IMG/VR virus record: IMGVR_UViG_2695420809_000013 | Source: a virus | Lineage: Duplodnaviria > Heunggongvirae > Uroviricota > Caudoviricetes | Reading direction: 5' to 3' (one strand) | DNA length: 5,005 bases | In this document: piece after piece, positions 1 through 5,005 of the stretch | Layout of the letters: the number at the start of each line of letters is the position of its first letter | Numbering within the stretch: the stretch's first letter is position 1 | Program-made: the position numbers and the translations under genes | The notes under the pieces: model-generated | The model's input: only the letters and a program-made list of their open reading frames with translations | What the model was told of the DNA's origin: nothing | The model's database searches: none

Positions 1-1074
1 TCATTTGTTGATTTCAATTTTGTCCCATTCTCTCCCTCGGCTGTCCCTATACCGCGCCGCCATTGAATCTGATTTATGCCCGAGAAGACGTTGAGCAAAC
101 TTATCGCCAATCTGATTCCGGTATAGCCTCGCCGACAGGCTACGCAGTTCATGGAATGTTGGCGGGTCTCCATCAAATGAGAGTCCAGATGCATTTCTCG
201 CCTTTGTAAAATACTTAGATACTGTTTTCGGGGAAAGCGGTTCGTGATGCGTTGATGCAATTATTGTTTCACTGCCGCTGACCTCCCTGCATTTCTGTAG
301 TGTATCGGCCAATGAGATATTGAGCGCGTCAATCGTTAGCGTCAGCGGAATGGCGAGCTTAGCCCCTGTTTTACCCTGTTCAATGTGAAGATGGTTGTCG
401 TTTATGTCTGACCATTTCATTTTGCACAAATCGCCGACTCTCTGACCTGTAACGACGGCCAAATCCATCGCAAGCCTCAGCCAGATTGGGAGAGGTTCGG
501 CTGCATGGTGAATCGCGACATACTCATTAGCTGTCAGCCTTGAGCGCCTTACTTCTGACTTTGCTGTGCGGGTTGCTGTTACCGGATTCGTAGCCACATG
601 CCCCTCGGCTATTGCCTCACGAAAAACGTCAACAAGGGTTGACCTGATTAATTTTGCGGAAGCCGCTTTACCTTCTGCTACGTAGGTGTTTAGCATTGCT
701 GCCACCTCTTTCGTTGATATGTCAGCGAGCGGTTTGTCCGGCAATTTTCTTCGGATTGCCCTGATTTTGCTGGCGTAGTCGAGTAGAGTTTTCGGCCTGA
801 TACCCCTCTCGCTGAGGATTGTTTCATATCGGTCAAGCCACGCATGAAGAGTGATTGCGTCAGCGCCTTTAATTCTGTCTATCAGTGACTCACGCCTGTT
901 CCCGGATAGCAACTCAATATTGGCCTGTATAGCTTCAGTGATTGCTATACGTCTGTCTCTGCCTAATCCGAACTCTTTACCCGTCCTTGGGTCCCTGTAG
1001 CAGTAATATCCATTGTTTCTTATATAAAGGTTAGGGGGTAAATCCCGGCGCTCATGACTTCGCCTTCTTCCCAT
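1..1074 (-). CDS. int: Lambda-family tyrosine integrase (site-specific recombinase Int), complete 357 aa
   Basis: Full-length ORF; N-terminus MGRRRSHERRDLPPNLYIRNNGYYCYRDPRTGKEFGLGRDRRIAITEA and C-terminal region HELRSLSARLY...LLGH...Y match phage lambda Int as I recall it (catalytic-domain R, H-x-x-R and Y motifs present). Start overlaps the end of xis, as in lambda. Stop codon is at window positions 3..1. Confidence 0.95.
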   Translation of the reverse strand: MGRRRSHERRDLPPNLYIRNNGYYCYRDPRTGKEFGLGRDRRIAITEAIQANIELLSGNRRESLIDRIKGADAITLHAWLDRYETILSERGIRPKTLLDYASKIRAIRRKLPDKPLADISTKEVAAMLNTYVAEGKAASAKLIRSTLVDVFREAIAEGHVATNPVTATRTAKSEVRRSRLTANEYVAIHHAAEPLPIWLRLAMDLAVVTGQRVGDLCKMKWSDINDNHLHIEQGKTGAKLAIPLTLTIDALNISLADTLQKCREVSGSETIIASTHHEPLSPKTVSKYFTKARNASGLSFDGDPPTFHELRSLSARLYRNQIGDKFAQRLLGHKSDSMAARYRDSRGREWDKIEINK

Positions 1075-1270
1075 TTTTGATCCTCTTCAAAAGGCTACCT
1101 GTTACTGGTCGATTTAAGTCAATTTTTACCGCTGATTCGTGGAACAAATACTCTCTTCCATCCTTAACAGGAGGAGGGAATATCCTGCACTCGCGTACCC
1201 ATCGACGAACTGTTTCAAGGCTTCTTGGGCGCCGCTGGCGTGCGTTCCACTCCTGAAGTGTCAAGTACAT
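1052..1270 (-). CDS. xis: Excisionase Xis (72 aa)
   Basis: Translation MYLTLQEWNARQRRPRSLETVRRWVRECRIFPPPVKDGREYLFHESAVK... is nearly identical to lambda Xis from memory. The 3' end overlaps the int start by 23 nt (lambda-like arrangement). GGAG lies 8 nt upstream of the ATG on the minus strand. Confidence 0.93.
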   Translation of the reverse strand: MYLTLQEWNARQRRPRSLETVRRWVRECRIFPPPVKDGREYLFHESAVKIDLNRPVTGSLLKRIKNGKKAKS

Positions 1271-1293
1271 CGCAAAGTCTCCGCAATTACACG

Positions 1294-1320
1294 CAAGAAA
1301 AAGCCGCCATCAGGCGGCTT
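1294..1320 (-). terminator. Candidate intrinsic terminator between the Cys-motif ORF and xis
   Basis: Perfect 8-bp inverted repeat AAGCCGCC/GGCGGCTT (1301-1308 and 1313-1320) with a 4-nt loop; on the minus strand it is followed by TTTTTCTT (plus 1294-1300). It sits about 40 nt downstream of the stop at 1361. Confidence 0.5.
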
Positions 1321-1360
1321 GGTGTTCTTTCAGTTCTTCAATTCGAATATTGGTTACGTC

Positions 1361-1672
1361 TTATTCGATGCGCACTCCTGGTATTTCGCCTTTTGATATT
1401 GCTAAGTCATAAATTTGCGCGGCACTATACCCATCTCGCATCCATGAATCTAAGGCGCGAACAGCCTCGCTACGCTTTTTATCTTCTCTCTCATTTTTGA
1501 TATCAACGAGGACATCAACGCAATTAAGGCAAATGTGGATTTTGTCCTTACATTCGATCATGGCGGCTTTGCCATGATTTCCGCCACACAGTGAGCATAA
1601 ATCTTCAGGGGCTGGCTGGTATTTCTGTAACGTTAGAGGGTTGAATGTTGAACAGGCCATAATCATCTCCAT
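1361..1672 (-). CDS. Hypothetical small Cys-motif protein (CxxC...CxxC, putative zinc ribbon), in the Ea8.5-equivalent position upstream of xis
   Basis: ORF of 103 aa with CSLCGG and CLNC motifs. The likely true start is the third in-frame ATG at 1660 (GGAG 6 nt upstream on the minus strand), giving 99 aa. Resemblance to lambda Ea8.5 is positional and motif-level only, not verified. Confidence 0.55.
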   Translation of the reverse strand: MEMIMACSTFNPLTLQKYQPAPEDLCSLCGGNHGKAAMIECKDKIHICLNCVDVLVDIKNEREDKKRSEAVRALDSWMRDGYSAAQIYDLAISKGEIPGVRIE

Positions 1673-1727
1673 AAAACAAAACTCGCCGTAGCGAGTTCAG
1701 ATAAAAGAAATCCCCGCGAGTGCGAGG
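1671..1727 (-). terminator. Two tandem hairpin plus U-tract elements directly upstream of the Cys-motif ORF start (terminator or attenuator-like)
   Basis: Minus-strand RNA would contain CCUCGC-ACUC-GCGGGG (plus 1712-1727, one G-U wobble) followed by AUUUCUUUUAU, then AACUCGC-UACG-GCGAGUU (plus 1680-1697) followed by UUUUGUUUUAU, which abuts the GGAG and ATG of the next ORF. Confidence 0.4.
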
Positions 1728-1856
1728 ATAGTTATTCATTGTCGATATTTACATTTATTTCGAATATCTTTACTGGGTAATCGCCAAAGTCATATGTTTT
1801 TTATTCTGTTTTATAAGCACTACCAAGTACTGCTTATTACAAATAAGAAAAGGCTG

Positions 1857-1885
1857 AAAAAATATTTAAGGCCACAACTGTGGCC
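1857..1885 (-). terminator. Candidate intrinsic terminator of the LprI-like moron gene
   Basis: Inverted repeat GGCCACA/TGTGGCC at 1870-1885, starting 11 nt after the TAA stop (1896-1898); on the minus strand it is followed by TTAAATATTTTTT (plus 1857-1869). Confidence 0.6.
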
Positions 1886-1895
1886 CTAAATTTAC

Positions 1896-2594
1896 TTACG
1901 GCACTGCGTTAATCAGATTACAAATACCTCTTTTGGCAGGGTCTGAATTCAACTTCTGAAAATTGGCGTTCAACATAGCCGTGTGTAAGTGATTCTCAAC
2001 CTCAAAGAATAAGTCGATTTTGCCCTCTTTGGCTGCCTGTTTCTTCCAAATATTCACTTGGTCATCAGCAATACGACTGGCGCAAGTGAACAAGAACGAA
2101 CTGCCTCTAGGAATGGATGTCGTGCTGTAATACTCACCATCTACTTCTACATATTTAGCTCGGAATGACTCTAAGGTTAGCTCATTGCCGTTCTTGACCG
2201 ACTTAGCTTCTGCCTTACTTGTTTCTTCCTGCTCTTCAGAATGTTTCTGCGCCGACGTGGGTATGTCATTGGCCGCTGTTACGCTGACTGAACTCCCCAA
2301 ACCTTTGAGGCCATTAATTTGGATAAGATAAGCCAGCTCCAGAGCCTTATTATCAGTGAGTTTTCCACGCATATTTACCCACTGACGTTGAACCATTTTT
2401 AGGGTGTCTGCGTTCTCTGGGTTTCCTTTGAGGGCACTAGAATAGGCAGAGCTAAGCTGTTCGTCTAATTTTGACAGACGTTCGTTATCGCAGATTTTAT
2501 GTTCGATTGCTGTCGAAGCCTTTTGGCAGTCAAAGCTGGCTGCAAATGCACCCGGCGATGCCACTAACAATGATGCCAGTAGGATATTTTTCAT
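1896..2594 (-). CDS. Secreted protein with an N-terminal LprI/DUF1311-like domain and an uncharacterised C-terminal domain (moron-like cargo gene)
   Basis: Start assigned to the second ATG (2594-2592) because GGAG lies 6 nt upstream on the minus strand; the ORF-track start at 2621 falls inside the putative promoter. Signal peptide MKNILLASLLVASPGAFA|AS with an AxA cleavage motif and no lipobox. Mature N-terminus CQKASTAIEHKICDNERLSKLDEQLSSAYSSAL...VQRQWVNMR fits the DUF1311 pattern (C..A....E..IC....L...D..L...Y......QR.W) from memory. Four Cys residues suggest periplasmic disulfides. The region is visibly more AT-rich than its flanks. Confidence 0.75.
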   Translation of the reverse strand: MKNILLASLLVASPGAFAASFDCQKASTAIEHKICDNERLSKLDEQLSSAYSSALKGNPENADTLKMVQRQWVNMRGKLTDNKALELAYLIQINGLKGLGSSVSVTAANDIPTSAQKHSEEQEETSKAEAKSVKNGNELTLESFRAKYVEVDGEYYSTTSIPRGSSFLFTCASRIADDQVNIWKKQAAKEGKIDLFFEVENHLHTAMLNANFQKLNSDPAKRGICNLINAVP

Positions 2595-2599
2595 ATTCA

Positions 2600-2672
2600 C
2601 TCCATAAATACAAAAGCGCATTACTATAGCACTTAACCGATCGCTTATCTCGCCCGTTCGTCATTCTTATCT
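2600..2672 (-). promoter_or_regulatory. Candidate sigma70 promoter (extended -10) for the LprI-like gene, with upstream direct repeats
   Basis: On the minus strand, TGcTATAGT (the -10 hexamer TATAGT corresponds to plus 2628-2623, with TG at 2631-2630) lies about 30 nt upstream of the ATG. The -35 is weak (GAGATA at a 17-nt spacer). A 7-bp direct repeat CTTATCT on the plus strand at 2644-2650 and 2666-2672 (AGATAAG on the minus strand) overlaps and lies upstream of the -35 region. Confidence 0.35.
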
Positions 2673-2724
2673 AACCAGAACATGCGACTGCCACAGCACA
2701 TGTCGAGGATTGCTGCATGTCCAG

Positions 2725-3162
2725 TCACTGGTTGCCTCCTTTGCGAAGCTGGGCGGCTAACTCATCACATATGTGCGTCAAAGAGCAAAGTTTGATTGAT
2801 GGGTGTTCGCGCATCATCTCAACCCCCTGCGCCCGCACTTCAGACAGGAAAGAGTCGGTGGCTGGGGTTTCAACACGGATGCTGTCGCGCAAGATGAAAA
2901 ATGCATTGAGCATTCCAGTCTCTGGCACTTCATCCTGATGCTTCTCATACTCATCAAGAGCCTTCATCATCTCTGCTCCGAATGGTTGAGGGTGCACAGA
3001 CTTCAGCTCCGCATTCTCCGCCGCCAGCGCCGCGCACTTGGCCTCCGCTTCAGCAAATTTGCGTACCAGATATTCAGCATTTGTTTCGTTAACCTTTAAA
3101 TCACATGGGATGCATTTACCTTTCAGAAATCCATCCATCTCAATTAGTGTCATTCGTTTCAT
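2725..3162 (-). CDS. Hypothetical protein (145 aa from the ATG at 3162; the ORF-track start at 3180 is a GTG)
   Basis: Long ORF in the same orientation as the operon. The ATG at 3162-3160 overlaps the TGA of the upstream small ORF (ATGA coupling) and has a GGAG/GGGAAG purine-rich stretch upstream. Contains a predicted coiled-coil-like stretch ([19 protein letters not shown]). No family assigned. Confidence 0.6.
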
Positions 3163-3323
3163 TTCTTCCCACTCCGCCACATCGCATTCAGATATTTGTT
3201 TTGATTCACTGACGGAGAAGAATTTCTCTTAAGCAATTCCTCTCTCGATGGCATTGGCTTTACGCGTTGGCGAATAATCATTTCTGCCGGAAGAATGCCG
3301 GGATTGTATGCAAGTCCTCTCAT
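3159..3323 (-). CDS. Hypothetical small protein (54 aa; start ambiguous, alternative ATG at 3341)
   Basis: The ATG at 3323 is preceded by GAGG with an 8-nt spacer, and the stop overlaps the next gene start in ATGA fashion, suggesting real translation. The longer 104-aa track ORF (start 3473) would overlap the preceding gene by about 140 nt in another frame and is less likely. Confidence 0.35.
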
Positions 3324-3333
3324 GGTAAATTCC

Positions 3334-3627
3334 TCAGTCATTACTGATAGCGCCATAGCGTGATCGATAATTACGCAGGCGCGGGTCAATTTCAGGGAAG
3401 TGGGTATATGTGGCTTTGCGGAATGGTCGGATTGATGTCTGGTAAATTCGCTCGCGTTCTTCTTTCTCTGCAAGCCATATACAATGGCGAAATTCCTTTT
3501 CCTCTTTCGTTTCCTGCGGTAGCGACATTATCCGATCGTAGTTTTTTCTGAATTTATCCAGCACCTCCGATACGGAATTGCCGGAACAGCGGCGCGGGTC
3601 ATCCGCACCATACAGAGGCGCTGGCAT
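3334..3627 (-). CDS. Hypothetical protein (97 aa)
   Basis: Strong SD AGGAG 6 nt upstream of the ATG (3627), 13 nt after the ssb stop. Charged protein rich in K/E/R; no family recognised by eye. Confidence 0.6.
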
Positions 3628-3640
3628 GATTTTCTCCTGA

Positions 3641-4147
3641 TTAAATTGCGTGAATAGCGTGACGAGGGAAGGGGAGAGTTACTGGTGCAAAGGGTATATC
3701 GTCGTCAAAATCCATCGGAGGTTCGTTGTGTTGTGCTGGTGATGATTGCTGCTGTGGCTTCTGTGATTGCCTGCTGGCTGCTTGTTGTTTGCTGTCGCCA
3801 ATGCCGCCAAGCATTTGCATCACGCCATTAATTCCGACATGAACCTCGGTTGTGTAACGGTCTTGCCCTGACTGGTCTTTCCACTTTCTGGTTCTCAGCA
3901 TTCCCTCGAAATAAATCTGATCACCTTTTTTCACATACTGCCCCACGACCTCAGCCAGTTTCCCGGATACAGCAACACGATGCCATTCAGTCAATTACTT
4001 TTGCTCGCCAGTATTTTTATCTCGCCATTGTTCTGACGTGGCTATTGTCAGGTTAGCGAACGCTGTTCCTGATGGTGAGTATCGAACTTCCGGGTCTTGT
4101 CCTACCCGACCAAGGATAATCACCTTATTTATCCCGCGAGAACTCAT
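3641..4147 (-). pseudogene. ssb: Single-stranded DNA-binding protein (SSB) gene interrupted by an in-frame TAA and carrying a 15-aa extension past the canonical DDDIPF C-terminus
   Basis: N-terminal part [50 protein letters not shown] (4147-3998) and C-terminal part [63 protein letters not shown]...[11 protein letters not shown] both align with E. coli SSB as remembered, in the same frame, separated by TAA at 3997-3995 where E. coli has Glu. The reading frame then continues past IPF as [15 protein letters not shown] before the stop at 3643-3641. The start has a GAGGTGGAG SD and overlaps the rusA stop (ATGA). Confidence 0.8.
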
Positions 4148-4527
4148 TTGCTCCACCTCTTGCCAGTTTTTATGTTGCTTATAATTGATTGAGATACACC
4201 CATGACCGGTCCCCACTCAACCAGCATTCTTTTCACCTGACTGTCGTCTTCCCACACACCCGCGTGGGTCAGGGCGTCAAACAGCGCCTTGTTATAGTTG
4301 TCCAGATCGCGGATCCGGTTATCCGGAGGAAACAACACAATCTCTACTGAAGCTGGTGCCGACGTTGGTTTCGGCAAACGACGTAACTGCTCAACTATTG
4401 CTGCGCACGCCGCGCTCTGGAATTTTCGCCCCGCCGCGCTTATCAGGCTCTTACCAGCAAACGCCCCTTTGTTGGGGTGTCGCCAGTACGTGTTCACGCT
4501 GGGCGGAAAAGGCAGAATCAGCTTCAT
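4144..4527 (-). CDS. rusA: RusA-family Holliday-junction resolvase (crossover junction endodeoxyribonuclease)
   Basis: [13 protein letters not shown] and [26 protein letters not shown] match E. coli RusA motifs ([39 protein letters not shown]) from memory, including the catalytic Asp residues. GAGAGGGG SD upstream; the ATG overlaps the stop of the upstream gene and the stop overlaps the ssb ATG. Confidence 0.8.
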
Positions 4528-4850
4528 ACTTTCAGGCCCCTCTCATGTAACCAGTGGGCTGCACGCAGCCTGCTGTTTTCCTCACCGGCAAGCAGTGCGC
4601 GGATAATCCCGACCGCCTCGCTGTCGTCGTCCTTCATCGCGGTATGAAGCGTTATCCCCCGGGCCACGCCACGCTTTATCGTGATGACGCCTTTTTTCTC
4701 CAGTGCTCGAAGATGCTCCACCGCTGCATTCACTGAACGGTATCCCAGCATGGTTGCCACCTCCTGATTGGTTGGCGGGAAGCCACGTTCTTTCTGGTAA
4801 GAAATCAGCATATCCAGCACCTGCTGCTGGCATTGAGTTAACGTCGTCAT
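4524..4850 (-). CDS. LexA-family DNA-binding-domain protein lacking the S24 autopeptidase domain (108 aa)
   Basis: LTQCQQQVLDMLISYQKERGFPPTNQEVATMLGYRSVNAAVEHLRALEKKGVITIKRGVARGITL parallels the E. coli LexA N-terminal winged-helix domain ([65 protein letters not shown]) as recalled. The C-terminal 35 aa have no Ala-Gly cleavage context and no Ser/Lys dyad domain. GGGAG SD; translationally coupled to flanking genes. Confidence 0.75.
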   Translation of the reverse strand: MTTLTQCQQQVLDMLISYQKERGFPPTNQEVATMLGYRSVNAAVEHLRALEKKGVITIKRGVARGITLHTAMKDDDSEAVGIIRALLAGEENSRLRAAHWLHERGLKV

Positions 4851-5005
4851 GCAGCCATCTCCCTGACCAGTTTTTCCGCCTGCTGGCGAACCTGCGCCAG
4901 AAAGGCCTCACCACATGCCTCAAGTTCATCGCGCCCGATGTAGCTGATTGCCGGTCCCTTCCAGGTCTTGTCGAAAACAGCAATAGCACCAGCGAAGAAA
5001 GCGCC
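4847..5005 (-). CDS. Hypothetical protein, 3' portion only (N-terminus lies beyond the window end)
   Basis: Open frame from the window edge, hand-translated as ...GAFFAGAIAVFDKTWKGPAISYIGRDELEACGEAFLAQVRQQAEKLVREMAA, ending in a TGA (4849-4847) that overlaps the ATG of the LexA-like gene. Absent from the ORF track because it has no in-window start. Confidence 0.5.
   Translation of the reverse strand, partial: GAFFAGAIAVFDKTWKGPAISYIGRDELEACGEAFLAQVRQQAEKLVREMAA

Follow-up and report, generated by a model that had tools for sequence, protein, structure and literature searches.

Between the gene for a secreted protein and a Cys-motif open reading frame (ORF) that precedes xis and int, a virus-derived stretch of DNA carries three hairpins that resemble transcription terminators, all oriented alike within one AT-rich gap. 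Their crowding raises the question of whether they insulate the excisionase and integrase genes from upstream transcription, end a short RNA of their own, or regulate the gene that follows. The stretch, referred to here as the window, comprises 5,005 nucleotides of the IMG/VR virus record IMGVR_UViG_2695420809_000013 (Caudoviricetes) and was analyzed computationally.

The gap and its hairpins

All substantial ORFs of the window lie on the minus strand. In transcription order, the upstream genes encode a protein with a LexA DNA-binding domain, RusA, SSB, a P22-type anti-RecBCD protein, and an unannotated ORF. An LprI-family gene (1896-2594) borders the gap, on the other side of which lie the Cys-motif ORF (1361-1660/1672), a lambda-type excisionase gene (1052-1270), and a lambda-type integrase gene (1-1074). 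This order, int-xis-ORF-moron-abc2-ssb, matches that of a lambdoid pL operon. RefSeq copies of the window DNA are found in E. coli prophages next to torS (A25) and mdtA (Z1323HEC0423). The copy in strain A25 is 100% identical over 1201-2700 and harbors kil and the N antiterminator gene further upstream. On the basis of the gene order and the A25 copy, the region is assigned to the distal end of a pL (exo-xis) operon of lambdoid type. In the genome closest to the window, the prophage is rearranged and defective, and neither N nor cI is annotated near it.

RefSeq places the start of the Cys-motif ORF at ATG 1660-1658, and the non-coding gap therefore spans 1661-1895. The initial annotation had given its size as 223 bp, which is revised here to 235 nt, while its description as non-coding and AT-rich stands. 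The G+C content is 34.5% in the gap and 26% in its core (1791-1863), compared to 48% in the whole window.

A consensus scan identifies three minus-strand terminator-like sites in the gap, at 1891-1864, 1729-1710, and 1698-1679, with stems of 8-12 pairs and loops of 4 nt. The first, ATTTAGGGCCACAGTTGTGGCCTTAAAT followed by the tail ATTTTTTCAG, has 12 pairs and a U-tract at 1863-1855, and sits past the LprI stop codon (1898-1896). The second and third are named t3 and t4 after their phage lambda counterparts. Hairpin t3 consists of ATCCTCGCACTCGCGGGGAT, then TTCTTTTATC, with its U-tract at 1709-1700, and sits past the stop codon of a gene remnant (1734-1732). Hairpin t4 consists of GAACTCGCTACGGCGAGTTT, then TGTTTTATGG, and its U-tract (1678-1672) runs into the ribosome-binding site (RBS) of the Cys-motif ORF, GGAG 1670-1667. 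As in intrinsic terminators, the sites combine a G+C-rich stem-loop of at least five pairs and a short loop with a U-rich tail directly 3′ of the stem on the transcribed strand.

Folded alone as RNA, the hairpins at 1891-1864, 1729-1710, and 1698-1679 have energies of −17.6, −12.1, and −11.9 kcal/mol, respectively, with z-scores of −5.0, −4.6, and −3.6; for each hairpin, 0 of 200 shuffles are as stable. Shuffled sequence yields 5.4 terminator-like sites per window on both strands, or approximately 0.12 per 225 nt on one strand, and the chance of at least three such sites within 225 nt of one strand is P ~3e-4. The three minus-strand hairpins with U-tracts that had been noticed in the AT-rich gap are thus confirmed by the scan, the folds, the shuffles, and the base composition, and all three are stable folds. 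The U-tracts of t3 and t4 are interrupted (UUUCUUUUAU and UUUUGUUUUAU, respectively), so each of these two hairpins is possibly leaky alone. In a hand alignment, t3 and t4 are alike at ~21/30 positions and look like diverged copies; Tandem Repeats Finder detects no repeats in t3/t4. Folding of the whole gap returns four independent hairpins with no terminator/antiterminator alternative.

Origins of the pieces

The gene that borders the gap encodes an LprI-family secreted protein (Pfam LprI, E = 2e-5; RefSeq annotation) and is not found at the corresponding position in lambda or 933W. The LprI unit has an upstream module boundary near 2745 and the other at about 1662/1698. Its assignment as a moron follows from its own terminator at 1891-1864 and its presence or absence among related phages; in addition, an extended −10-like element, TGCTATAGT, read from the sequence at 2631-2623 upstream of the GGAG and ATG of the gene, is a candidate promoter. 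Among homologous copies in a plasmid cassette, one stem pair of the 1864-1891 hairpin is U.G, U-A, or C-G, and pairing in the stem is therefore kept.

The AT-rich spacer (1791-1863, minus strand) travels with this gene, as the segment 1791-1895 constantly accompanies LprI. BLAST matches window positions 1806-1879, at 80-84% identity, to a stretch between genes of ~72-120 kb E. coli plasmids that bears no annotation there; these plasmids carry phage-type genes (e.g., Ea22-like, DUF551, and S24 peptidase). The plasmid homologue is the entire 137-nt spacer separating two co-oriented genes. The homology covers the terminator hairpin as well as an inner hairpin, AGyACUUGGUAGUGCU, so that a cassette with this inner hairpin is common to the LprI moron of lambdoid prophages and to phage-like plasmids. 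By eye, it appears to extend to ATG 1794-1792, the equivalent of the ATG of the plasmid's downstream gene, which adjoins the junction with the gene remnant. At least 80% of a 1741-1900 query is present in 108 of 5,426 complete E. coli genomes, and in some prophages the block 1662-2700 is joined to a lambda-type, not a Cys-type, downstream ORF.

Two further features of the spacer were considered and set aside. A 31-aa ORF on the plus strand (1794-1889) is not regarded as coding, since hand translation shows that, across the conserved bases, the ORF of the plasmid homologue lies in a different frame. The spacer also contains an imperfect inverted repeat, AGTACTTGGTAGTGCT, on the minus strand at 1831-1816; the palindrome AGCACT-N4-AGTGCT was rejected as a repeated operator because it occurs in single copies per locus with no nearby repeats.

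Downstream of the spacer, positions 1732-1790 (minus strand) are the dead 3′ end of a 933W-type gene, as judged from sequence comparison. They comprise the last ~19 codons and the stop codon TAA 1734-1732, and the reading frame has no in-frame start codon and meets a TAA upstream at 1803-1801. The parent is the gene that 933W holds at this position (NP_049464.1), which RefSeq names an ASCH-domain protein; a Pfam search of the 933W protein gave no confirmation of this name. Window positions 1600-1790 are 92.7% identical to 933W 2001-2191, and the 933W gene at 2133-2498 ends exactly at the equivalent of window position 1732. By hand, the remnant translates as DFGDYPVKIFEINVNIDNE, compared to HFGDKPVKVFAIKVNIGNE in 933W. 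Matches of 86-91% to 1662-1790 or to 1662-1785 are found in approximately 20 viral contigs. It is proposed that the moron came together with its terminator and the spacer that originally lay downstream of it, and that it would have displaced most of the resident gene in doing so. The unusual length of the gap for such a tightly packed region is attributed to this insertion, which left a start-less gene end and a foreign spacer.

The third piece is a 74-bp portable linker (1662-1735, minus strand) consisting of the stop-codon context, t3, t4, and the GGAG RBS. BLAST finds it at 92-100% identity in phage genomes (96-100% in lambda, 933W, 434, and P22-like phages), with breakpoints at 1662 and 1734-1741. 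Its carriers include lambda, 434, HK630, HK140, mEp phages, the Stx phages 933W and Sakai, and P22-like Salmonella phages. When IMG/VR was scanned for the sequence that separates the two hairpins, 120 loci were obtained; 97 of them are members of the family, and 94 viral contigs with full 150-nt flanks were used for flank clustering. The flanks form 19 upstream and 7 downstream clusters, which occur in 32 combinations, and the 70-nt t3-t4 cassette has a median identity to the window of 97%.

BLAST comparison with the family loci places sharp breakpoints at 1290-1298, 1361, 1662, 1734-1741, and 1785-1790. The linkers at about 1290-1361 and 1662-1735, having such breakpoints at their edges, bracket a variable ORF slot. 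These near-invariant linkers would serve as crossover points for the exchange of different genes in the slots next to xis. Some contigs hold a whole gene between t3 and t4, and at the joint the U-tract sequence of t3 is present twice. The t4 U-tract is lost in 3 of the 94 full-flank contigs, all in one downstream flank cluster, where unrelated sequence follows the stem.

The linker is also found in lambda at about 29,300-29,373, where it is 96% identical over 74 bp, separates the ea8.5 stop from lambdap35, and stands in the same order toward t5, the cII box, and xis. Its hairpins are computed at about 29,355-29,336 and 29,324-29,305. The window and lambda differ by only 2 substitutions in or beside the hairpins: the t3 stem is identical, and the t4 stem of lambda has one A-to-G change that turns an A-U pair into G-U and keeps the pairing. 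By sequence, the tandem hairpins of the window are thus already known, as the elements predicted in lambda as t3 and t4. For lambda, ARNold predicts −11.4, −9.2, and −11.2 kcal/mol for t3, t4, and t5, respectively (Bloch et al. 2014, PLoS One 9:e108233, PMC4195576, Table 4), and the lambda copies qualify as terminators under two independent programs (PMC4195576).

The scan also finds a counterpart of the predicted lambda t5, a co-oriented fourth hairpin at 1320-1301 (−15.4 kcal/mol, minus strand). None of 200 shuffles folds as well, and its z-score lies within the −3.6 to −5.0 range of the four hairpins. The hairpin, of which lambda and 933W have near-identical versions, is located just upstream of xis and of the pI cII box TTGC-N6-TTGC (1296-1283), within the second conserved linker (about 1290-1361). 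Near-identity to lambda also holds for the cII box and pI region over the aligned stretch.

Taken together, the gap is probably a non-coding patchwork of three pieces brought together by modular recombination in the pL operon of a lambda-like prophage, and its hairpins are, with good probability, ordinary Rho-independent terminators.

Candidate roles of the hairpins

The most likely role of these terminators would be to stop non-antiterminated transcription, including that of the moron, before it reaches the Cys-motif ORF, xis, and int. Unmodified RNA polymerase, arising in a lysogen from the moron promoter or from stray initiation, would be stopped first at 1864-1891. Polymerase that escapes this site would be stopped next at t3, t4, and the t5-like hairpin, such that the Cys-motif ORF, xis, and int stay silent. 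Once the prophage is induced, polymerase that starts at pL and is modified by N would pass all terminators of the gap as well as the t5-like hairpin, and the cII-dependent pI promoter would supply int independently. Termination in vivo, N read-through, and insulation are all inferred from established lambda biology; the sequences, folds, homologies, and mosaic breakpoints described above were observed directly.

Insulation of xis/int and the Cys-motif ORF, which would make these genes dependent on antitermination or an internal promoter, had been one of the roles considered in the initial annotation, and it fits the co-oriented hairpins, the upstream N gene in the sister copy, the cII box with pI, and the identity to lambda t3/t4. 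In the genome copy closest to the window, N read-through has perhaps been lost, and the role of the terminators may simply be to hold xis and int off. A regex scan for a nut site in 1661-1895 finds no boxA (CGCTCTTA-like) or boxB-like element, the sole boxA-like string being located at 2787. Intra-operon terminators are common in P22-like phages according to the genome paper of one of them, phage L, which states that their roles are not established and suggests that they reduce downstream mRNA or stop transcription in the absence of antitermination.

The hairpins could instead act mainly in ways other than termination, as stabilizers of pL mRNA 3′ ends or processing barriers, or they could have been copied along with a linker that is a recombination hot spot. 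This reading is unlikely, although several properties of the cassette are compatible with it. A median conservation of 97% between unrelated flanks is the signature of recombinational spread, breakpoints fall within the cassette itself (in the t3 U-tract and right after the t4 stem), and t4 occurs without a U-tract in the few contigs noted above. Covariation is likewise absent. The analysis of covariation that had been called for was carried out on 37 distinct t3-t4 variants, in which the stems are 97% paired and the changes are one-sided and pair-preserving (U.G/U-A/C-G and U-A/U.G). Compensatory double substitutions are found at 0 of 16 pairs across the 37 variants, which is no better than shuffles. 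Because the cassette is too conserved, covariation is uninformative on the fold, and the result neither supports nor contradicts it. The stem structure rests on energetics and near-invariance, and recent recombinational spread could also yield the latter. However, almost all variants of both hairpins retain uninterrupted G+C-rich stems followed by U-tracts, the orientation of the hairpins always agrees with transcription, and the lambda copies score as terminators. The two functions are also not exclusive, as a terminator can double as a crossover site.

Termination by t3 and t4 would also be expected if they ended an independent small RNA (sRNA) of ~90-125 nt that starts near 1790-1800 on the minus strand and acts as a trans regulator or arises as a by-product. 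Two good terminators do lie downstream of the putative start, and a weak sigma-70-like site, TTGGTA-17-TAAAAA at 1826-1798, would give a start near 1790. By an approximate sigma-70 weight matrix, this site, which had been proposed in the initial annotation, is the best on the minus strand within the gap. However, it lacks the key −7 T, ranks 11th on the strand behind sites within coding sequence, and has a −10 that reads AAGAAG in the homologous plasmid cassette. In the other element proposed near 1800-1830, TGcTTATAA, the TG as read from the sequence is one base too far from a TATAAA hexamer. A consensus scan of the minus strand of the gap finds no promoter, and the weight matrix finds none that is distinctive. 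On the plus strand, the best site is TTTACT-18-TATGTT (1769-1798); its position across the recombination joint excludes an ancestral origin.

Positions 1732-1790, the body of the putative sRNA, are a diverged gene 3′ end that is coding in 933W and is joined here to a foreign spacer, and a hypothetical 121-nt RNA adds little structure beyond both terminators (z = −2.2). A search of all Rfam families with E up to 10 returns only sub-threshold chance matches in the gap, to MicA, STnc180, AbsR28, and isrK. These score ~15-21 bits against thresholds of 41-50, or at most about half the gathering score, and are driven by the terminator stems. The 100-150-nt sRNA suggested at the outset is accordingly disfavored: it matches no Rfam family above threshold, it has no distinctive or conserved promoter, and its body is recombination debris.

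Precedent is offered by RalA and KilS in Rac, which are xis-proximal sRNAs of another cryptic prophage and which lie between xis and the recombination genes, as the putative sRNA would. In contrast to the gap, where nothing comparable is found, RalA is antisense to a neighboring gene and has a defined toxin partner. The region of Rac RalA/KilS shows no sequence match to the window gap, and the t3-t4 cassette is not found in the K-12 cryptic prophages Rac, DLP12, and e14. The EHEC anti-sRNAs are located at the pR′ moron site, not in this region, and the literature text on the Pas sRNA makes no mention of xis or excisionase.

Conservation of the AT-rich spacer and its inner hairpin in a second genomic context is a further point in favor of an sRNA. 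The spacer (~1798-1879) might accordingly be viewed as a portable regulatory cassette whose fusion to the remnant and t3/t4 possibly gave rise to a newly born sRNA. Provided that it holds a processing site or a promoter, a short orphan RNA of ~90-125 nt would be produced. Both the independent sRNA and the newly born one are considered improbable; a weak accidental transcript from the gap is possible.

Least credible, to the point of being very nearly dismissed, is a gene-specific attenuator or leader of the Cys-motif ORF that operates via alternative RNA folding: the t4 U-tract does abut the RBS of the next gene and the resemblance of t3 to t4 makes cross-pairing formally possible, but in both the minimum-energy and the centroid fold the two hairpins form independently and no antiterminator competes with them, neither a leader peptide nor a cis-regulatory match in Rfam is found, some phages place a whole gene between t3 and t4, and the same 70-nt cassette follows 19 upstream and precedes 7 unrelated downstream sequence types, which argues against a gene-specific leader and leaves the attenuator raised in the initial annotation unsupported.

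Comparison with known systems

Beyond annotation, the significance of reading the hairpins as insulating terminators is slight, given that the same tandem hairpins were already predicted as terminators in the lambda exo-xis region and that silencing of xis and int in the absence of antitermination is part of textbook lambdoid logic. The added value is modest and lies in the base-level dissection of the gap into a 74-bp linker, the dead end of a gene, and a moron terminator accompanied by the spacer inherited with it. The linker, ~97% identical across at least 19 upstream and 7 downstream contexts, provides a clean example of a mosaic crossover, and the dissection warns against calling sRNAs from terminators alone.

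The lambda exo-xis region (PMC4195576) shares with the window the order gene, t3, t4, small ORF, t5, and pI/xis. The flanking genes differ: in lambda, ea8.5 lies upstream and lambdap35 downstream, whereas the window has the remnant with the LprI moron upstream and a 933W-type Cys-motif ORF downstream. The t3-t5 sites of lambda are themselves computational predictions.

The window hairpins also resemble tL1, tL2, and tL3 in being co-oriented intrinsic terminators that precede xis and int in the leftward early operon. In the lambda pL operon, these three intra-operon terminators are overridden by N antitermination. In contrast to the lambda tL sites, the gap has no nut-like boxA/boxB, termination and read-through are predicted here, and N has apparently been lost in the closest copy.

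Lambdoid phages reportedly carry both morons and conserved gene-boundary linkers, the latter an idea that is credited to Susskind and Botstein. As in lambdoid morons, the LprI gene is followed by a terminator of its own, comes with a plausible promoter of its own, and is variably present among related phages. It differs from these morons in that its insertion left debris behind, in the form of a 3′ gene end lacking a start codon and a spacer of foreign origin. Like the boundary linkers of lambdoid phages, those of the window are short, near-identical intergenic cassettes that flank interchangeable genes.

Joints relative to the closest genomes

At position 4204/4205, the window lacks 1,999 bp that are present in its closest genomes, NZ_CP148334 and NZ_CP148378. 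The missing stretch encodes an HNH endonuclease, a Rad52-family recombinase, and kil, as well as fragments. At this joint, other sequence takes the place of the final ~11 codons in the RusA-family gene, giving a longer ORF (4144-4527).

In the neighboring ssb gene (3641-4147, minus strand), codon 51 (3995-3997) reads TAA in frame, whereas NZ_CP148334, an otherwise identical genome, has GAA (Glu) at this codon. The stop is created by a single C-to-A difference at window position 3997. In the window, ssb is thus either a nonsense pseudogene or a variant sequence.

The closest host prophage (L188; NZ_CP148334.1, 11,700-14,450) has a scrambled gene order. Beyond kil, it harbors inverted fragments (including a DnaB N-terminus), a second RusA gene, a LexA-like gene, a methyltransferase, and PerC. 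Neither N nor cI is annotated in this stretch; therefore, the prophage copy is probably defective.

The LprI moron and its surroundings

The translation-initiation region of the LprI moron (2595-2640, minus strand; GCGCTTTTGTATTTATGGAGTGAATATG) is strongly similar to the tail of the t4 terminator hairpin and the RBS linker (GCGAGTTTTGTTTTATGGAG...), with the greatest similarity being to a linker variant, ...GGAGTGAATGATG, found in other phages. On the basis of this resemblance, the moron may occupy another linker-type slot, in which an extended −10-like element, TGCTATAGT (2631-2623, minus strand), would stand in place of the 5′ half of the hairpin.

The terminator-plus-spacer cassette is common to the moron and two E. 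coli plasmids, NZ_CP062854 (L125) and NZ_CP024264 (L126), of 107 kb and 72 kb, respectively. The plasmids harbor lambdoid-type genes (Ea22-like, DUF551/EaA-like, and S24 peptidase), and one of them also carries metG and apbC. The common cassette suggests that phage-like plasmids and lambdoid prophages exchange genes.

Near the gap, the best promoter-like site, TTTACT-18-TATGTT (1769-1798), lies on the plus strand, where it ranks fourth, and spans the recombination joint at ~1790. If active, this putative promoter would give rise to antisense RNA against the 3′ end of LprI.

Linkers and the genes they accommodate

Insertions occur between the t3 (1710-1729) and t4 (1679-1698) hairpins. In four IMG/VR contigs (L045, L058, L076, and L106), a gene whose product ends in ...FEFTDAA* sits between them, ~700 nt upstream of t4, and harbors another hairpin and T-tract at its own end, inside the coding sequence. 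The product contains a GCCGPHRH motif, and our guess is that it may be tRNA-guanine-transglycosylase/DpdA-like.

A second near-invariant linker, which lambda and 933W also carry, lies at 1290-1361; it extends from the variable ORF's stop codon, takes in the t5 hairpin, and reaches the cII box of pI. This linker and the t3–t4 linker (1662-1735) flank one interchangeable ORF slot, which holds lambdap35 in lambda and the Cys-motif ORF in the window.

Follow-up and report, generated by a model that had tools for sequence, protein, structure and literature searches.

The window analysed here is a 5,005-nt stretch of viral DNA, given as one strand from 5′ to 3′, and it belongs to a lambda-like prophage of E. 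coli. The gene under study has an Ea22-like gene, the gene for the Abc2 anti-RecBCD protein, ssb and rusA upstream of it and orf103, xis and int downstream, so the initial annotation was right to place it between the prophage early genes and xis/int. It is read from the minus strand, as is the entire pL arm. In the list of open reading frames it occupies 1896-2621, with 241 codons for amino acids, and translation probably begins from the ATG at 2594, which gives a CDS at 1896-2594 and a protein of 232 aa. The Shine-Dalgarno sequence GGAG sits 5 nt upstream of this ATG, and the RefSeq protein WP_000789829.1 begins at the same codon; the upstream ATG at 2621 is an unlikely start, since it has no Shine-Dalgarno sequence and lies upstream of the expected start of transcription. 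Whole-gene dN/dS against the copies on SSU5-type phage-plasmids is 0.16-0.20. The gene itself is already known: RefSeq labels its product "lysozyme inhibitor LprI family protein", and it falls into PHROG 4675, a group of unknown function. A literature search under five identifiers of the protein and its homologues found no paper, and Rfam gave no family match within the window. The features of the locus are as follows.

1859..2663, no strand assigned: mobile block common to SSU5-type phage-plasmids, from megablast and pairwise alignment (82-84% nucleotide identity)
2646-2651, minus strand: weak -35 element, GAGATA, a 3/6 match
2623..2631, minus strand: putative extended -10 element (TGnTATAGT), TGCTATAGT, from the sequence and conserved in SSU5
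near 2614-2618, minus strand: expected transcription start site
2600..2603, minus strand: Shine-Dalgarno sequence GGAG, from the sequence and identical in SSU5
1896..2594, minus strand: CDS of the 232-aa, predicted secreted two-domain protein, from the ORF list, the GGAG, the RefSeq start and dN/dS
1896-1898, minus strand: stop codon of the CDS
1854..1891, minus strand: intrinsic terminator, hairpin and U-tract, from the terminator scan and folding

Directly 3′ of the gene lies the hairpin of the terminator (1864-1891), which the terminator scan describes as a GC-cored stem of 12 bp followed by AUAUUUUUU and which folds at -17.6 kcal/mol (z = -4.5); the gene had been credited with a hairpin and U-tract of its own, and that claim holds. 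SSU5 retains this hairpin with compensating differences, and most of the distant homologues likewise have a hairpin directly after the gene. The extended -10 promoter that had also been proposed is a less even case. The motif is present and is kept as TGATATAGT in SSU5, within the homology block; however, three extended -10 motifs occur in the window against 3.9 expected by chance, so that the motif by itself does not stand out from chance, the -35 element is a 3/6 match, and a standard promoter scan did not pick up the site at 2623-2631. On the sequence, a promoter of the gene's own at this position is plausible, and we call it putative. The description of the gene as visibly more AT-rich than both flanks stands only in part. 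The region 1857-2672 has a GC content of 43.5% (CDS 44.5%, module 44.2%), which is lower than the left flank (46.3%) and the right flank (51.0%), but the contrast is weak, since the adjacent orf103 is at 43.9%; among 816-bp windows the region falls at the 20th percentile. The AT-richest stretch is the intergenic one at 1673-1864 (33% GC), most of which lies outside the mobile block. The AT-richness is thus modest, and the argument from composition for a moron origin is weak.

The strongest criterion for a moron is the recurrence of the same block in unrelated replicons. The same block of about 800 bp is found, at about 84% identity, in the unrelated phage-plasmid SSU5, where the megablast match spans window positions 1865-2663, and in similar plasmids (126 plasmid records match the block), which shows that the cassette is mobile. 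In 11/11 SSU5-like loci the block ends at 1859 on one side and at 2651-2663 on the other, and what it contains is the promoter region, the gene and the terminator, and nothing else. Lambdoid copies occur in at least three combinations of flanks, with int alleles of 75-100% identity, and related Stx phages fill this slot with another gene, one for an ASCH-domain protein. The block is therefore most likely a moron, as had been suggested: a mobile accessory cassette that sits in the delayed-early arm of a lambdoid prophage, flanked by the ea22-like gene and orf103-xis-int. Morons, a concept from Hendrix and colleagues, are familiar from lambdoid phages such as lambda, with bor and lom, and HK97/HK022. 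The present cassette resembles them in being an extra gene between conserved genes that comes with a terminator of its own and a candidate promoter, is missing from close relatives and encodes what is probably an envelope protein from which the lysogen is likely to profit; it differs from them in its weak compositional contrast and in that lytic T4-like phages also have the family among their regular genes.

The boundaries of the block also bear on a rival account of expression, namely that this is a normal delayed-early gene whose sole promoter is pL, with TGnTATAGT a chance occurrence and the hairpin a pause site or terminator overridden by N. This account concerns expression alone and can stand beside each of the functional readings below. 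The position of the gene on the pL-arm strand, the lack of enrichment of the extended -10, the poor -35 and a composition near that of orf103 all speak for it, and so do the homologues in T4-like phages and at locus L008, which lie inside operons. Against this, homology to SSU5 breaks off a little upstream of the -35 position at one end and a little downstream of the U-tract at the other, as would be the case for a unit carrying its own signals; the -10 and the Shine-Dalgarno sequence are conserved whereas the sequence beyond them is unrelated; and a strong terminator right after a mid-operon gene is typical of morons. We consider exclusive transcription from pL doubtful, while giving it real weight.

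The product divides into four parts.

2541..2594, minus strand: signal peptide, residues 1-18, MKNILLASLLVASPGAFA, predicted from rule-based n, h and c regions, with cleavage before AS
2298..2540, minus strand: N-terminal DUF1311/LprI-like helical domain, residues 19-99, from Pfam PF07007 and dN/dS
2190..2297, minus strand: low-complexity linker of variable length, residues 100-135 (36 aa), from alignments, pLDDT and dN/dS
1899..2189, minus strand: C-terminal domain, residues 136-232 (about 97 aa)

The signal peptide passes the rule-based check as cleavable, in agreement with the initial annotation, with MK as n-region, ILLASLLVAS as h-region and PGAFA as c-region, Ala at -3 and -1, and no further hydrophobic segment in the protein. 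The AASFDC junction is kept in 9/10 relatives, and the homologue of Aeromonas phage 31 (PHG31ORF027c, with an orthologue in 44RR2.8t) is annotated 'contains predicted signal peptide'. A lipobox is absent; the first Cys comes after the AFA/AS cleavage site. Each of the two domains holds an invariant pair of Cys residues, four Cys in all, as is expected for a periplasmic protein, which argues further for export. That the block is a cassette and that it encodes an exported protein is, taken by itself, highly probable.

For the N-terminal domain, the proposed DUF1311/LprI identity is borne out by the HMM search, in which PF07007 reaches 25.3 bits (cutoff 22, E = 2.1e-5) over residues 23-78, a match that covers only profile positions 1-70 of 106. 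Phage homologues show the same partial match, and relatives score 15.6-26 bits, several of them below the threshold. C23 and C35 (C-x11-C) are kept in all relatives that possess the domain, whose dN/dS is 0.09-0.23. The remainder had been described as a C-terminal domain of about 120 aa. A C-terminal domain does exist; the region is in fact the 36-aa variable linker followed by a folded domain of about 97 aa. The linker is gapped and variable in alignments, has a pLDDT of 23-31 and a dN/dS of 0.60-0.85, and so appears to evolve nearly neutrally, while the values of the two domains (0.07-0.23) indicate strong purifying selection on both. The C-terminal domain is predicted to consist of a short helix, a beta-hairpin (YVEVDGEYYST) and three long helices, and G153, C171, N209 and C225 are invariant in it. 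We used a structure model of this domain only (pLDDT 88), as an AF2 model of the entire protein, built on a shallow alignment, reached a pLDDT of 48.7 and was unusable. The domain had been called impossible to place, and we likewise found no Pfam family for it and no relative among solved structures; a confidently modelled domain of this kind is new. Sequence matches to the solved structures of ORC6, a designed helical repeat and Staphylococcal protein A repeats are due to chance only. NCBIfam returned nothing meaningful for the protein, and the MliC domain PF09864 matched neither the protein at E <= 0.01 nor the C-terminal domain at E <= 1.

All the relatives found lie on phages, phage-plasmids or integrative islets. 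A word-indexed search gave 52 matches, 52/52 of them at least 64% identical, profile searches with alignments of the C-terminal domain against a set of 5.8 billion proteins returned close relatives only, an exhaustive search of representatives gave 12 clusters, and a scan of genome contigs found only two Serratia loci. Clusters P0059 and P0060, which consist of large repeat proteins, were judged spurious. Lytic T4-like phages of Aeromonas and Klebsiella carry full-length two-domain homologues (26-30% identity, E = 2e-15), which sit in the 41-61-56 cluster of replication genes, the T4 counterpart of which is early. The family is thus present in temperate, plasmid-like and virulent phages. The occurrence of this two-domain protein beside the replication genes of lytic T4-like phages is new and points to a phage-centred role at the envelope, and lysogenic conversion, the role first suggested for the gene, is too narrow because these phages are strictly lytic.

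PF07007 takes its LprI/DUF1311 name from LprI of M. tuberculosis (Rv1541c), a lipoprotein that additionally has an MliC domain (PMC7933661). The present protein shares with the family its predicted export, an N-terminal helical domain with a Cys pair and a score above the gathering threshold; unlike mycobacterial LprI, it has neither lipobox nor MliC domain, and it has the extra C-terminal domain. The lysozyme-inhibitor label of DUF1311 is itself insecure. ScwA of S. Typhimurium (SL1344_0490) is a periplasmic DUF1311 protein with two disulfide bridges, encoded by a low-GC gene that was acquired horizontally; it gave no protection from lysozyme and changed the levels of MltD instead (PMC7933661). 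It is conceivable, then, that our protein modulates the levels or activity of the host's own lytic transglycosylases or amidases, with effects on envelope homeostasis, the release of peptidoglycan fragments or the virulence of the lysogen. The four Cys in two conserved pairs fit this, as do horizontal acquisition, a GC content modestly below that of the flanks and a predicted periplasmic location. The architectures differ, however, and do not indicate orthology: ScwA is chromosomal, has 275 aa and carries its LprI domain at the C-terminal end (residues 185-271). In addition, the few distant relatives found are all proteins of mobile elements or phages, none a chromosomal protein like ScwA, and a housekeeping modulator sits poorly with carriage by lytic phages. 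We regard such a role as very unlikely.

Other DUF1311 proteins with signal peptides have been reported or predicted as immunity proteins against lysozyme-like or transglycosylase effectors of type VI secretion systems (T6SS), among them Etsi4 of EHEC (PMC12981562), SED_RS06230 of S. Dublin, with one domain and about 146 aa (PMC8867033), orphan immunity genes of Pantoea (PMC9796082) and neighbours of WHIX effectors (PMC12135965). By this analogy the gene could be an orphan T6SS immunity gene on mobile elements, neutralising a muramidase or transglycosylase effector from competing Enterobacteriaceae and giving lysogens and plasmid carriers a fitness gain in the gut. Signal peptide, DUF1311 domain, predicted periplasmic location and orphan occurrence are shared, and the gene is always an orphan and always on a mobile element. 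The known immunity proteins, however, are short and single-domain and usually stand beside their effector inside T6SS islands, whereas the present protein has an additional conserved domain, and we found no hydrolase, effector or T6SS gene next to it in the window, in SSU5, in the Serratia/Yersinia islets or in the T4-like phages. Strictly lytic T4-like phages, moreover, would gain little from shielding a cell against neighbouring bacteria. Immunity to T6SS effectors as the function proper is improbable.

A phage-borne parallel is Spackle of T4 (Sp, gene 61.3), an early, periplasmic, helical and disulfide-bonded protein that blocks the gp5 tail lysozyme of a superinfecting phage (PMC7677548). 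Like Spackle, our protein is phage-encoded, has a signal peptide and is predicted to be helical and disulfide-bonded, and its T4-like homologues share the 41-61-56 neighbourhood. Spackle, on the other hand, has one domain and 75 aa when mature, and no homology was detected by sequence or profile (hhalign gave a probability of 14%, over the signal peptide only). The T4-like homologues are also not in the exact Spackle slot, lying between 61 and 56, while sp of T4 lies between 41 and 61.

By analogy with these systems, we tentatively propose, at somewhat less than even chances, that the protein antagonises incoming peptidoglycan hydrolases in the periplasm, in superinfection exclusion or in T6SS-immunity-like protection; inhibition of a lysozyme or effector and superinfection exclusion had both been raised at the outset. 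In the lysogen, the gene would be transcribed from the extended -10 promoter of the cassette; during lytic growth it would also be read from pL, since it lies on the same strand, and its own terminator with three further stem-loops would shield xis and int from that transcription. The product would be exported by Sec and cleaved after AFA; in the periplasm it would form two helical domains, each stabilised by a disulfide (C23-C35 and C171-C225 are the expected pairs), with a flexible linker between them. There it would bind and neutralise a peptidoglycan-degrading enzyme coming from outside, for example a lysozyme or transglycosylase that a superinfecting phage carries on its tail, or a T6SS effector of the muramidase type, and so protect the phage-carrying cell, much as T4 Spackle and DUF1311-type immunity proteins do. 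The above-threshold PF07007 match and the reports of DUF1311 immunity proteins count for the link to hydrolases. A phage-centred role is favoured by the full-length homologues in lytic T4-like phages and by the parallel with Spackle; among Aeromonas phages, 65 records carry the protein and at most 4 have a Spackle detectable by tblastn. The strong purifying selection on both domains also counts for the proposal. Counting against it are the marginal and partial nature of that match, with some relatives below threshold, the insecurity of the DUF1311 label, the lack of an adjacent hydrolase or effector gene in every context examined, a C-terminal domain with no known fold relative to hint at a target, a promoter motif that does not stand out from chance, and the absence of similarity to Spackle together with the different slot in T4-like phages. 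Klebsiella phage Marfa, moreover, encodes both Spackle and the homologue, so the two are not simple substitutes for one another.

If hydrolase neutralisation is correct, the cassette is a portable single-gene module of envelope defence that passes among temperate phages, phage-plasmids and lytic phages, and the phage-plasmids concerned are common in clinical Enterobacter, Citrobacter and Salmonella. It would then bear on host range in phage therapy, on competition between phages and possibly on T6SS competition in the gut, offer a tractable phage model for the large DUF1311 family, whose "lysozyme inhibitor" label is insecure, and assign a function to a domain with no family or known fold relative. 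If it is not, what is left is an accessory gene, annotated correctly but without known function, at a site that typically varies among lambdoid phages.

The two domains also occur apart: the C-terminal domain with a lipoprotein signal and a different N-terminus in cluster P0062, and the N-terminal domain with other C-terminal domains in RB49p262, phrog_14799, phrog_33858 and phrog_4895. Such modularity fits an adaptor with a variable target, and with it superinfection exclusion or envelope remodelling that involves no inhibition of a hydrolase. The target might then be the domain of an inner-membrane transporter, a periplasmic chaperone or the periplasmic face of a receptor needed for DNA entry; alternatively, the protein might modulate the timing of lysis through the periplasmic domain of a holin or antiholin. 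The predicted periplasmic location, carriage by phages of three lifestyles and the early cluster that houses the T4-like copies agree with this. The protein has no similarity to known exclusion proteins, however, and no match in PADLOC, and DUF1311, the sole clue at the level of the family, favours antagonism of peptidoglycan hydrolases; here too we see little likelihood.

Antagonism of incoming hydrolases can be extended to the family as a whole, which would then form a second widespread class of phage-encoded periplasmic hydrolase inhibitors, a Spackle analogue unrelated in sequence and directed at virion-associated or injected cell-wall hydrolases. The class would be common to lambdoid prophages, SSU5-type phage-plasmids, integrative islets and virulent T4-like and jumbo phages, combining a DUF1311-like module with a C-terminal domain that lacks relatives among solved structures and whose invariant beta-hairpin gives target specificity. 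In this general form the reading is unlikely.

The gene lies in the delayed-early arm of a lambdoid prophage, on the minus strand of the window, and the identical region of E. coli A25 adjoins torS. Its product carries the RefSeq name "lysozyme inhibitor LprI family protein" (WP_000789829.1). The likely start codon is the ATG at 2594, giving 232 aa, because GGAG stands 5 nt upstream and RefSeq uses the same start.

Gene order and anatomy of the protein (parts of the protein from alignments)
Upstream, minus strand, 5' to 3': LexA-DNA-binding-like gene, rusA, ssb, abc2 (anti-RecBCD), ea22-like gene
1896-2621, minus strand: open reading frame of the gene, as called
Downstream, minus strand, 5' to 3': orf103 (phrog_3680), xis, int
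Residues 19-99: N-domain, conserved, with C23 and C35
Residues 100-135: linker, variable in length, rich in Ser, Thr, Lys and Glu
Residues 136-232: C-domain, conserved

The neighbouring orf103 (1361-1672, minus strand) encodes a 103-aa protein conserved in Stx and lambdoid phages, with a CxxC...CxxC motif and a weak likeness to the ClpX N-terminal zinc-binding region (NCBIfam E = 0.002-0.004, far below cutoff).

The initial annotation had described a cleavable signal peptide, a DUF1311/LprI-type domain and a C-terminal domain that could not be placed, and all three descriptions held. By rule, the protein begins with a classic Sec signal (MK, ILLASLLVAS and PGAFA in turn, cut before AS), and no lipobox or further hydrophobic segment was found in the 232-aa protein. 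PF07007 (LprI/DUF1311) scores 25.3 bits against a cutoff of 22, in a partial match in which residues 23-78 cover only profile positions 1-70 of 106. The C-domain matches nothing in Pfam, NCBIfam or PADLOC and has no sequence relative in the PDB; modelled alone, with nine diverse sequences in the alignment, it gives a pLDDT of 88.3 and a pTM of 0.81, and the modelled fold consists of a short helix, a beta-hairpin (YVEVDGEYYST) and three long helices. Alignment divides the protein into signal peptide, N-domain, linker and C-domain, and dN/dS against the copies of the SSU5 type is 0.09-0.23 in the N-domain, 0.60-0.85 in the linker and 0.07-0.09 in the C-domain; both domains are therefore functional, with the linker no more than a tether.

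The strongest support for the earlier view of the gene as a moron comes from the mobility of the whole block, promoter region and terminator included, across unrelated replicons. In the Salmonella phage-plasmid SSU5, Megablast covers only window positions 1865-2663, at 83.8% identity; in pairwise alignment the homology begins at the terminator hairpin and stops about 12 nt upstream of the -35 position, with the Shine-Dalgarno sequence and TGnTATAGT kept and unrelated sequence beyond both ends. Eleven SSU5-like viral contigs have identical block limits (1859 to 2651-2663). The block occurs in 126 plasmid records from Enterobacter, Escherichia and Citrobacter, 119 of them predicted non-mobilizable, and those listed are mostly 105-125 kb. 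Of 5,426 complete E. coli genomes, 107 have it whole; the lambdoid prophages in which it sits show three or more flank combinations, and their int alleles are 75-100% identical. Stx phages such as 933W and Stx2_EH2086 keep the flanking genes and carry other cargo in the slot, which is a hotspot of cargo exchange.

L003 1872-2285 (Stx2a phage Stx2_EH2086) and L0064 of 933W: ASCH-domain gene between orf103 and the ea22-like gene

The ea22-like gene is longer in the Stx phages (277 aa against 151 aa). Synonymous divergence from the SSU5-type copies is uneven along 1896-2594, dS being lowest in the signal peptide (0.07-0.22), intermediate in the N-domain (0.3-0.5) and highest in the C-domain (1.0-1.26), which suggests recombination within the gene, the 5' half and promoter having perhaps been swapped more recently.

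The gene had been credited with its own terminator and extended -10 promoter, and with visible AT-richness. The terminator is borne out: a 12-pair hairpin at 1864-1891, followed by AUAUUUUUU, folds at -17.6 kcal/mol (z = -4.5). The extended -10, TGCTATAGT, is present at 2623-2631, but such motifs are no commoner in the window than chance (3 observed, 3.9 expected), the -35 is poor (GAGATA, 3/6) and a standard promoter scan did not report the site; the promoter gains more credibility from the mobility of the cassette than from the motif by itself. GC content, when calculated, is lower in the module (44.2%) than in the left (46.3%) and right (51.0%) flanks, but the contrast is modest, orf103 is equally low (43.9%), and the true AT trough is intergenic (1673-1864, 33% GC). 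The 228 nt 3' of the stop codon (1673-1900, minus strand) hold four stem-loops (z = -4.0), three of which score as terminator-like.

1864-1891, 1799-1851, 1710-1729 and 1679-1698, minus strand: stem-loops, from folding of the AT-rich spacer between cassette and orf103

Since the gene is on the pL strand, it would be read in lytic growth in any case, and in the lysogen a constitutive promoter of the cassette would supply further expression. The four stem-loops may insulate orf103, xis and int from that promoter, while N-modified polymerase coming from pL would pass through them.

The family turned out broader than it had at first appeared. An exhaustive single-sequence search with the C-domain (1.84 billion representatives) returned only 12 clusters, and the believable distant members share the identical architecture, save one lipoprotein with a different N-terminus (P0062). 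With the full protein, tblastn against phage genomes gave 154 records, 150 below 60% identity, from phages of Aeromonas (65), Escherichia (49) and Klebsiella (24) among others, overwhelmingly T4-like Straboviridae. Foldseek matched Aeromonas phage proteins among predicted viral structures (TMq 0.77-0.79), one of them annotated DUF1311, and ORF027c of Aeromonas phage 31 can be aligned from end to end (27% identity, E = 2e-15), both cysteines of the C-domain falling opposite their counterparts. G153, C171, N209 and C225 are invariant in an alignment of 11 sequences with members from prophage, phage-plasmid, islet, T4-like phage and jumbo phage. The position of the gene in Klebsiella phage Marfa, as in Aeromonas phages 31 and IME13, is between genes 61 (primase) and 56 (dCTPase); some other T4-like phages, such as RB49, have the N-domain only, with a different C-terminus, and PHROGs also joins the N-domain to other C-termini. 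Serratia and Yersinia have the protein as cargo on a small serine-recombinase islet.

L043 942-3277 (Serratia sp. H1w): islet beside an ABC-F ATPase gene and moeB/moeA, carrying a DUF1311 two-domain homologue

This islet also holds an XRE-type regulator and an LmuC-like gene (PADLOC 8.5e-8), the latter with a partner of 377 aa; the two together resemble a Lamassu-type defence pair. The homologue in Yersinia occupies the corresponding site. In Yersinia enterocolitica (L004 226-756, P0058), the annotated 176-aa protein begins at an internal Met, and the frame runs on upstream with SFDCSKESTQVETLICQ; the gene call is therefore truncated and a DUF1311-like N-domain is present.

It is firm that the protein, predicted to be exported and soluble, is two-domained, under selection and provided with four cysteines, and that phages of every lifestyle carry it as stand-alone cargo. 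DUF1311 is the sole family-level clue to function. M. tuberculosis LprI inhibits lysozyme, but also has an MliC domain (PMC7933661); DUF1311 proteins with signal peptides are reported or predicted to give immunity to lysozyme-like or transglycosylase T6SS effectors (PMC12981562, PMC8867033, PMC9796082, PMC12135965); and Salmonella ScwA, periplasmic with two disulfides, gives no lysozyme protection and controls MltD levels (PMC7933661). Homologues are carried by lytic T4-like phages, within a cluster of replication genes, early in T4, and this speaks for an envelope function centred on the phage. Its best-known precedent, T4 Spackle, is early, periplasmic, helical and disulfide-bonded, and inhibits gp5, the tail lysozyme of superinfecting phage (PMC7677548). 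By analogy with this precedent, and from the DUF1311 readings and lytic-phage carriage, we tentatively favour the view that the protein antagonises an incoming peptidoglycan hydrolase, a proposal somewhat short of an even chance. Against it, the score in Pfam is marginal, Spackle is not a homologue, the slot of the T4-like homologues differs from that of T4 sp, Marfa has Spackle and the homologue together, and no locus examined has an adjacent partner gene. The cassette and the export of its product, which we consider very probable, are much more secure than this biochemical part.

The existence of the gene and its DUF1311 label are already annotated and so not new, and morons between the ea22-like gene and orf103 are ordinary. 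The two-domain subfamily (PHROG 4675, of unknown function) appears as such to be undescribed, and no paper was found under five identifiers of the protein and its homologues. Equally undescribed, it appears, are a C-terminal domain with a confident predicted model and no family or solved-structure relative, and the sharing of one predicted periplasmic protein by lambdoid prophages, phage-plasmids of the SSU5 type, integrative islets, and virulent phages of the T4-like and jumbo kinds.

Two oddities lie elsewhere in the window. At 4204/4205, positions 4205-5005 are joined directly to 4204, where the related viral contig L013 has 1,999 bp between; the region just upstream of ssb (in A25, the 3' end of an HNH endonuclease gene) is thereby fused to mid-rusA, giving RusA an aberrant C-terminus. 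None of the 5,426 complete E. coli genomes spans this junction, which is either natural prophage decay or an artefact of assembly or of the window. The exact sequence of 3940-4204 was likewise not found in those genomes, the best matches having one mismatch (99.6% over 265 nt). Base 3997 (within 3995-3997) is A in the window and C in L013 and A25, the single difference from these nearest natural relatives within 1-4204, and the A creates an in-frame minus-strand stop, which breaks ssb (3641-4147) up into two open reading frames.

Follow-up and report, generated by a model that had tools for sequence, protein, structure and literature searches.

Three coupled genes between ssb and a lipoprotein gene of a lambdoid prophage: abc2, a DUF2737 gene and an EaE-like gene with variable cassettes

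Introduction

What do the three small open reading frames (ORFs) between ssb and the moron of this Caudoviricetes sequence encode, and what might they do for the phage? The window analysed here is the whole 5,005-nucleotide stretch of virus record IMGVR_UViG_2695420809_000013. A preliminary description, made from the letters alone, recognised ORFs of 97, about 54 and 145 aa as translated and linked, could not assign any of them to a family, and took their position to suggest uncharacterised phage-host interaction proteins. We consider it close to certain that the three are abc2, a DUF2737 gene and an EaE-like gene, and that they are coupled. What had been three unknown ORFs thereby becomes a defined module made up of a well-understood RecBCD hijacker, a small protein under strong constraint and an allele from a hypervariable family. 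The three are ordinary members of known families and do not represent a new kind of biology.

Results

Layout and coding status of the locus

The genes and signals of the window around the trio are listed below.

1-1074, minus strand: int
1052-1270, minus strand: xis
Between xis and the LprI-family lipoprotein gene in listed order, minus strand: 103-aa ORF
1896-2594, minus strand: LprI-family lipoprotein gene
2725..3162, minus strand: EaE / HK97 gp37 / Oad2-family gene (ORF145, 145 aa), from phrog_614, phrog_492 and BLASTP
3159..3162, minus strand: ATGA stop-start overlap of the DUF2737 gene and ORF145, read from the sequence
3175-3172, minus strand: GGAG of ORF145, read from the sequence
3159..3323, minus strand: DUF2737 gene (54 aa), from PF10930, phrog_1117 and a RefSeq CDS
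3332..3335, minus strand: GAGG ribosome-binding site of the DUF2737 gene, 8 nt 5' of its ATG
3334..3627, minus strand: abc2 (ORF97, 97 aa), from PF11043, phrog_656 and 8b1t_A
3634..3638, minus strand: AGGAG ribosome-binding site of abc2, 6 nt 5' of the ATG at 3627
3641-4147, minus strand: ssb
After ssb in listed order, minus strand: RusA-like and LexA-like genes

The three ORFs thus lie on the minus strand with the AGGAG and GAGG sites and the ATGA overlap that the preliminary description had reported, and its flanking labels, ssb on one side and a moron (the lipoprotein gene) on the other, also agree with our annotation. The GAGG of the DUF2737 gene overlaps the TGA stop codon of abc2 (3336-3334), and the ATG of ORF145 (3162-3160) shares bases with the TGA of the DUF2737 gene (3161-3159), giving the ATGA. 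RefSeq annotates the same three CDS in Escherichia coli Z1323HEC0423, whose genome is identical to the window across the trio region. Judged by these annotations, by matches to PF11043, PF10930 and phrog_614 and, for abc2 and the DUF2737 gene, by dN/dS, the three are real genes and not chance ORFs. They are translated and translationally linked. A search of positions 2700-3700 for a consensus terminator or a minus-strand promoter found none, an Rfam search of the window returned no family match, and four antisense ORFs gave no match in a PHROG search.

ORF97 is Abc2 by homology

The first gene of the trio was readily assigned. ORF97 matched the Pfam family PF11043 (Anti-RecBCD_p2) with an E-value of 6.1e-64 and 212.7 bits, against a curated cut-off of 25 bits, and its residues 1-97 aligned with model positions 1-97. 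It also matched phrog_656, 'abc2 anti-RecBCD' (E 2.6e-55), and PDB entry 8b1t_A, a cryo-EM structure in complex with RecBCD (E 2.2e-58 over residues 1-97), and P22 abc2 was found to be 93.8% identical by tblastn. On this homology, ORF97 is Abc2, the P22 anti-RecBCD protein 2. Like P22 Abc2 (PF11043; PDB 8b1t, 8b1u), it has 97 aa and keeps Pro68 (...SIRP68FRK). Within residues 3-66, which are bound by RecC, just L32R and A65S differ from the P22 protein, and the four further substitutions all fall in the disordered C-terminal third. The dN/dS of abc2 against P22 was 0.10.

The gene also stands where an abc2 gene is expected from P22, after the annealing-protein and SSB genes of the early-left recombination module. 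In the window ssb is directly upstream, and abc2 is preceded in the closest complete genome by a Rad52-type gene, HNH and ssb, in that order; the order is likewise found in P22, HK97, HK75 and HK620. The upstream partner differs, being an SSB gene in the window, accompanied in the closest genome by a Rad52-type recombinase, and erf-abc1 in P22.

Abc2 has been described as modulating late steps of the RecBCD reaction, with the enzyme not blocked; its Pro68 most likely occupies the active site of the host protein PpiB, and the protein is reportedly unstable if expressed alone (PMC9836394). With identity taken from homology and mechanism from that work, ORF97 very probably has Abc2 function: it would modulate RecBCD and turn the late steps of the reaction, the Chi response and RecA loading, to the advantage of the phage annealing protein.

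The 54-aa protein belongs to the DUF2737 family

The small ORF matched PF10930 with an E-value of 1.4e-29 and 102.2 bits (curated cut-off, 25 bits), covering model positions 1-52 of 53, and phrog_1117 with an E-value of 3.8e-36. Its product is an ordinary member of this family, 93% identical to HK97 gp38 and 74% identical to P22 ORF56, and the genes for these two proteins and for HK620 HkaI have the same junctions with abc2 and the EaE-like gene as in the window. In the annotation of HK620, tL3 is placed inside hkaI.

Two starts had been considered for this gene, at 3323 and at 3341. Both the Pfam and the PHROG model begin at the Met encoded at 3323. In P22 the sequence reads AATAAC where the window has AATGAC, so that the upstream ATG is absent while GAGGAG-N8-ATG is retained, and in HK446 an unrelated upstream gene overlaps the same DUF2737 ATG. 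By these comparisons the start is 3323, giving 54 aa, and not 3341. The upstream ATG has also been lost in one of 80 related loci.

Against P22, the DUF2737 gene had a dN of 0.21 and a dS of 2.27, the latter saturated, for a dN/dS of 0.09. Since this ratio is low and the core motif is retained in distant relatives, the comparison indicates that the small ORF codes for a strongly constrained protein and is not a conserved DNA linker; a non-coding linker or terminator-bearing element, which we also considered, is disfavoured on the same grounds.

The family is small and of narrow distribution. We found 138 clusters at 90% identity, all named ones from Escherichia, Shigella or Salmonella, and a profile search run in full against 1.84 billion representatives returned only 98 DUF2737 clusters. 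Distant members have 53-58 aa and keep the core motif, with differing N-terminal halves. Two of them could be placed, both in other early regions of phage-like character and each known from one short metagenomic contig; on those short contigs both abc2 and EaE-like neighbours are absent. An AF2 model of the window protein consists of three short helices (pLDDT 66, pTM 0.22), with no PDB fold match; a PDB sequence search gave chance-level hits only, PADLOC and NCBIfam held nothing relevant to it, and a literature search for 'DUF2737' returned one incidental mention only. Since the distant relatives occur next to neither abc2 nor an EaE-like gene, we would guess, weakly, that DUF2737 is a small host-factor binder that acts independently.

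ORF145 is an allele of the EaE/gp37/Oad2 family

ORF145 matched phrog_614 (E 1.1e-46) and phrog_492 (E 3.6e-30), and BLASTP retrieved HK97 gp37 (E 9e-36), HK446 gp27 (E 3e-35) and P22 EaE (E 3e-10). HK446 gp27 is 44% identical to ORF145 over the full length, with 25% gaps. Its start is coupled to DUF2737 through the ATGA, and the gene has abc2 on its upstream side and xis-int on its downstream side. On these similarities ORF145 is an allele of the EaE/gp37/Oad2 family. HK97 gp37, P22 EaE and HK620 HkaH, early-left 'ea' proteins, share its family and position. P22 EaE can be matched to it through the EAKCAAL, TPATDAFL and AAQLRKG segments but has no N-module, which ORF145 does have, and the variable cassettes described below differ in every comparison with these three proteins.

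More than 7,700 relatives of ORF145, of 92-300 aa, were found in databases, most of them named 'hypothetical protein' and a few 'Eae protein' or 'ead/Ea22-like'; the exact protein is present on 291 contigs. ORF145 matched no Pfam family and, at E-values up to 0.1, no relevant NCBIfam model. PADLOC gave no relevant match, and hits of a PDB sequence search were at chance level only. In its AF2 model (pLDDT 71, pTM 0.34) the protein is entirely helical, residues 26-56 forming one long helix, and a Foldseek search with this model, which is of moderate-to-low confidence, found no PDB fold match (best E 1.6). Neither this model nor that of the DUF2737 protein yielded a lead to function or a basis for proposing a binding surface.

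The trio travels together, with exceptions

The gene order is erf-abc1-abc2-ORF56-eaE in P22 and erf-gp40-abc2-gp38-gp37 in HK97, and the trio is also present in ST104, HK75, HK620 and an Stx2a phage. It accompanies Erf (P22, HK97), a Rad52-type protein (HK75 and the closest E. coli genome) or Sak4 (HK620, HK629), and it is found as well with Abc2 variants of 62-68% identity. Both adjacencies have exceptions. An inserted gene separates abc2 from DUF2737 in HK446, an HNH endonuclease gene comes between DUF2737 and the EaE-like gene in HK629, and in HK639 the EaE-like gene lies beside ren, with DUF2737 and abc2 absent from the stretch fetched. The reading in which DUF2737 is obligately partnered with Abc2 or EaE is weakened by these insertions on both sides and by the two distant DUF2737 relatives without such neighbours on their short contigs.

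Variable cassettes beside two conserved genes

Alignments of the family (A1, A3) resolved five parts: an N-module, a coiled coil, a variable cassette V1, the anchor TPATDAFLAEVRAQ, and a second variable cassette V2 with the tail (A)QLRKGGNQ. The N-module is nearly invariant and opens with MKxM(S/T), and the coiled coil occurs in three alternative lengths. ORF145 has a V1 and a V2 of its own and the shortest coiled coil. Its parts are as follows.

Residues 1-38: N-module, constant (alignments A1, A3)
Residues 39-51: coiled coil, short variant (alignments A1, A3)
Residues about 52-98: variable cassette V1 (alignments and cassette clustering)
Residues 99-112: anchor, conserved (alignments)
Residues 113-138: variable cassette V2 (alignments and cassette clustering)
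LRKGGNQ: tail, conserved (alignments)

We retrieved 80 related viral loci by their DUF2737 protein (96-100% identical). In all 80, abc2 is directly upstream of DUF2737, across a 10-nt junction that is almost invariant (in P22 it reads GAGGAG), and in 70 abc2 is at least 96% identical to the window copy. A gene with the N-module begins at the ATGA overlap in 78. The coupled downstream gene, in contrast to its two neighbours, encodes 64 distinct proteins in these 80 loci, 39-100% identical to ORF145; the loci having been picked by DUF2737 identity, this contrast in conservation is real but its magnitude should not be taken as unbiased. The anchor is carried by 50 of the 64 proteins, among which we counted 24 types of upstream segment and 18 types of V2 in 38 combinations. 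One upstream-segment type is joined to six V2 types, and the V2 cassette of the window is paired with at least four different V1 cassettes. That shared cassettes occur with different partners shows that cassettes reassort beside two conserved genes, abc2 and DUF2737. A four-gamete test on the cassette types did not yield a complete quartet in this sample, which was small. In some proteins of related loci (d15, d23, d29) the N-module is fused to C-terminal parts of Ea22/EaD-like and DUF551-like type.

The 3' end of ORF145 is itself a junction, with the following features.

2735..2741, minus strand: AAGGAGG Shine-Dalgarno, inside the codons for the RKGGNQ tail
2728-2725, minus strand: GTGA overlap, 3' of the AAGGAGG
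2645..2728, minus strand: DNA methyltransferase N-terminal remnant, 27 codons, from phrog_11564

The RKGGNQ codons read AAAGGAGGCAACCAGTGA, a consensus Shine-Dalgarno that is followed by the GTGA overlap, and in HK75 the next gene begins with GTG at the same overlap. In the window, the gene coupled to the end of ORF145 is a methyltransferase remnant, cut off before the LprI gene, whose residues 1-26 match positions 1-26 of the 117 of phrog_11564 ('DNA methyltransferase', E 1.3e-11). Some DUF2737 variants end in ...WRKGGNQ or ...WRKGGSQ, with the same type of junction. We read such gene boundaries as linker sequences at which lambdoid modules recombine.

Comparison with Oad2

A relative of ORF145 has recently been linked to anti-phage defence. 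HK446 gp27 was named Oad2 in an unreviewed preprint of July 2026 (10.64898/2026.07.10.737580), in which it was picked out of a genomic library as the gene that rescues ΔrecB cells from OLD toxicity. The abortive tRNase OLD becomes active once RecBCD is compromised, and some retrons likewise respond to interference with RecBCD or recombination (10.64898/2026.07.10.737580). According to the preprint, Oad2, described as 'related to P22 EaE', directly binds the P2 OLD tRNase, blocks activation of the OLD tetramer and is enough on its own to abolish OLD defence, whereas a 54%-identical homologue from HK75 is not sufficient to inhibit it (10.64898/2026.07.10.737580). We found HK446_027 and HK75_28 to be 54% identical, matching the figure in the preprint and thus confirming that HK446_027 is Oad2. 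Upstream of this gene are abc2, an inserted Sf6 gp24-like gene and DUF2737, and its position is syntenic with that of ORF145.

Through the end of the coiled coil, Oad2 hardly differs from its homologues in HK75 and HK97, both OLD-sensitive phages; the differences are in V1 and V2, where OLD specificity probably resides. ORF145 shares with Oad2 the N-module, the coiled-coil core, the TPATDxFLxEVRAQ anchor and the QLRKGGNQ tail, and each gene follows abc2 and an ATGA-coupled DUF2737. Their V1 and V2, however, are unrelated in sequence, and ORF145, with 145 aa against 175 aa, lacks the LESKLETALRECRSAGITIDN coiled-coil segment (21-28 residues) of Oad2. Since the cassettes differ and even the 54%-identical HK75 homologue was not sufficient, we place ORF145 in the family and not as an equivalent of Oad2, and OLD inhibition is not transferable to it by homology.

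Discussion

The assignments change how this locus is to be read. That none of the ORFs could be placed in a family has given way to Abc2, DUF2737 and an EaE/gp37/Oad2 homologue. Homology to a well-characterised early-left protein, which the preliminary description had named as evidence against its reading, was found for ORF97 (P22 Abc2) and for that ORF alone; accordingly the label 'uncharacterised' still suits the DUF2737 protein and the specific target of ORF145, and no longer suits ORF97. The earlier suggestion that this operon position holds phage-host interaction functions was sound. The most interesting feature, in our view, is the shuffled-cassette architecture beside conserved abc2 and DUF2737, in a hypervariable EaE-like family whose link to counter-defence and anti-OLD activity is very recent.

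On one preprint and the pattern of diversity, we tentatively propose that ORF145 may be a counter-defence inhibitor, a reading that we hold with some doubt. The N-module and coiled coil would form a scaffold that displays two swappable cassettes between conserved anchors; the protein would bind and neutralise an immune protein of the host or of a prophage, probably one that responds when RecBCD or recombination is disturbed, and the V1 and V2 cassettes would set the specificity for the target. That this target is P2 OLD itself is very unlikely. On balance we favour the more general view that the distal end of the P22/HK97-type early-left recombination module carries three co-transcribed genes, of which the first hijacks RecBCD and the last is a rapidly evolving gene for counter-defence. 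A more far-reaching form, which we offer as speculation and think unlikely, would make EaE/Oad2 a combinatorial anti-immunity scaffold in which each cassette pair acts on a different sensor of RecBCD or recombination interference, ORF145 on one other than OLD, with DUF2737 a separate effector on a conserved host target; recombination at the conserved anchors, and at junctions between genes that also serve as ribosome-binding sites, would exchange the cassettes. If cassettes do set specificity, the hundreds of abc2-adjacent EaE-like alleles in prophages of E. coli and Salmonella would amount to a catalogue of inhibitors, with which immune systems that guard RecBCD could be found and matched.

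Two other functions can be considered for these genes. ORF145 could be a developmental protein of Ea22/EaD type that biases the lysis-lysogeny decision, as lambda Ea22 has been reported to favour lysogeny (PMC7093339, PMC10834534), and not a counter-defence protein. It occupies the same exo-xis or 'ea' region, lambda Ea22 likewise has a coiled-coil architecture, NCBI names some of the homologues 'ead/Ea22-like family protein', and the N-module fusions to Ea22/EaD-like and DUF551-like parts point the same way. Similarity of ORF145 to lambda Ea22 is, however, not significant (BLASTP E 0.22); with neither an NCBIfam nor a Pfam match for ORF145, we rejected a relationship to lambda Ea22 on sequence, and the sole close relative to have been tested acts as an OLD inhibitor (10.64898/2026.07.10.737580), leaving a developmental role improbable. 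The constant abc2-DUF2737 order with its fixed 10-nt junction in all 80 sampled loci, the association of the trio with three recombinase types and the reported instability of Abc2 alone (PMC9836394) would instead suit DUF2737 and/or ORF145 as accessory factors of the Abc2/annealing-protein machinery, comparable to P22 Abc1 and Arf. Cassette shuffling as extreme as that of ORF145 would be unexpected for a partner of the conserved RecBCD or SSB, though, and DUF2737 can be separated from each of its neighbours by an inserted gene (HK446, HK629). In addition, the EaE-like gene of HK639 has neither abc2 nor DUF2737 in the stretch fetched, the two distant DUF2737 relatives on single short metagenomic contigs lack both neighbours, and gp27 alone sufficed against OLD (10.64898/2026.07.10.737580). 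We regard an accessory role in recombination as quite improbable, and counter-defence remains our tentative proposal for ORF145.

Whatever their ancestry, the three genes might also be silent cargo of a defective, rearranged prophage and have no current function. The prophage of the closest complete genome (E. coli Z1323HEC0423) adjoins mdtA and is rearranged; upstream of kil it has truncated pseudogene fragments and an inverted block of late-type genes, with no N, PL or cI. As recorded, the window has A for C at 3997 relative to that genome, making codon 51 of ssb an in-frame TAA. Because of this stop codon and the missing N, PL and cI, normal early expression of the trio at this locus is uncertain. 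The methyltransferase remnant 3' of ORF145 and the absence from the window of 1999 bp of the closest genome fit this reading as well. All three ORFs and their ribosome-binding sites are nevertheless intact, the exact ORF145 protein recurs on its 291 contigs, and co-oriented upstream genes could supply transcription, and we think it rather unlikely that the trio is silent cargo.

Two further observations concern the parent prophage and a junction in the window. The parent prophage was considered as a carrier of Gp33, the OLD trigger of the preprint, and this was rejected, as its 56-aa protein (L001 8328-8498) is unrelated to gp33 of HK75 and HK446. A search of 185,579 GTDB representative genomes for the 4204/4205 junction of the window found it absent from them; the 1999 bp that the closest genome has in addition hold the HNH, Rad52-type and kil genes, and their absence from the recorded window creates a chimeric ORF at 4144-4527.

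Gene boundaries and variation within the trio

The sequences coding for the conserved protein tails of the DUF2737 and EaE-like genes (..MWRSGKK and ..LRKGGNQ) also serve as the Shine-Dalgarno sequence and overlap start of the next gene. In related loci some DUF2737 variants have a tail of the kind typically seen in EaE-like proteins, either ..WRKGGNQ or ..WRKGGSQ, which suggests that the linkers at DUF2737 and EaE-like gene boundaries have recombined with each other.

Features within and beside the trio
2735-2741, also DUF2737 and EaE-like gene ends in related loci: dual-use tail sequence, Shine-Dalgarno plus overlap start
2645-2728, minus strand: 27-codon GTG ORF, methyltransferase gene remnant
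2501-2797 of the Stx2a phage locus (LC616077): divergent abc2 variant
2933-2945 of the HK620 locus: tL3 terminator, annotated in the HK620 record, inside the DUF2737 gene

Downstream of the trio, the ORF145 stop is joined by a GTGA overlap to the 27-codon ORF, which its match to phrog_11564 (E 1.3e-11) identifies as what is left of the N-terminal end of a DNA methyltransferase gene, and which appears to be cut off at the start of the LprI-family gene block. Variation was also found inside abc2. The Abc2 of Stx2a phage LC616077 is only 62% identical to that of the window, yet its first 12 and last 17 residues are the same and its DUF2737 protein is still 91% identical, a pattern that suggests either that abc2 contains a recombination breakpoint or that both ends of the Abc2 protein are strongly constrained. 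The HK620 tL3 site corresponds to about 3218-3230 in the window, where there is a short inverted repeat, GAGAA-ATTC-TTCTC, without a T-run; a consensus terminator scan of the window made no call at this repeat.

The ssb stop codon and the carrier prophage

Features compared with E. coli Z1323HEC0423 (NZ_CP148334)
3995-3997, minus strand: in-frame TAA at ssb codon 51
4144-4527, minus strand: chimeric ORF, RusA-like N-terminus joined to an HNH C-terminal tail
4524-4850, and 8727-11444 of the NZ_CP148334 locus: rearranged block

Position 3997, within ssb (3641-4147, minus strand), is A in the window and C in the otherwise identical E. coli Z1323HEC0423, where the codon is GAA (Glu). The stop would make ssb a pseudogene here, or else reflects a sequencing or editing difference. 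Comparison of the two also showed that 1999 bp of NZ_CP148334, holding most of the HNH gene, a Rad52-type recombinase gene, a 56-aa ORF, kil and pseudogene fragments, are missing from the window at 4204/4205, and the chimeric ORF results from this absence. The exact junction was not found in GTDB representative genomes. The carrier prophage is itself rearranged: upstream of kil are truncated pseudogenes and a minus-strand block that encodes RusA, an N6-adenine methyltransferase, PerC and a 108-aa protein that has the DNA-binding domain of LexA and nothing else. N, PL and cI are absent from this region.

Genes toward xis

1361-1672, minus strand: ORF of 99-103 aa between xis and the LprI gene
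1896-2594, minus strand: LprI-family gene, the "moron" of the preliminary description

The shorter ORF matched phrog_3680, a family of unknown function, at E 1e-68, with a weak, below cut-off match to a ClpX-type C4 zinc finger (PF06689, E 0.015). The LprI-family product has a signal peptide and, at its N-terminus, a lysozyme-inhibitor domain of the LprI type (PF07007, E 2e-5; phrog_4675, E 3.5e-94), and a terminator-like hairpin lies 3' of its gene at 1891-1864.

Follow-up and report, generated by a model that had tools for sequence, protein, structure and literature searches.

The recombination (Rec) modules of lambdoid phages are contiguous early-left clusters with genes for an SSB, a nuclease, an annealing protein and an anti-RecBCD protein; the anti-RecBCD role of Gam can be filled by Abc2, and HNH nucleases are found within such modules, e.g., in ES18 (PMC12315714). 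A Holliday-junction resolvase is listed nowhere among the early-left DNA-transaction proteins of 325 phages (PMC12315714). The kind of module found in P22, ES18 and HK75 has been described (PMC12315714; PMC5928155). In HK75 the order is abc2-ssb-recombination protein-kil-cIII-Nun-pL-cI, and in a prophage of E. coli A25 it is abc2-ssb-HNH-Rad52-kil-...-N-...-cI-cro. In mEp460, rusA has another setting, cro-...-replication-hyp-dam-lexA DBD-rusA-kilA-N-...-Q-lysis, all on the strand opposite to the repressor, and the block lexA DBD-rusA-kilA-N can be found in 2300 of the 5426 closed E. coli genomes.

Defective lambdoid prophages of E. coli keep scattered early genes together with cargo, as in DLP12, with its cryptic rusA, and in the effector-carrying remnants of EPEC and EHEC.

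Identity and Composition of the Window

The window, i.e., the whole stretch of 5,005 nucleotides analysed here (IMG/VR record IMGVR_UViG_2695420809_000013), carries an SSB-family gene, a RusA-family ORF and a LexA_DNA_bind protein on the minus strand with int and xis, as an earlier note made from the letters had read them and as Pfam confirms (PF00436, PF05866, and PF01726). To judge from its sequence, the window covers the int-proximal end of a defective lambdoid E. coli prophage adjoining mdtA, and the adjacency of the RusA, SSB and LexA-like genes is very probably a deletion scar of ordinary prophage decay, not a new module.

Two blocks make up the window, namely the int-proximal early-left region of a HK022/HK75-type lambdoid prophage (1-4204) and an inverted dam-lexA DBD-rusA fragment (4205-5005). 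By BLAST, 3300-4204 is 98-99.9% identical to the abc2-ssb-HNH regions of prophages and of HK75/mEp235, and 4205-5005 has ~97% nucleotide identity to rusA-lexA DBD-dam of mEp460, SfII, and Stx phages; phage BLAST of the window returns HK022/HK75-type content, not lambda-type content. The two halves were found side by side in none of the 50,697 phage records searched and in 0 of 5426 complete E. coli genomes. The NCBI contig CYEN01000017.1 (L005) equals the window at 100%, the right end of the window being the contig end, and chromosomal mdtA is found past the int side in sister contigs. Intact ORFs include int, xis, abc2, and the LexA-DBD gene within the window, and dam and perC beyond it (Table 1).

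Table 1. Features of the window, by position; L numbers designate the loci compared.
Feature	Position	Strand	Basis
Tyrosine integrase, HK022-type, 357 aa	1..1074	-	gene calls, phage BLAST
Excisionase, 72 aa	1052..1270	-	PF07825, E=2e-40
DUF2737 small protein, 54 aa, usual abc2 neighbour	3159..3323	-	L003 gene table mapped; L001, L008 annotation
abc2, P22-type anti-RecBCD, intact, 97 aa	3334..3627	-	PF11043, E=6e-64, profile positions 1-97 of 97; phrog_656
ssb, interrupted by a nonsense codon (51 + 117 codons)	3641..4147	-	PF00436 on both halves
In-frame TAA in ssb	3995..3997	-	GAA (Glu51) in all relatives examined
HNH endonuclease remnant, last 19 codons + stop, overlaps ssb start (ATGA)	4144..4204	-	identical to L001, L008 up to 4204
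Deletion junction	4204..4205	.	1999 bp of NZ_CP148378.1 (L008 6419-8417) missing; blunt, without microhomology
rusA', codons 1-108, mEp460-type	4205..4527	-	PF05866; 1Q8R alignment; mEp460 RusA comparison
Stand-alone LexA N-terminal DNA-binding-domain protein, 108 aa	4524..4850	-	PF01726, E=3e-19; phrog_362
Dam N6-adenine methyltransferase 3' end, 52 codons, cut by window/contig end	4847..5005	-	identity to L003, L008 Dam

The Probable Deletion Junction

The closed E. coli genome NZ_CP148378.1 (L008) has the same defective prophage at mdtA, plus 1999 extra bp. Positions 1-4204 of the window correspond to L008 2215-6418 with one mismatch, and 4205-5005 to L008 8418-9218 at 100%. The missing 1999 bp are annotated in L008 as HNH, a Rad52/Rad22 protein, a hypothetical protein, kil, and O'/DnaB' pseudogenes (O'/P' remnants); Pfam recovers PF13392, PF04098 (E=1e-25), and PF06301 from them, and PHROGs an Erf-like annealing protein (E=2e-129). 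The last event would have led from the longer to the deleted form, because HNH is intact and continuous in the longer form as well as in unrelated prophages. No repeats linking both ends of the deletion were found, and therefore slippage between direct repeats and palindrome-mediated deletion are unsupported. A junction of this kind was not found described in the literature searched.

Regarding the end-points themselves, the right end of the 1999-bp deletion lies within 0-2 nt of the older P'|rusA' junction, a coincidence that random deletion would produce about once in a thousand. The 5' truncations of the same ssb in unrelated defective prophages fall at two nucleotide positions only, nt 93/94 with four different partners and nt 44 with three, and the joints whose partner sequence can be checked have TA or TAA microhomology. 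A hot spot at the rusA break-point was considered and rejected, as no additional partners were found among 60 of the 2309 closed-genome records. It can be speculated, with little confidence, that the end-points are non-random and that a break at a specific site repeatedly sets off the one-sided loss of lambdoid prophage cores, with directed breakage in place of random decay; the break could come from the homing-type HNH endonuclease (WP_000018646.1) that adjoins ssb in about 17% of alleles, or from a topoisomerase site. If confirmed on a large scale, fixed deletion end-points would be a sign that prophage domestication involves a specific mechanism of breakage.

rusA and the HNH Remnant

The RusA-family ORF (4144-4527, minus strand; PF05866, E=8e-14, profile positions 1-110 of 124) is a chimera of 127 aa whose tail is the HNH C-terminus, the deletion having joined a 3'-truncated rusA in frame to 19 HNH codons. 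The native RusA tail IPKGKVEITISKYEKTAGAAA is swapped for this 19-residue tail, about 17-21 C-terminal residues of the 129-aa native protein being gone, and the alignment with 1Q8R reaches residues 6-103 of 120 only. The catalytic residues of RusA are Asp70, Asp72, Asp91, and Lys76 in E. coli RusA numbering (PMC1636454), and they are retained in the chimeric protein, where rDlDn..K and wxDD are conserved with respect to 1Q8R. Predicted to be without the C-terminal strand, the chimeric RusA is probably inactive, while some residual activity could persist with all catalytic residues kept. The earlier view that rusA belongs to the nin region, so that its position here is anomalous, is borne out by the mEp460-type context.

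The Recombination Module

Of the recombination module, abc2 is the sole undamaged member, and since the gene is intact, a Gam-equivalent function is predicted to be present through it. The earlier note had seen no Exo/Bet/Gam-type genes; this holds for the families themselves, Pfam giving no Exo, Bet/RecT or Gam match among 10 window ORFs, but the Gam-equivalent abc2, which lies directly beside the stretch that the note covers, had been overlooked.

The neighbouring ssb is contiguous with abc2 but broken at codon 51 in the source strain (GCA_001284385.1), and intact in the sister assemblies (e.g., GCA_025059315.1). Its full length is that of the intact WP_000098523.1 (168 aa), and it differs from E. 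coli A25 and Z1323HEC0067 at one position. The TAA is private to the source contig and is the lone difference from the intact gene over 1280 nt; gene calling gives an SSB of 168 aa in L003, L004, L006, and L007, versus one of 117 aa in L005. In the source strain ssb is likely a pseudogene, its product being presumably either 50 residues long or a restart fragment, although a sequencing error could account for the TAA, which is known from a single draft contig (listed for two samples). A widespread polymorphism or programmed stop at this codon was rejected, many contigs with a 117-aa product keeping GAA and being disrupted otherwise.

A single-strand-annealing protein (Rad52/Erf/RecT/Sak4) is absent from the window and from the 10 kb upstream of it in L003, the annealing protein adjoining the module (PF04098, E=1e-25) being seen only in the undeleted relative L008. 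The recombinase was, in all likelihood, removed by the 1999-bp deletion, which would also have made the rusA-ssb adjacency. The idea that the lambda module had been replaced by another one survives for the backbone, which has an Abc2-SSB-HNH-Rad52/Erf module, but rusA, the LexA-like gene and the upstream ORF lie outside that module. The order abc2-ssb-annealing protein by int is itself common and has been described (HK75; PMC12315714).

The LexA-Like Gene, Dam and the Region Beyond the Window

The LexA-like protein is a full-length member of phrog_362 (positions 1-106 of 106) and aligns to LexA residues 2-86, the winged-helix DNA-binding domain (E=6e-16); there is no PF00717 match, i.e., no S24 peptidase/dimerisation domain with its Ser/Lys dyad, in its 108 aa. 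The 21.5-kb locus gives 0 matches to the SOS box (CTGT-N8-ACAG), so that nothing points to LexA control, and a promoter/terminator scan of L008 5500-11200 returned fewer sites than were found in shuffles.

The ORF truncated by the right end of the window, previously put forward as a possible recombinase, is Dam: its sequence matches the 3' end of the 217-aa dam of L003 and L008 at 100%, and 51/52 aa are identical to mEp460 Dam. The full gene in the sister contigs matches PF05869 (E=1e-45), whereas the 52-aa fragment alone has no Pfam match. The other suggestion, that the recombinase would lie further to the right, fails on extension, which brings PerC, a replication-gene (rep/ydfO') remnant and then a divergent nuclease'-rusA-ninH-Q-holin'-tail tip'-lom-tail fibre-nleG-espJ. 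The upstream genes are thus not recombination-related, and an alternative module reaching into them is given up. N, pL, cI, cro, O, and P were all sought in the sister contigs (L003 and L008) and none was found, which also removes the genes from the leftward operon in which they had been placed; that (pL) operon no longer exists in this prophage, and regulated pL/N transcription would be supplied by nothing here.

Alternative Explanations

It might be argued that RusA, SSB, the LexA-like protein and an upstream recombinase form a functional module that replaced exo-bet-gam in a lambdoid leftward operon, given that the genes are all co-oriented with int, that their ORFs overlap tightly, that RusA keeps its catalytic residues and that SSB-bearing non-lambda Rec modules are common in lambdoid phages (PMC12315714). 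However, a rusA that lacks its 3' end and runs into an HNH remnant, an ssb with a stop codon, an upstream region made of Dam, PerC and then a divergent nin region, a true recombinase sitting in the 1999 bp missing here, the lack of pL, N or cI, and an arrangement that none of the phage records or closed E. coli genomes has make this highly improbable. Scarcely credible is an assembly chimera of two prophages from one genome at 4204|4205. The window does stop at a contig end, the junction between two repeat-like prophage segments is blunt, and a 24-nt probe over it is unmatched in genome_contigs, metagenome_contigs, and viral_contigs, collections which hold one genome per species or are without E. 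coli isolates of this lineage, so that the lack of a match is uninformative. Yet an exact-protein look-up places the chimeric RusA on 14 contigs of several assemblies, which comprise independent NCBI assemblies and one ENA metagenome and some of which exceed 200 kb, and the sequence on either side aligns collinearly with a closed genome, interrupted by nothing but a clean gap of 1999 bp.

A deletion scar can also be combined with a history in which the inverted nin fragment was kept through host domestication of Dam, the PerC-family activator or the LexA-DBD, the rusA'::HNH' fusion being a tolerated by-product. The dam, perC and LexA-DBD ORFs show no damage and are the same at 100% in all carriers, beside genes left as fragments, and the T3SS effector genes nleG and espJ lie on the remnant. 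The carriers, however, differ by ~1 SNP in 16.7 kb, so that this conservation is uninformative on selection; moreover, the promoter signal is not above chance and there is no SOS box. Domestication is therefore considered unlikely, although it is compatible with decay.

Proposed History

Under the preferred reading of stepwise decay, the backbone would have been a HK022/HK75-type phage with a P22/ES18-type module in its early-left operon, in the native order int-xis-...-abc2-ssb-HNH-Rad52/Erf-type annealing protein-kil-N-pL-cI. The immunity and replication region would have been lost first, leaving the O' and P' stubs recorded in the closed sister genome. A ~2-kb rightward nin fragment of a mEp460/SfV-type phage, rep'-perC-dam-lexA DBD-rusA', would then have been inserted in inverted orientation and would therefore be read on the same strand as int. 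In the present lineage, the 1999-bp deletion would subsequently have taken the greater part of HNH together with the annealing protein, a small ORF, kil, and the O'/P' stubs, fusing codon 108 of rusA in frame with the final 19 codons of HNH, immediately upstream of ssb. Finally, the window's own strain would have gained the stop in ssb (GAA>TAA).

Read in this way, the window documents the stepwise decay of a prophage at the mdtA site in an effector-carrying (nleG, espJ) E. coli lineage. It also calls for caution, as co-oriented and tightly packed recombination and repair genes by an integrase may be a rearrangement scar and not a module, damaged joints, here the truncated rusA, the HNH stub and the ssb stop codon, being the tell-tale.

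Comparison With Known Systems

With regard to the P22/ES18/HK75-type Rec module, abc2 and ssb of the window share 98-99.9% identity with their counterparts in HK75, mEp235, and many prophages of E. coli, and their place and order relative to int-xis and DUF2737 are kept. In contrast to that module, ssb is stopped here, HNH is reduced to 19 codons, and deletion has removed the annealing protein as well as kil, N, and pL. While HK75 and A25 have N or Nun with an early-left operon, L003 and L008 are without N, pL, cI, and cro. Lambda Red (exo-bet-gam) has in principle the same map position, early-left between the ea genes and kil/cIII/N, but homologues of Exo, Bet and Gam are absent here and the native annealing protein is of the Rad52/Erf type.

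The perC-like-dam-lexA DBD-rusA stretch is shared at ~97% nucleotide identity with the nin block of SfV, SfII, mEp460 and Stx phages, which lies in the rightward operon with the replication genes on one side and Q on the other. Unlike in those phages, the stretch is inverted here with respect to int, Q and the lysis genes, both of its ends are truncated (rep' and rusA codon 108), and what follows it is ssb and not kilA-N. As in the defective prophages exemplified by DLP12 and the EPEC/EHEC remnants, the present locus has lost immunity, replication and most of its late genes, contains pseudogene fragments, and retains int/xis together with the cargo nleG, espJ, and lom; what sets it apart from them is that rusA is present twice, the copies standing head to head and one being a fusion ORF.

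Gene Content of the Window

All substantial ORFs of the window are carried by the minus strand, with identities assigned from Pfam and PHROGs. These databases recover the SSB, RusA and LexA-like genes as the earlier note had called them from sequence, and no Exo, Bet/RecT or Gam homologue can be found with them among the window ORFs, in agreement with its statement that genes of these types were not seen. While the absence of a Gam homologue stands, abc2 had been overlooked, and an anti-RecBCD function is present: Abc2 provides the function supplied in lambda by Gam (PMC5928155; PMC12315714). The last ORF is cut because the window, a 100% match to the terminal part of contig CYEN01000017.1 (GCA_001284385.1), stops where that contig stops. 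Proposed as a possible recombinase, it turns out to encode the C-terminal 52 residues of a Dam methyltransferase.

Features of the window and of the 1999-bp segment found at 4204/4205 in the longer form of the prophage
Feature	Position	Strand	Evidence
Integrase	1-1074	-	Pfam/PHROGs
Excisionase	1052-1270	-	Pfam/PHROGs
Several ea-type and unknown genes, one LprI-like protein among them		-	Pfam/PHROGs
DUF2737	3159-3323	-	Pfam/PHROGs
abc2, P22-type anti-RecBCD, full-length	3334-3627	-	PF11043, E=6e-64
ssb, in two pieces	3641-3994 and 3995-4147	-	PF00436 for each
RusA-family ORF, 127 aa	4144-4527	-	PF05866
LexA N-terminal DNA-binding domain alone, 108 aa	4524-4850	-	PF01726
ORF cut by window end	4847-5005	-	
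HNH endonuclease, remaining part	1999-bp segment		PF13392
Rad52/Rad22-family annealing protein	1999-bp segment		PF04098, E=1e-25; phrog "Erf-like ssDNA annealing protein", E=2e-129
Small ORF	1999-bp segment		
kil	1999-bp segment		PF06301
HK97-type O and P/DnaB pseudogene stubs	1999-bp segment		

Two Blocks and a Deletion

The region consists of two unrelated blocks joined at 4204/4205. By BLAST, the left block (to 4204) is up to 99.9% identical to prophage DUF2737-abc2-ssb-HNH regions and ~98% to phages HK75, mEp235 and mEpX2, and the right block (from 4205) is ~97% identical to the rusA-LexA-DBD-dam region of mEp460, SfII and many Stx phages. The two halves are adjacent in none of the 50,697 phage records, nor in any of the 5426 closed E. 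coli genomes, searched by BLAST with 3300-5005. In E. coli A25, a relative of the left block, the native order is int-xis-...-DUF2737-abc2-ssb-HNH-Rad52/Rad22 protein-kil-...-N-...-cI/cro, and the viable phage HK75 has abc2-ssb-recombination protein-kil-cIII-Nun-pL-cI. The right block belongs in mEp460 to the rightward operon (cro-...-replication protein-hyp-dam-LexA-DBD-rusA-kilA-N-...-Q-lysis), and the arrangement LexA-DBD-rusA-kilA-N occurs in 2300 of the 5426 closed genomes; since the block lies on the strand of int in the window, its usual orientation is reversed there.

An assembly chimera at 4204/4205 is excluded, as the junction is found on 14 independent contigs and the window is collinear with a closed genome. 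An exact-protein look-up places the chimeric 127-aa RusA on these 14 contigs, which derive from several NCBI assemblies as well as one ENA metagenome. The closed genome NZ_CP148378.1 (strain Z1323HEC0067), which carries a longer form of the same prophage (locus L008), differs from the window by one base and by 1999 extra bp exactly at 4204/4205 (window 1-4204 being L008 2215-6418, and 4205-5005 being L008 8418-9218). The junction is real, and the sister genome reveals how it arose. Both the long form and unrelated prophages have an intact HNH gene that adjoins ssb without a break, so the window form appears to be the derived one, 1999 bp having been deleted and the ends joined bluntly. A functional new recombination module is likewise excluded, its genes being damaged and its recombinase missing. 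That the host has domesticated dam, perC or the gene for the LexA-DBD protein is an unlikely reading. Carriers differ by ~1 SNP in 16.7 kb, so that their conservation does not bear on selection, and the promoter scan yields no signal above chance.

Recurrent Break-Points

In the long form, rusA' (a prime denoting a truncated gene) already ends at the same codon, 108, as in the window form, with a different tail. An older junction there joins an HK97-type P/DnaB stub to rusA' codon 108 through a 2-nt TA microhomology (L008 8413-8420), creating the 8-nt palindrome GGTTAACC, and the 1999-bp deletion has its right-hand end-point 0-2 nt from this junction. No repeat or palindrome longer than GGTTAACC was found to explain these coincident rusA' break-points, and no repeat links the two ends of the deletion. 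A perfect 15-nt direct repeat, CTTTTGCTATCTTGT, occurs inside the HNH gene with 120-nt spacing (L008 6420-6434 and 6540-6554), its first copy beginning 1 nt within the deleted segment, right beside the left end-point.

A look-up of the 117-aa SSB fragment shows the same ssb broken by other lesions in many other prophages. Its 5' truncations in unrelated defective prophages (loci L010-L026 and L138) fall at two exact positions only, nt 93/94 (window ~4055) with four unrelated partners, e.g., ninG'/ssb' in the closed genome NZ_CP122923.1, and nt 44 (window ~4104) with three; by chance, end-points would scatter over ~126 nt. All three ssb joints with a checkable intact partner sequence (ninG', helicase) have TA or TAA microhomology. 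Truncated ssb is found in none of 111 IMG/VR contigs carrying the same ssb. These recurrent points may mark a hot spot of breakage, or may have come about by descent with renewed deletion.

State of the SSB, RusA and LexA-Like Proteins

The ssb gene has the length of the intact 168-aa gene, with codon 51 TAA instead of GAA as the sole difference in 1280 nt. As ssb is intact in sister assemblies, this TAA would be either private to the source strain or a sequencing error. In E. coli SSB, DDDIPF is the extreme C-terminus, where a free carboxylate is needed for partner-protein binding. This phage SSB family runs 15 residues past the motif (window 3641-3700), an extension that is native (WP_000098523.1, 168 aa; also HK75) and no mutation of this strain.

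The rusA gene is native through Val108 only (...VEWGPV), its tail IPKGKVEITISKYEKTAGAAA having given way to the 19 C-terminal residues of HNH, read in frame. Residues 6-103 of 120 align in the comparison with the solved E. coli RusA (1Q8R), and the equivalents of Asp70, Asp72, Lys76 and Asp91, whose roles have been described (PMC1636454), are kept. With the catalytic centre present and the C-terminal segment missing, we infer that RusA activity would be lost.

The LexA-like protein belongs, at full length, to the small phage family phrog_362 (106 positions) and has the LexA winged-helix domain and linker; it lacks the S24 peptidase domain and is therefore no LexA repressor. No SOS box is found across the 21.5-kb locus. 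Residues ~80-90 (window 4581-4611) align to the LexA linker ('...LLAGE' vs. '...VAAGE' in LexA, the latter being its Ala84-Gly85 self-cleavage site), and the recognition helix RSVNAAVEHL differs from that of LexA by one acidic residue. The protein is very common in prophages (2300/5426 E. coli genomes).

The Wider Prophage

The window belongs to a ~17-kb defective prophage. Longer sister contigs and NZ_CP148378.1 carry on one strand mdtB-mdtA, int-xis-...-abc2-ssb-..., then PerC<-Dam<-LexA-DBD<-rusA'. Next come a stub of rep/ydfO' and, running divergently, the series nuclease'-rusA-ninH-Q-holin'-tail tip'-lom-tail fibre-nleG, with espJ on the strand opposite the latter. N, pL, cI, cro, O and P are absent from the prophage in these sequences. 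Two RusA genes stand head to head past the window's right end, a truncated mEp460-type copy (L008 8384-8740) and an intact 120-aa lambda/82-type copy (L008 10655-11017) with ninH and Q after it. The only stretch common to the two is 36 nt long and 75% complementary (inverted repeat I1).

A PerC-family activator gene adjoins dam in the inverted block (L008 9713-10207). PerC homologues regulate LEE in attaching-effacing strains. The type III secretion effector genes nleG and espJ lie on the same remnant (L008 17342-19475), and the host is therefore probably an attaching-effacing E. coli.

Comparison With Known Rec Modules

The earlier note had suggested that the neighbourhood of int is a replacement recombination module, with a recombinase that may lie upstream. 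This is refuted: the upstream genes encode Dam and PerC and are not recombination-related, a finding the note itself had set against its reading. Its comparison with lambda pointed in a useful direction, the position of RusA being unusual, but rearrangement rather than a replacement module accounts for that position. Overall, its observation is partly confirmed and its interpretation partly supported; the window is part of an ordinary decayed prophage.

In 325 lambdoid phages, early-left "Rec modules" are defined as groups of contiguous genes for SSB, nuclease, annealing protein and anti-RecBCD, with P22, HK620 and Gifsy-1 types among the tabulated prototypes and ES18 named as a phage whose module has an HNH nuclease gene packed into it (PMC12315714). 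Resolvases are not listed among the other early-left DNA-transaction proteins in that survey (PMC12315714). RusA beside a Rec module would be unusual, and is here explained by rearrangement; the recombination module of the backbone matches those surveyed and is therefore of a known, common type.

What the first reader, a model, noticed from the sequence alone, without database searches (positions are those of the whole stretch)
4524..4850. LexA DNA-binding domain without the autoprotease domain, translationally coupled to RusA and SSB
A 108-aa protein keeps a recognisable LexA N-terminal winged-helix domain but replaces the S24 self-cleaving domain with a short 35-aa tail. Such a protein could not be inactivated by RecA-stimulated autocleavage. 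It might occupy SOS boxes as a non-cleavable LexA mimic to modulate the host SOS response or prophage induction, or regulate the adjacent recombination genes. Its stop and the rusA start overlap (ATGA), and rusA and ssb overlap likewise, so the three are a co-translated module. I cannot tell from the sequence whether this domain architecture is already catalogued.
Basis: partly seen in the sequence, partly recalled or inferred. Interest (0 to 1): 0.7.

Follow-up and report, generated by a model that had tools for sequence, protein, structure and literature searches.

The report
Phage LexA-like DNA binder lacking protease
This is an intact copy of a very common, already catalogued but never characterised prophage gene: a LexA-type DNA-binding domain with a short helical tail and no self-cleaving domain. 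Here it sits in a decaying E. coli prophage, and its apparent link to SSB comes from a deletion.

Summary
The ORF at 4524-4850 (-) is real. It encodes 108 aa with a full LexA_DNA_bind winged helix (Pfam 2.9e-19; model 1.1 A rmsd to DNA-bound E. coli LexA), no S24 protease in any frame, and a conserved two-helix tail.

It is not new. It is 100% identical to RefSeq WP_001547992.1, matches PHROG 362 end to end, equals SfV orf42, and occurs in 2233 of 5426 complete E. coli genomes under strong purifying selection (pN/pS 0.05).

The dam/lexA-like/rusA ATGA overlaps are conserved but typical of this packed operon. The rusA/ssb overlap is an accident. A 1999-bp deletion at 4204|4205 fused rusA codons 1-108 to the last 19 codons of an HNH gene, and ssb carries a nonsense codon (3995-3997).

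Function is untested. Four of the five reported LexA DNA-contact residues are kept (S39, N41, A42, E45). The phages that carry the gene are rich in canonical SOS boxes (74 strong boxes in 80 loci, against 0 in 80 control loci).

My best guess is therefore a RecA-insensitive LexA surrogate made during lytic growth. A gp6-like regulator with its own operator is the main rival. Interest is moderate to low.

The parts
4524..4850 (-). Gene for the 108-aa short LexA-family protein (SfV Orf42 type, PHROG 362), with TGA stop at 4524-4526.
   Evidence: ORF list. Pfam PF01726 2.9e-19. phrog_362 4.3e-59 over residues 1-108 of a 106-position profile. 100% identical to WP_001547992.1 in L001 and L002.
4656..4850 (-). 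Residues 1-65: LexA-type winged helix-turn-helix DNA-binding domain.
   Evidence: Pfam covers the full 65-position profile. The AF2 model has helices 6-22, 28-35, 40-52 and strands 56-58, 66-68. Foldseek to 3jso_B (LexA-DNA complex): rmsd 1.1 A over 68 columns, 50% identity.
4695..4736 (-). Residues 39-52: recognition helix SVNAAVEHLRALEK (E. coli LexA has [14 protein letters not shown]).
   Evidence: Alignments. S39 is invariant and N41 nearly invariant in the family. LexA contact residues S39, N41, A42, E44, E45 as stated in PMC13416735. The Asn41-base contact is described in PMC5999292.
4527..4634 (-). Residues 73-108: acidic linker plus two amphipathic helices (75-88 and 93-103). This is the family-specific tail that stands where LexA has its S24 domain. 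It is a candidate dimerisation element.
   Evidence: AF2 pLDDT is about 86-89 for the helices and 62 for the linker block. Hydrophobic positions 79, 80, 82, 83, 86, 87, 97, 100 and 101 are conserved, with A97 and L101 invariant across 21 sequences down to 39% identity. No structural match for the tail in PDB.
4847..5005 (-). 3' end (52 codons in the window) of a phage N-6-adenine methyltransferase (dam) gene. Its TGA overlaps the lexA-like ATG (ATGA at 4847-4850).
   Evidence: TIGR01712 matches profile positions 135-165 of 165. phrog_111. RefSeq annotation in L001 and L002.
4205..4527 (-). rusA-derived part (codons 1-108) of the chimeric 127-aa ORF. Its ATG overlaps the lexA-like stop (ATGA at 4524-4527).
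   Evidence: Pfam RusA 8.3e-14. Identical to intact RusA of L001 and SfV up to residue 108.
4144..4204 (-). Last 19 codons plus stop of an HNH endonuclease gene, fused in frame to rusA by a 1999-bp deletion whose junction lies between 4204 and 4205. Its stop overlaps the ssb ATG (ATGA at 4144-4147).
   Evidence: Base-by-base comparison with L002. The tail [19 protein letters not shown] equals the HNH C-terminus. The chimeric protein is found on 14 natural contigs.
3641..4147 (-). ssb pseudogene: a phage SSB reading frame broken by an in-frame TAG at 3995-3997 (E51*).
   Evidence: Translation compared with the intact L002 ssb; the single difference is at 3997. Both halves match Pfam SSB. L006 carries the same 117-aa remnant.

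Best explanation
SHOWN:
- The gene encodes a member of the short LexA-family proteins of lambdoid enterobacterial phages (SfV Orf42, PHROG 362).
- The protein has a LexA-type winged-helix domain whose recognition helix is nearly that of E. coli LexA. This is followed by a family-specific pair of amphipathic helices. There is no S24 protease.
- In intact phages it lies in the rightward early operon. The order is replication genes, PerC-like, Dam, LexA-like, RusA, KilA-N/DUF968, Q.
- It is under strong purifying selection.
- In this window it is an intact copy inside a rearranged, decaying prophage next to mdtABCD.

INFERRED (most likely mechanism):
- It is made from the early rightward operon after induction or infection.
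- It dimerises through the helical tail and possibly through NTD-NTD contacts on DNA, as LexA does.
- It binds LexA-type CTGT-N8-ACAG operators.
- Lacking the protease domain and the RecA*-docking domain, it is insensitive to RecA*. It can therefore re-occupy SOS boxes once host LexA has been destroyed.
- The boxes concerned are those these phages carry (inside the cI gene, before a KilA-N gene, before dinI, at a late methylase gene) and potentially host ones. This would give timed shut-off of LexA-controlled phage genes and damp the SOS response during lytic growth.
- Whether it is expressed in this cryptic prophage is unknown.
For: Identity and architecture:
- Pfam, NCBIfam, PHROG and PDB matches.
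- AF2 model with pLDDT 84, and Foldseek rmsd 1.1 A to DNA-bound LexA.
- No S24 in any frame.

Functional constraint:
- The tail is conserved to about 40% identity.
- 75 of 75 alleles recovered from 80 viral loci are intact (in 5 loci my start-matching script did not find the gene); 50 are distinct; pN/pS = 0.05.
- The gene is present in 2233 of 5426 complete E. coli genomes.

Expression context:
- Same position and 4-nt overlaps in L001, SfV, mEp460 and cdtI.
- mEp390, with only 44% protein identity, has the same position.

DNA target:
- 4 of the 5 reported LexA contact residues are retained: S39, N41, A42, E45.
- The wing residues R64-G65-I66 are invariant.
- The CTD supplies LexA's dimerisation and cleavage, and the NTDs also contact each other on the operator (PMC3159453). 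A different dimeriser could therefore still fit the same box.

SOS wiring of carrier phages:
- In 1.31 Mb around the gene (80 loci), CTGT-N8-ACAG occurs 104 times, against 1-26 for other spacings.
- There are 74 strong boxes in 57 loci, falling into four main recurrent sequence types plus rare variants, at three positions.
- 80 control loci (1.25 Mb) around another RusA type with no LexA-like gene have 4 such sites and 0 strong boxes.
- One box class lies 764 nt from the gene's start, just past rusA and upstream of a KilA-N gene.
- mEp460 and cdtI also carry tandem boxes before dinI.
Against: - There is no experimental datum for this family. Six literature searches found none.
- E44 of LexA is Val here, and distant family members vary at position 45, so specificity may differ.
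- Dimerisation through the tail is inferred only.
- The box enrichment compares a few clonal phage lineages and reflects linkage. The late-methylase box is intact in Citrobacter phage phiNP, which has no LexA-like gene, and degraded in Klebsiella phage Kp4866-6, which has one.
- Those boxes are in any case explained by host LexA.
- The window and its cryptic prophage contain no SOS box.
- No convincing promoter was found for the block.
- The one characterised phage analogue, GIL01 gp6, recognises its own site and activates transcription.
Confidence: 0.45

Rival explanations
1. A gp6-like phage regulator. The LexA-derived winged helix has been re-tuned to a phage-specific operator that is not an SOS box. 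From that site it activates or represses phage transcription, for example late genes, Q, or the neighbouring dam/rusA genes.
For: GIL01 gp6 is a 66-aa LexA_DNA_bind-only protein (PF01726 7.9e-14). It binds GaCACAnnTGTGaC at position -43.5 of the late promoter P3 and activates it (PMC6182141). The present gene likewise sits in an early operon just upstream of the late regulator Q. E44 is Val, and the recognition helix varies in distant relatives. PHROG labels the family simply 'transcriptional repressor'.
Against: The base-contacting residues match LexA, not gp6: gp6's critical K38 aligns with N41 here. I found no conserved non-SOS palindrome. There is no detectable pairwise similarity to gp6. 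gp6 has no tail.
Confidence: 0.3
2. A DNA-binding accessory protein of phage replication, recombination or methylation rather than a transcription factor. It would work with Dam and/or RusA on phage DNA.
For: It is always flanked by dam and rusA with 4-nt overlaps in the close family. It gives a weak hit to a replication-initiator O-like PHROG (phrog_678, E=0.009). nin-type regions are rich in recombination functions.
Against: The neighbours are not obligatory. SfIV has PerC directly upstream. mEp390 has a replication-region protein upstream. In EPP-1 rusA lies elsewhere. The Klebsiella phage has no rusA nearby. 4-nt overlaps link almost all genes of this operon, so they carry no specific functional signal.
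Confidence: 0.1
3. A protein-level decoy. The tail, whose start aligns with LexA's linker and cleavage region (LLAGE against VAAGE), would engage the active site of LexA, CI or UmuD, or RecA* or ClpXP. It would modulate cleavage or degradation rather than bind DNA as its main job.
For: HMMER extends the alignment to LexA residues 79-86, placing A88-G89 opposite the scissile A84-G85.
Against: The Ala-Gly pair is not conserved in family members below about 65% identity. The segment is predicted helical, not an extended cleavage loop. The conserved features of the DNA-binding surface argue for DNA binding.
Confidence: 0.05
4. A 3'-truncated remnant (pseudogene) of a full-length LexA or CI repressor.
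For: It lies in a prophage that is visibly decaying: chimeric rusA, nonsense codon in ssb, neighbouring gene fragments.
Against: The same 106-108 aa length with a conserved tail is seen across Escherichia, Shigella, Citrobacter, Salmonella and Hafnia, and in relatives at about 40% identity. There is a full-length match to a 106-position PHROG profile. pN/pS is 0.05. No S24 remnant exists in any frame. Functional phages carry it.
Confidence: 0.01

Closest known systems
E. coli LexA repressor (N-terminal domain; PDB 1LEA, 3JSO)
   Same: The winged-HTH fold is the same (rmsd 1.1 A) with about 50% identity over residues 1-68. The recognition helix keeps S39, N41, A42, E45, H46 and L47, and the wing keeps R64-G65-I66.
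   Different: There is no S24 Ser/Lys protease or dimerisation domain, so no RecA*-dependent self-cleavage. Two short helices stand in its place. It scores 70.2 against the TIGR00498 cut-off of 110.95. E44 is Val. It is phage-encoded in an early lytic operon, not an autoregulated chromosomal gene.
Shigella phage SfV Orf42 / PHROG 362 / RefSeq WP_001547992.1 ('LexA family transcriptional regulator')
   Same: It is the same protein family: 94-100% identity, the same length, and in intact phages the same neighbours.
   Different: Nothing in the protein differs. Only the context does: here the block is inverted, rusA is fused to an HNH tail, and the prophage is degraded. The family has names but no tested function.
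Bacillus tectivirus GIL01 gp6 (truncated LexA homologue that activates late promoter P3; PMC6182141)
   Same: It is phage-encoded, consists of a LexA_DNA_bind domain only with no protease, and is made from the early operon. It establishes the concept of a phage LexA paralogue acting alongside host LexA.
   Different: gp6 is 66 aa with no C-terminal helices. Its key residue K38 sits where this protein keeps LexA's N41. BLASTP finds no alignment between the two. The host phylum and phage type differ. gp6 binds a non-LexA palindrome and activates. None of this has been tested for the present protein.
LexA(1-84) N-terminal autocleavage fragment
   Same: It is essentially the same domain content: the DNA-binding domain plus the linker up to an Ala-Gly.
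   Different: [quoted passage not shown] The phage protein continues for about 20 more residues, ends in ...GLKV, and has conserved amphipathic helices that could restore dimerisation (inference).

Membership tests
LexA repressor proper (TIGR00498 equivalog; LexA_DNA_bind + Peptidase_S24) | N-terminal LexA-type winged-helix DNA-binding domain | tested here: met
   PF01726 2.9e-19 over the full profile. 1lea 6e-16. Foldseek 3jso rmsd 1.1 A.
LexA repressor proper (TIGR00498 equivalog; LexA_DNA_bind + Peptidase_S24) | C-terminal S24 serine protease and dimerisation domain (Ser119/Lys156 dyad) | tested here: not met
   The protein ends at residue 108. There is no Peptidase_S24 hit in it or in any other frame nearby. 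The TIGR00498 match covers only profile positions 1-91 of 203.
LexA repressor proper (TIGR00498 equivalog; LexA_DNA_bind + Peptidase_S24) | Whole-protein score above the curated equivalog cut-off | tested here: not met
   70.2 bits against a cut-off of 110.95. The RefSeq name 'LexA repressor' used in L001 and L002 is therefore an over-annotation.
LexA repressor proper (TIGR00498 equivalog; LexA_DNA_bind + Peptidase_S24) | Conserved Ala-Gly self-cleavage site | tested here: not met
   A88-G89 aligns with LexA A84-G85. It is replaced in more distant family members, the segment is predicted helical, and no protease is present to cut it.
LexA repressor proper (TIGR00498 equivalog; LexA_DNA_bind + Peptidase_S24) | Binds the CTGT-N8-ACAG SOS box and represses SOS genes | not testable with these tools
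   Only indirect evidence: 4 of the 5 reported contact residues are kept, and SOS boxes are abundant in carrier phages.
Short phage LexA-family proteins (PHROG 362; SfV Orf42 type) | Full-length similarity including the C-terminal two-helix tail, at about 106-108 aa | tested here: met
   phrog_362 4.3e-59, residues 1-108 against profile positions 1-106 of 106. 94-100% identity to SfV, cdtI, mEp460 and Stx2 phage proteins.
Short phage LexA-family proteins (PHROG 362; SfV Orf42 type) | Location in the rightward early operon between the replication genes and Q, usually dam upstream and rusA downstream with 4-nt overlaps | tested here: inconclusive
   The dam and rusA neighbours and the overlaps are present in the window. 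The rest of the operon is missing or rearranged in this cryptic prophage. The canonical context is seen in L001, SfV, mEp460, cdtI and mEp390.
GIL01 gp6-type truncated LexA homologues (late-promoter activators) | Phage-encoded protein made of a LexA_DNA_bind domain without the protease | tested here: met
   Both proteins match PF01726 and lack S24.
GIL01 gp6-type truncated LexA homologues (late-promoter activators) | gp6-specific recognition residue (Lys38) and detectable sequence relatedness to gp6 | tested here: not met
   gp6 K38 aligns with N41 of the query and of LexA. BLASTP finds no alignment at E<=100. gp6 is 66 aa and has no tail.
GIL01 gp6-type truncated LexA homologues (late-promoter activators) | Binds a site overlapping the -35 element of a late promoter and activates transcription | not testable with these tools
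   No binding site is known for this family. No experiment was found in the literature searches.

The most novel reading that the evidence does not exclude
Lambdoid enterobacterial phages encode a RecA-proof LexA surrogate. After host LexA is destroyed, Orf42-type dimers re-occupy canonical SOS boxes. These include phage boxes (inside the cI gene, at a KilA-N or antirepressor-like gene next to rusA, at dinI, at a late methylase) and host boxes. The effect would be to close the SOS window from within: timing the phage's own LexA-controlled genes, and suppressing host SOS functions and LexA-controlled induction of rival prophages. With copies in 41% of complete E. coli genomes, leaky expression could also shape SOS dynamics and Stx-phage induction across strains.
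Probability: 0.3. Interest if true: 0.7.

Novelty: already known. Interest (0 to 1): 0.35.

Why it matters
As a sequence feature it is ordinary. It is one of the commonest prophage genes in E. coli, it has long been in the databases, and it belongs to a recognised class of phage proteins that carry only a LexA DNA-binding domain.

Two things matter in practice:
- Many records call it 'LexA repressor' or 'SOS-response repressor and protease', which it cannot be. Such labels can mislead counts of lexA paralogues.
- Nobody seems to have tested what it does, although it sits in Stx2, cdt and serotype-converting phages whose induction is SOS-driven.

If it does bind SOS boxes without being cleavable, it would be a phage-encoded brake on the SOS response. 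That would bear on toxin-phage induction, prophage competition and antibiotic-triggered SOS. The experiments needed are simple.

Tried and rejected
1. Truncated-pseudogene idea. Rejected: no S24 in any frame, conserved length and tail, pN/pS 0.05.
2. 'lexA-like/rusA/ssb co-translated module'. Rejected: the rusA/ssb junction is created by a 1999-bp deletion, and ssb has a nonsense codon.
3. SOS boxes or other CTGT palindromes in the window or its cryptic prophage. None found.
4. Promoter for the inverted PerC-Dam-LexA-like block. The simple sigma-70 scan found nothing on the right strand. The dam promoter annotated in SfV is weak by eye.
5. Dimer prediction with a linker-joined double sequence.
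6. Structural analogue for the tail in PDB or BFVD. Only the winged helix matches.
7. Defence-system membership. PADLOC gave only a weak winged-helix hit to a CARF3 model (3.9e-4), which I judge meaningless.
8. Co-occurrence of the gene with the SOS-box-bearing late methylase. 28 of 29 phage records carry both. However, phiNP keeps the box without the gene, and Kp4866-6 has the gene with a decayed box. I treat this as linkage, not proof.
9. Literature. Six searches and several papers yielded no functional study of this family. The LexA-DNA structure paper and the LexA review could not be retrieved.
10. E. coli K-12. CPS-53 ends inside the truncated methylase gene yfdM, so K-12 has no copy at that locus and no y-gene data exist.
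Full report
**1. The observation**

The minus-strand ORF at 4524-4850 exists exactly as described: ATG at 4850, TGA at 4524-4526, 108 aa. A GGGAG Shine-Dalgarno lies about 9 nt upstream.

- Pfam places a complete LexA_DNA_bind domain on residues 1-65 (E=2.9e-19, 69 bits against a cut-off of 23.7).
- The best solved relatives are the E. coli LexA N-terminal domain (1lea, 6e-16) and full-length LexA structures.
- There is no Peptidase_S24 match in the protein or in any alternative-frame ORF across 4192-4989. The DNA downstream encodes RusA.
- NCBIfam's LexA equivalog model matches only its first 91 of 203 positions and scores 70.2 against a cut-off of 110.95.

So the core observation, a LexA DNA-binding domain without the autoprotease, is correct and far beyond chance.

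**2. What the surroundings really are**

The window is 100% identical over all 5005 nt to E. coli assembly GCA_001284385.1, contig CYEN01000017.1. It is the left end of a degraded lambdoid prophage integrated next to mdtABCD.

On the minus strand the window reads, from 5005 down to 1:
- dam (3' end)
- lexA-like
- rusA'-'HNH chimera
- ssb (broken)
- abc2 (anti-RecBCD)
- DUF2737
- two hypothetical genes, an LprI-like gene, one more hypothetical gene
- xis
- int

I compared the window base by base with the closest complete genome, strain Z1323HEC0423 (locus L002). There are two differences.

- A 1999-bp deletion lies between window positions 4204 and 4205. It removes most of an HNH endonuclease gene, a Rad52-family gene, kil and several gene fragments.
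- A single C-to-A change at 3997 turns ssb codon 51 (GAG) into TAG.

The 127-aa 'RusA' is therefore RusA residues 1-108 fused in frame to the last 19 residues of the HNH endonuclease, [19 protein letters not shown]. The deletion allele is natural, since the chimeric protein is found on 14 public contigs.

Even in the undeleted relative, the PerC-Dam-LexA-like-RusA' block is inverted relative to the NinH-Q part of the prophage and bordered by gene fragments. The block's transcription in this cryptic element is therefore uncertain. A simple promoter scan found nothing on the right strand.

The dam/lexA-like and lexA-like/rusA ATGA overlaps are conserved in L001, SfV, mEp460 and cdtI. But nearly every gene pair in that operon overlaps by 4 nt. 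The overlaps show operon membership, not a dedicated three-gene module.

**3. The family is common and already catalogued**

- The protein is identical to RefSeq WP_001547992.1.
- The gene occurs at 90% or higher nucleotide identity in 2233 of 5426 complete E. coli genomes, up to 4 copies each.
- It is found in 61 GenBank phage records, including Shigella phages SfV (orf42), SfII and SfIV, phage cdtI, mEp460, and Stx2a, Stx2c and Stx2k phages.
- It matches PHROG 362 ('transcriptional repressor') end to end (4.3e-59).
- Homologues of 106-108 aa are annotated 'LexA family transcriptional regulator' in Escherichia, Citrobacter, Salmonella and Hafnia.
- An exhaustive HMMER search finds relatives at 39-53% identity with the same length and tail.
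- Structure search shows that short LexA-DBD-only proteins are widespread in phages generally.
- Some records call it 'LexA repressor', 'RecA-mediated autopeptidases' or 'SOS-response repressor and protease LexA'. Given the missing protease, these names are wrong.
- E. coli K-12 lacks it at the related CPS-53 prophage, which breaks off inside the truncated methylase yfdM. This probably explains the absence of functional data.

Six full-text searches found no study of this family.

**4. Anatomy**

An AlphaFold2 model built from a 21-sequence alignment (mean pLDDT 84.3) shows:
- the LexA winged helix: helices 6-22, 28-35 and 40-52, strands 56-58 and 66-68
- a low-confidence acidic linker around residues 70-74
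- two helices, 75-88 and 93-103, at pLDDT about 86-89

[quoted passage not shown] Nothing in the PDB matches the tail.

The recognition helix reads SVNAAVEHLRALEK, against LexA's [14 protein letters not shown].
- Of the residues reported to contact DNA (Ser39, Asn41, Ala42, Glu44, Glu45; PMC13416735 citing Knegtel 1995; Asn41-base contact in PMC5999292), four are kept and Glu44 is Val.
- S39 and the wing residues R64-G65-I66 are invariant in the family, and N41 is nearly so.
- From my own knowledge, not tested here: LexA proteins that recognise other boxes, such as B. subtilis LexA, differ at exactly these positions. Retention therefore argues for a CTGT-type half-site.

The tail has a conserved amphipathic pattern.
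- Hydrophobic residues sit at 79, 80, 82, 83, 86, 87, 97, 100 and 101; A97 and L101 are invariant; polar positions vary.
- This is what one expects of a packing or dimerisation element.
- HMMER aligns the start of the tail (…VGIIRALLAGE) with LexA's linker and cleavage region (…LPLVGRVAAGE), putting A88-G89 opposite the scissile A84-G85.
- This suggests descent from a full-length LexA, but the Ala-Gly is not conserved in distant members, so it is not a functional site.

The gene is clearly functional. All 75 alleles recovered from 80 viral loci are intact (in the other 5 loci my start-matching script did not find the gene). Fifty are distinct, with mean pS 0.100 and pN 0.005, giving a ratio of 0.05.

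**5. Context in intact phages**

In L001, SfV, mEp460 and cdtI the order is: cro, cII-like/antirepressor-like, replication protein, PerC-like, Dam, LexA-like, RusA, KilA-N, DUF968/HNH, Q.
- In mEp390, at 44% protein identity, the gene sits between a replication-region protein and RusA-DUF968-Q.
- In a Klebsiella phage it sits before DUF968 and Q.
- In Edwardsiella phage EPP-1 a 71-aa tail-less version lies in the same region.

The protein is therefore a delayed-early product made during lytic development. This is inferred from position; no expression data were examined.

**6. Is there a target?**

Neither the window nor its cryptic prophage contains an SOS box. The intact phages that carry the gene do contain them.

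- In 80 viral contigs (1.31 Mb, up to ±10 kb around the gene), CTGT-N8-ACAG occurs 104 times, against 1-26 for spacings of 4-12.
- There are 74 strong boxes (8/8 core positions and at least 14/20 to the consensus) in 57 loci.
- 80 control loci (1.25 Mb) around a different RusA type in lambdoid phages without the gene have 4 N8 sites and no strong box.

In those 80 loci the boxes fall into four main recurrent sequence types plus rare single-locus variants, at three positions; a further dinI class was seen in the complete mEp460 and cdtI genomes:
- inside the S24-type cI gene (for example TACTGTATATAAAAACAGTA, 18/20)
- 764 nt from the lexA-like start, just past rusA and upstream of a KilA-N gene, in 11 loci
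- at the 5' end of a late DNA methylase gene
- in tandem before dinI, in mEp460 and cdtI

This fits a phage group heavily wired into LexA control, where a non-cleavable LexA-like binder would have obvious substrates. But the evidence is weak as a test.
- Both sets are dominated by a few clonal lineages.
- The boxes are sufficiently explained by host LexA.
- The methylase box and the gene co-occur in 28 of 29 phage records. Yet the box is perfect in Citrobacter phage phiNP, which lacks the gene, and decayed in Klebsiella phage Kp4866-6, which has a homologue. That looks like linkage, not dependence.

**7. Mechanism**

Shown: the protein has a LexA-type DNA-binding surface, lacks the protease/RecA*-responsive domain, has a conserved helical tail, sits in an early lytic operon, and is under purifying selection.

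Inferred:
- It dimerises through the tail. In LexA the CTD provides dimerisation, while the NTDs also make an extensive interface on the operator (PMC3159453), so an alternative dimeriser is compatible with the same box.
- It binds CTGT-N8-ACAG-like sites and is not inactivated by RecA*.
- It therefore restores repression at SOS boxes once host LexA has been cleaved and degraded.

I put this at about 0.45, counting the secure identification together with the uncertain target.

The main rival (0.3) is a gp6-like role. GIL01 gp6 is a 66-aa LexA_DNA_bind-only phage protein that binds its own palindrome at the late promoter and activates it (PMC6182141). However, gp6 has Lys where this protein keeps LexA's Asn41. 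It has no tail and shows no detectable pairwise similarity.

Minor rivals are a replication, recombination or methylation accessory (0.1), a protein decoy acting through the LexA-linker-like segment (0.05), and a truncated pseudogene (0.01, refuted).

**8. Verdict**

The finding is real but ordinary in kind.

The residual interest is that the family's function is untested, although it is carried by Stx-, Cdt- and serotype-converting phages. The LexA-surrogate hypothesis is specific, plausible and cheap to test.

Noticed in passing
window 3995-3997 (minus strand; base 3997): The phage ssb gene (3641-4147) carries an in-frame TAG (GAG to TAG, E51*). It is the only base difference from the intact ssb of strain Z1323HEC0423 across window 1-4204. 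The same 117-aa remnant is called in GCA_001284385.1.
   Followed up: yes
window 4204|4205: Blunt 1999-bp deletion junction with no obvious microhomology. It fuses rusA codons 1-108 to the last 19 codons of an HNH endonuclease gene, removing a Rad52-family gene, kil and several gene fragments. The allele is present on 14 public E. coli contigs.
   Followed up: yes
L002 14727-17444 (context of the window in strain Z1323HEC0423): The PerC-Dam-LexA-like-RusA' block is inverted relative to the NinH-Q part of the prophage and flanked by fragments (DnaB-like N-terminus, YdfO', nuclease'). A second, different rusA lies 2 kb away. The prophage appears to be a patchwork of two lambdoid phages.
   Followed up: partly
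L001 12187-12206; L009 (mEp460) 31970-31989; about 30 of 80 viral loci, 2.7-5.3 kb upstream of the lexA-like gene: A near-perfect SOS box (TACTGTATATAAAAACAGTA, 18/20; reverse-orientation variants TACTGTTTTTACATACAGTA and TACTGTTTTTATATACAGTA) lies inside the coding sequence of the S24-type cI repressor gene, about 180-210 nt from its start. This suggests a LexA-controlled internal promoter or roadblock. I do not know of a description of this.
   Followed up: partly
L017 10765-10784 (and 10 other viral loci): A strong SOS box, TACTGTATTTATGAACAGTG, lies in the short intergenic region right after rusA and about 100 nt upstream of a KilA-N-domain gene. This looks like a LexA-repressed antirepressor-type gene, immediately downstream of the lexA-like/rusA pair.
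   Followed up: partly
L003 (SfV) 34170-34189; L009 41021-41040; L010 44083-44102; L096 (phiNP): An SOS box, TACTGTAAAAATAAACAGTG, begins 8 nt after the annotated start codon of a late-region DNA methyltransferase gene downstream of Q. It is perfectly conserved even in Citrobacter phage phiNP at 86% nucleotide identity, but decayed in Klebsiella phage Kp4866-6.
   Followed up: partly
Protein search, (e.g. P0133 141 aa, P0148 167 aa, P0155 163 aa, P0161 162 aa): Many proteins of about 140-170 aa contain two tandem LexA_DNA_bind domains and no protease. They may be single-chain 'pseudo-dimers', another way to do without the S24 dimerisation domain.
   Followed up: no
Annotations of homologues: The 108-aa protein is variously named 'LexA repressor', 'RecA-mediated autopeptidases' and 'SOS-response repressor and protease LexA', although it has no protease domain. 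The adjacent Dam methylase is mislabelled 'phosphoadenosine phosphosulfate reductase' in several RefSeq phage records.
   Followed up: yes
window 1361-1672 (minus strand): A 103-aa ORF with two Cys pairs (CSLC ... CLNC), suggesting a small zinc-binding protein. It is annotated hypothetical in relatives. It had no PADLOC hit, and no Pfam family is recorded for the corresponding gene call in the related contigs.
   Followed up: no
window 1896-2621 (minus strand): A 241-aa ORF with an N-terminal signal-like sequence, annotated as an LprI-family lysozyme inhibitor. It sits between xis and the early-left genes and is probably a moron (lysogenic-conversion gene).
   Followed up: no
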